Positions 1 to 64,000 of a stretch of DNA of 64,000 nt are shown here, piece after piece; positions within the stretch are counted from its first letter, which is position 1; every line of letters begins with the position of its first letter. The notes beneath the pieces were generated by a model. It saw only the letters and a list, made by a program, of their open reading frames with translations, was not told where the DNA came from and did no database searches. The stretch is from an uncultured Rhodobacteraceae bacterium. GTDB lineage: Bacteria; Pseudomonadota; Alphaproteobacteria; Rhodobacterales; Rhodobacteraceae. Location of the stretch: the NCBI GenBank assembly GCA_947503935.1, contig CANNFR010000008.1:133251-197250 (forward strand), written 5' to 3'. The position numbers were made by a program, and so were the translations under genes.

Positions 1-585
1 CTTTTGCAGACGATGGAAACGGTTCTATCCGAGGTCTATTCAAACGCGCCTATCGGGTCAGCCGTCATTCCGTTTCCCGAGGCAGAAGATCAGGACATGA
101 GCGCCCTTGCGCGCGGGTTCCGGGGTTTCCGGGGCAAGGTTCTGGTGCGGGAATCGGTCAACGTCACGGCGGCTGGCGGCCCTGCGCCTCAGAGCGATTT
201 GAAGCCCAACGACATATCGCCCGACCTTTCAAAGAGCATGACCAAAGAGACACTGGCCTCGGCTCGATCCAGTATTGAAATGGTCTACGGCGTGCTGCCC
301 GGTCTTAGCAATATCAGCACGACCGGCCCGATGGTCAGGGAAGCGCAACGCCACCTTGCCCAATGGGCGCTCATGCCAGTTGCGGCCATGATCGGCCAAG
401 AGGCCAGCGAAAAGCTGGGCAGCACAGTGAGCCTGGACGTGATGCGCCCCCTGCAAGCCTTCGATGCGGGTGGCCGTGCGCGGGCGCTTGGCACCATCGT
501 CAAGGCTCTAGGCGAGGCAAAGGCTCTGGGCCTGTCAGAAGCCGAGACGGCGCAAGCCCTCAACCTTGTGGACTTCAAAGAATGA
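1..585 (+). CDS. phage portal protein, C-terminal part (5' end lies outside the window)
   Basis: The frame is open to the left edge. The C-terminal pattern (VYGVLPGL ... LMPV ... LDV..L..FD ... GLSEAE ... LNL) resembles the conserved C-terminal core of HK97-family portals as I remember it. It lies on the 3' side of tRNA-Asn, a classical phage attachment context. Confidence 0.45.
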   Translation, partial: LLQTMETVLSEVYSNAPIGSAVIPFPEAEDQDMSALARGFRGFRGKVLVRESVNVTAAGGPAPQSDLKPNDISPDLSKSMTKETLASARSSIEMVYGVLPGLSNISTTGPMVREAQRHLAQWALMPVAAMIGQEASEKLGSTVSLDVMRPLQAFDAGGRARALGTIVKALGEAKALGLSEAETAQALNLVDFKE

Positions 586-600
586 ATCGGAGCCTGACGA

Positions 601-1113
601 ATGCTGGTTATGAGCCCTGCCGCACGAAAGGCGATACGAAAACAACAAAGACGTGAGAGGGAAGCGAAAAGGGGGCGACTGCCGGGCAAGCGGTTTGACG
701 TTGTGTCAGACAGGTGCGCGCGGGCCATTCGTCTAGCGTTTGAGACTGGCGTGATAGCTTCCTTGCTGGGACTTGAGGGACCGCTGCGTCAGGGCATCCG
801 GTCTGATCTTTGCCTAACGGGCTGGACATGGAAGGACGCCGACGACATGGCAAAGCTGATCGTTGCCGAGGCGTTGAAAAAGGTCAGGGCCGAGCGCCCG
901 TCGTGGAATGAAGGACAACGGGAATGGACGGTGGAGGCCGGGACGCTGATCGAAAGAACGCATTGCGCCAAGTGTCACAAGGCGTTGCCCGAGGGTCACC
1001 ACAAGTTCTGCGGGGATCTTTGCCGCTGGACCCACCACGCAAGATTGGCCTGGTTGAAGCAAGCGAGCGAAGAACAGGTGGTTCGGTCGGTGACGAATTA
1101 CACCTTGACCTGA
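601..1113 (+). CDS. hypothetical protein with basic N-terminus and one C-terminal FCS/TRASH-like zinc ribbon
   Basis: ATG at 601 with GGAG about 7 nt upstream. The C-terminal motif is CAKC-x10-FCGDLC. The same Cys pattern recurs three times in the next frame. Confidence 0.45.
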   Translation: MLVMSPAARKAIRKQQRREREAKRGRLPGKRFDVVSDRCARAIRLAFETGVIASLLGLEGPLRQGIRSDLCLTGWTWKDADDMAKLIVAEALKKVRAERPSWNEGQREWTVEAGTLIERTHCAKCHKALPEGHHKFCGDLCRWTHHARLAWLKQASEEQVVRSVTNYTLT

Positions 1114-1535
1114 CCCACAGATGCCAGCACTGCGACGACCCTTTACCGGAACGCGCTGCCAATGGCGCGCGGACCCGCTTCGACCGCATGTATTGTTCCC
1201 AAAAGTGTCTGGACGCCTCGCGGAAAACCGCCCGGCGATATGGCATCAAAGATCGGGCCTGCCCGCATTGCGGCAAAGCCATTCCAATGATGGCCCACTT
1301 GAAGATCAGGTTTTGCTGCAGGAAGTGCTGTCGGGCTTATCACAACGGCCTGATCTCTGCGGCGCTGGTAAAAAAAAGGGAGGCCAGATCATGCAGGATT
1401 TGCAAAGAACCCATTAGCCCCGCCAGAAAAAAGGGGTCGGTCTATTGCTCCAAGGCTTGCAAAGTGAAGGCGGACGTAAAAAGGAACGCGGACAGGCGCA
1501 AAGCCGATACACGGGCGAGCGGCGCAAGCCCTTGA
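924..1535 (+). CDS. triple FCS/TRASH-like zinc-ribbon protein; start unresolved (open frame from 924, informative part from about 1119); possibly the frame-shifted continuation of 601..1113
   Basis: Three repeats of CxxC-x(13-19)-[FY]Cx3C: CQHC..YCSQKC, CPHC..FCCRKC, CRIC..YCSKAC. There is no ATG/GTG/TTG in frame between 924 and the first ribbon. It contains an A8 run at 1370-1377. Confidence 0.35.
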   Translation: MDGGGRDADRKNALRQVSQGVARGSPQVLRGSLPLDPPRKIGLVEASERRTGGSVGDELHLDLTHRCQHCDDPLPERAANGARTRFDRMYCSQKCLDASRKTARRYGIKDRACPHCGKAIPMMAHLKIRFCCRKCCRAYHNGLISAALVKKREARSCRICKEPISPARKKGSVYCSKACKVKADVKRNADRRKADTRASGASP

Positions 1536-1558
1536 TGCGCCTTGGAATATCGCGCCAG

Positions 1559-1594
1559 CCGATACAGCAACCGATACAGTAACCGATACAGGCG
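1559..1594. repeat. three phased 12-bp tandem repeats (CCGATACAGCAA / CCGATACAGTAA / CCGATACAGGCG)
   Basis: Read directly from the sequence. A fourth CCGATACA copy lies at 1504-1511. The repeats sit between the zinc-ribbon ORF and tRNA-Asn. Confidence 0.8.
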
Positions 1595-1730
1595 GAAGCC
1601 CGGTTGCCGGGAAAGCCATCAAGCGGAGATAAGGGGACAATGCCGTTCCCCCAGTGTTCCCCCGAGGCGAAGAAATAGGCGAGCAGGATTTGCAACGCCC
1701 TGATACTGTCTTGATATCTTTGAGAGATTT

Positions 1731-1805
1731 TGGCTCCGGCGGTAGGGATCGAACCTACGACCAATTGATTAACAGTCAACTGCTCTACCGCTGAGCTACG
1801 CCGGA
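1731..1805 (-). tRNA. tRNA-Asn (anticodon GTT)
   Basis: The reverse complement reads TCCGGCGTAGCTCAGCGGTAGAGCAGTTGACTGTTAATCAATTGGTCGTAGGTTCGATCCCTACCGCCGGAGCCA. It folds as a cloverleaf with anticodon loop CTGTTAA, a GGTTCGATCC T-arm and an encoded CCA. Confidence 0.95.
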
Positions 1806-1868
1806 ACACGTGGCGGCATATAGCAAGCGTTTTGGGGGGCGTCCAGAGGGTTTTCTTGGGCGGTAAGG

Positions 1869-2753
1869 TCAGGCGCGTCGAAATCCGGTGGCCGCGCCAA
1901 GGGGGCCGTCGGGGTGGGCCAGGTTGCGCTCGGTCAGGTCGACGAGATGGGCCAGGACGTTTCGGGCGGCCATGGGCAGGAGGGCTGCATCGATATCGGT
2001 ATAGATGCTGTGGGCCAGGGCAGAGGCGGTTTGCGGCGTGTCGCTGAGGTGGGCCAGAATGGCGGCTTCGCGGGCGCGGCGGTGGGCGATCAGCTCGGCG
2101 ATGCGGGTGGCGGGGTCGTCGATCTTGGGGCCGTGGCCTGGAAGATAGAGGTGCGCCGGATAGCCCGCCAGCCGGTCGAGCGACGCCATGTAGGCGCCCA
2201 TATCGCCATCCGGGGGCGAGATAAGCGTCGTGGCCCAGCCCATGACATGGTCGCCGCTGAACACCAGATCGCCCCAGGCAAACGCCAGGTGGCTGCCCAG
2301 ATGGCCGGGGGTTGCGATGGCTGTGATCTGCAGGGCGCCTGCGTCGATCACCGTATTGTCGGTGACGATGTGATCGGGTGCGAAGTCCAGGTCGAGCCCT
2401 TCACCCCCACCGGCCAGGCCCGAGGCAGCGAGGGCCTGCATCGTCTCGCTGCGGCCATCGAAGGCGCCACCGCCGGCATAGATCGGCGCGCCGGTCACCT
2501 CGGCCAGGGGGCGGGCGAGGGGGGAGTGGTCGAGATGGGCATGGGTAACCAAAAGGGCCGCCACATGCTCACCCGGGCTCAGGGCCTGCAAAAGCGCGTC
2601 AAGATGGGCGGGAATATCCGGGCCGGGATCGATGATCGCCACCGCGCCCGCCCCCAGGATGTAGCTGTTGGTGCCCGTGTAGGTCAGCGCCGAGGGGTTT
2701 GGCGCCACGATCCGACGCACCCCATCGGCCACATGTTCCACCGTGCCTGCCAT
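1869..2753 (-). CDS. MBL-fold metallo-hydrolase
   Basis: THAHLDH metal-binding motif (HxHxDH) with downstream His/Asp ligands typical of the metallo-beta-lactamase fold. Confidence 0.85.
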   Translation of the reverse strand: MAGTVEHVADGVRRIVAPNPSALTYTGTNSYILGAGAVAIIDPGPDIPAHLDALLQALSPGEHVAALLVTHAHLDHSPLARPLAEVTGAPIYAGGGAFDGRSETMQALAASGLAGGGEGLDLDFAPDHIVTDNTVIDAGALQITAIATPGHLGSHLAFAWGDLVFSGDHVMGWATTLISPPDGDMGAYMASLDRLAGYPAHLYLPGHGPKIDDPATRIAELIAHRRAREAAILAHLSDTPQTASALAHSIYTDIDAALLPMAARNVLAHLVDLTERNLAHPDGPLGAATGFRRA

Positions 2754-2794
2754 CGACTCTTCCTCTCGCCTCAGCCTGGGTTTAGCCTTAGCGC

Positions 2795-4114
2795 ATGTTT
2801 TTCCGCTGGCTCAAACGCTTCTTACCACGTGGCCTCTTCGGTCGGGCGATATTGATTCTGCTTGTGCCGGTCGTGGCGGTGCAATTGGTGGTGTCCGTCG
2901 TCTTTCTGCAGCGGCATTTCGACCGCGTGACCGAGCAGATGACACGCAGTGTCGCGATCCCGCTGCGCTACATGCTGGCCGGGATCGATGCTGCGCCCGA
3001 TGCGGAAACCGCGCGGCAGATCGCGACCGAGCTTGGCCAGGATCTGGGCTTCGTCGTGGGGTTTGAGGGCGATCCGGTTATGTCTTCACGCGTGTTCTAC
3101 GACCTCTCGGGCCGCTCTATCATCCGCACGATGCACCGGGTGCTGCCGGCGGTGACGCAGATCGACCTGGGCAGCGATCTGGATTTCGTGCGCCTTGCGG
3201 CCGAAACGGAATGGGGTCTGGCCGAGATTCGCTTTGCCCGTGGGCGGGTTTCGGCCTCGAACCCGCACCAATTGCTGGTCATCATGGTGTTTGCGGGCCT
3301 CCTGATGACGGCGGTGGCCTATATCTTTCTGCGCAACCAGCTGCGCCCGATCACCCGGCTGGCGGCTGCCTCGGATGCGTTCGGCAAGGGCCGGATCGTG
3401 CCCTATCGCCCGCGCGGTGCCACCGAGGTGCGCGCGGCGGGTGCGGCCTTTCTGGACATGCGCGCGCGTATCGAACGGGCGCGTGAGCAGCGCAATCTGC
3501 TGCTGTCCGGCGTCAGCCACGATCTGCGCACACCGCTGACCCGTTTTCGCCTGGCGCTGTCGCTGCTGGATGAGGATGACGATACCCGCGCCATGGTCCG
3601 CGACGTGTCCGAGATGGAGCGGATGCTGGACGATTTCCTGGCCTATGCGCGTGGGGAGTTCGAGGGCGAGGTTGAGGCCGCATCCCCCACCGCGATCGCC
3701 CGAAAGGTGGTCGGCAACGCCGAACGGATCGGGCGGGCCGTGACACTGACCCTCCATGACGACGTGCCCGAAACGGCCGCGATGCGGGTGCATGCCGTGC
3801 AGCGGGCGTTACAAAATCTGGTGCAGAACGCCCTGAGATACGGGCAAAATGTGCAGCTGACGGTCAGCCCGACGCGGGAGGGGTTTTGCTTTGTCGTTGA
3901 GGATGACGGCCCCGGCATCCCGAAAGACCGTCAGGACGAGGCGCTCCGCCCCTTCACCCGCCTCGACCCCGCCCGCAATCAGGACAAGGGCGGCGGCGCC
4001 GGGCTGGGCCTGGCCATCGCGCTGGATATCGCGCGCGCTCATGGTGGGACGTTGCGCTTGGGCCAGAGTGAGGCGCTGGGAGGGCTGAAGGTGACCTTCG
4101 CATTGCCGGGCTAG
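2795..4114 (+). CDS. HAMP-domain sensor histidine kinase (no adjacent response regulator)
   Basis: Two TM segments, then a HAMP-like linker. H-box SHDLRTPLTR, N-box NALRYG, G-boxes DDGPGI and GGAGLGLAI. Confidence 0.85.
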   Translation: MFFRWLKRFLPRGLFGRAILILLVPVVAVQLVVSVVFLQRHFDRVTEQMTRSVAIPLRYMLAGIDAAPDAETARQIATELGQDLGFVVGFEGDPVMSSRVFYDLSGRSIIRTMHRVLPAVTQIDLGSDLDFVRLAAETEWGLAEIRFARGRVSASNPHQLLVIMVFAGLLMTAVAYIFLRNQLRPITRLAAASDAFGKGRIVPYRPRGATEVRAAGAAFLDMRARIERAREQRNLLLSGVSHDLRTPLTRFRLALSLLDEDDDTRAMVRDVSEMERMLDDFLAYARGEFEGEVEAASPTAIARKVVGNAERIGRAVTLTLHDDVPETAAMRVHAVQRALQNLVQNALRYGQNVQLTVSPTREGFCFVVEDDGPGIPKDRQDEALRPFTRLDPARNQDKGGGAGLGLAIALDIARAHGGTLRLGQSEALGGLKVTFALPG

Positions 4115-4124
4115 GGCGGGATAT

Positions 4125-4200
4125 TGGTAGGCCTGGAGGGATTTGAACCCCCAACCAAAGCGTTATGAGCGCTCTGCTCTAACCGTTGAGCTACAGGCCC
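4125..4200 (-). tRNA. tRNA with CAT anticodon (Met, or more likely Ile2/lysidine type)
   Basis: The reverse complement reads GGGCCTGTAGCTCAACGGTTAGAGCAGAGCGCTCATAACGCTTTGGTTGGGGGTTCAAATCCCTCCAGGCCTACCA. It folds as a cloverleaf with anticodon loop CTCATAA. C4:G69 and C5:G68 and the overall resemblance to E. coli ileX favour Ile2. Confidence 0.9.
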
Positions 4201-4295
4201 GCCTGTGCTCTGCCTATGGCGGTGATCTTTGGCGGTCAAGCCCCTCCGGCGTGCGTGGGCGGTAGACGAATGCGGCGGCGGCTGGTAGAGCGCCG

Positions 4296-5369
4296 ATGGT
4301 CTTTGATGAGGAAGCTGCCGTGACGGAAAGCGATAAGGGTGCCAGTTACGCCGAGGCGGGTGTGGACATCGATGCGGGCAATCAACTGGTCGAAAAGATC
4401 AAGCCTGCCGCCGCCGATAGCGACCGGCCGGGCACGATGGCGGGCCTGGGCGGCTTTGGCGCGCTGTTCGATCTGAAGGCCGCCGGCTATTCCGACCCGA
4501 TTCTGGTCGCCGCGACCGACGGTGTCGGCACCAAGCTGCGGATCGGCATCGATACCGGGATCTATGACACGCTGGGCACTGATCTGGTGGCGATGTGTGT
4601 CAACGATCTGGTCTGCCAGGGGGCTGAGCCTTTGTTCTTCCTCGATTATTTTGCCACGGCCAAGCTGGATGTCACCCAGGCTGCCCGCGTGGTGGGTGGC
4701 ATCGCACGGGCCTGCAAGGCGGCGGGCTGCGCTCTGATCGGCGGTGAGACGGCCGAGATGCCGGGCATGTATCAGACGGGTGATTTCGACCTGGCGGGCT
4801 TTGCCGTCGGCGCGATGGAGCGGGGCGGCGATCTGCCCAAGAACGTGGCCGAGGGCGACGTGCTTCTGGGGCTGCCGTCAAGCGGCGTGCATTCCAACGG
4901 CTTCTCGCTGGTGCGCCACATCGCGACGAAGGCGGCGTTGGGGTGGGACTCGGACGCGCCATGGGGCGGGAAAGAGACGATGGGCGAGGCCCTGATGACG
5001 CCCACGCGCCTCTATGTGAAGCCGGTACTGGCGGCTCTGCGGCAAGGCGGCCTCCATGGGGCTGCCCATATCACTGGCGGTGGTCTGACCGAAAATCTGC
5101 CGCGGGTTCTGCCCGATGGTCTTGGGGCCGAGGTGCATCTGGATGCCTGGACCTTGCCGCCTGTGTTCAAGTGGCTGGCCGAAAAAGGCCGGGTCAAGCA
5201 GGCCGAGATGCTGAAAACCTTCAACTGCGGTATCGGCATGGTGCTGTTCGTCGCGCCGAAAGCGGCCGAGGAATGCGCGCGCACCCTTTTGAAGTCGGGC
5301 GAGCGTGTCGTGCCATTGGGCCGTGTCGTGAAAGGGCAGGGGGTGGCCTATAAAGGCACGCTGACGTGA
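4296..5369 (+). CDS. purM: phosphoribosylformylglycinamidine cyclo-ligase (AIR synthetase)
   Basis: Full-length PurM-like sequence ([27 protein letters not shown]). It overlaps purN by 4 nt. Confidence 0.95.
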
Positions 5370-5953
5370 GGCGTGTGGCCATCCTGATCTCCGGCGGCGG
5401 CTCGAACATGGAGGCGCTGGTGCGCGACATGGGGGGCGACCACCCCGCGCGGGCGGTTCTGGTGGTCTCGAACGTGCCGGGCGCGGGCGGGCTGGCCAAG
5501 GCGCAGGCCCTGGGCGTGCCGACCGCCGTGGTCGATCACCGCGATTATCCGACGCGCGAGGCGTTCGAGGCGGCCCTTACCCAGGCGCTCCGCCCCGCCG
5601 CGCCCGAACTGATTTGCCTGGCCGGTTTCATGCGGGTTCTGACGGCCGGGTTCGTGGCGGGTTGGGAGGGCCGGATGCTGAACATACACCCCTCGCTTTT
5701 GCCCAAATACAAGGGGTTGAACACCCATGCCCGCGCGATCGAGGCCGGCGACGCACAGGCTGGCTGCAGCGTGCATGAGGTGACGGCCAGGCTGGATGAC
5801 GGCCCGATCCTGGGCCAGGCGCGGGTGCCGGTTGAGCCCGGCGATACGCCGGACACTCTTGCCGCGCGCATTCTGCCGTGGGAGCATCGCCTCTATCCTG
5901 CGGTTCTGCGCCGCTTTGCCCTGGGCGATAAGCGGCCCGTTCTGCTGCCGTGA
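5366..5953 (+). CDS. purN: phosphoribosylglycinamide formyltransferase
   Basis: N-terminal ILISGGGSN, and NIHPSLLP with HxV..LD motifs. The GTG start overlaps the purM stop (GTGA). Confidence 0.93.
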
Positions 5954-6031
5954 GGCCTTTCCAAGCCCACCGGATTTGCTTATGAACGTCCGACCCGAGA
6001 GTGCCCGTTGAAAGGTATAGACCCGCCCCCG

Positions 6032-7186
6032 ATGCGTACCATTACCGATACCGATAGCCTTGCCGAGTTCTGCGAGGTGGCCCGCGCCGCGCCCTATGTG
6101 ACCATCGATACCGAGTTCCTGCGCGAACGGACGTATTGGGCCAAGCTTTGCCTTGTGCAGATGGCGCTGCCCGAGGATGGCGAGGCGGTGCTGATTGATC
6201 CGCTGGCCGAAGGTCTGTCTTTGGCGCCGCTCTACGAGCTTCTGGCCCATAAGGGCACGGTCAAGGTTTTTCACGCCGCGCGGCAGGACCTTGAGATTTT
6301 CTATGTCGAAGGCGGGGTGATCCCCGAGCCTCTGTTCGACACCCAGGTCGCCGCCATGGTCTGCGGCTTTGGCGAGCAGGTAGGCTATGAGACGCTGGTC
6401 AAACGGATCGCGCGGGCCAGTGTCGACAAGACCTCGCGGTTCACCGATTGGTCGCGCCGGCCGCTGACGGAGGCGCAGAAATCCTATGCCCTGGCCGATG
6501 TGACCCATCTGCGGGTCATCTACGAACACCTCGCCAAGGAGCTACGCAAAACCAAGCGCACGGCTTGGGTTGAGGAGGAGCTGGCCGTTCTGACCGACCC
6601 CGAGACTTATATCACGCGGCCGGATGAGGCCTGGGCGCGGATCAAGACCCGCTCCTCCTCGCCCCGTTTTCTGGCTGTCGTGCGCGAGCTTGCGCGGTTC
6701 CGTGAGGATTATGCCCAAAGCCGCAACATCCCGCGTAGCCGGGTTTTCAAGGACGACGCGCTTTTGGAGGTCGCCTCGACCAAACCGAAAACCCCCGAGG
6801 ATCTGGGCCGCTCGCGCCTGCTTCTGCGCGAGGCCCGCAAGGGCGATATCGCCGATGGTATTCTGGCCGCGATCCAGGCCGCGATGGCGCTGCCGAACGA
6901 GGCATTGCCGCAATCGGACAAAAGCCACGAACGCCCCCAGCAGGGCAATGCTGCGCTGTCTGATCTGTTGCGCGTGCTTTTGAAGGCCCGGTCAGATAGC
7001 GAGCGTGTGGCCGCCAAGCTGATCGCGACCTCCGCGGACCTCGATGCGCTGGCCTCAGGCGACCGCGATCTGCCGGCCTTGAAGGGCTGGCGGCGCGAGG
7101 TTTTCGGCGAGGACGCGCTGCGCCTTTGTCAGGGCGAAATCGCGCTGTCGGCGAAGGGAACACAGATCGTCGCGGTACCGCTTTAG
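6032..7186 (+). CDS. rnd: ribonuclease D
   Basis: DEDD exonuclease motifs (IDTEF, HAARQDLE, YALADV) followed by an HRDC-like region. ATG 6032 aligns best with known RNase D N-termini; the track alternative is TTG 6008. Confidence 0.9.
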   Translation: MRTITDTDSLAEFCEVARAAPYVTIDTEFLRERTYWAKLCLVQMALPEDGEAVLIDPLAEGLSLAPLYELLAHKGTVKVFHAARQDLEIFYVEGGVIPEPLFDTQVAAMVCGFGEQVGYETLVKRIARASVDKTSRFTDWSRRPLTEAQKSYALADVTHLRVIYEHLAKELRKTKRTAWVEEELAVLTDPETYITRPDEAWARIKTRSSSPRFLAVVRELARFREDYAQSRNIPRSRVFKDDALLEVASTKPKTPEDLGRSRLLLREARKGDIADGILAAIQAAMALPNEALPQSDKSHERPQQGNAALSDLLRVLLKARSDSERVAAKLIATSADLDALASGDRDLPALKGWRREVFGEDALRLCQGEIALSAKGTQIVAVPL

Positions 7187-7656
7187 CGGCGGGACACCCG
7201 CTCGGTCCGGGCGCCGCGCACGACGATGCGGGCGATGCCGTCCAGCTCGTTGTTGGTCAGGGTGGTTGCGACGACAATTTCGCGCGAGGGCTGTGTGCCG
7301 ACACGGGCCCGGTAGGGCGGCGGGATCAGGCGGAAATCGAAGACCAGCACGCCCTCGTCGACACCTTCGCCCTCAAATGGCACAAGCTCGGCATCCCAGA
7401 ACCCTTGCGTCGGCGGCAGGCCGGTTGCGCGGATGATGGCGCCGCCGGGGGTCTGCTCAACGCGCATGTCGATGACCTGATCGACAAGCGGGCGGGGATC
7501 GGCGGGGCGCACCACGCCGGTGCCGCGCACGACGGTGGTTTCCTGGGCCTGACTGCCGCCAAACCAGTTCAGCGGGTTCAGCCGCGACTCACGCGCCGCC
7601 CCGCAGGCACCAACGGCGATCGTCAAGGCCAGGGCGGCCAGCAGGTTTATGCGCAT
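7183..7656 (-). CDS. lipoprotein, function unknown
   Basis: The internal start MRINLLAALALTIAVGAC gives a signal peptide with a lipobox (VGAC). The upstream extension in the ORF track has no support. Confidence 0.7.
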   Translation of the reverse strand: MRINLLAALALTIAVGACGAARESRLNPLNWFGGSQAQETTVVRGTGVVRPADPRPLVDQVIDMRVEQTPGGAIIRATGLPPTQGFWDAELVPFEGEGVDEGVLVFDFRLIPPPYRARVGTQPSREIVVATTLTNNELDGIARIVVRGARTERVSRR

Positions 7657-7780
7657 GATGTTCCCTCGTCTCTGGCCATGGACTAGCCCAAAGAATGCCG
7701 CTTGAAAAGCCCGCGCCTCTGGACCTTCGTCCTGCAGGCGCCTAGGTGAGGCAGAGCTTGACAACAAAGGGACCGACCCC

Positions 7781-8215
7781 GTGGCCACGCCCGCCTTCGA
7801 AGATATCGCCGAGACGTTCGACTTCCTGGACGATTGGGAGGATCGCTATCGCCATGTGATCGAACTGGGCAAGGCGATGCCGCCTTTGGAAGAGGCGTTT
7901 CGCGTGCCCGCGACCAAGGTCGATGGCTGCGCCAGCCAAGTCTGGATCCTGCCTGAGATTGAGGGGCAGGGGCTCGACGCCACGTTCAGCTTCCGCGGCG
8001 AGAGCGATGCGATGATCGTCCGCGGCCTGATCGCCATTCTGCATGCGCTTTATGCGGGCCAAAGTGTGGAGGAGGTGCTGGCGGTGGACGCCCGGGCCGA
8101 GTTGGGCCGGCTTGGCCTGAATGATCACCTGTCCTCGCAACGCTCAAACGGGCTGACGGCGATGGTGGCGCGCATCCGCGATCTGGCCGCGGCGGCCGCA
8201 GAACAGGGCGGTTAG
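7781..8215 (+). CDS. sufE: SufE-family cysteine desulfuration protein
   Basis: SufE-like sequence with the conserved VDGCASQVW active-site Cys context. Confidence 0.85.
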   Translation: MATPAFEDIAETFDFLDDWEDRYRHVIELGKAMPPLEEAFRVPATKVDGCASQVWILPEIEGQGLDATFSFRGESDAMIVRGLIAILHALYAGQSVEEVLAVDARAELGRLGLNDHLSSQRSNGLTAMVARIRDLAAAAAEQGG

Positions 8216-8869
8216 TCAGGTCAGGGATTTCCCGCGCTCAAGCTGCCTCATCGCCACCTCAAGATCGCCATAGCCGGTAAAACGCCGTTCAAACGGCAGC
8301 CCCAGGCGTTTGGCGCAGAGTTTCGCCTTCTGCGTCAGCGCCGGATTGTCCGTCTGCGCCTGATAGACCAGCTTTTCGTAATTGCTGAAGTAAGTGTCCT
8401 TCAGGGTCGGATGCCGGTCCAGTCCCAAAGGCTCCCACACGAACGCATCGAATTGGCGCACCAGGAAATCGGTCAGGTAAAATGCGGTGAACTCATCCTC
8501 GGCACGCGCCAAAAACGCCTCGGTGCCCTCGAAAAACGCATAGCAATGCGGCCCCTCGACCATCTCGACCCCAAGGTTCTGGCAGAGATCCTGCAACTGG
8601 CCGCCGGTGCCGCAATCGGCGTAGACTACGAAAATCCGGTCATAGCTTTCTCGGTACGATTGCACGGCCTGCGCAACCGCCGCCGGGATGCGCTCAGGAT
8701 GGTTGTGCAAGATCGCCGGCAGGCATTTCAGGTCAAGATGGTCCCATTTGTTGGCGCGTTTGAGCGCCATGATCTCATGGGCCAGCGCCCCGCAGGCCAA
8801 AAGCAGAACCTGCCCGGACCCTTTCGGCGAAAGGCCTTTTCTGGTCAGGTTTTGATCATCGAGCATCAT
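8216..8869 (-). CDS. DUF1638 domain protein
   Basis: The length and pattern (LLLACGALAHE ... YADCGTGG) match what I remember of DUF1638, a family that co-occurs with corrinoid methyltransferase systems. Its start overlaps the ybjQ-like stop (ATGATG/TGA). Confidence 0.7.
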   Translation of the reverse strand: MMLDDQNLTRKGLSPKGSGQVLLLACGALAHEIMALKRANKWDHLDLKCLPAILHNHPERIPAAVAQAVQSYRESYDRIFVVYADCGTGGQLQDLCQNLGVEMVEGPHCYAFFEGTEAFLARAEDEFTAFYLTDFLVRQFDAFVWEPLGLDRHPTLKDTYFSNYEKLVYQAQTDNPALTQKAKLCAKRLGLPFERRFTGYGDLEVAMRQLERGKSLT

Positions 8870-9180
8870 TTCAACCGGACGGCCGTGCCGTAGACCATGA
8901 CCTCGGACGCGCCTTGCTGAATTGTCGACGTCTCCATGCGGACGCAGACAACCGCGTCGGCGCCCATCGCGCGCGCATCCTCAACCATCCGGTCCATCGC
9001 CTGCTCACGCGCGCCCGCCAGCAGCTGGGCGTATTCCTTGACCTCGCCGCCGACCAGATTGCGCAGCGAGGCCACGATGTCCGAACCGATATGCTTGGCC
9101 CGGACGGTGGACCCGCGCGTAATGCCCAAAGCCTCGACAATCTCACGGCCCGCCACACCCTCGGTGGTGACGACCAACAT
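8866..9180 (-). CDS. YbjQ/UPF0145 family protein
   Basis: It aligns by eye along its whole length with E. coli YbjQ (MLVVTTEGVAGREIVE ... GADAVV ... YGTAV). ATG 9180 fits the family N-terminus; the alternative is 9201. Confidence 0.8.
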   Translation of the reverse strand: MLVVTTEGVAGREIVEALGITRGSTVRAKHIGSDIVASLRNLVGGEVKEYAQLLAGAREQAMDRMVEDARAMGADAVVCVRMETSTIQQGASEVMVYGTAVRLK

Positions 9181-9181
9181 G

Positions 9182-9400
9182 TTACTTCTCGATACGGTCA
9201 TAATGATCGTCCTCTGCGCTTGAAAGCCGCTCTGAAATCACACGCCAGGCGATGTAGCCCGCCAAGGCGGCCGGGATCGCCAACAGCCATCCCGCAATCG
9301 GAAACCCGATCAATGTACCGATCAGCGCCGTCACCGCAAAAGTGGCGATAACGGCCGCGATCACACACACAATGATCAACACGAAACGGTCAAGCGGCAT
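9182..9400 (-). CDS. small membrane protein (72 aa, two predicted TM helices)
   Basis: A strong GAGGAGG lies upstream of the ATG. There are two hydrophobic helices and an acidic tail. Its stop is 1 nt from the ybjQ-like start. Confidence 0.6.
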   Translation of the reverse strand: MPLDRFVLIIVCVIAAVIATFAVTALIGTLIGFPIAGWLLAIPAALAGYIAWRVISERLSSAEDDHYDRIEK

Positions 9401-9560
9401 GGCGGCCTCCTCTGCCGTCGATCTGGCAATCCGTCACTAGCCTGCAAGAGGCGCACACATCTGCTGGCCGACGGGACGGCGATAACATGCAGATCACCCA
9501 AAAGCCTTAAAGCCTGGTTGAGGCTATAATATTTCTGGGCCTAAGACGCAATGATCGTGG

Positions 9561-10274
9561 TTAACCGGCCGCCAGCTGATTGTGTTTGCGCGAAATGAAT
9601 TGTTTTGCGGTCTCAACGGCCACGGCGGCGTCACGGCAATAGGCATCCGCGCCGATCGCCTTGCCGAATTCCTCATTCAAGGGGGCGCCGCCGACCAGAA
9701 CGATGTAATCGTCGCGCAGACCCTTTTCCTTCAGCGTGTCGATGACGACCTTCATGTAAGGCATTGTTGTGGTCAGCAAGGCCGACATGCCCAGGATATC
9801 GGGCTGTTCCTTCTCAAGCGCCTCGAGGTATTTCTCAACCGCGTTGTTGATCCCCAGATCGACAACTTCAAAGCCCGCGCCCTCCATCATCATGGAGACC
9901 AGGTTCTTGCCGATATCGTGAATATCGCCCTTCACCGTGCCGATCACCATCTTGCCCATGCGCGGCGCACCGGTTTCGGCCAGAAGCGGCTTCAAAATCG
10001 CCATGCCGCCTTTCATCGCATTCGCCGCCAGCAGCACCTCGGGCACGAAGAGGATGCCATCGCGGAAATCGGCGCCAACGATGGTCATCCCGGCGACCAG
10101 CGCCTTGGTGAGGATGTCATAGGGCTGCCAGTCGCGGCTCAGCAGGATGTTGACGCCCTCTTCGATCTCTTCTTTCAGACCGTCGTAAAGGTCGTCGTGC
10201 ATCTGCAAGACAAGCTCGTCGTCGCTTAGTTCCGACAGGATGATTTCGTCGTCATCGGCCATCTGGCTCTCCAC
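9561..10274 (-). CDS. corrinoid (cobalamin-binding) protein, MetH B12-cap plus B12-binding domain type
   Basis: DxHxxG motif (GDIHDIGKN), then SALLTTT and GGA motifs, with an N-terminal helical cap. Confidence 0.88.
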   Translation of the reverse strand: MESQMADDDEIILSELSDDELVLQMHDDLYDGLKEEIEEGVNILLSRDWQPYDILTKALVAGMTIVGADFRDGILFVPEVLLAANAMKGGMAILKPLLAETGAPRMGKMVIGTVKGDIHDIGKNLVSMMMEGAGFEVVDLGINNAVEKYLEALEKEQPDILGMSALLTTTMPYMKVVIDTLKEKGLRDDYIVLVGGAPLNEEFGKAIGADAYCRDAAVAVETAKQFISRKHNQLAAG

Positions 10275-10413
10275 AAGCTTTGCGCAAAGGGCTTTCCCCG
10301 GCGTCTATTGAATAAATGCGCCGCAAGTGCGGCCAACACGCGACGTTTTGCGACCAGCGGCGTTTCACGACCGACACCGCGCCGCTCCGCCGCGAAATGT
10401 GACCTTCACAAAT

Positions 10414-10434
10414 GTTCTTATTTCGTTCTATAAT
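10414..10434 (+). promoter_or_regulatory. alphaproteobacterial LexA (SOS) box GTTCTTATTTCGTTC fused to a TATAAT -10 element
   Basis: A perfect GTTC-N7-GTTC lies at 10414-10428. It is immediately followed by TATAAT (10429-10434), 6 nt before ATG 10441. Confidence 0.7.
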
Positions 10435-10440
10435 TTCGAG

Positions 10441-11525
10441 ATGAGATTGCCCAATTCGACACATCTTGACCCGACCCGGCGCAAGGGCCGTGGGGCGGCC
10501 AGCAATGCGGTCAGCCGGTTCGACCCGTATACGCGCGAGGGGGTCGATGACGGCTGGGAGATTGACGAAGATCTGCCGCCTCTGCGCACCGAGATCTCGG
10601 AAGAGCGGCCCCGTCGCGTGATCACCCGCAACAGCTCGCCCGATATCGGGTTCGACCGGTCGATCAACCCCTACAGGGGCTGCGAACACGGCTGTATCTA
10701 CTGCTTTGCCAGGCCCACCCATGCCTATCTCGGCCATTCGCCGGGTCTGGATTTCGAGACCCGCCTGGTTGCCAGGCCAACCGCGCCCGAGGCTTTGGCC
10801 CGTGAGTTGCGCGCGGCCAGCTATCGGCCCGCCACCCTCGCGCTGGGGACGAATACCGACCCCTATCAGCCGATCGAAAAGGATTACCGCATCATGCGTC
10901 GCATCCTTGAGGTGCTGCGCGATTTCCGCCATCCGGTGGGCATCGTCACCAAGGGCACGCTGATTGAGCGGGATATCGACATCCTGGCGCAGATGGCGGG
11001 GCAGGGGCTGGCCGCGGTGGGCATCAGCGTCACCACGCTTGACCCCGATCTGTCGCGCCGGATGGAGCCTCGGGTGCCTGCGCCCGCGCGGCGGCTTCGC
11101 ACCATCACGCGGCTGGCCGAGGCGGGCATTCCCGTCAAGGTCATGGCCTCGCCCATGATCCCCGCGCTCAGCGATCATGAGCTTGAGGGCATCCTGCAGG
11201 CCGGTCGTGACGCAGGCGCCGTGTCGGCCAGCACGATCACGCTGCGCCTGCCGCGTGAGGTCTCGCCGCTGTTTCAGGATTGGCTGGCCGAGCATTATCC
11301 GGGCCGCGCGGCCCATGTGATGGCGCGTATGCGCGAGTTGCATGGTGGGCGCGACTACGACCCCGAATGGGGCACGCGGATGACGGGCAAGGGACCGTTT
11401 GCCGCTTTGCTGCAGCACCGCTTCAAGATCGCGATTGCGCGTCTTGGGCTGTCGCATCGCCTGCCTCCGCTCAGAACCGATCTGTTTCGGCCGCCGCCCC
11501 AGCCGGGCGACCAGCTGTCGCTGTT

Positions 11526-11529
<4 letters not shown>
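10441..11529 (+). CDS. PA0069-family radical SAM protein (SplB-like)
   Basis: CEHGCIYC (CxxxCxxC) cluster motif and the family-typical N-terminus RKGRGAASN..RF. The start was chosen at ATG 10441. Confidence 0.85.
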
Positions 11530-12536
<1,007 letters not shown>

Positions 12537-12716
12537 GATCTGACCTTTTGCAAAGCTGTGGGAGGCGGCACCCGCAGGGGCCCGCCAATGCGCGCTCTCT
12601 GCCACGGCGGGGCGCAAGAGGCAATTCGAAACGCTTCATGATCTTGTTGAGATGAGGCGCAATTAGGGGTGCCTTGGGTTTTTGCCCGGCGGCTTTTGCC
12701 GGGTGTCCATCTCGGC

Positions 12717-14654
12717 TCAGGCGGCTTGACGTTGCGGGCGTTCCCTCCGGTCTGTCGGGCGGGACGCGGGCAAGGGGCCGGGCCAGCGGATCGCCCGCGC
12801 GATATCCCAGGTCGCCAGAGCCAACCCGGCGCGGGACGGCGCTGCGGCATAGAGCACTTCCCAATGCGGCGCGAAGCCATGTTTGAACTGCGCCAATCCC
12901 GGCATCTCGGCGGCGCGTCTGAGGGGGGCGGGCAGCTTGGCCGTCAGGTCGCCCAACCAGCGATGTGGCAGCGCCGCGAGTGACAGGCGCGGCACGCCTT
13001 CGCGGCCTGCCTGCCCGATCGCTTGGGCCAAAAGGGCATGCATCGTGCCATCGGGCGCATCGGCACCGGCGCGCATCAGATCCAATGTCCATTCCGACCG
13101 GGCTTCGTGCAGGGTCAGGAAGGCGACAAGCCGTCCCTGCGCATGGGCCAGGAAAACCCGCTGTGATTGGACATAGTCGGCGCTGTAGCGGCCCATCGAG
13201 AACCCGCGCTCACCCCCGCGGTGGGTGGCCCAATCGGCGGCGATATGCGCCATCTGGGCCGTGGCGCCCCCGTGCCATTCGGCAAGTGTCACGCCCGCCG
13301 CCTCGGCCTTGCGGATCTTGCGGCGGAGTTGGCGCCGCGCCGGGATGTCAAGTTGGAACTCCGTCGGGCGCAGCCAGCCTTCCATCGCCAAAGGGGCCAC
13401 GGCCCATCCGGCACGGCGGGCCTGCGCGGCCATGCGGGCATTGACCTTGTAGAGCACCGGCAACCGCCCCTCTGCCCAGGCAGCTTCTTGCAGCCGGACA
13501 AGGCCCGCGCCATCGCGATCGGGTCCAAAAGGATCGCCGATCATCGCCAGAATGTGGCCGGTGCGGCCCAGAACGGCCCCCTCAGCTGCACTGTCCAGCG
13601 GCAAAAAGGCCTTGTCGCCTTGGCGGAGCAGCCCGGCCTCGGCCCGGCCCGCGCGGTACATCGCGGCCTCAAGTCGGGCGGGCAGGGGGCGCCCGACCTC
13701 AAGCGCCATCGGGGTGGTGGTGCTCGGGCGGTCGGGAAGGGGCCCGCGCGCCAGAAAGACCAGCGCGATCAGGGCCGGCACCGTATAATAGACCACGCGC
13801 CAGGCCACGATGCCCGCCAGAACCGGCGCGGTCGCCGCGAACGGCAGCATGGCCAGCAAGGTCACCTCGAAAGCGCCCATGCCGCCGGGCGCGCCCGAGA
13901 GCATTCCCGCGCCGAAGGCGATCAGGAAGACGGGCAGCAAAACCGCCACGCTGACCCCGGCCTCGGGCGGCATCAGGACCGCAAGGCAAAGCCCTGCGGC
14001 CAGCGTATCGACAGCGGTCAACCCCACCAGCCGCGTCAGCGTCATCGCATTCGGCAAACGTATATCGCGGCCAAAGACCGTGATCCGCGGCTGCCAGAGG
14101 CAAAGGCCCGCGAAAACCGGCAGAACGATCAGCCCGGCCCAGGCCAATGCGCGCAAGGCGGGCGGGACGGGCAGCAACAGGAAGGCAATCAGCGAGACGA
14201 ATCCCCAACCGATCAGGAAAAGCACACTGACACTCAGCGTGATCTGCACTGCGCGGGCCAGGGTGACGCTGGGCAGCATCCGCCAGCGAACAAGGGTGCC
14301 GGTGAGCACGCCGAAACCGGCGGTCTGCCCCAGGGCAATGGCCAAAAGGCCCGCCCGCCCGGCCTCACGCGGGTCGCAGCCGGTGGCGAGATGCTGATGA
14401 ACCAGCGCGTCATAGCGCCCGATGGCCCAAAAGCTGAGGGCTGTCAGGCCGGCCGCCGCAGCCCATTGCCAGGTCGCCAGGGCGCCCAGAGCCTGAAGAA
14501 CGGCACGGGGGTCAACCTCGTCGACGCGGCCCCAGAGCAGGAAAACCAGCCCACCCGCAAGAAGGAGGGCCGGCATCTGCCGCAAGGCCAACCACCAAGG
14601 CGATGGCTGCGTCCTGACCTGCGCAGCCGCGCGGGCAAACGGGAAAACTGACAT
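12717..14654 (-). CDS. MprF-like aminoacyl-phosphatidylglycerol synthase (TM domain plus DUF2156-type C-terminal domain)
   Basis: About 8 N-terminal TM helices are followed by a soluble C-terminal domain resembling the lysyl-PG synthase domain. Confidence 0.65.
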   Translation of the reverse strand: MSVFPFARAAAQVRTQPSPWWLALRQMPALLLAGGLVFLLWGRVDEVDPRAVLQALGALATWQWAAAAGLTALSFWAIGRYDALVHQHLATGCDPREAGRAGLLAIALGQTAGFGVLTGTLVRWRMLPSVTLARAVQITLSVSVLFLIGWGFVSLIAFLLLPVPPALRALAWAGLIVLPVFAGLCLWQPRITVFGRDIRLPNAMTLTRLVGLTAVDTLAAGLCLAVLMPPEAGVSVAVLLPVFLIAFGAGMLSGAPGGMGAFEVTLLAMLPFAATAPVLAGIVAWRVVYYTVPALIALVFLARGPLPDRPSTTTPMALEVGRPLPARLEAAMYRAGRAEAGLLRQGDKAFLPLDSAAEGAVLGRTGHILAMIGDPFGPDRDGAGLVRLQEAAWAEGRLPVLYKVNARMAAQARRAGWAVAPLAMEGWLRPTEFQLDIPARRQLRRKIRKAEAAGVTLAEWHGGATAQMAHIAADWATHRGGERGFSMGRYSADYVQSQRVFLAHAQGRLVAFLTLHEARSEWTLDLMRAGADAPDGTMHALLAQAIGQAGREGVPRLSLAALPHRWLGDLTAKLPAPLRRAAEMPGLAQFKHGFAPHWEVLYAAAPSRAGLALATWDIARAIRWPGPLPASRPTDRRERPQRQAA

Positions 14655-14805
14655 CGGCCCGACGCTCCTTCACCATCCACTCAGGTGGCCGGAGCATGGG
14701 GCCTATTCGTTCAGCCAAGTTTAACGCCCGCGCATCAGCGCAGGCGTTCCAGGGCTATTTGCCCATATCTTTGCTTAAACTTGAACGATCTCGGGGCGCC
14801 GTCGC

Positions 14806-15135
14806 CTAGAGTTCGTTCATAAGCTGGGCCTTGGCTTCGGCCCCGTAAGCGATGATCTTGGCGCGGATCTCATCCTCGGTGGCCAGATCGCCCAGATCGC
14901 CCTTCACCTTGCGGACCACGTCTTCATAGCCGGCCTCTTCGAAATCGGCGGCGACCACTTCCTTTGCGTACTCGGCGGCCTCGTCCCCGGTCTTGCCCAT
15001 CAGCTCAGCCGCCCAGAGGCCGACCAGACGGTTGCGTCGCGCCTCGGCCTTGAACTGCATCTCGGCATCATGGGCGAATTTGTTCTCAAAGGCATTTTCG
15101 CGGTCGTCAAAGGTGCTCACGTCGGTTTCTCCCAA
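14806..15135 (-). CDS. DUF1476 protein, homologue of the Paracoccus F1-ATPase inhibitor zeta subunit
   Basis: STFDDRENAFENKFAHDAEMQFKAEARRNRL closely parallels the P. denitrificans zeta sequence as I recall it. The true start may be the GTG six codons in. Confidence 0.8.
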   Translation of the reverse strand: MGETDVSTFDDRENAFENKFAHDAEMQFKAEARRNRLVGLWAAELMGKTGDEAAEYAKEVVAADFEEAGYEDVVRKVKGDLGDLATEDEIRAKIIAYGAEAKAQLMNEL

Positions 15136-15261
15136 GGTTCGAGGTGCTTTTAAGTGTCATATGCGGTCGCGATGGCCATGTGCAAGGCGGGCTTATCTGT
15201 GCAATCAGAAACTTTGCCCTGTTTCATGCGTCAACAACCATCGAAAGCGGACGTACGCCTC

Positions 15262-16068
15262 TCAGCCGGACCTTTTCAGTTTGGCGTCCGCCCAGCTCAG
15301 CAACAGCCGATAATGGCGCGGATAGACATCCGGCCCATGATGCATGACCGAGCAAGGGTCGTGGGAATAAATTGGATTGGCATAGTCTTCGTCCAGACCA
15401 ATCATATGCCCAAATTCGTGGGCAGCGGTCGTATAGCCTGCCTCGGCAGGGACACCACTTTTTTCACGTATCATCTCGGCTTGCTTTTCGCTGCGGGGCG
15501 CAAGTGAATTGGAGTCGATTTCTACATCTGCATCATACAAGACTTGGTCAAGCAAATCTCGTCTGCGTTCGACCGATCCAAAACCGCTGACGATGCCGTC
15601 GGGCGCCTTGAAAACCTCGATCTCGAAATGGTCCTGCATCCAACCCGCTTCCTGGATGAAGAAATTGAAGTTTACGTTGACGGGTCTGGTTTGACCAAGC
15701 TCTTCGGGGTGGACGAATGTGCCGAGCTTCATATCCGGCGAATGGCCGATCCGCCCCACATGCATCCGATTCCAAGTCGACCGGATGAGCTTGTGCCATT
15801 TCCTCATATAATCATGACGCTCGGCTTGGGCCCATATGCGCTCGTCGTCATCTTCGAATTCCCACTGCATGATCTCGATGATCCAGTCTTTCGCGTCGAC
15901 GAAGAAGAACTGCAGTTTCATGAAGACTTCGATATCGAAAACGCCGCCTGCTCTGCGTATCAGGCGGGCGTCAAAATAACCGTTATGCCCAACCTTCAGC
16001 GTTTCTTCCGCAACGAAGACATCGTTTGCCCTGACAATCAGTCGCGGATCGGAAATGGTAAACGTCAT
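15262..16068 (-). CDS. orphan metzincin-like zinc metalloprotease (snapalysin-like catalytic motif), no signal peptide
   Basis: HEFGHMIGLDEDY (HExxHxxGxxD) is followed by PCSVMHHG, a Met-turn candidate. GAGGA lies 7 nt upstream of ATG 16068. Spot GC is 47-52%, versus about 63% in purC. Confidence 0.65.
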   Translation of the reverse strand: MTFTISDPRLIVRANDVFVAEETLKVGHNGYFDARLIRRAGGVFDIEVFMKLQFFFVDAKDWIIEIMQWEFEDDDERIWAQAERHDYMRKWHKLIRSTWNRMHVGRIGHSPDMKLGTFVHPEELGQTRPVNVNFNFFIQEAGWMQDHFEIEVFKAPDGIVSGFGSVERRRDLLDQVLYDADVEIDSNSLAPRSEKQAEMIREKSGVPAEAGYTTAAHEFGHMIGLDEDYANPIYSHDPCSVMHHGPDVYPRHYRLLLSWADAKLKRSG

Positions 16069-16288
16069 AGAGTCCTCATTGATGCTAAAATGCCGATAAA
16101 GCCTTCCATGAGGCAGCATTGTCAAGCATCCGTGCCGGGCATTTCCACATCGTCCGAATTCGGCGTATGAGACGATCCTGAAGCGTGGCGAGCAGGGTGG
16201 GCACAGCCTTGCAGCACTGCGCCCCTTGGCGTATATGCCGCGCAACAAGGGCACCCCCGCTTTGGTGGCGTGCCAGCAGGGAAAATTC

Positions 16289-17050
16289 ATGGCACGGCGC
16301 AAGAAAGTCTACGAAGGCAAGGCGAAGATCCTTTATGAAGGCCCCGAACCGGGAACGCTGGTTCAGTACTTCAAGGACGATGCCACCGCCTACAACGCCC
16401 AGAAGAAGGCGGTTTTTGAGGGCAAAGGCGTTCTGAACAACCGCCTGTCGGAATTCTTCATGGTGGGCCTGGCGGGCATCGGCGTGCCGACCCATTTCAT
16501 CAAGCGGATCAACATGCGCGAGCAATTGATCCGCATGGTTGAGATCATCCCGCTTGAGGTCGTTGTCCGCAACTTTGCCGCAGGGTCGATGTCGACGCGC
16601 CTTGGCATTCCCGAAGGCACCGCCCTGCCGCGCCCGATCGTTGAGTTCTACTACAAGGACGACGCGCTGAACGACCCGCTGGTGACGGAAGAACATGCCG
16701 TGGCCTTCGGCTGGGCCAGCCAGCAGGATCTGGACGATATCGTGGGGCTTGCCCTGCGGGTGAACGACTTTCTCTCTGGCGTGATGATGGGGGTCGGCAT
16801 CCGGCTGGTCGATTTCAAGATCGAGATCGGCCGGGTTTGGGAGAACGACTTCCCACGCCTGATCATCGCCGATGAGATCAGCCCCGACAGCTGCCGCCTG
16901 TGGGATATCAAGACCGGCCAGAAGCTGGACAAGGATGTGTTCCGCCGCGATCTGGGCGATCTATCCGACGCCTATACCGAGGTGGCCCGCCGCCTGGGCG
17001 TGCTGCCGTCAAATGTCACCCACGCCACGAAGCCCACGCTGATCAACTGA
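16289..17050 (+). CDS. purC: phosphoribosylaminoimidazole-succinocarboxamide synthase
   Basis: Full-length PurC-like sequence ([27 protein letters not shown]). Confidence 0.95.
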
Positions 17051-17254
17051 GAGGGCGTTTTCCACTCCAGCCGGTTTTTGCGAGAAAGGCGGGAGCTTTC
17101 GGAAAAGATCTGATCTGAGGCCGGACCAGTTCGGCTTGGGCCTACCCGTGCTGGACATGGAGATGCTTTCGGCGACATCTCCGGCAGGGATGCGTATCGC
17201 CAAAAGACCGAGGGCGCAAAGCGCGGCAAGTTTTTGGCGATACCCGGGAACGAT

Positions 17255-17608
17255 CTAGCTGCCCTCCGCCCGCACCACATGCTCGGCCGCTTGCATCACG
17301 CCGGCGCCGGCGCGCAGGGCGGCGGCCACGAAGGCGACTTCGGCCAGTTCCTCCTCCGAAGCGCCCTCCCGCCGCGCCATCGCGCTGTGGACATTCAGGC
17401 AATGCGGGCATTGCGTCGTCAGCGCAACGGCGACCGCGATCATCTCCTTCACCTTGCGCGACAGCGCCCCTTCGGCCATCGCGGCGCTGTCGAACCGCGC
17501 GAAGGTGGCCAGAAGCTTTGGCGACGCCCGCTCTAGCCCGGCGAGCTTGGCGATCTCCGCCTCGGCGGCGGCGAGGTCGGGGGCGAGAAATGTCGGATCG
17601 GCTGTCAT
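17255..17608 (-). CDS. carboxymuconolactone decarboxylase family (AhpD-like) protein
   Basis: It has a CPHC motif in an AhpD-like helical context. The long Arg/Gly-rich upstream extension of the track ORF is a read-through artefact. Confidence 0.8.
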   Translation of the reverse strand: MTADPTFLAPDLAAAEAEIAKLAGLERASPKLLATFARFDSAAMAEGALSRKVKEMIAVAVALTTQCPHCLNVHSAMARREGASEEELAEVAFVAAALRAGAGVMQAAEHVVRAEGS

Positions 17609-18171
17609 GGCGTGGTGTCCTGTGCTGGGATAATGTCGGAAAGCGCGGCGATCAGCTGCTCGCGTTCGGCTGGCGTGAGCGGCGAGGTCCCGAGAAGCTC
17701 GGAAATCCAGAGCCCGTCGAGGGCGAAGTGCAACAGCGCGGCGCGCTCTGCCGGCAGCCCGGCCCGGGTCAGCCCTTCGATCACCGCCCCGGCGGAGGCC
17801 TTGAGCGGCGCCAGCAGGTCGATGTCGCGGGCCACGGCGGCCAGCAGTGTGGGCGCGATCGGATCGCGGTCGCCCGGCGTTTGCGTTACCCGCTCGACAT
17901 GCGCCCGCACCGCCGCCGCTGCGTCCGGCGCGCCCTCCAGCGCGGGCGAGGCCTCGCGCGCCGCCAGCCGCTCGATCATCGCGATCAGCAGGGCGTCCTT
18001 CGTCCGGAAATGGTGCAGCACGGCCCCCTTGGACACGCCCGCCTCCTCGGCGACCGCATCGAAGGTCAGCGCGCCGCCGCCGCCGCGCCCGACCACCCGC
18101 TCGGCCGCATCCACCAGAAGATCCGTCGTGATCGTGGCCGGCCGCCCGACCCGTGCGCGCTCCTCCGTCAT
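17605..18171 (-). CDS. TetR-family transcriptional regulator
   Basis: N-terminal HTH (LTFDAVAEEAGVSKGAVLHHFRTKDAL). There are 4-nt overlaps with both neighbours. Confidence 0.88.
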   Translation of the reverse strand: MTEERARVGRPATITTDLLVDAAERVVGRGGGGALTFDAVAEEAGVSKGAVLHHFRTKDALLIAMIERLAAREASPALEGAPDAAAAVRAHVERVTQTPGDRDPIAPTLLAAVARDIDLLAPLKASAGAVIEGLTRAGLPAERAALLHFALDGLWISELLGTSPLTPAEREQLIAALSDIIPAQDTTP

Positions 18172-18506
18172 CGCGAGCCTCCCGCCCATGCGGCCAGCGG
18201 CGCATGCATCAGCACAACCCCGCCCACGATCAGCGCCAAGGCCGCCATATGCTGCGCCGTGATACGTTCCGCGAAGAACACCGCCCCGCCAATCGTGGCC
18301 CCGACGATGCCGAGCCCCGCCCAGGTCGGATAGGTGATCGAGATCGGCAGCACCGCGCTGACCCGCGCAAGAAGCCACAGCGATAGCCCGAAGCCCGTCA
18401 GGGCCAGCACGGACCAGCCCAGCCTGACGAACCCGCCCGACGCCTTGAGCGCCAGCGAGGCGATCACCTCGACAAGGATGGCGAGAAGGAGAATCATGTA
18501 GGGCAT
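18168..18506 (-). CDS. SMR-family small multidrug efflux protein (EmrE/SugE-like)
   Basis: 112 aa, four TM helices, and a conserved membrane Glu in the first helix (LAILVEVIAS). Confidence 0.8.
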   Translation of the reverse strand: MPYMILLLAILVEVIASLALKASGGFVRLGWSVLALTGFGLSLWLLARVSAVLPISITYPTWAGLGIVGATIGGAVFFAERITAQHMAALALIVGGVVLMHAPLAAWAGGSR

Positions 18507-18521
18507 AGCCACCTCGTAAAT

Positions 18522-18535
18522 ACCGTCCAGACGGT
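18522..18535. promoter_or_regulatory. palindromic operator candidate ACCGTC-CA-GACGGT upstream of the smr-tetR-cmd operon
   Basis: A perfect 6-2-6 inverted repeat lies 16 bp upstream of the SMR start codon. This geometry is typical of a TetR operator. Confidence 0.5.
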
Positions 18536-18761
18536 TTGTAATTATTTCGGCGGAGTTGGTCAACCCTCCAAGACGTGCTCAACCCTGACGAGAGGCGACG
18601 GCGGCGGCCGTAGGGCGGCGACATGCTTCCCGATCGTCGCGCCCGAAGATGAATGGGGCATTGACGCACGGAGGATGAAAGGGGGTGAAAAGATGTCTCA
18701 GGTGCTTGCGGGGCCAGGCTTGCGCTTGTAACAGAAGCGCATGCCACCAAGGAGCTAGCCC

Positions 18762-19001
18762 ATGAAAGCCCGTGTTCATGTCATGCTGAAGGACGGGGTG
18801 CTCGACCCCCAGGGCGAGGCCGTGCGCCATGCGCTTGGCACGCTGGGGTTTCAGGGGGTTGAGGGCGTGCGCCAGGGCAAGGTGATCGAGCTGGATCTGG
18901 ACCATCAGGACGCCGAGAAGGCCGAGGCCGAGGTGAAGGCGATGTGCGAGAAGCTGCTCGCCAATACGGTCATCGAGAAATACACCGTCGAGATCGCCTG
19001 A
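18762..19001 (+). CDS. purS: phosphoribosylformylglycinamidine synthase subunit PurS
   Basis: 79 aa with a typical PurS sequence (V.V.LK.GVLDPQG). It is directly followed by purQ. Confidence 0.92.
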   Translation: MKARVHVMLKDGVLDPQGEAVRHALGTLGFQGVEGVRQGKVIELDLDHQDAEKAEAEVKAMCEKLLANTVIEKYTVEIA

Positions 19002-19669
19002 TGCGCGCGGTCGTTATCACATACCCCGGATCGAATTGCGACCGTGACCTGGTGCGTGGGTTCGAACTGGCCGGGTTCGAGGTTGAGCGCGTCTGGCACA
19101 AAGACACCGATATGCCGCAAAATGTCGATGTGGTCGGCGTGCCTGGCGGGTTTTCCTATGGTGACTACCTGCGCTGCGGCGCCATCGCGGCGCGGTCGGC
19201 CATTTCGCCCGCGATTGTGGCCCATGCCGAAAAGGGCGGCTATGTGCTGGGCGTCTGCAACGGCTTTCAGGTGCTGACCGAGATGGGCATCCTGCCGGGC
19301 GTTCTGATGCGCAATCAGAGCCTGAAGTACATCTGCCGTGTGGTGGGCTTACGGGTTACCACCTCCGCCAGCCCCTTCACCTCTGCTTACGGGGCGGATG
19401 TGGTGATCGACGTGCCCATCGCCCATCACGACGGCAATTACGTGGCCGACACCGATACGCTGGCGCGACTTGCCGGAGAAGACAGGATCGCCTTCCGCTA
19501 TGTCGACAACCCCAACGGCTCGGTCGATGACATCGCGGGCATCCTGTCGGAGAACCGGCGCGTTCTGGGGATGATGCCCCATCCCGAGCGGCGGGTTGAG
19601 GCGGCGCAGGGTGGCACGGATGGCGCGGCGCTCTTCCGCTCACTTCTGGCCGAGATGTCGGTCGCCTGA
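19001..19669 (+). CDS. purQ: phosphoribosylformylglycinamidine synthase subunit PurQ (glutaminase)
   Basis: Class I amidotransferase with GVCNGFQ (nucleophile Cys) and the MPHPER motif. The ATG overlaps the purS stop. Confidence 0.93.
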   Translation: MRAVVITYPGSNCDRDLVRGFELAGFEVERVWHKDTDMPQNVDVVGVPGGFSYGDYLRCGAIAARSAISPAIVAHAEKGGYVLGVCNGFQVLTEMGILPGVLMRNQSLKYICRVVGLRVTTSASPFTSAYGADVVIDVPIAHHDGNYVADTDTLARLAGEDRIAFRYVDNPNGSVDDIAGILSENRRVLGMMPHPERRVEAAQGGTDGAALFRSLLAEMSVA

Positions 19670-19715
19670 CCCTTGCCCGCTTGAGCCGGGCGGCGTCTGG
19701 GCCTAATCTTCCGCA

Positions 19716-21476
19716 ATGACAGCGTCAGACGACAAACCGGCCCGAGCGCGCCGCCGCACCACCACCCGCAAGGTGCGGCTGATCGTGCTGGGCATGTTCT
19801 TTGTCGCGGTCGGCCTGATCTTTGTGACCAACCGCTTGCTGACGGAACGCTTTACCGAGACCACACGCAACCGGGCCGAGATCCGTCTGGCGCTCTATTC
19901 CGGGAACATCATGTCCGAGTTGCAGCGCAATTCGGTCGTGCCGCTTCTGCTGTCGCGCGACCCGACGCTGATCACGGCATTGACCAGCCGGGACTACTCG
20001 CAAAGCTCGCAGCGCCTGATTTCATATCGCGATGAGATCGGAGCGGCGCAATTGATGCTTCTGGACTCCAGTGGCCGCACCGTGGCCTCGACCGATCGCA
20101 ACCTGATCGGCACGGTGCATCGAAATTCGCCCTATTTTGTTGAGGCTCTGCGCTCATCCGACACGGTCTTCACCGCCACTGAAAGCGAAACTACCACCTA
20201 CGATTTCATCTATTCCAGACGGGTGCAGAGCAACCGGCAGACGGTGGGCGTGATCGTGGTTGAGGTGGATCTGCGCAAGTTTGAGCGGGCCTGGTCGTCC
20301 ATCGCCGATGCCGTCCTGGTGACCAACAGCGAGGGCACGATCATCCTGGCGACCGAGGCGGCCTGGCGCGGCCTGACGATTGAAGAGGCGCTGGGGACGC
20401 GCCCCGTGCCCTCGGTCATCCGCCGCACCATCGAACGCGCCGCCGATTGGGGCGCGCTGCCGCCTGACGCCTATATCCGCGGCGATGCGGTGATGCGGCT
20501 GGACGGGCGGGTGCCGTTTCAGGGCTGGCGCATCACGTCATTTTCCACCTTCGCCAGCGTGCGCGAACGGGTGAATGCGGTTCTGGCGCTCGAGATCATG
20601 GGGTTTGCGATTCTTCTGGCGCTGACCTTCTATTTCCTCTCGCGCCGCGCAGTGTCACGATCACTTTTATTTCAACGGGAATCGGCAGAGCTTCGCGCGC
20701 TGAACGCACGCCTCCAGCGGGAAATCGCCGAGCGTGAGAAGGTGCAAAGGACCCTCGAAGTGGCCGAGCAGACGCTGGCGCAATCATCGAAGCTGGCCGC
20801 GTTGGGCGAGATGTCGGCCGCCGTCAGCCACGAGCTGAACCAGCCGCTTGCGGCGATGAAAACCTACCTCGCCGGCGCCCAGCTTTTGCTGCAGCGCAAA
20901 CGCCCGGATGAGGCGCTGTCGTCGTTCCAGCGGATCGACGATCTGATCGAGCGGATGGGCGCCATCACCCGGCAGTTGAAAAGCTACGCGCGCAAAGGCG
21001 GCGATGCGTTTGAGGCCTTTGATGTAAGGGACGCCTTGTCATCCGCGCTGTCGATGATGGAGCCGCAGCTGAAAACGCGCAAGGTCTCGATCACCCGGGC
21101 GATCCCGCGCGAGCCGGTGCGGGTGATGGCCGATCGCGTGCGTCTGGAACAGGTGATCATCAACCTTCTGCGGAATGCGCTGGATGCCACGCGCGACGCC
21201 GATGATCCGACAATTGATCTGATCTTGTCGGCGGGCGAGACCGCGACCCTGACGGTGCGCGACAATGGCGAGGGGATCACCGATCTGGACCGGCTGTTCG
21301 AGCCGTTCTACACAACCAAGGCGCCCGGTGACGGGGTCGGCTTGGGGCTTGCCATTTCCTCTGGCATCGTGAACGACCTTGGCGGACGTCTGACGGCGCG
21401 CAATGCGGCGTCGGGTGGGGCGGTGTTTGAGCTGCAACTCCCCATCCTGGACAGTGAAATGGAAGCGGCGGAATGA
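19716..21476 (+). CDS. dctB: DctB-like sensor histidine kinase (periplasmic double-Cache type)
   Basis: TM, a large periplasmic domain, a second TM, H-box SHELNQPLAA, and N/G boxes. It is followed by a DctD-like regulator. The symbol is by family resemblance only. Confidence 0.7.
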   Translation: MTASDDKPARARRRTTTRKVRLIVLGMFFVAVGLIFVTNRLLTERFTETTRNRAEIRLALYSGNIMSELQRNSVVPLLLSRDPTLITALTSRDYSQSSQRLISYRDEIGAAQLMLLDSSGRTVASTDRNLIGTVHRNSPYFVEALRSSDTVFTATESETTTYDFIYSRRVQSNRQTVGVIVVEVDLRKFERAWSSIADAVLVTNSEGTIILATEAAWRGLTIEEALGTRPVPSVIRRTIERAADWGALPPDAYIRGDAVMRLDGRVPFQGWRITSFSTFASVRERVNAVLALEIMGFAILLALTFYFLSRRAVSRSLLFQRESAELRALNARLQREIAEREKVQRTLEVAEQTLAQSSKLAALGEMSAAVSHELNQPLAAMKTYLAGAQLLLQRKRPDEALSSFQRIDDLIERMGAITRQLKSYARKGGDAFEAFDVRDALSSALSMMEPQLKTRKVSITRAIPREPVRVMADRVRLEQVIINLLRNALDATRDADDPTIDLILSAGETATLTVRDNGEGITDLDRLFEPFYTTKAPGDGVGLGLAISSGIVNDLGGRLTARNAASGGAVFELQLPILDSEMEAAE

Positions 21477-21483
21477 GGGTGGC

Positions 21484-22815
21484 ATGGCGCGCGCGATGAA
21501 AATAGCAATCGTCGATGACGAACAGGATATGCGGCAATCGATCAGCCAATGGCTGGCCTTGTCGGGCTTTGATACCGAAACCTTTCCAAGTGCCGAGGAT
21601 GCGCTAAAGGGGATCACCAATGATTATCCCGGCGTCGTCGTCAGCGATATCAAGATGCCCGGCATGGACGGGATGCAGTTTCTTAAGCGCCTGATGGGCA
21701 TCGATAGCGGCCTGCCCGTCATCATGATCACCGGCCACGGTGATGTGCCCATGGCGGTTGAGGCGATGCGCGTCGGCGCGTTTGATTTCTTGGAAAAGCC
21801 CTTCAACCCCGACCGGATGACCGAGCTTGCCAAGAAAGCCACCCAGGCCCGGCGCCTGACGCTGGACAACCGGGCGCTGCGCAAAGAGCTGTCGGACGGC
21901 ACCGGCATCATGAAGAAACTGATCGGCACCTCGCCGGTGATGGAACGTCTGCGCGAGGATATCCTCGATCTGGGCCAAGCCGACGGTCATGTGCTGATCG
22001 ACGGTGAAACCGGCACCGGCAAGACGCTGGTGGCGCATGCGCTGCATGCCGTGGGGCCGCGGGCGGGCAAGAAGTTCGTCACGATCTCCTGCGCCGCCCA
22101 CGACAAGGACACGCTGGGCGAGCGTCTGTTCGGCCCGGCGGGCGAGGGGATGCAGCTGCCTCTGGTGGAAGAGGCGCGCGGCGGTACGCTGGTGCTTGAG
22201 GATGTCGAGGCGCTGCCCTCAGAATTGCAGGCCCGCCTTCTGACCTTCATCAACGATCAGGGCAATCCGGCCGAAACCCGCATCATTGCCATCGTCAACC
22301 AGCACGGGCCCGACACCACGGTCGAGCAGGTGATCCGCCCCGACCTTTACTTCCGCCTGGCCGCCCTGAAGATCGTGCTGCCGCCGCTCCGCGCCCGGGG
22401 CGAGGATATCCTGGTGCTCTTCACCCGCATGGCCGAGCAGTTTTCCGACGAATATGGCTGCGACGCGCCCGAGGTGACGGCCCAGGAAGCGGCCCAGCTT
22501 TTGCAGGCGCCCTGGCCCGGCAATATCCGCCAGCTGGTCAATGTGGCCGAACGCGCCGTGCTGCAAAACCGTCGCGGCACCGGCACCATCGCGTCGCTTC
22601 TGATGGCCGATGATGAGGATACCGGCCCCGCCATGACGACCGAGGGCAAGCCGCTGAAGGAATATGTGGAGGCGTTTGAACGCATGCTGATCGACAACAC
22701 CATGCGCCGGCACAAGGGGTCCATTGCCAGCGTCATGGACGAGCTCTGCCTGCCGCGCCGAACGCTGAACGAGAAGATGGCCAAATACGGGCTTCAGCGA
22801 TCCGATTACCTCTGA
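21484..22815 (+). CDS. dctD: DctD/NtrC-family response regulator with an atypical AAA+ domain (no GAFTGA loop)
   Basis: REC domain (IVDDE ... D ... K), Walker A GETGTGKT, RPDLYFRL, and a C-terminal Fis-type HTH. GAFTGA is absent and the Walker B reads LVLEDV. Confidence 0.75.
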   Translation: MARAMKIAIVDDEQDMRQSISQWLALSGFDTETFPSAEDALKGITNDYPGVVVSDIKMPGMDGMQFLKRLMGIDSGLPVIMITGHGDVPMAVEAMRVGAFDFLEKPFNPDRMTELAKKATQARRLTLDNRALRKELSDGTGIMKKLIGTSPVMERLREDILDLGQADGHVLIDGETGTGKTLVAHALHAVGPRAGKKFVTISCAAHDKDTLGERLFGPAGEGMQLPLVEEARGGTLVLEDVEALPSELQARLLTFINDQGNPAETRIIAIVNQHGPDTTVEQVIRPDLYFRLAALKIVLPPLRARGEDILVLFTRMAEQFSDEYGCDAPEVTAQEAAQLLQAPWPGNIRQLVNVAERAVLQNRRGTGTIASLLMADDEDTGPAMTTEGKPLKEYVEAFERMLIDNTMRRHKGSIASVMDELCLPRRTLNEKMAKYGLQRSDYL

Positions 22816-22898
22816 TACCCCGAAGATCCGGCCCAGCCCGGCCAGTTCGGGCCGGGCATTTGAACGGCCATTCGATGTCAGGGTAAGGGGTGGTTTCC

Positions 22899-23711
22899 AT
22901 GCTGTTGCTGCTTTACGGCGCGATCGTTCTGGCCGCGCTTTTGGCGTATGCGGTCCCGCTCTATCTGGGGGTGCGCTTTCTGCGGTCGGGACGGCGTTGG
23001 TTGGGGGGCGGGCTGCTGGCCCTTGTCGCGATCATCGCGGTGGTCATTCCGGCTTACCAACAATACTCGGCCCAGCGCATCCTTACGGCGGTCGAGGCGG
23101 CTGAGATCCTTCCGGACGTGATCGACGTGGCCGGCAAACGCGTGCTGGTCATTGGGTCCTTGTTCAACGACCGTGACACTGCAACCGCGTTTCTTACTAT
23201 TGGTGGGGCGGATGCGGTGTTCGGTGTCGAGAAAACAATGAACGAGGCGGCGCAATTTGCTACATTTGCCGATATCGACGCTCTGCTGGACCAGGCCCAG
23301 CACCTGGGTGAGGAGCCGGCCCCCTACAACCCGGAAGAAACCTGGTTTCAATTCGGCCCCGTTACGGGTCCTGTTGGCTATGATTACGTGTTTTTCGGCG
23401 CGTCGCCCCCTTATGGCGAGGCGCCGCCATCACCGTTTCTCGGGCGGTGGCTTGCGCTTGGGCCATCCGATATCGGCAGGGTCATCTATGTCCGTGCGCT
23501 GCTGGAGCGGCCGGACAACCCCGCCACCCCTTTGGCAGAGAGCCGCCCGCTCTATCTGAAAGGCTATTTTCAAGAGGTCACGCCCTCTGTTCCGCTCTGG
23601 CCTCTCGGTAATCGCCATATCGGCGATTTCAGCAGTACGACGCCCGAAAACCTGCGTCAGGCGCTCTGCGAAAGGGAAGGCGCCCAGGACTGGAATGAAT
23701 GGTGCCTTTAG
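22899..23711 (+). CDS. hypothetical membrane-anchored protein
   Basis: Two N-terminal TM helices, then a soluble domain with no recognisable motif. AAGGGG lies upstream of ATG 22899 (GTG 22890 is also possible). Confidence 0.5.
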   Translation: MLLLLYGAIVLAALLAYAVPLYLGVRFLRSGRRWLGGGLLALVAIIAVVIPAYQQYSAQRILTAVEAAEILPDVIDVAGKRVLVIGSLFNDRDTATAFLTIGGADAVFGVEKTMNEAAQFATFADIDALLDQAQHLGEEPAPYNPEETWFQFGPVTGPVGYDYVFFGASPPYGEAPPSPFLGRWLALGPSDIGRVIYVRALLERPDNPATPLAESRPLYLKGYFQEVTPSVPLWPLGNRHIGDFSSTTPENLRQALCEREGAQDWNEWCL

Positions 23712-24113
23712 ACGGTCAGCAAAATTGCCATTGTCTTTTGCTCTGCTTCCCCGCTAGTGTCGGCACACGTTGGCCGGGTGACGCATGGTCGTACCCTCCA
23801 GCCCATCAGTTTCGCTGACAAGCGCGCCGTGTACGGGCCGAAATGCCCCGGCGCCCCCTTGTCGGACAGATTGGCCGAAAGGCCGTAAGGACGCCTCCGA
23901 TGGCCAAGGCCGCAGGGGGTATTGTATCGGCGCCGGATAAGGCGCCCCAAGGAAAACCGCGATGACGCGCGCTGACAGGACACACTTCGATGCAGGCAGG
24001 CCTCTGGCCGCGCTCATGCGTCGTGTCGCGCCCCGGATCGCCTTCGAATTGCCTGCCGTCTCCCGCGATTGCCCGCCTGGGCAGTTGCGATCTCGGCATG
24101 CGGAAAGACATCA
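23712..24113 (+). promoter_or_regulatory. long (about 400 nt) leader region upstream of rne
   Basis: This is a non-coding gap with many GC-rich inverted repeats before RNase E. RNase E genes are commonly autoregulated through long 5' UTRs. No specific motif was recognised. Confidence 0.4.
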
Positions 24114-26825
24114 ATGCCTAAGAAAATGCTTATCGATGCCACCCACGCGGAAGAAACCCGCGTCGTGGTGGTCGACGGAAACAAGGTTGAGGAATTCGAC
24201 TTTGAATCGGTCAACAAACGCCAGCTAGCCGGCAACATCTACCTCGCAAAAGTCACTCGGGTCGAACCGTCGCTTCAGGCGGCCTTCATCGATTACGGCG
24301 GCAACCGGCACGGATTTCTGGCGTTTTCGGAAATTCATCCCGATTACTATCAGATCCCCGTGGCCGACCGTGAGGCCCTTCTGGCCGAAGAACGCGCCGA
24401 AGCCGAAGCCGCCGAGGAGGAGGAGCGCAAGCCCGCCCGCCGCCGGTCACGCTCACGCTCAAAGGCCAAGGCCGAAGCGGTCGAGGATGCCGATGCACAG
24501 GTCGAAACCGCCGAGCCTGCGGCGGAAGCCGCTGCAGAAGGCGAAAAGGATGCAGAGGCGTCCGAGGCACCCGCCGAGACTGCTGAGGCGCCGGCCGGGG
24601 ATGAGCCTGCGCCGATCTCGGGCATGGATGTCATCGATCTGGATGACGACAAGCCGGGTGACGATGAGGATGGCGATGCGCCGTTCCGGGCGGTCGATCA
24701 TGCCGCCGAGATGGACGAAGAGATTGAATCGGTCGCCGATGAAGACGTGACCGAGGAAATCCGCCGCCCCCGCAAGCCGCGCGTGCGCCGCTACAAGATC
24801 CAGGAAGTGATCAAGGTGCGCCAGATCATGCTGGTGCAGGTCGTCAAGGAAGAGCGTGGCAACAAGGGCGCCGCACTGACCACCTATCTGTCGCTGGCGG
24901 GACGCTACTGCGTGCTGATGCCCAATACCGCGCGCGGTGGCGGGATCAGCCGCAAGATCACCAATGCCGCCGACCGCAAGAAGCTGAAGGAAATCGCAAA
25001 CGAGATGACCCTGCCCGAAGGGGCGGGCCTGATCATCCGCACCGCCGGTGCCCAGCGGACCAAGGCCGAGGTGCGGCGCGACTACGAATACCTCATGCGC
25101 CTTTGGGAGCAGATCCGCGAGCTGACGCTGAAATCCATCGCGCCCGCGCCGATCTACGAGGAAGGCAACCTGATCAAGCGCACGATCCGCGACCTCTACA
25201 GCCGCGAGATCGATGAGGTCTGGGTCGAGGGCGAGGGCGGCTACCGCACCGCCAAGGACTTCATGCGCATGATCATGCCGTCGCATGCCAAGAACGTGAA
25301 GCTGTACCAGGAAGCGATGCCGCTTTTCGCCCGCTACCAGGTGGAAAGCTATCTGTCGTCGATGTTCAACCCTACGGTCCAGCTGAAATCGGGCGGCTAT
25401 ATCGTGATCGGCATCACCGAGGCGCTGGTCGCGATCGACATCAACTCAGGCCGGGCCACCAAGGAAGGCTCGATCGAAGAGACCGCGACGAAGACCAATC
25501 TTGAGGCCGCGGAAGAGATTGCCCGCCAATTGCGCCTGCGTGACTTGGCCGGGCTGATTGTGATCGACTTCATCGACATGGAGGATCGCAAGAACAACGC
25601 CGCCGTCGAGAAGAAGCTGAAAGACAAGCTGAAAACTGACCGCGCGCGCATCCAGGTCGGCCGCATCTCGGGCTTTGGCCTTCTGGAGATGAGCCGTCAG
25701 CGTCTGCGCCCCGGTATGCTTGAGGCCACGACCCAGCCCTGTCCGCATTGCCACGGCACGGGTCTGATCCGGTCGGATGACAACCTGGCCCTGGCCGTTC
25801 TGCGGCAGCTTGAGGAAGAGGGCACGCGCAAACGCTCAAAAGAGGTGCTACTGAAGGCACCGGTCGCCATCGTGAACTACTTGATGAACGAAAAGCGCGA
25901 GCATGTGGCCCAGATCGAGGCGCGCTATGGCATGGCGGTGCGGCTTGAGGCCGATCCGATGCTGATCAGCCCCGATTTCTCGATCGAAAAGTTCAAGACC
26001 GCCACCCGCGTTGTGGCACCCGCCGCGCCGGTCGTGTCGATCGATACGACCGAGATGGACGCGCTTGACGACGCTGCGGCGGCCGCGGCCGCCGCCGAGG
26101 ACGAACAAGAAGAGGTGGCCGAGGCCGACCGCGCCGATGACAACGGCGAAGGGCAGGGCGGCAAGAAAAAGCGCCGCCGTCGGCGCCGCCGTCGTGGTGG
26201 CGGAGGAGGCGAGGCCAATGGCGATGCCGTCGTGGCCAGCGAAGCCGCCGAAAGCGACGGCACGCCAGTCGAGGCACCGGCCCAGGCTGAGGCGGGCTCT
26301 GAGGCCGAAGACGAGACAAAAGCGCCGCGCAAGCGGTCGCGCAGCCGTGGCGGACGCGGCCGTGGCAAGGCGTCTGAGGCGGAAGCCGATGAGGCCATCG
26401 CGGCGCCTGACAAGGCGGCCGAGGATGCCGCAGAGGCGCCTGAGGTGACACAAGCGGCAGAGGCCGAGGCCGAAGAGGCGCCCAAAAAGCGCGTCACCCG
26501 CAGTCGCCGCAAGACGCCCGCCAAAGAGGCTGCCGAGGCTGAGCCCGCCAAGACTGAGCCCGCCGAGGAGACGGCCCCCGCAGAGGCCCAAGCGGCCGAG
26601 GCCGAGACCGCCGACGCGCCAAAGCCCAAACGCGTGCGCAAGTCGCGCGCCAAGCCCAAGGAGCCGGTCGCGGCCGAGGCAACCGAAGCACCGGTTCTGC
26701 TGACCCAACCGATTGAACCGGCCGCACCAAAGCCGGCGGCGGCGAAAAAGGCAGAGCCCGCCGCTGAGCCTGAGGCCAAGGACGACAAGCCCAAGCGCAA
26801 GGGCTGGTGGTCTCTCGGGCGATAA
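24114..26825 (+). CDS. rne: ribonuclease E
   Basis: N-terminus MLIDATHAEETRVVVVDGNKVEEFDFE, an S1 domain with an acidic insertion, a DNase I-like/Zn-link region (CPHCHGTG), and a long Arg/Glu/Ala-rich scaffold tail. Confidence 0.95.
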   Translation: MPKKMLIDATHAEETRVVVVDGNKVEEFDFESVNKRQLAGNIYLAKVTRVEPSLQAAFIDYGGNRHGFLAFSEIHPDYYQIPVADREALLAEERAEAEAAEEEERKPARRRSRSRSKAKAEAVEDADAQVETAEPAAEAAAEGEKDAEASEAPAETAEAPAGDEPAPISGMDVIDLDDDKPGDDEDGDAPFRAVDHAAEMDEEIESVADEDVTEEIRRPRKPRVRRYKIQEVIKVRQIMLVQVVKEERGNKGAALTTYLSLAGRYCVLMPNTARGGGISRKITNAADRKKLKEIANEMTLPEGAGLIIRTAGAQRTKAEVRRDYEYLMRLWEQIRELTLKSIAPAPIYEEGNLIKRTIRDLYSREIDEVWVEGEGGYRTAKDFMRMIMPSHAKNVKLYQEAMPLFARYQVESYLSSMFNPTVQLKSGGYIVIGITEALVAIDINSGRATKEGSIEETATKTNLEAAEEIARQLRLRDLAGLIVIDFIDMEDRKNNAAVEKKLKDKLKTDRARIQVGRISGFGLLEMSRQRLRPGMLEATTQPCPHCHGTGLIRSDDNLALAVLRQLEEEGTRKRSKEVLLKAPVAIVNYLMNEKREHVAQIEARYGMAVRLEADPMLISPDFSIEKFKTATRVVAPAAPVVSIDTTEMDALDDAAAAAAAAEDEQEEVAEADRADDNGEGQGGKKKRRRRRRRRGGGGGEANGDAVVASEAAESDGTPVEAPAQAEAGSEAEDETKAPRKRSRSRGGRGRGKASEAEADEAIAAPDKAAEDAAEAPEVTQAAEAEAEEAPKKRVTRSRRKTPAKEAAEAEPAKTEPAEETAPAEAQAAEAETADAPKPKRVRKSRAKPKEPVAAEATEAPVLLTQPIEPAAPKPAAAKKAEPAAEPEAKDDKPKRKGWWSLGR

Positions 26826-26877
26826 CTCGTTCCGGGATGCCAGGCCAAGGAGGCTCGGCATCCCGCGACAACGGTCT

Positions 26878-27261
26878 TCAGACGGTCGGCCGCCACGGCC
26901 CCTCAAGATGGGTGGCCTCATCGTCGCCCGGCCAGGGCGGCATGGTGATGCAGATGAAGGTCAGATCCTCATCACCCGCATTGCGGTACTGAAAATCCGT
27001 GCCGACGGGGATGTCAATCGACGTGCCGGGCACCAGGGGCGTCACGCGCTCTTCCCTGGCCGAGCGCCGCCAGATTTCGCCCGCACCGCCCAGCACGTAC
27101 CAGAACTCGCTGACACTGGCATGGCGCGTCGCCCGGTTGATCTGGCCCGGCGGAACCGTGCTGTGGATCATGTTGCCGGCAGGTCCGTCCATGATGAACC
27201 TGATCTGCGCTCCGGCCGGCGAGGTCGCGTCGGCCTCCGGCCCCAAAATGGTCTCTTTCAA
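26878..27261 (-). CDS. cupin domain protein
   Basis: Small beta-barrel protein with a cupin-like signature (H....E.WYVL.G.G ... P.G..F.Y.N). Confidence 0.7.
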   Translation of the reverse strand: MKETILGPEADATSPAGAQIRFIMDGPAGNMIHSTVPPGQINRATRHASVSEFWYVLGGAGEIWRRSAREERVTPLVPGTSIDIPVGTDFQYRNAGDEDLTFICITMPPWPGDDEATHLEGPWRPTV

Positions 27262-27386
27262 GGTGTGTCCTCCATAGAAACGCTAAGCCGGTCGCGCCCC
27301 GGCGGCTCTGCCACGCAAATGTGAGCCATTGACACGTGACTGGGCCGGTCATGCAAGATATCTCATGGGCAGGAAGGGAATTTCCC

Positions 27387-28130
27387 ATGTTCGGAATCGA
27401 GATCATCGATGCGGCCCTCTTGCCTGCGCTCTTCGTGGCGCTGGCCGCTGGCGTGCTGTCGTTTCTCAGCCCCTGCGTGCTGCCCATCGTGCCGCCCTAT
27501 CTGGCCTATATGGGGGGCATCACGCTGAACGATGGCACGGCCGTGCGCCGCCGCGCGATGCTGCCGGCTGTTTTCTTCGTGCTGGGCCTGTCGACCGTCT
27601 TTTTGTTCCTGGGCTTTACGTTTTCGTGGATCGGACAGCTTTTCCTCAGCAATCAGATCCTGCTGTCGCGGATCGCAGGCGCGGTGGTGATCGTCTTCGG
27701 CCTGCATTTCTTGGGCGTCTTGCGCATCCCGCTGCTCAATCGCGAGGCCCGGCTGGATGCCGGCGATCAGGGTGGGTCAGCCTTCGGCGCCTACATCCTG
27801 GGCCTGGCCTTCGCCTTCGGCTGGACACCCTGCATCGGCCCGATCCTGGGCGCGATCCTGTCGCTGGCCGCGACCGAGGCCAGCGTGGCGAGGGGCACAT
27901 TGCTTTTGGGCGTCTACGCCTTGGGGCTGGGCCTGCCCTTCTTGCTGGTCGCGGCCTATCTCGACCGGGCGCAGGGCGTCATGGCACGGCTCAAGAAGCA
28001 TATGGGGCTGATCGAAAAGCTGATGGGCGGGCTTTTGGTGGCGGTCGGTGTGGCACTGCTGACAGGCGCGTTCTCGGCCTTTTCGTTCTGGCTGCTTGAA
28101 ACCTTCCCGGCGCTTGCCACGCTTGGTTAA
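27387..28130 (+). CDS. ccdA: cytochrome c biogenesis thiol-disulfide transporter CcdA/DsbD-family
   Basis: Six TM helices with the LSPCVLP and TPCIGP motifs. GGAAGGGA lies upstream of ATG 27387. Confidence 0.85.
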   Translation: MFGIEIIDAALLPALFVALAAGVLSFLSPCVLPIVPPYLAYMGGITLNDGTAVRRRAMLPAVFFVLGLSTVFLFLGFTFSWIGQLFLSNQILLSRIAGAVVIVFGLHFLGVLRIPLLNREARLDAGDQGGSAFGAYILGLAFAFGWTPCIGPILGAILSLAATEASVARGTLLLGVYALGLGLPFLLVAAYLDRAQGVMARLKKHMGLIEKLMGGLLVAVGVALLTGAFSAFSFWLLETFPALATLG

Positions 28131-28170
28131 GGGCTACTCTTGTTAACCTTGTCCGGTTACTCTGCCGCCC

Positions 28171-29394
28171 ATGACAGCGATGGCAAAGGTGCGGAAGGTC
28201 AGGCGGCGGCGGGTGTTCTACATCCCCGGCTATGATCCGTTTCATCCGCGCCGCTATCGCGAGCTTTACCGCAAGGAAGGGGCCACGCAGGCCGCCCTGT
28301 CGGGCTATCGGATGACGCTCCGCCCCAAGGCCGCGCCGGGGCCCTATGGCTGGCACGTGACCGGCATGATCGAAGGGGCCGAGGTTGAGGCCGAGATTGA
28401 GGTTCTGGTCTGGTCTGATATCGTCAAGTCGTCCATGGGCCACGGCATCATCGCCACGTACTTGCAGCTTTTCAGAACAGCCTGGATCTACATTGCCTCA
28501 GGCGCGCTGTTCCGGCTGATGCGGCTGCGCAAGGGGCCGGTCATCGCAGCGCTTTACCCCATTGCGATGCTGCTGGCTCAGTTTGGCATAGCCCTTTTGG
28601 CGGCGGCCATCGCGGGCCGCGTGATCGGGTTGGTGGCGCCGCCGCTCAACTGGCTTGGCCTTATCGCAATCTGGCCCGTCTTGGCGCTGTTCCGGCGCTA
28701 TGACAACAAGCTCTACGCCTATTATCTGATGCATGACTACGCCTATTCGGCGCGCTGGAAAGGGGCTTACCCGCCCGAGCTTGAGGCGCGCATGGCCACC
28801 TTCAAGGCGCGCATCGCCGAGGCCTTGGAAACTGATGTCGACGAGGTTTTGGTGGTCGGCCATTCATCGGGCGCGCATCTGGCGATTTCAATTCTGGCCG
28901 ATCTGATCCGCGATTCCCATGTGCCGATGCACGGGCCGCAACTCTCCTTTCTCTCGCTGGGCCATGTGGTGCCGATGGTGTCCTTCCTGCCGAAAGCCGA
29001 TCGCCTGCGCGCCGATCTGCACTATCTCAGCCAGCGCGATGAGCTGGCCTGGGTCGATGTGACGGCCCCGGGCGACGGCTGTGCCTTCGCGCTTTGTGAC
29101 CCGGTCGCCGTGACGGGCGTTGCGGGGCCTGCGAAACGCTGGCCCCTGGTGCTTTCGGCGGCGTTCACCCAGACTCTCAGCGCTGAACGCTGGCGCGAGC
29201 TGCGCTGGCGCTTTTTCCGCCTGCACTTCCAGTATCTCTGCGCCTTCGACGCGCTGTCGGGGACGCTGGGCGAATACGATTACTTCCGCATCACCGCGGG
29301 CCCGCTGACCCTTCATGACCGGTTTGCCAACCGGGCGCCGTCAAAAAGCCGGATCGAGACGCCGGTCTCGCGCCACACCTCGATGGCCGCATGA
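28171..29394 (+). CDS. membrane protein with an alpha/beta-hydrolase-like C-terminal domain (GHSSG)
   Basis: A central block of about 3 TM helices. The nucleophile-elbow-like motif VVGHSSGAH is present. There is a 4-nt overlap with the downstream P450 gene. Confidence 0.6.
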   Translation: MTAMAKVRKVRRRRVFYIPGYDPFHPRRYRELYRKEGATQAALSGYRMTLRPKAAPGPYGWHVTGMIEGAEVEAEIEVLVWSDIVKSSMGHGIIATYLQLFRTAWIYIASGALFRLMRLRKGPVIAALYPIAMLLAQFGIALLAAAIAGRVIGLVAPPLNWLGLIAIWPVLALFRRYDNKLYAYYLMHDYAYSARWKGAYPPELEARMATFKARIAEALETDVDEVLVVGHSSGAHLAISILADLIRDSHVPMHGPQLSFLSLGHVVPMVSFLPKADRLRADLHYLSQRDELAWVDVTAPGDGCAFALCDPVAVTGVAGPAKRWPLVLSAAFTQTLSAERWRELRWRFFRLHFQYLCAFDALSGTLGEYDYFRITAGPLTLHDRFANRAPSKSRIETPVSRHTSMAA

Positions 29395-30752
29395 TCCCGC
29401 CAAAGCCGCCAGCGCGCGAGGGGCGGGTGTCGCTCTTTCGCTATCTGCGCCTCTTCCGCCGCGATATCTTGTCGGCGCAGCCCGCGCGCCTCTACCGGGC
29501 CCGCATGGCCGAGTTCAAGACGCCCTTCTTCCGCTCATACCTGATCAACGAGCCTGACCTGATCGATCTGGTGTTGAAAGAGCGGTCCGACGATTTCCCG
29601 AAATCCGACCGTGTGGGCGAGGGGCTGCGCCCGCTTCTGGGCCGGTCGGTCTTCGTGACAAACGGGGCGGAGTGGAAGCGCCAGCGCCGCATCATCGACC
29701 CGGCTTTTGAGGGCGGGCGTCTGCGTGATACCTTCCCCGCGATGTGGGCCGCAGCGCAGGGCGCTGTCGCGCGGATGCCTCTGGGCGAGACCGAGATCGA
29801 GGCGCAGACAAGCCACGCGGCGGCCGATGTGATCTTCCGCACGCTCTTCTCGATCCCGATCGAAAGTACGATTGCTCAGGAGGTGTTCGAGGCCTTCCGC
29901 GCGCATCAGCGCACCCAGCCGATCCTGAACCTGGCGGCCTTCCTGCCGCTGCCCCGTTGGTTTCCTCGGCTTCACCGGCCCGCGACCCGCCGCACCGCGC
30001 GGCAGATCCGGGCCCTGATCACCCAGCTGACGGCCGAGCGTGCGTCGCTGATCGCCGAAGGCCAGGCGCCCGATGATCTGGCCACCAAGATCATGACCAC
30101 CGCCGACCCGCAGACGGGAGACCTCTTCGCGACCGATGAGATGGTCGATCAGGTCGCCATCTTCTTTCTGGCCGGGCACGAAACCTCGGCCTCGGCCCTG
30201 GCCTGGGCGCTATGGCTCCTGGCGGCCCATCCCGATGCGCAGGACAAGGTGGCGGCCGAGGCCGCGCGATTTGCCGAAAGTCCGATTTTCGCCAGCCTGT
30301 CGGGCCTGGCCTTCACCCGGGATGTTTTCCGCGAGACGCTGCGCCTCTACCCGCCGGTGCCGATGATGGTGCGTCAGGCGACGCGGGCTGAGGTATTTCG
30401 GGGTCGGGATGTCAGGCCCGGCGCGCAGATCGTGCTGTCGCCCTGGCACCTGCACCGGCATGAGCGGCACTGGGACAACCCCGACGCCTTCCGCCCGGCC
30501 CGCTGGCAAAGCGCCGAGGGCAAGGCCTCGGCGCGGCAGGCCTATTTGCCATTCTCGGCCGGGCCGCGCGTCTGCACCGGAGCGGGGTTCGCGATGGCCG
30601 AGGGCGTTTTGCTTCTGTCTGCGCTGATTCGAGAGTTTCGTTTTGAGGTGATTAACAATCGTCAACCCCTGCCGGTCGCACACCTGACGGTACGCGGAAA
30701 AGAGGGCATCTGGCTGAAAGTGCGCCGCCGAAACAATCCCGAAAACAAGTGA
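29391..30752 (+). CDS. cytochrome P450
   Basis: Heme-ligand loop FSAGPRVCTGAGFA, ExxR (ETLR), and an AGHETS I-helix motif. Confidence 0.92.
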   Translation: MIPPKPPAREGRVSLFRYLRLFRRDILSAQPARLYRARMAEFKTPFFRSYLINEPDLIDLVLKERSDDFPKSDRVGEGLRPLLGRSVFVTNGAEWKRQRRIIDPAFEGGRLRDTFPAMWAAAQGAVARMPLGETEIEAQTSHAAADVIFRTLFSIPIESTIAQEVFEAFRAHQRTQPILNLAAFLPLPRWFPRLHRPATRRTARQIRALITQLTAERASLIAEGQAPDDLATKIMTTADPQTGDLFATDEMVDQVAIFFLAGHETSASALAWALWLLAAHPDAQDKVAAEAARFAESPIFASLSGLAFTRDVFRETLRLYPPVPMMVRQATRAEVFRGRDVRPGAQIVLSPWHLHRHERHWDNPDAFRPARWQSAEGKASARQAYLPFSAGPRVCTGAGFAMAEGVLLLSALIREFRFEVINNRQPLPVAHLTVRGKEGIWLKVRRRNNPENK

Positions 30753-30936
30753 CGCCACGTTACAAAACGCCTCCGAAACCGGTTTGGAACGAAAAATGCA
30801 AGCGTATGCAGTCATTTGGCGAACAATCGCCTATTCTGAGGGGAATTGGTCCGATTTTTCCCCTCTCGCGCGAATCGAAAAATCGGGTACACCCATTTCA
30901 TCGACGTATTCGAACCAAACGTGGGGAGTTTGGACA

Positions 30937-31239
30937 ATGCAATCGAACTGTGCCTACCAGACCAATCACCGCGGCCCGTTTCGCCGGCTGCTTCGGGTGT
31001 TTCCAGCGTTCTCGCGCCACCAAACGCGCCCGACGCTCAATGCGGTTTCCGAGCCCGACAAGGTCTCGCGCGAAGAGCTGCAGGATCTCTTTGAGACCGA
31101 GCTGATGGCCCGGCCGAATGGCCAGAAGACACCGCCGGCCGACAATGTGGTGGTGTTGCACACGCGGCGGATTGAACGCGAAACCTCGCCCTATATCCTC
31201 GATCGCAAACAGTTGCGGGTTGCCGGCAGCCGTTTCTAG
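30937..31239 (+). CDS. hypothetical protein (100 aa)
   Basis: GGGGAG lies 9 nt upstream of ATG 30937. No motif was recognised. The longer track ORF (30784) runs through an AT-rich structured spacer. Confidence 0.35.
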   Translation: MQSNCAYQTNHRGPFRRLLRVFPAFSRHQTRPTLNAVSEPDKVSREELQDLFETELMARPNGQKTPPADNVVVLHTRRIERETSPYILDRKQLRVAGSRF

Positions 31240-31271
31240 AGCGTCGTCCGAAAAATCTGATGATGTTCGCT

Positions 31272-31601
31272 CTACCGCTTCGCTACGATACCAAGTTCGT
31301 TGAGTGCGGCCTCAAATTTCGACTGATCTGAATCGAAACTGTCTGCCTTGATCGCGTCAAAGCGCTGGCGGAGCGCGCGCTTTTCCGCGCCTTTGCAGTC
31401 GTTCCAGGGGCGACCCTGCAACCCCATGACCAGAACGTAGTATCCGATGAAGTGGGGCCGATGGCCGGACTTCAGAAGGCGCCGATAAGCCTCATCGGCG
31501 CCGAGGTCGCGCAGTTCTTCGGCCGAATGCACGCCCGCCGCGGCAAAGGCGGCCTCCATCGCGGGACCGAGGTTGCGGATCGACGAGACAGGCGTTGCCA
31601 T
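31272..31601 (-). CDS. TfoX C-terminal domain (helix-hairpin-helix) protein
   Basis: IRNLGPAMEAAFAAAGVHSAEELRDLGADEAYRRL resembles the TfoX_C/Sxy C-terminal domain. Confidence 0.7.
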   Translation of the reverse strand: MATPVSSIRNLGPAMEAAFAAAGVHSAEELRDLGADEAYRRLLKSGHRPHFIGYYVLVMGLQGRPWNDCKGAEKRALRQRFDAIKADSFDSDQSKFEAALNELGIVAKR

Positions 31602-31639
31602 CCGACGATGGTGTCAGCCCAACGACAAATCTACAAGCG

Positions 31640-31780
31640 TCAGATGCTAGCCCAGTCGGTGAACCTGGCCTGCGGCTGCGGCGCGGGTTGGCTCTGCTCG
31701 GCGGTCTTGTCGTAGGTGGCTTGCGTGCGCGTCAGATCGGCGCGCGGCTGCTCTTTAATCTGCGGTTTCTGCTCGGCCAT
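31640..31780 (-). CDS. small hydrophilic protein (46 aa), Gln/Pro-rich, ending FTDWASI
   Basis: ATG 31780 with AGGGA upstream. It lies 38 nt upstream of the tfoX_C-like gene on the same strand. Coding status is uncertain. Confidence 0.35.
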   Translation of the reverse strand: MAEQKPQIKEQPRADLTRTQATYDKTAEQSQPAPQPQARFTDWASI

Positions 31781-31913
31781 GGCCTTGTCCCTTTGTTGCC
31801 TCATGGGATTGCGCATTTCTCCAACGCGTCCCTGACAATCATGCTCACCCCAGAGGGCGCACACGGTCAAGTCACGGCTTCGGGAGGGCGGCAAGGCGCT
31901 GCCGATTGAGGTT

Positions 31914-32351
31914 TCAGTTCAGTAACTTTGCGAGATGGCGAAGCGCCAGATCATAGCCATGAACACCACATCCTGCGATCACTGCATCGGCCCGCCCCGA
32001 TATGTAGGAGTGATGCCGGAAAGCCTCACGTTGATGCACGTTCGAGATATGGACCTCGATCACCCGGCCGTCATAGGTATTCAGGGCGTCGAGAAGGGCA
32101 ATTGAGGTGTGAGTCAGGGCCGCGGGATTAACCACAATGGCCGAAAACTCACCGCGCGCGGCGTGAATCCAGTCAATCAATTCATGCTCGGCATTGCTTT
32201 GCCGGCATGTCACGGTCAGCCCCAAAGCCTCGCCGGTCGCCTTTGCCGATGCCTCGACATCAGCCAGGGTCTCATCGCCGTAGACCTCGGGCTCGCGTGT
32301 TCCGAGCAGGTTCAGGTTCGGGCCGTTCAGGACAAGGACTTTGGATGACAT
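31914..32351 (-). CDS. aroQ: type II 3-dehydroquinate dehydratase
   Basis: Typical AroQ sequence ([20 protein letters not shown]...RE.FR). Confidence 0.95.
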
Positions 32352-32466
32352 GCCGTAGGTCTCCGATCAGATATGGGGGCGAGTTAACCCCGGCGCCCTG
32401 TGCTTGTCTACCGCGCCGGTTGCGCCCGCCCGTTTGCGGGCGCTACGGTGGCCGAAAGGGGGAGCC

Positions 32467-33666
32467 ATGGATTTCACGATATCATCCGAAATCGAGGCGT
32501 TGCGCGCCAAGGTCGCGGCCTTCGTGGCTGACCGCATCTTGCCGCATGAGGCCCGCCCGGACAGCTGGGACGCGCATGGCAATATCGCCGAAGCGCCTCT
32601 GGCCGCCCTCAGGGCCGAGGCGCAGGCCCAAGGTTTGTGGGCCTTTCAGGTGCCCTTGCAGGGGCGCCCGGCGTTGCCCTTCGTGGCGCAGGCGGTGCTC
32701 TATGAAGAGATGAACCGCTCGATCTTCGGGCCTGTCTGCTTCAACGCCGCGGCGCCCGATGATGGCAATATGCGGGTGCTGGAGGCCGTGGGCACCGAGG
32801 CGCAGAAGGCGCGGTTCCTGGCGCCCCTGGTCAGCGGCGCCGCGCGCTCGGCCTTCGCGATGACCGAACCGGCGCCGGGCGGTGGCTCGGACCCTTCGAT
32901 GATCGAAACACGGGCCGAAAAGCGGGGCGACAGGTACGTCATCACCGGGCGGAAGTGGTTCATCACCGGCGCTGCTGTCGCCGACCACTTCATCCTGATC
33001 GCCCGCACGTCTGACGATACACGCCGCGGCCTGTCGGCCTTTCTGTTTCACAAGGACCAGCCGGGCTGGCAGATCGTGCGCCGGATCGGGATCATGGGCC
33101 CCGAGGAGCATGGCGGACATTGCGAATTGGCGTTTGACGGACTTGAGGTGCCCGAGGAAAACCTTTTGATGTCAGAGGGTCACGGCATGAAGCTGGCGCA
33201 GATCCGGCTGGGGCCCGCGCGGCTGACCCATTGCATGCGCTGGCTGGGCTTGGCCAAGAGATGCCTGGAGATTGCGCAGGATTACGCCGCGACGCGCGAG
33301 GGGTTCGGGGTTCGGTTGGCCGATCGCGAGAGCGTGCAGATCATGCTGGGCGAGATCGCGATGGGCATCGAGATCGGGCGTCTTCTGACGATGAAGGCGG
33401 CCTGGGCGCTGGACCGTGGCGAACGCGCCCGCAAGGAGGTCAGCATGGCCAAGGTGCACGTCGCGAACCTGCTGCATCAGGCGGCGGATGTTGCCATTCA
33501 GGTCAACGGCGCGCGCGGCTATTCGACCGACACGGTGCTGGAATGGATCTACCGCTACGCCCGCCAGGCGCGACTGGTCGATGGCGCGGATGCGGTGCAT
33601 ATGATGGTTCTGGCCCGGACGATGGGCGAGGAGGGGCGGGATTTCTGGAACTGGCCCGCGGCATGA
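32467..33666 (+). CDS. acyl-CoA dehydrogenase family protein
   Basis: The ACAD three-domain pattern is present (FAMTEP..GSD, the W.I.G region, C-terminal helical domain). The start is at MDFTISSEIE with a GGGGGA RBS. Confidence 0.88.
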   Translation: MDFTISSEIEALRAKVAAFVADRILPHEARPDSWDAHGNIAEAPLAALRAEAQAQGLWAFQVPLQGRPALPFVAQAVLYEEMNRSIFGPVCFNAAAPDDGNMRVLEAVGTEAQKARFLAPLVSGAARSAFAMTEPAPGGGSDPSMIETRAEKRGDRYVITGRKWFITGAAVADHFILIARTSDDTRRGLSAFLFHKDQPGWQIVRRIGIMGPEEHGGHCELAFDGLEVPEENLLMSEGHGMKLAQIRLGPARLTHCMRWLGLAKRCLEIAQDYAATREGFGVRLADRESVQIMLGEIAMGIEIGRLLTMKAAWALDRGERARKEVSMAKVHVANLLHQAADVAIQVNGARGYSTDTVLEWIYRYARQARLVDGADAVHMMVLARTMGEEGRDFWNWPAA

Positions 33667-33693
33667 AAAAGCCCCGCCGAAGCGGGGCCTTTC
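33666..33693. terminator. bidirectional intrinsic terminator between acd and the fadL-like gene
   Basis: AAAAA-GCCCCGC-cgaa-GCGGGGC-CTTTC: a perfect 7-bp GC stem flanked by an A-run and a T-rich run. Confidence 0.7.
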
Positions 33694-33715
33694 AAATGCG
33701 AGGTCGTGATCGGGA

Positions 33716-34807
33716 TCAGAATTTATAGCCGACGCGCAGGCCAAACCCCACACCGTCATTGTCTTCGAAGTCGGCCCCGATCGTCGTGGTCGCGCCGCCG
33801 ATATCGACGTAGCGCAGGCCACCGGTGATTTCCATGTTGCCCATCGTGTAGGTGGCCGCCAAGGCAATGCTTGAAAAGCCGTCGGTCGGCCCAAGGTTGC
33901 CGGTGATATCACCGGTGGATGGCTCGTGCGACACGATCACGGCCCCGGACCAGGTTTCATTGAACCGCCGGCCAACACCAAGCGTGTATGTGACGCGGTC
34001 GGAATCATACGACACGAGGGGGCTGCCAACGGCAAGCGCATAGCCAGCTGGGTTGATGTCAAACTCACTCCAATCGACCCAGCGGATCGAGCCGAAGAGC
34101 AGAGTGTCCGCAGCAATACCCGTCTGGAATTCCAGGTTGACCGATTGTGGAACTTCAGTATCGAACTCTCCCGATCCGGGAACCGGCCCCGTCTCGGTGT
34201 ATTCGAACGTGTGGGTGATCGCTGAGTTGTAGGTCAAGGCAACACGGGCCGCGATATCGGGGCGTTCCCAGGCCGCGCCGATAACATAGCCGAGCCGATA
34301 ATCGGTATTGGTGTTCATCGTGTAGCCGGGGCCGGGCGCTCCCACGAAGGGGATTGAGACTGTTCCCTCGACGGCTTGCGCCCGAAGACCACCATAGATC
34401 GAGATGTTGTTCTGCATCCGATACTTCAGCAACGCCGTGAGCGCGAGAGAATCGAGCTCGGCCGTTGTCCCGGCAAGCGGGTAGGGGCTTAGTCCGAACG
34501 TGCCCGGATAATCGACATCGGCGCCAATCGGCTCGTCCAAGATCACCGCGATATCCAGGTTTTCAGTCAGAGCCTGCTTGTAAGCCAATGAGAACGTCTG
34601 ATAGCTGGGCGACATGTCACCCGACGCGATAGCACCCCCGCCGAGAGAGCCGCTCACATCTGGGCTGAAACTTCCAAAGCTGAATTCGGCGTATGTGCCC
34701 TCTTCAAAGAGGATGCCGACCGATTGTGTCGAGCGTTCGACACCGCCTGCGAAGGCACTGGTTGCCGCCAAGGTCAGGGCGGCACTGCTCAGTAGAACAC
34801 GTCTCAT
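33716..34807 (-). CDS. outer-membrane transport protein, OmpP1/FadL/TodX family
   Basis: Signal peptide (AATSAFA-GG), beta-strand periodicity throughout, and a C-terminal aromatic residue (VGYKF). Confidence 0.75.
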   Translation of the reverse strand: MRRVLLSSAALTLAATSAFAGGVERSTQSVGILFEEGTYAEFSFGSFSPDVSGSLGGGAIASGDMSPSYQTFSLAYKQALTENLDIAVILDEPIGADVDYPGTFGLSPYPLAGTTAELDSLALTALLKYRMQNNISIYGGLRAQAVEGTVSIPFVGAPGPGYTMNTNTDYRLGYVIGAAWERPDIAARVALTYNSAITHTFEYTETGPVPGSGEFDTEVPQSVNLEFQTGIAADTLLFGSIRWVDWSEFDINPAGYALAVGSPLVSYDSDRVTYTLGVGRRFNETWSGAVIVSHEPSTGDITGNLGPTDGFSSIALAATYTMGNMEITGGLRYVDIGGATTTIGADFEDNDGVGFGLRVGYKF

Positions 34808-34935
34808 TTATTTCTCCCCCGTGTCCGGATTTTTGCAGATGTTACGGCGCCGTTTGCCAAACCGTCAATCAATGACGCCGCGTCAGTGCAAAAAGTCTGC
34901 CGATTCCTACGTGTCGTCGCGTTTAGGACACTCTA

Positions 34936-35802
34936 TCAAGGGTTGCGTCGCCGCGCGCCTGCCAAATTGATCAAATTTGCGGCCATGATGACCGCGCCGC
35001 CGATGAAGACCGGCGCCATCAGAGGCTCGGCATAGAGGATCGCACCGACCACCGCGATGACCGGCAGGCGCAGGAATTCCATGGGCGCGACCAGGGTTGC
35101 CGGCGCATGGGCCAGCGCCGATGTCAGCGAATAATGCGCCGAGAGCCCCGTGATGCCGACGATGACGAGCCATGGCAAAATGGCGAACGAGGGCAGGGGG
35201 ATGCCGCCCGGTGCACCCAGAACCGCGCCCATCACCGCCTGGCTGGCGGTCATCCAGAACAACACGCAAAGCACCGTGTCATGGGCCATCAACCGGCGCG
35301 TGTAGATCGTGTTCAGCGCAAAGCCCAAGGCCGCCCCCAGCGCCAGAAGATGCCCGACCTCAATCGGCGCCACGCCGGGCTGCGCCACGATCAGCACACC
35401 TGCAAACCCCAAAAGCGCCACCAGGATGCGGCGCGCCGTAAAGCGTTCGCCCAGAAGCAGCGGCGCCAGCAGTGCGACCCAGACCGGGTTGGTAAACTCC
35501 AGCGCCACAAGCTGGCTGAGCGGGATCAGCATCAGCGCCATGAACCACACATTCTGGCCCGCGAAGTGAAAGAGGTTGCGTTTGACATGCAGCGAGGGCA
35601 CCTGGCTGCGGATTTCGGCGAACCCGCGCGGGGCGAGGGCGGCGCAGACGATCGCAAAGCCGATGAGCGACCGCCAGGCCATCAGCTCGAACGAGTTCAT
35701 CTCGGTCTGCACCACCCGCCCCGCCACCGCCATCAGCGTGAAGGACACGATTGCGCCCATCATCCAGAGTGCGGCGAGAAGGGGGCGATGGGATATATGC
35801 AC
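34936..35802 (-). CDS. DMT-superfamily (EamA-like) transporter
   Basis: Ten predicted TM helices in two EamA-like repeats. Confidence 0.8.
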   Translation of the reverse strand: MHISHRPLLAALWMMGAIVSFTLMAVAGRVVQTEMNSFELMAWRSLIGFAIVCAALAPRGFAEIRSQVPSLHVKRNLFHFAGQNVWFMALMLIPLSQLVALEFTNPVWVALLAPLLLGERFTARRILVALLGFAGVLIVAQPGVAPIEVGHLLALGAALGFALNTIYTRRLMAHDTVLCVLFWMTASQAVMGAVLGAPGGIPLPSFAILPWLVIVGITGLSAHYSLTSALAHAPATLVAPMEFLRLPVIAVVGAILYAEPLMAPVFIGGAVIMAANLINLAGARRRNP

Positions 35803-35891
35803 GAAAGTGGGCGTCCAGATAATGGGTCGCCTTTGGTGACGTGAAATGAAGGGGCTGTAAAGAGTTCAGCCGTCTGGCCGTCTTGAAGCCT

Positions 35892-37124
35892 TCAGGGGCG
35901 AACCGTGTCATGCGCTTCTGCGGCCTGCGCTGCGTTTTCACGCAAGCACTGGGGAAGGCTCAGCCAGTTTTCTTCAAGGGTCCCCCGGCGCACGCGCAGA
36001 CCAATTGAAACCAACAATCCATCTGCGGCCCAGTCCGACGCATAGAAATCCTCGGCCGATGCCACGGCTTCCAAGCGTGTGGGAAAATTAACGCCTTGGT
36101 CATAGACCCGCAGCAGCGCCCCTGACGCCACGCAGTGAGACACCTCGGCCGCACACTGAGTCTGACAGGTGTTGACCAAAGGCAGCAGGTAGGGTGAGCG
36201 CGCCGCATCCGCCATGACCAAGCGCCCCAGAGCGTCAAATTCGGCCTCGGTTGGCGGCGGATTATCCTCCAAATCACCGGAAAAACCGGCCCAACTCAAA
36301 GTGGCCCAGCGTAGGCTCGTGGCTGGGACTTCAAAAAACTCAAGAAAATCGGGATCAAAGGTTATGAGCATGCCCAGCGCGACAATCGCACTCCATCGGC
36401 CTTCGGAGAGTGCTGTTGCAAATGCTCTGTCCTGTTCTTCGCCCCACGGAGGCTCGCCCCAACGCGCACGGCGCTCGGCTGCACGTTCTGGATTAAAGCG
36501 GTCGTCGAGATCGATACTTGCACGCCCAAGTCCGCGGAGGAACCAAACGTAAGATCTTGCATGATCGCTGTCCTCTAACACGCCATCAGCGAACACTGTC
36601 ACGGCGGGCATCAAATGCCGGTTGGTTAAGGTCATCCCGAATTGGAGCATGAATTCTTCGCGCAATCCCGCTGCCAACATCGTCTCCGCTCCGGCGATCC
36701 AATCATCGGCCGATTTAGCAAATGTCATGCTGGATTGCGCTTCATATGCCGGGATGGTTGACGTATCCACCCGATAGAGAAAGGTACTGTACTTGAAACG
36801 GTTCGGAGCTTCCGTTCGATCAGGGGGAACTAAGGCCCGAAGCTCCTGCCGGCTCATCTCGGGAAACCGCAACGGCATGTATCGGTAGACAAGCGTCCTG
36901 ACGATCAGGCGGGCAGCAATATTGCCGTCTGCGGCGATCTCGCCGATGGACCAGAGGTCTTCTTTCGGGTTTTCAGCTGCCAGCCAGTCCGACACCGCCG
37001 CACGCAGGGCCGGATCATCCGCGCCAGGGATCGGTTCTGCCCGCGCGCCGGAGGACACCAGGCAGAGAACTGCGATAAAGACGCAGATATAACGACGCCA
37101 GATTCCGGTTTTATCAGCAGCCAT
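35892..37124 (-). CDS. secreted hypothetical protein (410 aa) in a lower-GC island
   Basis: The start MAADKTGIWRRYICVFIAVLCLVSSGARA-EP gives a signal peptide. No motif was recognised. Spot GC is about 50-53%. Confidence 0.55.
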   Translation of the reverse strand: MAADKTGIWRRYICVFIAVLCLVSSGARAEPIPGADDPALRAAVSDWLAAENPKEDLWSIGEIAADGNIAARLIVRTLVYRYMPLRFPEMSRQELRALVPPDRTEAPNRFKYSTFLYRVDTSTIPAYEAQSSMTFAKSADDWIAGAETMLAAGLREEFMLQFGMTLTNRHLMPAVTVFADGVLEDSDHARSYVWFLRGLGRASIDLDDRFNPERAAERRARWGEPPWGEEQDRAFATALSEGRWSAIVALGMLITFDPDFLEFFEVPATSLRWATLSWAGFSGDLEDNPPPTEAEFDALGRLVMADAARSPYLLPLVNTCQTQCAAEVSHCVASGALLRVYDQGVNFPTRLEAVASAEDFYASDWAADGLLVSIGLRVRRGTLEENWLSLPQCLRENAAQAAEAHDTVRP

Positions 37125-37194
37125 ACACTCTAATTGGTGAGTTCGGCGTCTGGCACAAGTCCATCCATTCGGATCGTGGCAGAAGAAGTTCACC

Positions 37195-38340
37195 CTACTG
37201 CCCGCGCCAGATCCAGCCGCCGCCAAGCACGCGGCTGCCGCCGGTCTCGTAGAAGACACAGGCCTGGCCTGGGCTGACACCGTCTTCGGGGGCCAGCAAC
37301 TCCACCTCGGCCTCGGTGTCTGAAACAGGCCGGATCACCGCCTCGCGCGGCGGGCGGGTGGATCTCACGCGAACCGAGACGGGCCATTCGGCGCGCGAGG
37401 TCAGGGGCGCGTCGCCCAGCCAGTTGATCTCGCGCACCGGCACGATGCGGGTGGTCAGCATCTCTTTCGGGCCGACGATGACCTGGCGCGCATCGACATC
37501 CAGCTTGACGACATAAAGCGGCTCGTCCAGCCCGCCGATGCCAAGGCCGCGGCGCTGGCCGATCGTGTAGTGGATCACGCCCGGATGCTCGCCCAAAACG
37601 CGGCCGTCGACATGCACGATCTGCCCGGGCTCGGCCGCACCGGGGCGCAGCTTTTCGATGACGGCGGCGTAATTGCCGTTCGGCACAAAGCAGATGTCCT
37701 GGCTGTCGGGCTTGTCGGCCACGATCAGCCCGTGTTTGGCTGCCAGAGCGCGTGTTTCGTCTTTCGAGGCAAGGTGCCCCAGCGGAAAGCGCAGGAAAGC
37801 CAGTTGCTCGGGCGTGGTCGAGAACAGGAAGTACGATTGATCGCGTGCCTGATCGGCGGCCATGTGTAGCTCGAGCCCGCCCGGGCCCAGCTTGCGTTGA
37901 ATGTAATGGCCCGTCGCCATGCAATCGGCGTCGAGGTCGCGGGCGGTGGCCAGCAAGTCCTTGAATTTCACCCGTTCATTGCAGCGGATGCAGGGCACCG
38001 GGGTCGCACCGGCCAGATAGCTGTCGGCAAATTCGTCGATCACCGCCTCGCGAAAAATGTTCTCGTAATCCAGCACGTAATGCGGAAAGCCCATCGCCTC
38101 GGCCACGCGGCGCGCATCATGGATATCGACGCCCGCGCAGCAAGCCCCCTTCTTGGCCAGCGCCGCGCCATGGTCGTAAAGCTGCAAGGTCACGCCCACC
38201 ACATCATAGCCCTCGGCGGCCAGTTCGGCGGCCACCACGGACGAATCGACGCCGCCCGACATGGCCACGACAACGCGCGTCTCCGAAGGCGGCTTCGGAA
38301 ACCCCAGCGAGTTCAGGGGTGTGCCTTGGTCAAGGGCCAT
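37195..38340 (-). CDS. mnmA: tRNA 2-thiouridine(34) synthase
   Basis: PP-loop [10 protein letters not shown] and conserved Cys residues, MnmA-like over the full length. The start was chosen at MALDQG (38340). Confidence 0.93.
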
Positions 38341-38459
38341 GGGATGCTCCAGGAAGTTCCGCCGCAATATATGAAAATCTGAACTACTCTCAAGGGCTGG
38401 CTTCACCGCACGTTAAGGCGTTGCCGCCAAAGTGGCCTCGGACGAACAAGGGCAGAGCA

Positions 38460-38738
38460 ATGTTTCTCAAGCGTGTGAATGGGCCACGGACTGTCACGCT
38501 GCCGGATGGCAGTTCGATGTCGCGGGCCGATCTTCCTCCGGTCGACACCAGGCGGTGGGTGGCCAGCCGCAAGGCTGCCGTTCTGAAGGGGGTCGATTCC
38601 GGTCTGATCACGGCCGAGGAGGCTTGCCGACGGTATGGTCTGTCCGAGGAAGAGCTTGCAAGCTGGCGTAATGCCATGTCGCAACACGGCGAACAGGCAT
38701 TGAAGGCCACAGCCATCCAAAAATTTCGACAACTTTAA
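38460..38738 (+). CDS. sciP: DUF1153 / SciP-like small transcription factor
   Basis: 92 aa. LPPVDTRRWVASRKAAVLKGV..GLIT..EA..RY.LS.EE..SW matches my memory of the SciP family. It lies immediately upstream of ctrA, as in Rhodobacter. Confidence 0.55.
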   Translation: MFLKRVNGPRTVTLPDGSSMSRADLPPVDTRRWVASRKAAVLKGVDSGLITAEEACRRYGLSEEELASWRNAMSQHGEQALKATAIQKFRQL

Positions 38739-38765
38739 GTTGCATTACAAATTATGACCATTATG

Positions 38766-38784
38766 GTAACGGGCCGTTAACCAT
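38766..38784 (+). promoter_or_regulatory. CtrA binding-site candidates in the ctrA promoter (GTAA-N7-TTAA overlapping TTAACCAT)
   Basis: GTAACGGGCCGTTAACCAT contains a one-mismatch TTAA-N7-TTAA and an exact TTAACCAT 8-mer, about 50 bp before the ctrA ATG. A palindrome ACCATTATGGT lies at 38756-38766. Confidence 0.55.
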
Positions 38785-38831
38785 TGTGAGTAACTGTGTC
38801 CTAGGAACGGGGCACTAGCGGAGTAAGAGTA

Positions 38832-39545
38832 ATGCGTATTCTTTTGGTTGAGGATGATCCGACCACAGCAAAAAGCATCGAATTGATGCTGACCCACGCC
38901 AACCTCAATGTCTATTCGACGGACCTTGGCGAAGAGGGCATCGATCTTGCGAAGCTTTATGATTACGATTTGATCCTTCTCGATCTGAATCTGCCCGACA
39001 TGAATGGCCACGAAGTGCTGCGCCAGCTTCGGATGAGCAAGGTTGAAACCCCGATCCTGATCCTGACGGGCTCGGACGATACCGAGAACAAGATCAAGGG
39101 CTTCGGCTTTGGCGCCGATGATTATCTGACCAAGCCGTTCCACCGGGAAGAGCTGGTCGCGCGTATCCACGCCATCATCCGCCGCTCGAAAGGTCATTCG
39201 CAAAGCATCATTCGCACTGGGCAGATCGGCGTGAACCTCGACGCGAAAACCGTTGAGGTTGAAGGAAAAACCGTGCATCTGACCGGCAAGGAATACCAGA
39301 TGCTGGAACTTCTGTCGCTCCGCAAGGGCACGACGTTGACCAAAGAGATGTTCCTGAACCATCTCTATGGCGGCATGGATGAGCCGGAACTCAAGATCAT
39401 CGATGTGTTCATCTGCAAGCTGCGCAAGAAGCTGGCCACGGCGACGGGCGGCGAGAACTACATCGAAACCGTCTGGGGCCGCGGCTATGTGCTGCGTGAC
39501 CCGGAACCCGCTGAAATGGAGCGTCGCATCGCGTTAGGGGCCTGA
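38832..39545 (+). CDS. ctrA: cell-cycle response regulator CtrA
   Basis: MRILLVEDD ... [13 protein letters not shown] ... [12 protein letters not shown]: an OmpR-family regulator with near-identity to the CtrA pattern along its whole length. Confidence 0.93.
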
Positions 39546-39560
39546 TCGGGTCTATGTGGT

Positions 39561-39591
39561 CCGCGCCCCCTCGGGGCTGTGAGGGGCGCGG
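39561..39591 (+). terminator. GC-rich hairpin directly after ctrA (no T-tract)
   Basis: CCGCGC(C)CCCTC-ggggctgt-GAGGGGCGCGG: an 11-bp stem with one bulged C, 16 nt after the ctrA stop. Confidence 0.45.
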
Positions 39592-39702
39592 ATAGGAACA
39601 TCTTGCCGCTCGCAAGGCGTCGTTGCACGATTTCCCTCACGTGCAATCGATGCGACGCTAGCCGTCATATGCCACAACGCTCGCATGGCCGATCAAGCCC
39701 GA

Positions 39703-39740
39703 CCGCCTCGCCTTTTCTCCAGGGCGGGGCGGCCTTTTTC
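39703..39740 (+). terminator. canonical intrinsic terminator in the ctrA-ligA spacer
   Basis: CCGCCTCGCC-ttttctccag-GGCGGGGCGG followed by CCTTTTTC. It is oriented for plus-strand transcripts. Confidence 0.65.
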
Positions 39741-39747
39741 ATGGTAA

Positions 39748-41937
<2,190 letters not shown>

Positions 41938-41938
41938 G

Positions 41939-44029
41939 GTGCCCGGCCGTCCCGACATCTTGTTCCCGCTCTTCGGTGATCTGGAAGGGCTGCCCGGTAT
42001 CGGGGCCAAAACCGCCAAGCTGCTGGCGCAGATGGGGGTTGAAAAGCCCCGCGATCTGGCCTTCACCCTGCCGCATTCCGGGATTGACCGGACCTTCCGC
42101 ACCTCGATCCGCGAGGTTGTGCCGCCGGCGACCGTGACGGTTGAGGTGACGGTCGGCCGCCACATGCCGTCGCGCACGAAATCGGGGCCGTCGCGGGTGG
42201 TGGTCGAGGATGCCGAGACGACGTTTCAGCTGGTGTTCTTCCACGCCCGCGGTGATTGGCTGGAAAAGCAGTTGCCGACCGGTCAGCGGCGCGTCGTTTC
42301 GGGCAAGGTCGAACTCTTCGACGGCATAGCGCAGATGGTGCATCCCGACCATATCCTGCGCCCCGGCGAAGCCGACAGCCTGCCGGCGTTCGAGCCGGTC
42401 TATCCGCTGACCCAGGGCCTGACCCAGCGGCTGATGGCCAAGGCCGCGGCCGCAACGGTTGAGCGGGCGCCGGACTTGCCCGATTGGATCGACCCCGCCT
42501 TGAAGGCGCGCGAGGGCTGGCCCGGCTGGCGCGCGGCGCTTCTGGCCGCCCATGCGCCGGCGGGCCAGGCCGATCTGGCCCCGACCGCGCCCGCGCGTCA
42601 ACGTCTGGCCTATGATGAGCTGTTTGCCCACCAGCTGACCCTGGCGCTCGCCCGCCGGGTTGAGCGGCGCGGCAAGGGGCGCCCGTCACACGGTACGGGA
42701 GCCCTGCAAGCGAAGGTGTTGCAGGCGCTGCCCTACCAGCCGACCGCCGCGCAAGAGCGCGCGGTGGCCGAGATCACCGCGGATATGGCGGGCGAAAAAC
42801 GGATGAACCGCCTGCTGCAGGGCGATGTCGGGGCGGGCAAGACGCTGGTTGCGTTTCTCGCGTTGGTGGTCGCGGTCGAGGCGGGCGGGCAGGGGGTGAT
42901 GATGGCGCCCACGGAAATCCTGGCGCGGCAGCATTTGCAAGGGTTGCGCCCCCTGGCCGAAAGCGCGGGCGTGGTGCTGGAAATCCTGACCGGCCGCGAC
43001 AAGGGGGCCGAGCGCGCGGCCAAGCTGGCGGCGCTGGCCAAGGGCGATATCCAGGTGCTGGTCGGCACCCATGCTGTGTTCCAGAAGGATGTCCATTTTC
43101 AAGACCTTAGGCTGGCCGTCGTCGACGAACAGCACCGGTTCGGCGTGGCCCAGCGGATGGAGCTAGGCGCCAAGGGGCAGGGCGCCGATGTGCTGGTCAT
43201 GACGGCCACGCCCATCCCCCGATCGCTGGCGCTGGCCAATTACGGCGATATGGATGTCTCGGTTCTCGACGAAAAGCCCCCCGGGCGCACGCCGGTCTCG
43301 ACCGCTTTGGTGTCAAATGGGCGGCTTGACGAGGTGGTCGACCACCTGCGCCGCGCGGTGGCCGAGGGCAAGCAGGCCTATTGGGTCTGCCCCCTGGTCG
43401 AGGAGAGTGAGGTGGTCGACATGACTGCCGCAACCGACCGGTTTCAGCGGCTGCGTGCGGCTTTGGGTGAAGGTGTCGTGGGCCTTGTCCATGGCCAGAT
43501 GCCCGCGGCCGAGAAGGACGCCGCGATGGCGCGCTTTGTCGCCGGGCAGACCAGCGTTCTGGTCGCGACCACGGTGATCGAGGTCGGGGTGAACGTGCCC
43601 AACGCATCGATCATGGTGATCGAGCGCGCCGAAAGCTTTGGCCTGGCCCAGCTGCATCAGCTGCGCGGTCGGGTCGGGCGGGGGGCCGAGAAATCGACCT
43701 GCCTGATGCTCTATCAGCCGCCGCTCAGCGAAAATGCCGAGCGCAGGCTGGCGATCCTGCGCGAAACCGAGGATGGCTTTCGCATCGCCGAGGAAGACCT
43801 GGCCATGCGCGGGGCAGGCGACGTTCTGGGCACCGCGCAGTCAGGCCTGCCGCGGTTTCGCATTGCGGATCTTGAGCGTCAGGCCGCCCTCATGGCGGTG
43901 GCCCAAAGCGATGCGCGCAAGCTTCTGGCCGACGACCCTGAGCTCAGATCACCCCGCGGTGAGGCCGCACGAACCCTTCTGTGGTTGATGGAACGCGATC
44001 GGGCCTTCCGCCTGCTCAGCGTCGGCTGA
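41939..44029 (+). CDS. recG: ATP-dependent DNA helicase RecG
   Basis: Wedge domain followed by SF2 helicase motifs (GDVGAGKT, DEQHRFG, TATPIPR, QLHQLRGRVGRG). The GTG start is 1 nt after the ligA stop. Confidence 0.95.
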   Translation: MPGRPDILFPLFGDLEGLPGIGAKTAKLLAQMGVEKPRDLAFTLPHSGIDRTFRTSIREVVPPATVTVEVTVGRHMPSRTKSGPSRVVVEDAETTFQLVFFHARGDWLEKQLPTGQRRVVSGKVELFDGIAQMVHPDHILRPGEADSLPAFEPVYPLTQGLTQRLMAKAAAATVERAPDLPDWIDPALKAREGWPGWRAALLAAHAPAGQADLAPTAPARQRLAYDELFAHQLTLALARRVERRGKGRPSHGTGALQAKVLQALPYQPTAAQERAVAEITADMAGEKRMNRLLQGDVGAGKTLVAFLALVVAVEAGGQGVMMAPTEILARQHLQGLRPLAESAGVVLEILTGRDKGAERAAKLAALAKGDIQVLVGTHAVFQKDVHFQDLRLAVVDEQHRFGVAQRMELGAKGQGADVLVMTATPIPRSLALANYGDMDVSVLDEKPPGRTPVSTALVSNGRLDEVVDHLRRAVAEGKQAYWVCPLVEESEVVDMTAATDRFQRLRAALGEGVVGLVHGQMPAAEKDAAMARFVAGQTSVLVATTVIEVGVNVPNASIMVIERAESFGLAQLHQLRGRVGRGAEKSTCLMLYQPPLSENAERRLAILRETEDGFRIAEEDLAMRGAGDVLGTAQSGLPRFRIADLERQAALMAVAQSDARKLLADDPELRSPRGEAARTLLWLMERDRAFRLLSVG

Positions 44030-44056
44030 GCCTGCAATTTCACTTTGTTCGCGAAT

Positions 44057-44071
44057 GTTCTAAAAAAGTTC
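44057..44071 (+). promoter_or_regulatory. alphaproteobacterial LexA (SOS) box GTTCTAAAAAAGTTC
   Basis: A perfect GTTC-N7-GTTC lies in an AT-rich spacer 28 nt after the recG stop. A third GTTC lies 6 nt upstream (44047). Confidence 0.65.
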
Positions 44072-44127
44072 TTGCCAATTGGTAAATAAAGTGAGAACAA
44101 AGAGGCAACACGAAGAGAGGAGACACC

Positions 44128-44250
44128 ATGTTCGGTTCGCTGAAAAACGTTCTCAACCGCACCGCACCAACGCTGATCGAGGATCTGGCGGGCTGTCTGG
44201 CTCTGGTCGTTATTCTGTATATGGGGCTGACACTGCCCAGCCTCATCTGA
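44128..44250 (+). CDS. unannotated 40-aa membrane peptide MFGSLKNVLNRTAPTLIEDLAGCLALVVILYMGLTLPSLI
   Basis: It is below the ORF-track size cutoff. AGGAG lies 5 nt upstream of the ATG. It has one C-terminal TM helix, an SOS box about 55 nt upstream and an intrinsic terminator downstream. Confidence 0.5.
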   Translation: MFGSLKNVLNRTAPTLIEDLAGCLALVVILYMGLTLPSLI

Positions 44251-44356
44251 CTCTGCCTGCGGTCTTTGACGGGCCTTGCGCGTTTCTCCCCAAGTTCCCG
44301 CGCTTTTCCCCGTTCCGGTCTGTCCCCCGGATACCTGCCCCAAAGACACGCTTCCT

Positions 44357-44397
44357 GCCGCCGCCTTCCCACCCCGGAAGTGCGGCGGCTTTTTTAT
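44357..44397 (+). terminator. intrinsic terminator (plus-strand orientation)
   Basis: GCCGCCGC-cttcccaccccggaagt-GCGGCGGC followed by TTTTTTATT. On the minus strand the stem is followed by AGGAAGCG, so it is canonical only for the plus strand. Confidence 0.7.
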
Positions 44398-44850
44398 TCA
44401 GGCGACGCGCGCTTCCGCCTCGGCCACCGCTTCGGCCGTCGCCTCAAGCGCCAGAAGGATCGAGGCGTGACGGTTTTTGTAATCCTTCGCCGGCAACAGC
44501 ACCTCCAGCCCGTCGAAGGGCGGGCCCGGCACCGGGCCGTCTGATTTGAGCATCGCCGTCAATTCGTCGCGGGCCTGCTCAACCTCCGCACGGGTGCGCC
44601 CGATGACGTTGGCCCCGACAACCGACGCCGCCGCCTGACCCAATGCGCAGGCCTTTACGTCCTGGCCGAACTCGGCGATCCGCCCATCCCTGACCACCAC
44701 GTCGACCGTCACGGTTGACCCGCACAAAGGAGAGCGTCGTTTCGCCGTTGCGGTCGGTGCGTCGAGCCGCTTGGCATGCGGCAACTCGACCGCCAGCGCC
44801 CGAATGCGGTTCGAATAGAGTTTGATCAGGTCGGCATCGGTGCTCATCAC
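44398..44850 (-). CDS. NifU/IscU-like iron-sulfur cluster scaffold family protein
   Basis: SufU/IscU-like N-terminal-domain pattern (NP.CG..V......DG.I......V.GCA...ASAS-like). Confidence 0.6.
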   Translation of the reverse strand: MMSTDADLIKLYSNRIRALAVELPHAKRLDAPTATAKRRSPLCGSTVTVDVVVRDGRIAEFGQDVKACALGQAAASVVGANVIGRTRAEVEQARDELTAMLKSDGPVPGPPFDGLEVLLPAKDYKNRHASILLALEATAEAVAEAEARVA

Positions 44851-44911
44851 GCTTTCCCTTTTCGGGTTCTCTCCCTAAATAGGCCCGACTTTGCACAAAG
44901 GAAATCCCCAG

Positions 44912-45280
44912 ATGCCGTTTGATCCCGCCAGCCTGACCTATGATGCGCGTGGCCTCCTGCCGGTCATCGCGCAGGACCATGCCTCGGGCGAGGTGCTGAT
45001 GCTGGCCTGGATGAATGCCGAGGCCGTTCAGAAAACGCTTGAGACTGGCCTGGTAACTTACTGGTCACGCTCGCGAAACGCTCTTTGGGTCAAGGGCGAG
45101 ACCTCGGGGCATATCCAGAAGCTGGTTGAGATGCGGGTAGATTGTGACCGTGATTGCCTGCTGGTTCTCGTCGACCAGACCGGCCCGGCCTGCCACACCA
45201 ACCGACGCGCGTGCTTCTACACGGCCGTGCGGGACGGCGCCGAGGCTGAGATCATGCAGCCCCTCGCAGACGGCTCTTGA
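44912..45280 (+). CDS. hisI: phosphoribosyl-AMP cyclohydrolase
   Basis: LLPVIAQD ... GEVLMLAWMN ... YWSRSR..LW.KGETSGH.Q ... DCD.D.LL: the canonical HisI pattern. Confidence 0.92.
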   Translation: MPFDPASLTYDARGLLPVIAQDHASGEVLMLAWMNAEAVQKTLETGLVTYWSRSRNALWVKGETSGHIQKLVEMRVDCDRDCLLVLVDQTGPACHTNRRACFYTAVRDGAEAEIMQPLADGS

Positions 45281-45311
45281 ACTTGGGGCCCGGGCTACAG
45301 AGACTGCCGGC

Positions 45312-46568
45312 ATGAGCATTTCGGGCCCGCCCATCCTCACGCCGCCGGTTGCAATGGCGCAGCCGCGCGGGCTTTGCACCGATTGTGGGCTGTCGCGCAT
45401 GAAGATCGCTGGGAAGTGCGGCATGGCGTGTCAGTTCATCAAGCCCGATTATCCCCGAATGGAGGCCGCTGTACATGGCCGCGCCCGCGATCCGGGGCAG
45501 GGGGATGAGGGCCATTTCGGCCCTTACCGCGCGATGTATCGCGCCGCGCTGACCCCGCCCGCGCCCGGCGCGCAGTGGACCGGGATCACCACGCGGATCG
45601 CCCAACGATTGCTGGAAGAGGGGGCTGTCGATGCCGTTCTGACGATGGTCCCTGACCCTCACGATCGCTGGCGCCCGCAGCCCGCCCTGATCACCGATCC
45701 AGCCGCCATGCCCATGGCACTCGGCATGCGGATGGGCTATGCGCCCTTGCTGGCGATGCTTGAGCCTGCCATCGAAGCCGGGTTCCGGCGCCTGGCTGTG
45801 ATCGGCATTCCCTGTCAGATCTATGCGCTGAGGCGGATCGAGGCGGAGCTGGGTCTTGAGCTTTTTGTCATCGGCACGCCGTGCTCCGACAACACGACGA
45901 CTGAGAACTTTCACAAATTTCTTGCCCGCCTGACCGATGCGCCCGAAACCGTCAGCTATCTTGAGTTTCGTGCTGATTACCACGTCGAGCTGCGTTTTGA
46001 CGATGGCACGCACCGCGAAATTCCCTTTCTGAAACTACCGCTTGCCGACCTTCCTTCAGACTTTTTCCCGCTGACCTGCCGCACATGCGTCGACTACACC
46101 AATGTGCTGTCGGACATCACGGTGGGCTACATGGCCGGAGAGGGCGCGCAATGGGTGATCGTGCGCAATGAGCGCGGCGCAGAGCTTTTGGAATTGATTA
46201 ACGGCGAGGTCAGCCTCTCGCCCCCCGGGAGTGGCGGAAAGCGGCGCTCGTCGGTTGCAGGGTTCATCGAGAACACCCGGCTGGCAGCCGGTGGCTTGCC
46301 GCTCCGCCGGATGCCGAACTGGCTGCGCGGCATCATGGGCTGGCTCATGCCCCGCATTGGCCCGAAGGGTCTGGAATTTGCACGCGCCCGGGTTGAGATG
46401 AAGGCGGCCGAGACGATTCTGCATCTGCGGCGCCAACATCCCCGGCGGATGAAAACGATGATCCCCGATCATGTCTGGCGCCTGGCAGAGCCCTATGGCT
46501 TGACGTCGCAAACGGGTGAACAAGAAAGTTCCGCAATATCAGGGCCACCGGAAGAGACATTAAAGTGA
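45312..46568 (+). CDS. FrhB/HCAR-family (coenzyme F420 hydrogenase beta-subunit-like) flavin/FeS protein
   Basis: N-terminal Cys cluster (CTDCG ... CGMACQF). The central and C-terminal regions resemble the FrhB family (IGIPCQ, GTPC.DN, C..C.DY). Confidence 0.6.
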   Translation: MSISGPPILTPPVAMAQPRGLCTDCGLSRMKIAGKCGMACQFIKPDYPRMEAAVHGRARDPGQGDEGHFGPYRAMYRAALTPPAPGAQWTGITTRIAQRLLEEGAVDAVLTMVPDPHDRWRPQPALITDPAAMPMALGMRMGYAPLLAMLEPAIEAGFRRLAVIGIPCQIYALRRIEAELGLELFVIGTPCSDNTTTENFHKFLARLTDAPETVSYLEFRADYHVELRFDDGTHREIPFLKLPLADLPSDFFPLTCRTCVDYTNVLSDITVGYMAGEGAQWVIVRNERGAELLELINGEVSLSPPGSGGKRRSSVAGFIENTRLAAGGLPLRRMPNWLRGIMGWLMPRIGPKGLEFARARVEMKAAETILHLRRQHPRRMKTMIPDHVWRLAEPYGLTSQTGEQESSAISGPPEETLK

Positions 46569-46605
46569 TTTCTGAGCATTCACTTTTTCTTAAGCCGGTC
46601 TTCCG

Positions 46606-47766
46606 ATGACGCCTGCCGCACGAGTTGCAACAGCGATCGAGGTGCTCGACCGGGTTCTGGATGGCGAGCCCGCAGAAAAAGTGCTCACCTCATGGGCGCG
46701 GGCAAACCGCTATGCGGGTTCCAAGGACCGGGCCGCCCTGCGCGACCATGTGTTTGATGCCCTGCGGTGCTTGCACTCCTACGCGGCCCGTGGCGGCGCA
46801 ATGACTGGGCGCGGTGTGATGTTGGGGGCTTTGCGGTCGAAAGGTGAGGACCCGGCGGCCTTTTTCACCGGTGAGGGCTATGCACCCTCGCCGTTGACGC
46901 CAACTGAGCAAGCTGCAGGGCTTGAACCCGAGGGCGCCGATGCACTGGATTGCCCCGCCTGGCTGATGCCCAGCCTTCAGGCCTCTCTGAAGGAGGATTT
47001 TGAGCCTGTTCTGAGGGCATTACAGGCCCGCGCTCAAGTTTTTGTCCGCGTCAACCTCAGGAAAACCACGGTGGACGGCGCCGTGCGGCGCCTGTCCGAA
47101 GATGGCATTGAGACAACACCAAGCCCCCTTTCGCCGACAGCCTTGGAGGTGACGGCGGGCGCCCGTTGCCTGCAAGCCAGCGCGGCTTTGGCCGAGGGGT
47201 GGGTTGAGGTCCAGGACGCGGCCTCGCAAGCGCTGGTCGACACACTGCCCATCACCGATGACATGCGCATTCTCGACTATTGTGCGGGGGGAGGCGGCAA
47301 GACGCTGGCCATGGCGGGGCGCGTCGCGGCGCAGTTTTACGCGCATGACGTGGCAGCGCAAAGGTTGCAGAATATCGTCCCTCGCGCCGGGCGGGCCGGC
47401 GTTAACGTCACGTTAACGCATGAGCCCGCGAAAGAAGCGCCCTACGATCTGGTCCTGTGCGATGTGCCCTGTTCAGGCTCGGGCGCGTGGCGCAGGACGC
47501 CCGAGGCGAAGTGGCGCCTCGATGCCGCCGGGCTGCGGCGTCTGGTCGCCATGCAAATGGAAATTCTGCAACAGGCAAAACCGCTTGTCCGGCGAGGCGG
47601 AACCTTGGCCTATGCCACATGTTCGCTGCTGGACGCCGAGAACGGCGGCCAGATTGCCGCCTTCCTTGCGGAAAATCCGGATTGGCGCGTCAGCCTTCAG
47701 CGGCGCTGGACCCCCCTCGACGGCGGGGACGGGTTTTATATTGCACACTTGACGCAATATATTTGA
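46606..47766 (+). CDS. RsmB/NOP-family SAM-dependent RNA m5C methyltransferase
   Basis: SAM-binding DYCAGGGGKT and the catalytic CDVPCSGSGAWRR and ATCS motifs. Confidence 0.85.
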   Translation: MTPAARVATAIEVLDRVLDGEPAEKVLTSWARANRYAGSKDRAALRDHVFDALRCLHSYAARGGAMTGRGVMLGALRSKGEDPAAFFTGEGYAPSPLTPTEQAAGLEPEGADALDCPAWLMPSLQASLKEDFEPVLRALQARAQVFVRVNLRKTTVDGAVRRLSEDGIETTPSPLSPTALEVTAGARCLQASAALAEGWVEVQDAASQALVDTLPITDDMRILDYCAGGGGKTLAMAGRVAAQFYAHDVAAQRLQNIVPRAGRAGVNVTLTHEPAKEAPYDLVLCDVPCSGSGAWRRTPEAKWRLDAAGLRRLVAMQMEILQQAKPLVRRGGTLAYATCSLLDAENGGQIAAFLAENPDWRVSLQRRWTPLDGGDGFYIAHLTQYI

Positions 47767-47804
47767 ATTGATCTAGTCAACCTGTGGGTGAAGTCTGACA
47801 GGCC

Positions 47805-47819
47805 TTAAGGGGCAATTAA
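47805..47819 (+). promoter_or_regulatory. consensus CtrA box TTAAGGGGCAATTAA upstream of cckA
   Basis: A perfect TTAA-N7-TTAA lies 50 nt upstream of the GTG start at 47869. Confidence 0.55.
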
Positions 47820-47868
47820 GTCTTCGTGCTGATTTTGGGGGCGCAACGAATCGAACCGGAGGGTTTCG

Positions 47869-50589
47869 GTGACGAACGCCATTGTATCGGATGCGCCGCT
47901 TGCGCGGATATCCGAAGTGCTAGTTGAGCAAGGTATCAAGCTCACCGCCGCCGCGGTTGTGCTCATTGTGGCTGGCCTGTACCTCTTCCCGCAACCCTTC
48001 GAAATCCTGGCGCTTTCCGCCGGGGCCACGCTGATCAGCCTGGCCGTTCTGGGGCAGGCTCTGGTGTTCGTTCAGACCCGCGGCATACGCGGCACCATCC
48101 GCGATATTGATGCAGTCGCGAAGAACGATCTTGCGCCCTGCCTGCTGACCCAAGCCGATGGCGAGGTGCGCTATGTGAACCCCGCGGCCAGCAAGCGCTT
48201 CAAGTCCCGCTCTGGCGGCACATTGGTTCAGGCCTTGGGCGATCTCTTCGCCAATCCCGCCGGTGTTCTTTTCCGGTTGCAGGAGAAGGCTTCTGCCGTC
48301 GGCGGCGCCCGGGAAGAGGTGGTCACGCGCAGGGGGCATATTCGGCTAACAGTGGTTGCTCTCGCGGGCGATTGTTTCCTCTGGCGCTTTGAAGAAATGG
48401 CCGAGCCGCGCATGCCCGCCAAGGGCCTGGAAGGGTTCAGCCTGCCCATGCTCATCGTTAACAAGGCGGGCAACGTCCAGTTCATGAATGAGGCTTTGCG
48501 CCAGACTTTGGGCGGCGGTGCCAAGTATCTCGACCGGATGATCGACGATCTGCCGGTGCGCTCCGGCGCCGTGCATCAGGTCTCGACACCGCAGGGGACA
48601 AAGCCGTTCCGCTTGTTCGAAATCGCGGTCTCCGACGACCGTGCCGAGATTTACTTCCTGCCGGTTGAGATGGCGGAGGCGGACAAGGGCTTGGGCCGAT
48701 TGTCCGGGATTGAGGATCTACCCGTCGGATTGCTGCAATTGCAGGCTGACGGGCAGATTGCCGAAGCCAACAAGTTGGCGCGCGATCTGCTTGAGCCGGA
48801 GGCGAATGTCGATCTGGTGGGTCTGGCGCTTGGGGACCGGCTTGAGGCGCTTGGCCGCCCGGTCCGCGATTGGCTGGAGGAGGCCGCTCAGGGCCATGGG
48901 CTTGGCCGGCCCGAGGTCTTGCGCGTCCGCTCGGCCGAGACCGAGACGTTCCTGCAAGTCACTCTTGGCCGTATCGTCGAAGATGGCAGGGTCAGTCTTG
49001 TCGCGGTTCTGAATGACGCGACCGAGTTGAAAACGCTTGAGGCGCAGTTCGTTCAAAGTCAGAAGATGCAGGCGATCGGGCAATTGGCGGGCGGTGTCGC
49101 CCATGATTTCAACAACCTGCTCACGGCGATATCTGGCCATTGCGACCTGATGCTGCTGCGCCATGACCAGGGCGACCCCGATTATGGCGATCTGGTGCAG
49201 ATCCACCAGAATGCAAATCGCGCGGCGTCGCTGGTGGGTCAGCTTTTGGCCTTCTCGCGCAAGCAGACGCTGCAACCGCAGATCATCGATCTGCGGGATA
49301 CCTTGTCGGATCTGACGCATCTTCTGAACCGTTTGGTCGGCGAACGTGTGGCGCTGACCCTACAGCACGAGACCGATTTGCCGCCGATCCGCGCGGACAA
49401 GCGGCAGCTTGAACAGGTTATCATGAACCTCGTGGTCAATGCCCGCGATGCCATGCCCGAGGGCGGTGAAATCCGGGTTGAGACGGTGACCCGCGTTCTG
49501 GGCGATGAATTGCGCCGGGATCGTGCGAAAGTGCCGCCGGGGCGCTACGTGGTGGTCAAGGTTGAAGATCACGGTACGGGTATTCCACCCGACAAGCTCA
49601 GCAAGATCTTTGAGCCGTTTTACACCACCAAGCGTACGGGCGAAGGGACTGGCCTCGGGCTGTCGACCGCTTACGGCATCGTCAAGCAAAGCGGCGGGTT
49701 CATTTTTGTCGACAGCGTGGTCGGAAACGGCACGGCGTTCACCTTGTACTTCCCCGCCCATGAGCCACCCGCCGAGATTGCCGCCCTGCCGGAGAAACCA
49801 AGCCCGGCTAAGAAAGCCCGGGCCAATAGCTCGGCCGGCATCGTCTGGCAGGCCCCCGCTTTCGCCGCACGGGGCAATGGCGCTGCTGCGGGCGCGGTGG
49901 CGTTCGACAATTTTGAGATGGCGGAAACTGTCCCGGTCGCGGCCTCCGACAGCGCAATTTCGGCAAAGGACGAGGTTGAGCTTGGTATCTGGACCGCGGC
50001 GCAAGACCCCGAGGAGGGACCTGCCGTCTCAGACGATGCTGGCGATGCAGCAGCCATCGGTGTCGTGGAAGCAGACGATATGTCCGCGACTGTAGATGTG
50101 GCGCACTTGACCGAGGTGTCGGACAAAGATGCTGCTTTGAGTTCCGAAAACGCCGGCACGACACCCGATCTGCCGATCGAAACTGGGCAAGGGATTGCGC
50201 AGGTGCCGGCTTCGCCACCTAAGGGCGAGGGGGTGATCTTGTTGGTCGAGGATGAAGCACCCGTCCGCGCCTTCGCGTCGCGGGCCTTGCGCATGCGGGG
50301 CTATACGGTGATCGAGGCCGAGAATGCCGAGGAAGCGCTTGCGACCCTTGAGGATGAGGCTCTCGAGATCGATGTTTTCGTCACAGACGTAATCATGCCC
50401 GGGTTGGATGGGCCAAGCTGGGTGCGCCAGGCGCTCGAGAAACGTCCCGGTGTGAAGGTGGTCTTCGTATCCGGATATGCCGAGGATTCGTTCGGTGAAG
50501 AACAGGCGAAGATACCGAACTCGGTCTTCTTGCCGAAACCGTTCTCCCTCAGCGAACTGACGGCGACCGTACAGGACCAGATCCTTTAG
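47869..50589 (+). CDS. cckA: CckA-like hybrid histidine kinase / response regulator
   Basis: Two N-terminal TM helices, PAS regions, the CckA-typical H-box GGVAHDFNNLLTAI, HATPase (NARDAM, GTGLGLS), a linker of about 190 aa and a C-terminal REC domain. Confidence 0.7.
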   Translation: MTNAIVSDAPLARISEVLVEQGIKLTAAAVVLIVAGLYLFPQPFEILALSAGATLISLAVLGQALVFVQTRGIRGTIRDIDAVAKNDLAPCLLTQADGEVRYVNPAASKRFKSRSGGTLVQALGDLFANPAGVLFRLQEKASAVGGAREEVVTRRGHIRLTVVALAGDCFLWRFEEMAEPRMPAKGLEGFSLPMLIVNKAGNVQFMNEALRQTLGGGAKYLDRMIDDLPVRSGAVHQVSTPQGTKPFRLFEIAVSDDRAEIYFLPVEMAEADKGLGRLSGIEDLPVGLLQLQADGQIAEANKLARDLLEPEANVDLVGLALGDRLEALGRPVRDWLEEAAQGHGLGRPEVLRVRSAETETFLQVTLGRIVEDGRVSLVAVLNDATELKTLEAQFVQSQKMQAIGQLAGGVAHDFNNLLTAISGHCDLMLLRHDQGDPDYGDLVQIHQNANRAASLVGQLLAFSRKQTLQPQIIDLRDTLSDLTHLLNRLVGERVALTLQHETDLPPIRADKRQLEQVIMNLVVNARDAMPEGGEIRVETVTRVLGDELRRDRAKVPPGRYVVVKVEDHGTGIPPDKLSKIFEPFYTTKRTGEGTGLGLSTAYGIVKQSGGFIFVDSVVGNGTAFTLYFPAHEPPAEIAALPEKPSPAKKARANSSAGIVWQAPAFAARGNGAAAGAVAFDNFEMAETVPVAASDSAISAKDEVELGIWTAAQDPEEGPAVSDDAGDAAAIGVVEADDMSATVDVAHLTEVSDKDAALSSENAGTTPDLPIETGQGIAQVPASPPKGEGVILLVEDEAPVRAFASRALRMRGYTVIEAENAEEALATLEDEALEIDVFVTDVIMPGLDGPSWVRQALEKRPGVKVVFVSGYAEDSFGEEQAKIPNSVFLPKPFSLSELTATVQDQIL

Positions 50590-51042
50590 TCCGCAAGGCT
50601 TTGTGATGGCGCTCTAGGGATGCTTTTTGCACAATGAAGGGTGGAAAAACGGCGCAGAAGAGAGCGACCCTGATGACCGCCGCCTCCCGCAATGTTCCTG
50701 TCGATCAGAAAAGCTTGTGCGGAACGGGTCGGTCTACACAGATGATTCTTCCGCAGCGCCCCTGACCATACGATACGCGTGCCGCCAGTGCTGCCGAGAA
50801 GCCTAGGCTTTCGGATCTGACTATACATTTGCAGATCTGATTAAGTTGGCTCGCGATCAGAAAAGAAAACGAAATCGGCGGCTTACAGGTGCTCTTTGAA
50901 GCAAGTGGCATTCGAAAATGTAAGGGCACGCAGAAGTTTCAGACACTCACCAATCGGTAACCAGTCTTTAACCAAAGCATTAGAATGTAGAATTGCAAAA
51001 AATTCGATTGAAATGTTCTTGTTTTGGACCCATAACAAGACA

Positions 51043-51057
51043 GAACGCAACGTGAAC
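51043..51057 (+). promoter_or_regulatory. LexA (SOS) box GAACGCAACGTGAAC upstream of recA
   Basis: A perfect GAAC-N7-GAAC (GTTC-N7-GTTC on the other strand) lies 50 nt before the recA ATG. A weaker GTTC-N7-GGAC lies at 51015-51029. Confidence 0.75.
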
Positions 51058-51107
51058 AATTGCGGCAATTGCCGGCCTTCGGCGGGTGTGAAATAAGGAA
51101 TGGCAGA

Positions 51108-52184
<1,077 letters not shown>

Positions 52185-52255
52185 ACCCGAACGGTTGCAG
52201 AAAAGGAACTGCCGAAATCTTCCCAGTCGGGAAACGTTCGGATCGATAATACTCC

Positions 52256-52294
52256 GGGGCGGACCGTGACAACGGTCGCGCCCCGTTTCGTTTT
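52256..52294 (+). terminator. intrinsic terminator after recA
   Basis: GGGGCGGACCGT-gaca-ACGGTCGCGCCCC (one bulge) followed by GTTTCGTTTT. Confidence 0.7.
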
Positions 52295-52299
52295 CCGGA

Positions 52300-52665
52300 T
52301 CAGGGGACCGAAACGAAGACGATGCAGTCAGTTCCAGGCCCCCGGCATCCGGGAAGGACGGCTGAATCCGGATTATAGCCCACAAAGCCGAGCGGAACCG
52401 GGAAGATGATACCGGCCTGCTTCCCCTCAGCCTCCTTCGAGGCAAGGCGCCTTACAGAGGGAAGATGGACCCGGCAATTCTTGTCGACGCCGCGCGGTGC
52501 GCGCACCTCAACGATAAGAGCGCGGCTGCCGTTCTCAAGGCGGAATGAATAGCCACCCGATTGCGACTCGACATCCCGTTTCGTAACCCAGGTCTGCGCC
52601 GAGACAGGTGCAGCGATGGTCAGCAGCGCGAAAATCGCCGGGACAAAGGTTTTTGCCAAGATCAT
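52300..52665 (-). CDS. secreted hypothetical protein (121 aa)
   Basis: The start [25 protein letters not shown] gives a signal peptide. GGAGA RBS. No motif was recognised. Confidence 0.5.
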
Positions 52666-52869
52666 GATTGGTCTCCGTTCGGTCAGGTTCAGCGGTCGGT
52701 GCCCCGCATCTGGCAAGCTTGGGTCGCCGCAGCCGCGGATCGGGTTCAAAAATATGGTGTGCTCGCTAGGGCTTCTCTTGGGTCTTGCCAGACCATTGCC
52801 CCAAGTCTCGGTGGACAGCGCGCGGTCCAGTGGCTATGTCCGCGATTACCCCAATGTAAGAGGCGTCCG

Positions 52870-55542
52870 ATGCCCAGCTTGAACGATATCCGAACGACGT
52901 TTCTCGACTACTTCGCCAAGAATGGGCATGAGGTTGTCGACAGCTCGCCGCTGGTGCCGCGCAACGATCCGACGCTGATGTTCGCCAATTCCGGCATGGT
53001 GCAGTTCAAGAACCTGTTCACCGGGGTCGAGCATCGCGAGTATAAGCGCGCGACGACCAGCCAGAAATGCGTGCGTGCCGGCGGCAAGCACAACGATCTG
53101 GACAATGTGGGCTACACGGCCCGTCACCATACCTTCTTCGAAATGCTGGGGAATTTCAGCTTCGGCGATTACTTCAAGGAAGAGGCGATCCCCTTTGCCT
53201 GGGAATTGCTGACCCGTGATTTCGATATCCCGAAGGACCGGCTTTTGGTTACCGTTTACCATACCGATGACGAGGCCGCGGAGATCTGGAAGAAGGTCGC
53301 GGGTCTGCCGGAGGAGCGGATCATTCGCATCCCCACCAGTGACAATTTCTGGCAGATGGGCCCGACGGGCCCGTGCGGCCCCTGCACCGAGATTTTCTTC
53401 GATCACGGCGATCATATCTGGGGTGGCCCGCCGGGCAGCCCTGAGGAGGACGGCGATCGGTTCATCGAGATCTGGAACCTCGTTTTCATGCAGAACGAGC
53501 AATTAGCCGATGGCTCGATGGTGCCGCTGGATATGCAATCGATCGACACCGGCATGGGGCTGGAGCGGATCGGGGCGCTGTTGCAGGGCAAGCACGACAA
53601 TTACGACACCGACCTGATGCGCAGCCTGATCGAGGCATCGGCCCAGGCCACCAGCAGTGACCCCGATGGCGAGGGCAAGGTGCACCACCGGGTGATTGCG
53701 GATCACCTGCGGTCCACCAGCTTTCTGATCGCCGACGGGGTGATGCCCTCGAATGAGGGCCGCGGCTATGTGCTGCGCCGGATCATGCGGCGCGCGATGC
53801 GCCATGCGCATCAGCTGGGCGCGGACGATCCGCTGATGCATCGTCTGGTCCCGGCGCTGGTCAGCCAGATGGGGCAGGCCTATCCGGAATTGGTGCGCGC
53901 CAAGGCGTTGATCACAGAGACGCTGGAGTTGGAAGAAAAGCGGTTCCAGAAAACGCTGGATCGCGGGTTGCGGCTTTTGGATGACGAGTTGGCCAAGCTG
54001 CCCGAGGGCGCGGCCCTGCCGGGCGAGGCTGCGTTCAAGCTCTATGACACCTATGGCTTCCCTCTCGACCTGACGCAGGATGCGCTGCGCGAGAAGGGGC
54101 GCAGTGTCGATACGGCCGGGTTCGATGCGGCCATGAAGGCGCAGAAAGAGCAAGCGCGGGCTAACTGGGCGGGCTCGGGCGACCAAAAGGATGCGGCGAT
54201 CTGGTTCGATCTGGCCGATCGGGTCGAGCCGTCTGAATTCCTGGGCTACGACACCGAGCGGGCCGAGGGCGAGGTGCTGGGCATCGTGGCCGATGGCAAA
54301 CTGATCGATGCGATCGCGGCCGGACAGACCGCCTGGCTGATCGTCAACCAGACCCCGTTTTATGCCGAAGCGGGCGGGCAGGTGGCCGACCACGGTTTCA
54401 TCCGCAAGCTGGCCGACCATGACACCCAAGGCGCTGTCTCGGACGTTCAGAAATTCGCCGATGGACGGATCATCGGCCATAAGACGAATGTGGCCGAGGG
54501 CCGCATCGCGGTGGGCGATGCGGTGGCGCTTGAGGTCGATCACCCGCGGCGGACGGCGATCCGCGCGAACCATTCGGCGACGCATCTGCTTCACGAGGCT
54601 TTGCGGCGCGCCTTGGGTGACCACGTGGCGCAGAAGGGGTCGCTGAACGCCGAGGATCGGCTACGCTTTGACTTCAGCCATGCCAAGGGGATGACGCAGG
54701 GTGAGTTGGAGACGGTTGAGGCCGAGGTCAACGATTTCGTCCGCCAGAACACCGCCGTCGAGACACGGATCATGACGCCTGACGATGCGCGCGATTTGGG
54801 CGCGCAGGCGCTTTTCGGCGAGAAATACGGCGATGAGGTGCGGGTGGTGTCGATGGGCACGCTGCATGGCTCGGGGAAGGGTTTGGACCGCGAGACCTAC
54901 TCGATCGAGCTCTGCGGTGGCACCCATGTGCGGCGCACCGGCGATATCGGTGGCTTTGTGCTTTTGGGCGACAGCGCGTCTTCGGCAGGTGTCCGGCGCA
55001 TTGAGGCCCTGACGGGCGAGGCGGCGCGCAAGCATCTGGCGGGCGAGGCAAAGCGGGTGGCTGAGATTGCTGCTGCCCTGAAGGCGCAACCGGGGGAGTT
55101 GGTGGAGCGCGTGAAAGCGCTACTCGACGAACGCAAGGCCCTGCAGAACGAGGTGGCGCAGCTGCGCCGCGATCTGGCGATGTCGGGCGGCGCGGCCGAG
55201 GGGCCGACCGTGCGCGATGTCGCGGGCGTGCCGTTTCTGGCGCAGGTTTTGCAGGGCGTCTCGGGCAAGGACCTTCCGCCGCTCATCGATGAGCATAAGG
55301 CGCGGATCGGCTCGGGCGCGATCCTCTTGATCGCGGATGCGGGCGGCAAGGCGGCCATCGCGGCCGGTGTGACCGACGATCTGACCGGTCAGGTCTCGGC
55401 CGTTGAGATCGTCAAGGCGGCGGCCGGCGCGCTGGGGGGCAAGGGCGGCGGCGGGCGCGCGGACATGGCCCAGGCCGGCGGCCCGAGTGCCGAGAATGCA
55501 GAGGCCGCCATCGCCGCTGCCGAAGCCATCATCGGAGGATAG
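52870..55542 (+). CDS. alaS: alanine--tRNA ligase
   Basis: N-terminus [20 protein letters not shown], class II motifs, editing-domain HxxxH/CxxxH ([13 protein letters not shown]) and a C-terminal DHHA1-like region. Confidence 0.97.
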
Positions 55543-55546
55543 ACTT

Positions 55547-55840
55547 ATGCCCAAAGCGCTCTGGATTGCCCATGTCGAGGTGACCGACGCGGACGCCTAT
55601 GGCCGCTATGCTGCCATCGCCACGGAAGCCATCGCCGAGCATGGCGGCGTCTTCATGGCCCGCGCCGGACGCTATCGCCAGATGGAGGGCAGGGATCGCC
55701 CGCGCAATGTGGTCGCCCGGTTCCCCAGCTTCGAGGCGGCCGTCGCCTGCTATGAAAGCCCCCGCTATCAGGAGGCGCTGAGCCACGCCAAGGGCGCCTC
55801 TGAACGCGATCTGGTGATCGTGGAAGAGGCCGAAGGATAA
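55547..55840 (+). CDS. DUF1330 domain protein
   Basis: 97-aa dimeric alpha-beta-barrel-like protein (AHVEVTD...Y..Y ... G ... VV..FPS...A...Y.S..Y). GGAGGA lies inside the alaS 3' end. Confidence 0.7.
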   Translation: MPKALWIAHVEVTDADAYGRYAAIATEAIAEHGGVFMARAGRYRQMEGRDRPRNVVARFPSFEAAVACYESPRYQEALSHAKGASERDLVIVEEAEG

Positions 55841-55898
55841 GGGCGCTTTCGCACAAACCCTGTGCGCGTATCGCCCTTGGTCCGATAGCCGTCAGGTC

Positions 55899-55954
55899 CA
55901 TATGAAACTCCAAAGGGCCGTCTGAGGCCCGTAGAAGTTTGGAGATTTCATATG
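55899..55954 (+). promoter_or_regulatory. long inverted repeat enclosing the RBS and start codon of the dioxygenase gene
   Basis: CATATGAAACTCCAAA ... TTTGGAGATTTCATATG forms 16/17 nt arms with one bulge. The inner hairpin is GGGCC-gtctga-GGCCC. The right arm contains GGAGA and ATG 55952. Confidence 0.5.
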
Positions 55955-56884
55955 CTCACCCAGATCCAGGGCCTGCACCACGTGACCTCGATGGCGCGGG
56001 ATGCCCAAGAAAACAACGCGTTTTTCACCGATACGCTGGGCTTGCGCCGCGTGAAGAAGACGGTGAATTTCGACGCGCCGGACGTCTATCACCTCTATTA
56101 CGGCGATGCCGAGGGCACGCCCGGGTCGGTGATGACCTACTTTCCCTTCCCCAATGCCGGGCGCGGCCGCCCCGGCGTGGGTGAGGTCGGGACCACGGTT
56201 TTTGCGGTGCCTGAGGGGGCTCTGCCGTTCTGGCAGGAGCGTCTTGCCGCGATGGGTGTGGCCAATATCGGCCAGGAGACGCGCTTCGGAGAGGACCGGC
56301 TGACTTTCGACGGCCCCGATGGTGATGGGTTCGCGCTGGTCGAACAGCCGGGCGACAGCCGCAGCCCGTGGGGCGAGGGCGGCGTGCCGGCGGATCAGGC
56401 GATCCGGGGCTTTCACTCCACCGCGATGCGGCTGGCCGATATCGGCGCCACGTCCGAGCTGCTGCGCTTCATGGGCTATACCAAGGCCGACAGCGCCGAG
56501 GCCACCACGCGCTTCGTGCGGGACGGCGGCAATGGTGCGCATGTCATTGATCTTGAGGAACTTCCCGGTGCTGCGCCGGCGGCACAAGGTGCGGGCTCGG
56601 TCCATCATGTGGCGTTTTCGGTGCCTGACCGGGCGGCGCAATTGGAGGTCCGCAAGGCCATCGAGGATACCGGTTACAGAGTGACCCCGGTGATCGATCG
56701 CGACTACTTCTGGGCGATCTACTTCCGCACCCCCGGCGGTGTTCTGTTCGAGGTGGCGACGGACGAGCCCGGGTTTACCCGGGACGAGGACGCCGCGCAT
56801 CTGGGCGAAACCCTGAAGCTGCCCACCCAGCACGAGCATCTACGCGGCTGGCTGGAAGAAAACCTTCCCGCCATCGGCGAGTGA
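55952..56884 (+). CDS. VOC-family ring-cleaving dioxygenase (MhqO-like)
   Basis: Two glyoxalase/extradiol-dioxygenase modules (GLHHVT ... HLYYGD ... GSVHHVAF ... YFRTPGGVLFE). Confidence 0.8.
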   Translation: MLTQIQGLHHVTSMARDAQENNAFFTDTLGLRRVKKTVNFDAPDVYHLYYGDAEGTPGSVMTYFPFPNAGRGRPGVGEVGTTVFAVPEGALPFWQERLAAMGVANIGQETRFGEDRLTFDGPDGDGFALVEQPGDSRSPWGEGGVPADQAIRGFHSTAMRLADIGATSELLRFMGYTKADSAEATTRFVRDGGNGAHVIDLEELPGAAPAAQGAGSVHHVAFSVPDRAAQLEVRKAIEDTGYRVTPVIDRDYFWAIYFRTPGGVLFEVATDEPGFTRDEDAAHLGETLKLPTQHEHLRGWLEENLPAIGE

Positions 56885-56894
56885 GGGCGGGGCC

Positions 56895-57494
56895 ATGACC
56901 TACACATTCGTCGAAGAGCGCGCCCAGCCGGGCGCGCCGCTTCTGATGACATTCCACGGCACGGGTGGGACCGAGCATCAATTCTCGGATCTGGCCGCAT
57001 CCTTGATGCCCCAAGCCAGCCACATCGCGCCGCGCGGCGACGTGAGCGAGCACGGCGCGCTGAGGTTCTTTCGCCGCGCCGGCGAGGGCGTCTACGACAT
57101 GGCGGATTTGACCCAGCGGACCGAGGCAATGTCAAAATTCGTGGCTGCGCAAAAGGCCAGGCTGTCCCCCAAACGCTTGATCGGGCTTGGCTATTCCAAC
57201 GGGGCCAACATCCTGGCCTCGGTCGCGTTCCACAGCCCGAGCCTCTTCGATGATCTGGTGTTGATGCACCCGCTGATCCCGTTTCGCCCCGAGAAAGCCG
57301 ACCTGACCGGCCTTTCGGTTCTGATCACCGCGGGTGAGCATGATCCGATCGGCCCCAAGCCGCGGACTGTCGCGCTGTCGGAGATGTTCGAAGAGGATGG
57401 CGCCGACGTGACTATGCACTGGCATCCGGGCGGGCACGAATTGCGTGCCTGCGAGGTCGATGCAGCAGCCGCGTTCCTGACTGGAAAGGCATGA
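56895..57494 (+). CDS. phospholipase/carboxylesterase-family alpha/beta hydrolase (MhqD-like)
   Basis: HGTGG oxyanion region, the GYSNGAN nucleophile elbow, and downstream D/H residues. Confidence 0.8.
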   Translation: MTYTFVEERAQPGAPLLMTFHGTGGTEHQFSDLAASLMPQASHIAPRGDVSEHGALRFFRRAGEGVYDMADLTQRTEAMSKFVAAQKARLSPKRLIGLGYSNGANILASVAFHSPSLFDDLVLMHPLIPFRPEKADLTGLSVLITAGEHDPIGPKPRTVALSEMFEEDGADVTMHWHPGGHELRACEVDAAAAFLTGKA

Positions 57495-57532
57495 GGTCGT
57501 GCGAAAAACTCGCCCGATCTGACGATGGCCTC

Positions 57533-58096
57533 TCAGTAAACCGTCACTTTCGTGCCGATCGGGATCTGCTCGTACAGATGCGTGACATGGGCGTTCAGCA
57601 TCCGGATGCAGCCGTTCGAAACCGACCGCCCGATTGAGTTCGGCTCGGTCGTGCCATGAATCCGGAACGCCGTGTCGCGCCCGTTCTTATAGAGGTAAAG
57701 TGCGCGCGCGCCCAAGGGGTTACCGGGGCCGCCGGGCATTCCATCGGCATATTTGGCATAGCGCGGATTACGCTCGATCATCTCTGGCGTGGGCCGCCAG
57801 GACGGCCATTCGGCCTTGCGCCCGATCACCGCCTCACCGCGAAAGTTCAACCCCTCCTGGCCCACGGCCACGCCGTAACGTACGGCCTCACGATCACCGG
57901 TGACGTGATAGAGGTGATGGCTGCCGATCAGAACGATGATCTGGCCCGGCGTGAATTCACGCTTCACACGCACGCGGACGGGCCGCAGATGCTCGGCCAG
58001 GACAAACGGTTCCCGCGCGGCCTGGCCAAAGGCCGGCACTGCCGGGGCCGCGACCGAGGCGGCGGTGAGAGCAAGGATCTGGCGCCGAGAGAGCAT
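57533..58096 (-). CDS. L,D-transpeptidase (YkuD domain)
   Basis: Catalytic HGT ... SNGCIRM motif. The N-terminal RRQIL signal is Tat-like. Confidence 0.85.
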   Translation of the reverse strand: MLSRRQILALTAASVAAPAVPAFGQAAREPFVLAEHLRPVRVRVKREFTPGQIIVLIGSHHLYHVTGDREAVRYGVAVGQEGLNFRGEAVIGRKAEWPSWRPTPEMIERNPRYAKYADGMPGGPGNPLGARALYLYKNGRDTAFRIHGTTEPNSIGRSVSNGCIRMLNAHVTHLYEQIPIGTKVTVY

Positions 58097-58367
58097 ATGT
58101 GTATTCTTCCAATTGCAGGTGAGACCTTGGCTAACTATCGCGTCTACCCCCGTGGCGCCAAGGAAAAAGCGCAAGCCAAAGCGAACGGGGCGAGGTCAGG
58201 ACGCTCACCTTTTCGTGAGGTGGCCTCCCTATATCTTTGGAATCGAGGGACTTATAGGCTCACATTCCAAGATACGGGTTTTCGGGGCAGACATTCCGCC
58301 AAGGCCGACCTATAGAGCTTTCGTTGCAATATGTGCCTGTCCCGCCACAGACAGAATGGGGTTTTAC

Positions 58368-59126
58368 ATGCTGAACCGTCTTGCCGCCGCCTTTGTCGCC
58401 GCCACTTTGCCGCTGGCCAGCCCCGTTTTTGCGCAGGAGTTGACGCCGGAAGAGGTCAAGCGGCTGGCGCTTGAGGCCATTCTCGAGAACCCAGGTATCG
58501 TGATGGAGGCGGTCGAGATTTTGCGCGCGCAGGAGGAAGCCGAGCAGATCGCGGCCACGCAGGCGGCAATCGCCCAGATGCAGGTGGAATTGCTGAACGA
58601 CCCCAACGCGCCCGTCATGGGCAACCCCGAGGGCGATGTGACCGTGGTGGAGTTCTTCGATTACAACTGCCCTTACTGCAAACAGGCGGCCAGCGAGGTG
58701 AAAACCCTGATCGAGGCCGACCCGAATGTCCGCGTGCTCTATCGCGAATGGCCGATCCTGGGCGAGGGATCGCTTTTCGCCGCCCGGGCGGCCTTGGCGG
58801 CGCGAGAGCAGGGGATGTACGACGCGTTCCATTGGGCGTTGATGGAGGATCGCACGCGCAAGGACGCAAGTGCCGTGTTGCGGATCGCCGGTGAGGTGGG
58901 CCTGGATCTCGACAAGCTGCAGGCCGACATGGAGGCCGAGGCCGTGACCGCCCATATCGAGCAATCGAACACTTTGGCGCGCGACCTTGGGTTTTCGGGC
59001 ACGCCGGCCTTCGTGATCGGCGATCAGGGCATCTTCGGCGTGGCCACGGCCGATCAGATGGCCGAGGCAATTGCATTGGCCCGGAGCGCATCGGCGGTCG
59101 ACGGCACCGGCACCCTTACGGAGTAG
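58368..59126 (+). CDS. DsbA-family periplasmic thiol:disulfide oxidoreductase
   Basis: Signal peptide, then a thioredoxin fold with the FFDYNCPYCK active site. Confidence 0.85.
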   Translation: MLNRLAAAFVAATLPLASPVFAQELTPEEVKRLALEAILENPGIVMEAVEILRAQEEAEQIAATQAAIAQMQVELLNDPNAPVMGNPEGDVTVVEFFDYNCPYCKQAASEVKTLIEADPNVRVLYREWPILGEGSLFAARAALAAREQGMYDAFHWALMEDRTRKDASAVLRIAGEVGLDLDKLQADMEAEAVTAHIEQSNTLARDLGFSGTPAFVIGDQGIFGVATADQMAEAIALARSASAVDGTGTLTE

Positions 59127-59163
59127 CTAGACGTCCGTTTAACCTCGGCTTTTGCGGCAGCGA

Positions 59164-60084
59164 TCAGCGCATGATCGCGACCTCCGGCACCTCAGTGGCG
59201 ATGATGTCGCGGATGGTGTCGGCAAGCGCGGAGAATTCCGCCGCCCGCACGCTGCTCTTGCGCCAGACCATGCCGATGATGCGCGCGGGCGGGGTGCCTT
59301 GCATGGGGCGCGCCACCACAAGTGTCTCGCGCGCAACCTCGGACCGGACATAGAGCGCGGGCAGCAGCGACAGCCCCATGCCCATCGCCACCATCTGGCG
59401 CAAGGTGTCTAGGCTGGTGCCCTCGTAATCATGGCTGAGATCGGCCCCGATCGCCTCGGTCAGCTGCCGGACCTGGTTGTAAAGCTGGTGTCCCGGCTCC
59501 AGCGCCATGATCGTCTCGCCCCGCAGATCGGCGGGCGCGATGTCGGGTTGCGCGGCCAGGGGGTGGTCATGGGGCGCCACGACCAGCAGCGGTTCGCGGA
59601 AAAGCCGCGTCGCGACCAAGTTGCGTTCTGGCACCGGCAGCGGGAAGAACAGAAGATCCAGCGCGCCGTCATCCAGCTGCCCGGTCAGCGCCCTCGGCAG
59701 CCCCTCGCGCACATAGAGCTTGAGGCCGGGATGGCGCTGGCGCAGCTGCGGCACGATCAGCGGCAGGAAGTATGAGCCCAGCGATTGCACCACGCCGACA
59801 CGGATCGTGGCCGTCAGCGGCGCCTGGCCCTGGCGCGCAAGTTCAACAATCTCGGTCATGTCGCGCAAGACACCCTTGGCACGGGCCGCGATATCGCGGC
59901 CTAGAGGGGTCAGCACCACCTTCGCCCGGCTTCGTTCCACCAAGGGCACGCCCAGCCGCGCCTCAAGCTCCTTCAATTGCGCCGAGAGGGTGGGTTGCGT
60001 CACATGGCATTCCTCGGCCGCACGGCGGAAATGCAGCGTCTCGGACAGGGCGACCAGATAGCGAAGCTGTTGCAGGGTTGGCAT
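59164..60084 (-). CDS. LysR-family regulator, OxyR-like but lacking both redox cysteines
   Basis: The HTH (LRYLVALSETLHFRRAAEECHVTQPTLS) and effector domain align by eye with E. coli OxyR. Gln and Thr stand at the C199 and C208 positions. Confidence 0.8.
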   Translation of the reverse strand: MPTLQQLRYLVALSETLHFRRAAEECHVTQPTLSAQLKELEARLGVPLVERSRAKVVLTPLGRDIAARAKGVLRDMTEIVELARQGQAPLTATIRVGVVQSLGSYFLPLIVPQLRQRHPGLKLYVREGLPRALTGQLDDGALDLLFFPLPVPERNLVATRLFREPLLVVAPHDHPLAAQPDIAPADLRGETIMALEPGHQLYNQVRQLTEAIGADLSHDYEGTSLDTLRQMVAMGMGLSLLPALYVRSEVARETLVVARPMQGTPPARIIGMVWRKSSVRAAEFSALADTIRDIIATEVPEVAIMR

Positions 60085-60095
60085 CGCGGCTTTTT

Positions 60096-60112
60096 GATAG
60101 ATAAAAGCTATC
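60096..60112. promoter_or_regulatory. LysR-type T-N11-A box GATAG-N7-CTATC in the lysR/usp divergent promoter
   Basis: A perfect dyad lies 12 bp upstream of the LysR start codon, between the divergent genes. Confidence 0.55.
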
Positions 60113-60186
60113 AAGTCCAGCTGCAATTTCGATTGGACCCGCGTTTCCTGCGGACCTATGTCGCCACTCAACGTGGGGAAAAACCG

Positions 60187-61158
60187 ATGCAGCGCTTTCG
60201 CAACATTCTGGTCGTGGTCGAGGAAGAGAGCCACCATGCCGCCGCGGTGGAGCGGGCGATCTGGCTGGCCAGGGCCAATGAGGCCAGGCTGACCTTCCTG
60301 GATGTGGCGGGCAGCGAAGAGGGCGAGCTTTCCCGCCTTTTCAGCATGTTGCCGGGCGCGCGGGCCGATGTGATGGGCGAAGAGGTCATGGGCTTTCATC
60401 GCGAGCGCGTGCAGGCCCTGGCCGCGCAGGCGGAAGGCGAGGGCCTGCAGGCTACGGCCGAGGTCGTGACCGGGACGGCCTTTCTGGCAATCATCCGATA
60501 CGCGATGCGGCAGGGTCACGATTTGATCTTGAAGGGGCAGCATACCGGCGCCTCGGGGCTGACGGGGGCGTTCCGGGGGCCTGATCTGCATCTGATGCGC
60601 AAGGCGCCCTGTCCGGTCTGGATCTTGCGTGACGACACCGCCTCGGGCACGCGGTGCATTCTGGCCTGTATCGACCCCGACGCGATGGAGGATGACGATA
60701 CCCGCGTCGACCTGAACCGGACGGTCATGCAACTGGCCCTGTCACTGGCCGAACGCGATGGTGCCTCGGTCGACATCCTCGGCGTCTGGCGCGTGCAGGA
60801 GGAGGCCGCCTTGCGCTCGGGCCGGGTGACGCTGGCGCCGGGGGAGGTAGACACCATCGTTGAGGGCGAGCGTGTAGCCAGCCTGGCGCGGCTTGAGGCG
60901 TTGGCGGCCGAATTTGCCGATCGTCCGGTTCGGACAAACCTCTTGCATCTCAAAGGGGTTCCGGGCGATGTCATCCCCGATCACGCGGCCAGCGCGGGAA
61001 TCGATACGATCGTGATGGGTACCGTCGGGCGGACCGGCATTTCGGGTTTCTTCATTGGCAATACGGCTGAGACGATCCTGAACCGGGCGGCCTGTTCGGT
61101 GTTGACGCTCAAGCCGCCGCAATTCGTCTCGCCCGTTCTTCCGGATGGCGCGGCATAA
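60187..61158 (+). CDS. tandem universal stress protein (two UspA domains)
   Basis: Two Usp-like halves. The second ends with GTVGRTGISGFFIGNTAE..L....CSVL, a typical ATP-binding Usp signature. Confidence 0.8.
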   Translation: MQRFRNILVVVEEESHHAAAVERAIWLARANEARLTFLDVAGSEEGELSRLFSMLPGARADVMGEEVMGFHRERVQALAAQAEGEGLQATAEVVTGTAFLAIIRYAMRQGHDLILKGQHTGASGLTGAFRGPDLHLMRKAPCPVWILRDDTASGTRCILACIDPDAMEDDDTRVDLNRTVMQLALSLAERDGASVDILGVWRVQEEAALRSGRVTLAPGEVDTIVEGERVASLARLEALAAEFADRPVRTNLLHLKGVPGDVIPDHAASAGIDTIVMGTVGRTGISGFFIGNTAETILNRAACSVLTLKPPQFVSPVLPDGAA

Positions 61159-61215
61159 TTCACTGGAAACGCGGGACAATCGCGCCAGATAAGGACGAGG
61201 TTGAGGGCAGGACGT

Positions 61216-63489
61216 ATGGCGGGATCGTCAGAACATCACGGCACGGATTGGAGCGTGGGCGCTTTTCTGCCCGCAGTTCTGCCAGCTTTGCTGTTTGTCT
61301 GGGCCGCGGGCTATCTGCCGCTGATCGCGTCGGGCGAGGTGGCCCGCCCGGTCTTGGACTGGGTGCCCTCGCTTGGCATCGCGCTGTCCTTCCTGATTGA
61401 CGGCCTGTCGCTGACCTTCACGCTGCTGATCACCGGCATCGGCACACTGGTGATGCTTTATGCCGGGCAGTACATGTCGGGGCACAAGCATTACGTCCGC
61501 TTCATGAGCTACCTGACCGCCTTCATGCTGTCGATGCTGGGGCTTGTGCTGGCCGACAACCTGATCGCGCTCTTCGTCTTCTGGGAGCTGACGACGATCA
61601 CCTCTTACCTGCTGATCGGTTTCGATCATGCGACCGCGAAATCGCGCCGCTCGGCCTTGCAGGCCTTGCTGCTGACCGGCACGGGTGCGCTGGCGATGCT
61701 GGCGGGCTTCATCCTGATCGGCACGGTGGCGGGCACGTTCGAGCTGTCGGAAATCCTGTCGCAGCCGGGCGTTCTGACCGAGCATCCTTGGTACCTGGCG
61801 ATCCTGCTCCTGATCCTGGCAGGCGCCTTCACCAAATCGGCGCAATTCCCGTTCCATTTCTGGCTGCCGAACGCCATGGCCGCACCCACGCCGGTCTCGG
61901 CCTACCTGCATTCGGCCACCATGGTGAAAGGCGGCGTCTACCTTCTGGCGCGGCTGCATCCGGGCCTTGGCGGCACCGATGTCTGGCTCTGGACGCTGAC
62001 GATCTTCGGGGCGATCACGGCCGTCTTCGCCAGTATTCTGGCCCTGCGGCAGACCGATCTGAAACAGGTCCTGGCCTATACGACGCTGATGGCGCTTGGC
62101 ACGCTGACGCTGTTTCTGGCCTTCGACGATTCCGTCGCGATCACGGCGGCGGTGACCTTTCTGATCATTCATTCGCTCTACAAGGCGTGTCTCTTTCTGG
62201 TGGCCGGGATCATCGATCACGGCACCGGCACCCGCGAGGTGTCGCGCCTGCGCGGGCTGGCCCGGGCCATGCCGATCACAACCGCTGCGGCGGCTCTGGC
62301 CGCGCTTTCGATGGCGGGCTTCCCCCCGTTTTTCGGCTTCATCGGCAAGGAGTTGATGTACAAAGGTGGGACCGAGGCGATGCATGCGCCCATCTTCGTA
62401 ACCGCAGCCGCCCTGGCGGCCAATGCGCTGATGGTGGCGGCCGCCGCAATCGTGGCCTTCCGGCCGTTCTGGGGCAGGGGCGAGGCCGAGACCGAGCCCG
62501 GCGTGACCCCGCATGAAGCCGCCTGGCCGATGTGGATCGGCCCCGCGATCCTGGGCCTTGGCGGTCTTGTCCTGGGTCTGGCGCCAATTCTGGCGGCCCC
62601 GCTGGTTAATGCCACGGTCGCCGCGATCCTGCCTGGCGGTGAAGGCTATGAGCTGAAGCTCTGGCACGGCGTCAACCTAGCGCTGATGCTTAGCCTCGCC
62701 ACCTTCGCGCTCGGCTTTTTGATCTATGCGTTCTCGGATCGTCTTCGCGCCGGGCTGGCCGCGCTGGAGGCGCGCAATCCGATCCATTTCGACAACGGCT
62801 GGGACCATGTCATCGACGGCGTGAAGGCCTTCGCCGGCTGGCAGACGCGGGTCATCCAATCGGGCGCCTTGCGGGTCTATCTGCGTATCACCTTTGTCAC
62901 GCTTTTTCTGGCCATCGGCGGCACCATCTTCGCGTTTGGCGCGTTCGACGTCAGCGTGGTCTTCCCCAATCTTCTGGTCAAGCAATGGGCGGTGATCTTG
63001 CTGATCGTGGCGGGCACCGCATTGGTCGTGCTGACCAGATCGCGGATCACCGCGATTGCGGGCCTGGGCGTGGTCGGCATCGGCGTGGCGCTGATCTTCA
63101 TCATCTACGGCGCGCCCGACGTGGCGATCACCCAGCTTCTGGTCGAAACGCTGGTCGTCGTTCTGGTGGCGGTCGTTCTGCTGCGCTTGCCCTATCTCTA
63201 CCCCGAGGGGAAGGTGATCCACCGCAAGTTCGACGCCCTTCTGGCCCTGGCGCTTGGCGCGGGCACGACGATGATCCTTCTGATGGTCAATGCCGGGCCG
63301 CTTGACCGGCGGCTGACCACGTTCTTTGAACAGGCCTCGTGGCCCGAGGCTTATGGCCGCAACATCGTCAACGTGATCCTTGTCGACTTCCGCGCCTTGG
63401 ATACGTTCGGCGAGATTGCCGTGGTCCTGGTGGCCGCATTGTCAGCCTTCGTGCTGCTGAAGGGTATGAAGCGGGAGAAGGCGGAATGA
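61216..63489 (+). CDS. mrpA: Na+(K+)/H+ antiporter subunit A (MrpA/MnhA)
   Basis: NuoL-like multi-TM protein (WELTTI.SYLLIG, FHFWLP.AM..PTPVSA.LHSATMV) with a C-terminal MnhB-like extension. ATG 61216 is preferred over TTG 61201. Confidence 0.88.
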
Positions 63490-63905
63490 ATTCCCTCATC
63501 CTCATGGCCGGGTCGCGCATTCTGGTGGCTTTGCTGGTCGTCTTTTCGATCTTCATGCTGCTGCGCGGCCATAATGAGCCCGGCGGCGGCTTCATCGGCG
63601 GTCTGATCGGCGCGGTGGGCTTCGTGATCTACGCGATCTCCTGCGGCACAGCCAGCGCGCGCGAGGCGCTGCGCCTCACCCCCGAGACCATCGCCGCCGT
63701 CGGATTGGGCGTGGCCCTTTTCGGCGGATTGATGGCCGCCTTCACGGGCGACGCCTTCTTCACCGGCCAATGGCTGTTCATTGGTGAGACCGAGGACGAT
63801 AAGGGCCTGCCACTGTCGTCGGTGCTGGTCTTCGATGTGGGGGTCTATCTTGTGGTGTTCGGGTCGATCCTGTCGCTGGTCTTCGCGATGGAGGAGGAGA
63901 TCTGA
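63486..63905 (+). CDS. mrpB: Na+/H+ antiporter subunit B (MrpB/MnhB)
   Basis: 139 aa, four TM helices, and [14 protein letters not shown], the MnhB signature. The ATG overlaps the mrpA stop. Confidence 0.85.
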
Positions 63906-64000
63906 TGGAAACCGCCCTTGCCTTTCTGATCGGCCTTTTGGTGGCGGCGGCCATCTATCTGATGCTGGCGCGGTCGATCCTGCGCTTTCTCTTCGGTCTT
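63905..64000 (+). CDS. mrpC: Na+/H+ antiporter subunit C (MrpC/MnhC), 5' part only
   Basis: The ATG overlaps the mrpB stop. The NuoK-like N-terminus [21 protein letters not shown] runs off the right edge. Confidence 0.75.
   Translation, partial: METALAFLIGLLVAAAIYLMLARSILRFLFGL

Follow-up and report, generated by a model that had tools for sequence, protein, structure and literature searches.

A conserved 40-codon gene downstream of recG in Rhodobacterales, with LexA-type boxes and a structured 3'UTR: a candidate SOS-controlled membrane peptide

Directly behind recG, in a 64,000-nucleotide stretch of DNA from an uncultured Rhodobacteraceae bacterium (the window, to whose numbering all coordinates refer), lies a compact unit composed of LexA-type boxes, a Shine–Dalgarno (SD) sequence, a 40-codon open reading frame (ORF), a conserved structured RNA and an intrinsic terminator. 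We consider it probable, on the whole, that this locus is a self-contained SOS gene of the Rhodobacterales, and highly probable that it is a LexA-regulated gene for a small membrane protein. The transcript is most likely repressed by LexA and combines the coding sequence of a tail-anchored membrane peptide with a functional RNA domain.

Organization and conservation of the locus

The conserved upstream neighbour of the unit is recG, on the forward strand (41939..44029; an ORF of 696 aa with the Pfam domains RecG_wedge, DEAD, Helicase_C and RecG_dom3_C). The 98-nt spacer that follows was initially described as AT-rich, and with a GC content of 40.8%, against 63.3% for the window, it is matched or exceeded in AT-richness by only 0.25% of all 98-nt segments. 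The recG stop codon and the GTTC boxes are not separated by a terminator. The GTTC-N6-GTTC-N7-GTTC array, the AGGAG, the 40-codon ORF and the terminator all lie where the preliminary description had placed them. At the far end, a convergent SufU-like gene (44398..44850, reverse strand; TIGR01994, E = 4e-12, which is under the curated cut-off) has its stop codon adjoining the T-run of the terminator.

Related loci were collected by synteny-anchored tblastn, with the C-terminal 300 aa of recG as the anchor. This comparison, which had been suggested along with the original observation, returned a homologous ORF after recG in 79 of 80 recG-anchored Rhodobacterales loci, the peptide unit lying about 100 nt 3' of recG; these 79 loci and the window copy make up the 80 units of the counts given below. 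The SufU-like gene is convergent, and no more than 600 nt away, in 56 of the 79 loci.

That the ORF is unannotated, as first stated, holds for some genomes only. It is a called gene in assembly GCA_947499315.1, and many relatives are entered as "hypothetical protein"; the annotation of Dinoroseobacter shibae, on the other hand, leaves a 399-nt gap after recG in which no gene is called (PMC6473078). Annotation of the 40-codon gene is thus inconsistent, the gene being called in some genomes and given a wrong 66–67 aa start in others. A literature search found no publication on the gene, and neither gene nor RNA is mentioned in the paper on the LexA/CtrA network of D. shibae, in the multi-chromosome SOS paper, in the paper on the R. 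sphaeroides regulatory network or in a catalogue of P. denitrificans sRNAs.

The promoter region

Three GTTC tetramers (44047-50, 44057-60 and 44068-71) precede the ORF. The last two form a perfect LexA-type box, GTTC-N7-GTTC (O1; GTTCtaaaaaaGTTC, 44057..44071, forward strand), and the first is an upstream half-site (44047..44050, same strand) that lies 6 nt before O1 and appears as TGTTC in the consensus of 79 loci. The exact GTTC-N7-GTTC, adjoining a -35-like hexamer, is present in 79 of the 80 promoters of the unit, and this near-perfect conservation, with a fixed geometry in orthologous promoters, agrees with the initial reading of the motif as the alphaproteobacterial LexA operator. GTTCN7GTTC is said to have been identified as the LexA motif of Rhodobacter sphaeroides by Fernandez de Henestrosa et al. 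in 1998. In Caulobacter, the same motif has been confirmed by ChIP and RNA-seq (PMC12700426). The window holds six GTTC-N7-GTTC boxes where 1.64 are expected, and three of the six lie in promoter regions, namely those of the post-recG gene, of recA (51043-57) and of a PA0069-family radical SAM gene (10414). The motif before recA and before the PA0069-type gene had been pointed out at the start, and the identities of both genes are confirmed. Moreover, with both strands counted, the promoters of the unit hold 84 boxes, whereas the rest of the scanned DNA, ~1.04 Mb, holds 18.

The preliminary description captured the O1 array, but overlooked a second box. This box, O2 (GAACaaagaggCAAC, 44095..44109, forward strand), is imperfect and in inverted orientation, GAAC-N7-CAAC, and it lies over the presumed -10 element and transcription start. 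GAAC-N7-NAAC is found in all 80 units, in 76 of them as the CAAC version, and the gap between O1 and O2 is 23 nt in 76 of 79. The recA gene of the window has a matching layout, in which GTTC is followed after 24 nt by GAAC-N7-GAAC, the box at 51043-57 as read on the strand of recA.

The -35-like hexamer, TTGCCA in the window (44072..44077, forward strand) and TTTACA in most relatives, abuts O1, with GTTCTTtACa as the consensus over 79 loci without indels. The TTTACA-type hexamer probably acts as the -35 element. TGaGAACAA (44092..44100, forward strand) follows 17 nt after it in an extended -10-like geometry (consensus TGAGAACAA, at a fixed spacing) and may represent an extended -10, although with GAACAA the assignment is weak. 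A simple sigma-70 promoter scan of the locus called no promoter; the elements described here were recognised from their conservation. The consensus of the 79 loci, free of indels throughout, reads ttTGTTC.CaaATGTTCt.AaAAAGTTCTTtACa-N14-TGAGAACAAAg.gGCAACA, and few promoters of the SOS type would seem to be as stereotyped. The position of O1, upstream of the -35-like hexamer and not over it, counts against our preferred explanation, as do the weak -10, the fast evolution of the peptide and the poor fit of the window copy of the 3'UTR to the RNA model (both described below).

The conserved 5' element GAGGCAAC was also considered as a pairing partner of the UUGCCUC loop of the 3'UTR. This pairing, like that between the leader and the 3'UTR, was rejected because cognate and non-cognate duplex energies were alike; the second LexA-type box is the better reading of the element.

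The open reading frame and its predicted product

An SD sequence, AGGAG (44118..44122, forward strand), stands 5 nt before the ATG at 44128, which opens the 40-codon ORF (44128..44250, forward strand, stop codon included; translation MFGSLKNVLNRTAPTLIEDLAGCLALVVILYMGLTLPSLI). Across the 80 units the start is always ATG, the length is exactly 40 aa in 66 (range 37–43), and GGAG or GAGG lies 5–11 nt before the ATG in 69, with a weaker match in 9 more (78 of 80 in total). A frame broken by stops or indels in relatives, with the DNA conserved, had been named in advance as an outcome that would refute the hypothesis; the frame is intact, with no in-frame stop in any member, whereas frame +1 carries stops in 60 of 66. 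Entropies at the three codon positions are 1.23, 0.84 and 1.52, respectively. The peptide evolves fast, with 28–57% identity to the window peptide and about ten clearly constrained positions; pN/pS is 0.62 and dN/dS about 0.88 for close pairs. With dN/dS of limited use as a coding test in this family, we base the coding assignment on the kept ATG, frame, length and SD sequence. These features are kept in 79 of 80 relatives, and the ORF is a real and conserved small-protein gene; the homologous ORFs at 79 of 80 loci, together with the coding tests, rule out a chance ORF.

The C-terminal transmembrane helix noticed at the outset is supported: residues 20–40 have a mean Kyte–Doolittle value of 2.07 and are essentially free of charges (0.03 charged residues on average). 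AlphaFold returns a single helix over residues 2–39 (pLDDT 85.6), and the hydrophobic moment is 1.09 in the N-terminal half against 0.27 in the transmembrane half. K6, R11, T15 and D19 are near-invariant in residues 1–19, and G22, L26, L30, L34 and L36-P37 are conserved in residues 20–40. From hydropathy and the helix model, we predict a tail-anchored membrane peptide whose N-terminal half is amphipathic and whose transmembrane half is free of charge.

A word-index search with the single peptide returned the self-match only; the family emerged through synteny-anchored tblastn, followed by a profile search. The latter retrieved 280 proteins and, separately, at least 612 cluster representatives at E <= 0.001. 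All family members with a name are called "hypothetical protein", and the named profile-search matches are Rhodobacterales proteins only. No match was found in Pfam, for the peptide or for relatives among the matches listed, or in PHROGs for the peptide; NCBIfam gave only noise (E >= 0.012), and the PDB holds no relative of the peptide at E <= 10. It was fair, then, to speak at first sight of an unrecognised family.

The 3' untranslated region

The stretch between the ORF and the terminator had been treated as plain spacer; the terminator stands, whereas the spacer proves to be a conserved structured RNA. In the window the domain spans 44252..44356 (forward strand), as indicated by folding, a covariance model and covariation. 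Its minimum free energy fold has a closing helix (44259-44268 with 44341-44351) and two hairpins, one with a CUCCCCAA loop (44278-44303) and one with a UCUGUCCC loop (44314-44331), with a CUGCCUG motif at 44253-59, all on the forward strand. The z-score of the fold is -5.2. The window copy is a reduced variant that lacks one hairpin, and covariance model R2 matches it weakly (17.1 bits, E = 0.076 in a window-only search), although this is its best match in the window. Between genomes the domain varies from 105 to 190 nt in length and in the number of its hairpins.

MAFFT alignments of all 68 UTRs, and of an 11-sequence set that included the terminators, were too poorly registered for structure; a usable alignment was obtained once the terminator had been cut off, the set had been reduced to 14 sequences and a covariance model had been refined by iteration. 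RNAalifold recovers the helices, with compensatory changes in 13 of 17 pairs. In the 14-sequence alignment 87.6% of the cells are paired, a value that none of 500 shuffles reaches (71.5% for the shuffles), and a 58-row model-fitted alignment, made up of 57 true matches and one probable false match, has 90.3% paired against 55.6%, with both-side changes in 295 against 88.5 cells. The covariance model matches 57 loci, in every case at the 3'UTR position and on the same strand. Moreover, the closing helix favours its cognate partner when cognate and non-cognate strands are compared (median rank 11 of 73, p = 4.5e-10). Conservation is much higher in the C/U-rich loop motifs (CUGUCCCAA, CUGCCUGUC and UUGCCUC) than in the stems, and CTGTCCC is about 140-fold enriched in the UTRs. 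Rfam gave nothing near the gathering score in the window and nothing in the 3'UTRs of 11 relatives. The 3'UTR is a conserved structured RNA supported by covariation and new with respect to Rfam.

The transcript would end at an intrinsic terminator (44357..44398, forward strand), whose hairpin (44357-44389) pairs 44357-69 with 44376-89 and is followed by T6-A-TT, the T6 at 44390-95. The terminator, CUGCCGCCGCC...GCGGCGGUUUUUU, is kept in 76 of the 80 units. It is bulged and was not called by a simple terminator scan, but was recognised from its conservation and folding.

Discussion

In undamaged cells, LexA would occupy both the GTTC-N6-GTTC-N7-GTTC array and the GAAC-N7-CAAC box over the -10 region and the transcription start. 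DNA damage would lead to RecA-stimulated cleavage of LexA and free an otherwise strong promoter, with its TTTACA -35-like hexamer and upstream A-tract. From it a monocistronic RNA of about 300 nt would be made, with a short leader, an accessible SD sequence, the 40-codon ORF and a folded 3'UTR of 105–190 nt that runs into the intrinsic terminator. The ORF would give a tail-anchored inner-membrane peptide, residues 1–19 forming a cytoplasmic amphipathic helix and residues 20–40 an uncharged transmembrane helix. The peptide most probably binds a partner among the membrane proteins, our leading guess being the FtsW/FtsI/FtsN part of the divisome, and this contact may hold division back while the DNA is being repaired, in the manner of Caulobacter SidA. 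The 3'UTR, predicted to form a closed multi-helix domain that displays the C/U-rich loops, could be either an mRNA stabiliser or a 3'UTR-derived regulatory RNA. By analogy with characterised SOS peptides, a SidA-like division inhibitor would be the leading function and a TisB-like toxin a less likely one, and the gene is a good candidate for a damage-induced cell-division brake of the Rhodobacterales. That the peptide does inhibit division seems to us a tenable proposal, if one with somewhat less than an even chance of being right.

Among the alternatives, the GTTC repeats could be a tandem site of another regulator, such as an OmpR/PhoB-type activator, and the gene would then fall outside the SOS regulon. 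The three direct repeats, at a spacing of 10–11 bp, lie just upstream of a -35-like hexamer that is combined with a poor -10, a geometry that would be typical of activator-dependent promoters; moreover, the N7 spacer (t.AaAAA) is conserved too, and LexA boxes do not usually require a conserved spacer. The A-tract is explicable, however, as an UP-like element. The two-part layout also stands before recA, a canonical LexA target, in the window, and the motif precedes the PA0069-family radical SAM gene, a family that is likewise a LexA target. The core is the experimentally established alphaproteobacterial LexA box (PMC12700426), and we regard a regulator other than LexA as very improbable. A LexA-controlled peptide could still be a type I toxin that depolarises the inner membrane and brings about growth arrest or persistence, its action being restrained either by an RNA antitoxin or through the structure of its mRNA. 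TisB and DinQ are small hydrophobic peptides encoded behind LexA-type boxes, which the present gene resembles in this respect and in its long structured untranslated region. Yet the transmembrane half is essentially devoid of charged or polar residues that could line a pore. A simple scan of the sequence, a weak test for antisense or divergent RNA, found no promoter-like site on either strand, and all matches of the RNA model at the locus are on the forward strand, which is probably the favoured one, as the helices contain G-U pairs that would become A-C mismatches on its opposite. The SD sequence and AUG are not sequestered (mean unpaired probability 0.52; leader of about 29 nt), and the 5' region and the 3'UTR show neither covariation nor cognate preference with each other, that is, no hok-like long-range lock. 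Type I toxins are, in addition, typically patchy and multi-copy in distribution, unlike a gene that occupies a single fixed chromosomal place in 79 of 80 genomes. The uncharged transmembrane helix, the lack of an antisense sign, the free SD sequence and the fixed place next to recG together weaken the case for a toxin, which we consider improbable.

A further possibility differs from our preferred explanation in emphasis alone and is compatible with it: a dual-function or 3'UTR-derived small RNA, induced in the SOS response, could be the main effector, with the peptide as a second or subsidiary product, and the loops CUGUCCCAA, CUGCCUGUC and UUGCCUC would then pair with G-rich sites in mRNAs or titrate an RNA-binding protein. 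The conserved structure with its abundant compensatory changes, and loops that are both far better preserved than the stems and about 140-fold enriched, are in keeping with this idea, as is the use of the terminator of the mRNA, a trait of 3'UTR-derived sRNAs; the next gene is convergent, so that no downstream gene is available for regulation in cis, and the layout, in which hairpins with conserved loops come after a small ORF, is reminiscent of the ccaF1-CcsR1-4 locus in R. sphaeroides. A trans-acting RNA sits less easily with a domain whose length (105–190 nt) and hairpin number vary, the window copy being one hairpin short; the conserved 3' structure may simply shield a short mRNA from exonucleases, and the ORF itself is clearly maintained. 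We therefore see the RNA as an unlikely main effector, though a better prospect than a toxin. Most far-reaching, and in our view also unlikely, is an SOS-controlled dual-function RNA, near-universal in the Rhodobacterales, that would specify a division-halting membrane peptide of a new family and at the same time belong to an undescribed class of trans-acting structured RNAs. The closed four-helix domain with its CUGUCCC-type loops would then act on mRNAs or on an RNA-binding protein, and the RNA would be a second arm of the DNA-damage response.

Our preferred explanation, a LexA-repressed transcript with a membrane peptide and a functional RNA domain, finds its closest counterpart in SidA of Caulobacter crescentus, a division inhibitor of 29 aa that is under LexA control, sits in the inner membrane and binds FtsW (PMC4211646). 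Like SidA, the present peptide is an alphaproteobacterial, very small and, by prediction, single-pass inner-membrane protein with its own promoter and a GTTC-N7-GTTC LexA box (PMC4211646; PMC12700426), and SidA may be taken as its best functional analogue. Unlike SidA, it has 40 aa and a conserved cytoplasmic amphipathic segment of 19 residues, its family is restricted, among named matches, to the Rhodobacterales, where the gene lies next to recG, and a conserved structured 3'UTR is part of its transcript. TisB/IstR-1 and DinQ/AgrB of E. coli share with the present system a small hydrophobic peptide, LexA control (putative here) and substantial untranslated structure. In contrast to these pairs, no antitoxin RNA was found in the present sequence, the SD sequence is free, the transmembrane helix is uncharged and the gene is found at a single fixed position in nearly all genomes examined; moreover, the LexA box is a direct repeat here, whereas those of tisB and dinQ are palindromes. 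YneA of Bacillus, SosA of Staphylococcus and ChiZ/Rv2719c of Mycobacterium are reported to be single-pass membrane proteins, induced in the SOS response, that block late steps of division (PMC13396833; bioRxiv 10.1101/364299). The present peptide could be of the same kind, but those proteins are larger (~70–160 aa) and have extracytoplasmic domains, whereas ours ends at the outer edge of the transmembrane helix. The ccaF1-CcsR1-4 transcript of R. sphaeroides reportedly has its hairpins behind a small ORF, and it shares with the present one, which comes from the same bacterial order, the sequence of a small ORF, hairpins with conserved C-rich loops and one terminator. CcaF1, however, is a soluble DUF1127 RNA-binding protein, and the present peptide has no Pfam domain; the CcsR loops carry CCUCCUCCC in repeated units under RpoHI/HII control, whereas CUGUCCC, CUGCCUG and UUGCCUC are the present motifs, gathered in a single closed domain of several helices that follows LexA boxes. 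Membership in the CcaF1-CcsR or cuckoo RNA group was rejected, as neither a DUF1127 ORF nor CCUCCUCCC loops are found.

The roseobacters, abundant in the ocean, and the model phototrophs of the genus Rhodobacter both belong to the Rhodobacterales, and our literature search turned up no description of an SOS-induced division inhibitor or of a small SOS effector from this order. With the unit at a fixed address behind recG in 79 of 80 species, what halts division during DNA repair in this order can be put to a direct test, with D. shibae, R. sphaeroides, Ruegeria or Phaeobacter as suitable organisms. The uneven calling of the post-recG gene is a reminder of how 40-codon genes fare in annotation. 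The conserved 3'UTR structure may represent a new family of RNAs linked to the DNA-damage response, and the promoter, with its two putative operators at a fixed spacing, would make a clean SOS reporter for marine alphaproteobacteria.

A conserved gene unit downstream of recG

The small gene forms a monocistronic unit that has stayed next to recG throughout an order. Its promoter contains two operators, and after a short leader come a 40-codon ORF for a membrane peptide, an RNA tail that folds and, last, a terminator. The spacer downstream of recG (41939-44029; 696 aa) in the window is 98 nt long and has 40.8% GC, against a window average of 63.3%; only 0.25% of 98-nt windows are equally AT-rich. 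GTTC tetramers at 44047, 44057 and 44068 form a GTTC-N6-GTTC-N7-GTTC array, AGGAG (44118-44122) stands 5 nt 5' of the ATG at 44128, and the 40 codons end with TGA at 44248-44250. Folding places the terminator, a bulged GC-rich hairpin followed by T6, at 44357-44389. Reading of 43800-44700 and the ORF listing thus confirmed all these elements of the preliminary description. No terminator is found between recG and the boxes, so that some basal expression may come from transcripts that run on from recG. A convergent SufU-like gene (44398-44850, minus strand; TIGR01994, E = 4e-12, below the curated cut-off, and without a Pfam match) has its end precisely on the T-run of the small-gene terminator; since this gene lacks an A-run or U-run itself, its transcripts might run antisense into the small gene.

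A query with the lone peptide matched only itself, and loci were therefore retrieved using the C-terminal 300 aa of RecG as anchor, which gave 80 loci from different Rhodobacterales species. By tblastn and inspection, 79 of the 80 carry a homologous ORF about 100 nt 3' of recG. The sole locus without the unit after recG, L040 (Paenirhodobacter sp.; 3400-4100), has a different, larger ORF there. The reading frame is also kept: all homologous ORFs start with ATG, none has an in-frame stop, and frame +1 contains stops in 60 of 66. Length is exactly 40 aa in 66/80 (window included; range 37-43), GGAG or GAGG lies 5-11 nt 5' of the ATG in 69/80, with a weaker Shine-Dalgarno (SD) sequence in 9 more, and codon-position entropy is 1.23, 0.84 and 1.52 (GC3 0.73). 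The protein evolves fast (pN/pS 0.62; dN/dS about 0.88 in close pairs), with strong constraint at about ten positions (K6, R11, T15, D19, G22, L26, L30, L34, L36 and P37). Judged from the aligned sequences, the small ORF is a real, conserved gene.

The ORF had been described as unannotated, which holds for the Dinoroseobacter shibae annotation used in PMC6473078 but not for the uncultured Rhodobacteraceae assembly GCA_947499315.1, where it is a called gene. In D. shibae, 399 nt without an annotated gene follow recG (Dshi_1510; NC_009952.1, 1573043-1573441; PMC6473078 supplement), the size expected for promoter, 40-codon ORF and structured UTR, which makes it a candidate match by length. A family profile retrieved 280 proteins (90% clusters, E <= 0.01), and a like search 612 representatives (50% clusters, E <= 0.001). 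Among the 120 matches listed from the former, none has a Pfam domain, and those with a name are all "hypothetical protein" entries of Rhodobacterales genera; searches of NCBIfam, PHROGs and PDB with the peptide family returned nothing, which agrees with the preliminary description, where the family was not recognized. Entries of 51-92 aa (many metagenome gene calls, among them the protein matches P0030, P0033, P0034 and P0036) align over their last 40 residues only, and therefore probably begin at spurious upstream start codons inside the promoter.

A two-operator promoter

Alignment of 79 promoters on the box gave the consensus ttTGTTC.CaaATGTTCt.AaAAAGTTCTTtACa-N14-TGAGAACAAAg.gGCAACA with zero indels. 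The perfect box, O1 (GTTC-N7-GTTC, 44057-44071), directly adjoins a TTTACA -35-like hexamer, and 17 nt beyond the hexamer is TGnGAACAA, which would have extended -10-like geometry; this -10-like element was not called by a simple promoter scan. The conserved block GAGAACAAAGnGGCAACA, considered as a 5'-UTR element, was dropped as such, being the second box, O2, in opposite orientation. As GAAC-N7-NAAC, O2 is present in 80/80 units (GAAC-N7-CAAC at 44095-44109 in the window), at exactly 23 nt from O1 in 76/79. In L004 and L014, two of the recG-anchored loci, an extra perfect GAAC-N7-GAAC (3486-3500 in L004, same position in L014) overlaps the SD region of the small gene (caacaGAACgttaggaGAACatcATG) and is a potential third operator.

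The GTTC-N7-GTTC motif, which was originally described for recA of Rhodobacter sphaeroides, has six matches in the window versus 1.64 expected, and three of the sites are in promoter regions. Besides that of the small ORF, these precede recA (RecA Pfam E = 7e-144) and a PA0069-family radical SAM gene (NF033668, 510 bits), as previously noted. Across the loci, small-gene promoters contain 84 boxes versus 18 across the rest of the scanned sequence (~1.04 Mb, both strands). The recA promoter (51014-51057, plus strand), with GTTC beside a TTG-type hexamer, 24 nt, and a perfect GAAC-N7-GAAC, mirrors the two-part geometry of the small-gene promoter, except that the gap is 24 rather than 23 nt and that the perfect and the imperfect element have changed places. 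At the radical SAM gene (ORF 10327-11529, plus strand), GTTCttatttcGTTC (box at 10414-10428) runs straight into TATAAT, which makes box and -10 element overlap; translation must therefore begin at a start codon further downstream than the first one listed for the ORF. Judged from the sequence and the ORF coordinates, the other three sites (1645, 32299 and 52881) apparently fall inside, or border on, coding or tRNA-like stretches.

GTTCN7GTTC is the Caulobacter LexA motif, established by ChIP-seq and RNA-seq (PMC12700426), and an alphaproteobacterial LexA-site weight matrix has been applied to D. shibae (PMC6473078). Because of the conserved boxes, the recA parallel and the Caulobacter motif, we infer on good grounds that the small gene is under LexA control; it would be repressed by LexA and induced by DNA damage. 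That a different regulator binds the direct repeats is unlikely, since the recA promoter parallels that of the small gene.

The peptide and its possible function

AlphaFold, run with the family alignment, gave a single helix over residues 2-39 (pLDDT 85.6). Residues 1-19 are amphipathic (hydrophobic moment 1.09; basic and acidic residues at about 2.8 each), and residues 20-40 are hydrophobic (mean Kyte-Doolittle 2.07, moment 0.27, charged residues averaging 0.03). The peptide would insert into the membrane. Its C-terminus (...LPGL[I/F]) coincides with the distal edge of the transmembrane helix, and it is therefore predicted to be N-in and tail-anchored, without a periplasmic domain.

SidA, a 29-aa LexA-controlled membrane peptide of Caulobacter, binds FtsW (PMC4211646), and by analogy the leading function of the present peptide, tentatively and at somewhat less than even chances, would be that of a division brake on the late divisome. 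The preliminary description had likened it to TisB as well as to SidA. A toxin of the TisB/DinQ kind, however, is a weakened reading: the transmembrane helix is uncharged, sequence-level scans at the locus gave no sign of an antitoxin RNA, the SD is accessible with no 5'-3' covariation, and in 79/80 genomes the gene occupies the same position beside recG. LexA-controlled small membrane peptides are a known kind; what is new is the protein family and the added conserved RNA domain. A literature search found no publication on the small gene or its 3'UTR RNA, and the unit is worth experimental follow-up, for which standard strains and constructs would do; its predictions are sharp.

A structured RNA in the 3'UTR

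Between stop codon and terminator lie 105-190 nt (44251-44356 in the window; the equivalent stretch in L004-L083, the recG-anchored loci), whose structure goes beyond the preliminary description. Common motifs are (U)UUCUGCCUGCGG at the start, CUGUCCC(C)AA, CUGCCUGUC, UUGCCUC and GGUCCCACA, followed by the terminator, CUGCCGCCGCC...GCGGCGGU(6-8); CTGTCCC has a density of 7.6 per kb in the UTRs vs 0.054 per kb in the rest of the loci. When divergent members were folded independently (MFE), they shared one topology: a long closing helix with an asymmetric bulge, a hairpin whose loop displays CUGUCCCAA, a small one with CUGCC and a further hairpin that shows UUGCCUC. The loop motifs are CUGUCCC, CUGCCUG and UUGCCUC.

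RNAalifold recovered three of these helices from 14 trimmed sequences, with compensatory changes in 13 of 17 pairs; in this sequence-based alignment 87.6% of cells pair, vs 71.5% in shuffles (0/500), and slid controls all paired at <= 55%. A covariance model, iterated once, matched 57 loci, always in the 3'UTR position and on the same strand, with one marginal match elsewhere. Over these 58 rows (57 true matches and the marginal one), in an alignment that is fitted to the model and so favors structure, 90.3% of cells pair vs 55.6%, and both-side changes number 295 cells vs 88.5. Moreover, in an alignment-free comparison, closing-helix strands bind their own partner better than those of other genomes (mean -27.1 vs -22.0 kcal/mol; median rank 11 of 73, p = 4.5e-10). 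The 3'UTR is thus a conserved, structured, multi-helix RNA supported by covariation and, as Rfam holds no matching family, a candidate new RNA family. The tail may either stabilize the mRNA or give rise to a regulatory RNA derived from the 3'UTR. In layout the small gene resembles ccaF1-CcsR of R. sphaeroides, although the two differ in protein domain and in loop motif. The window copy (44252-44356) is a reduced variant with one hairpin fewer, which the covariance model scores at 17.1 bits (E = 0.076 in the window), still its best match in the window; the fold has a z-score of -5.2.
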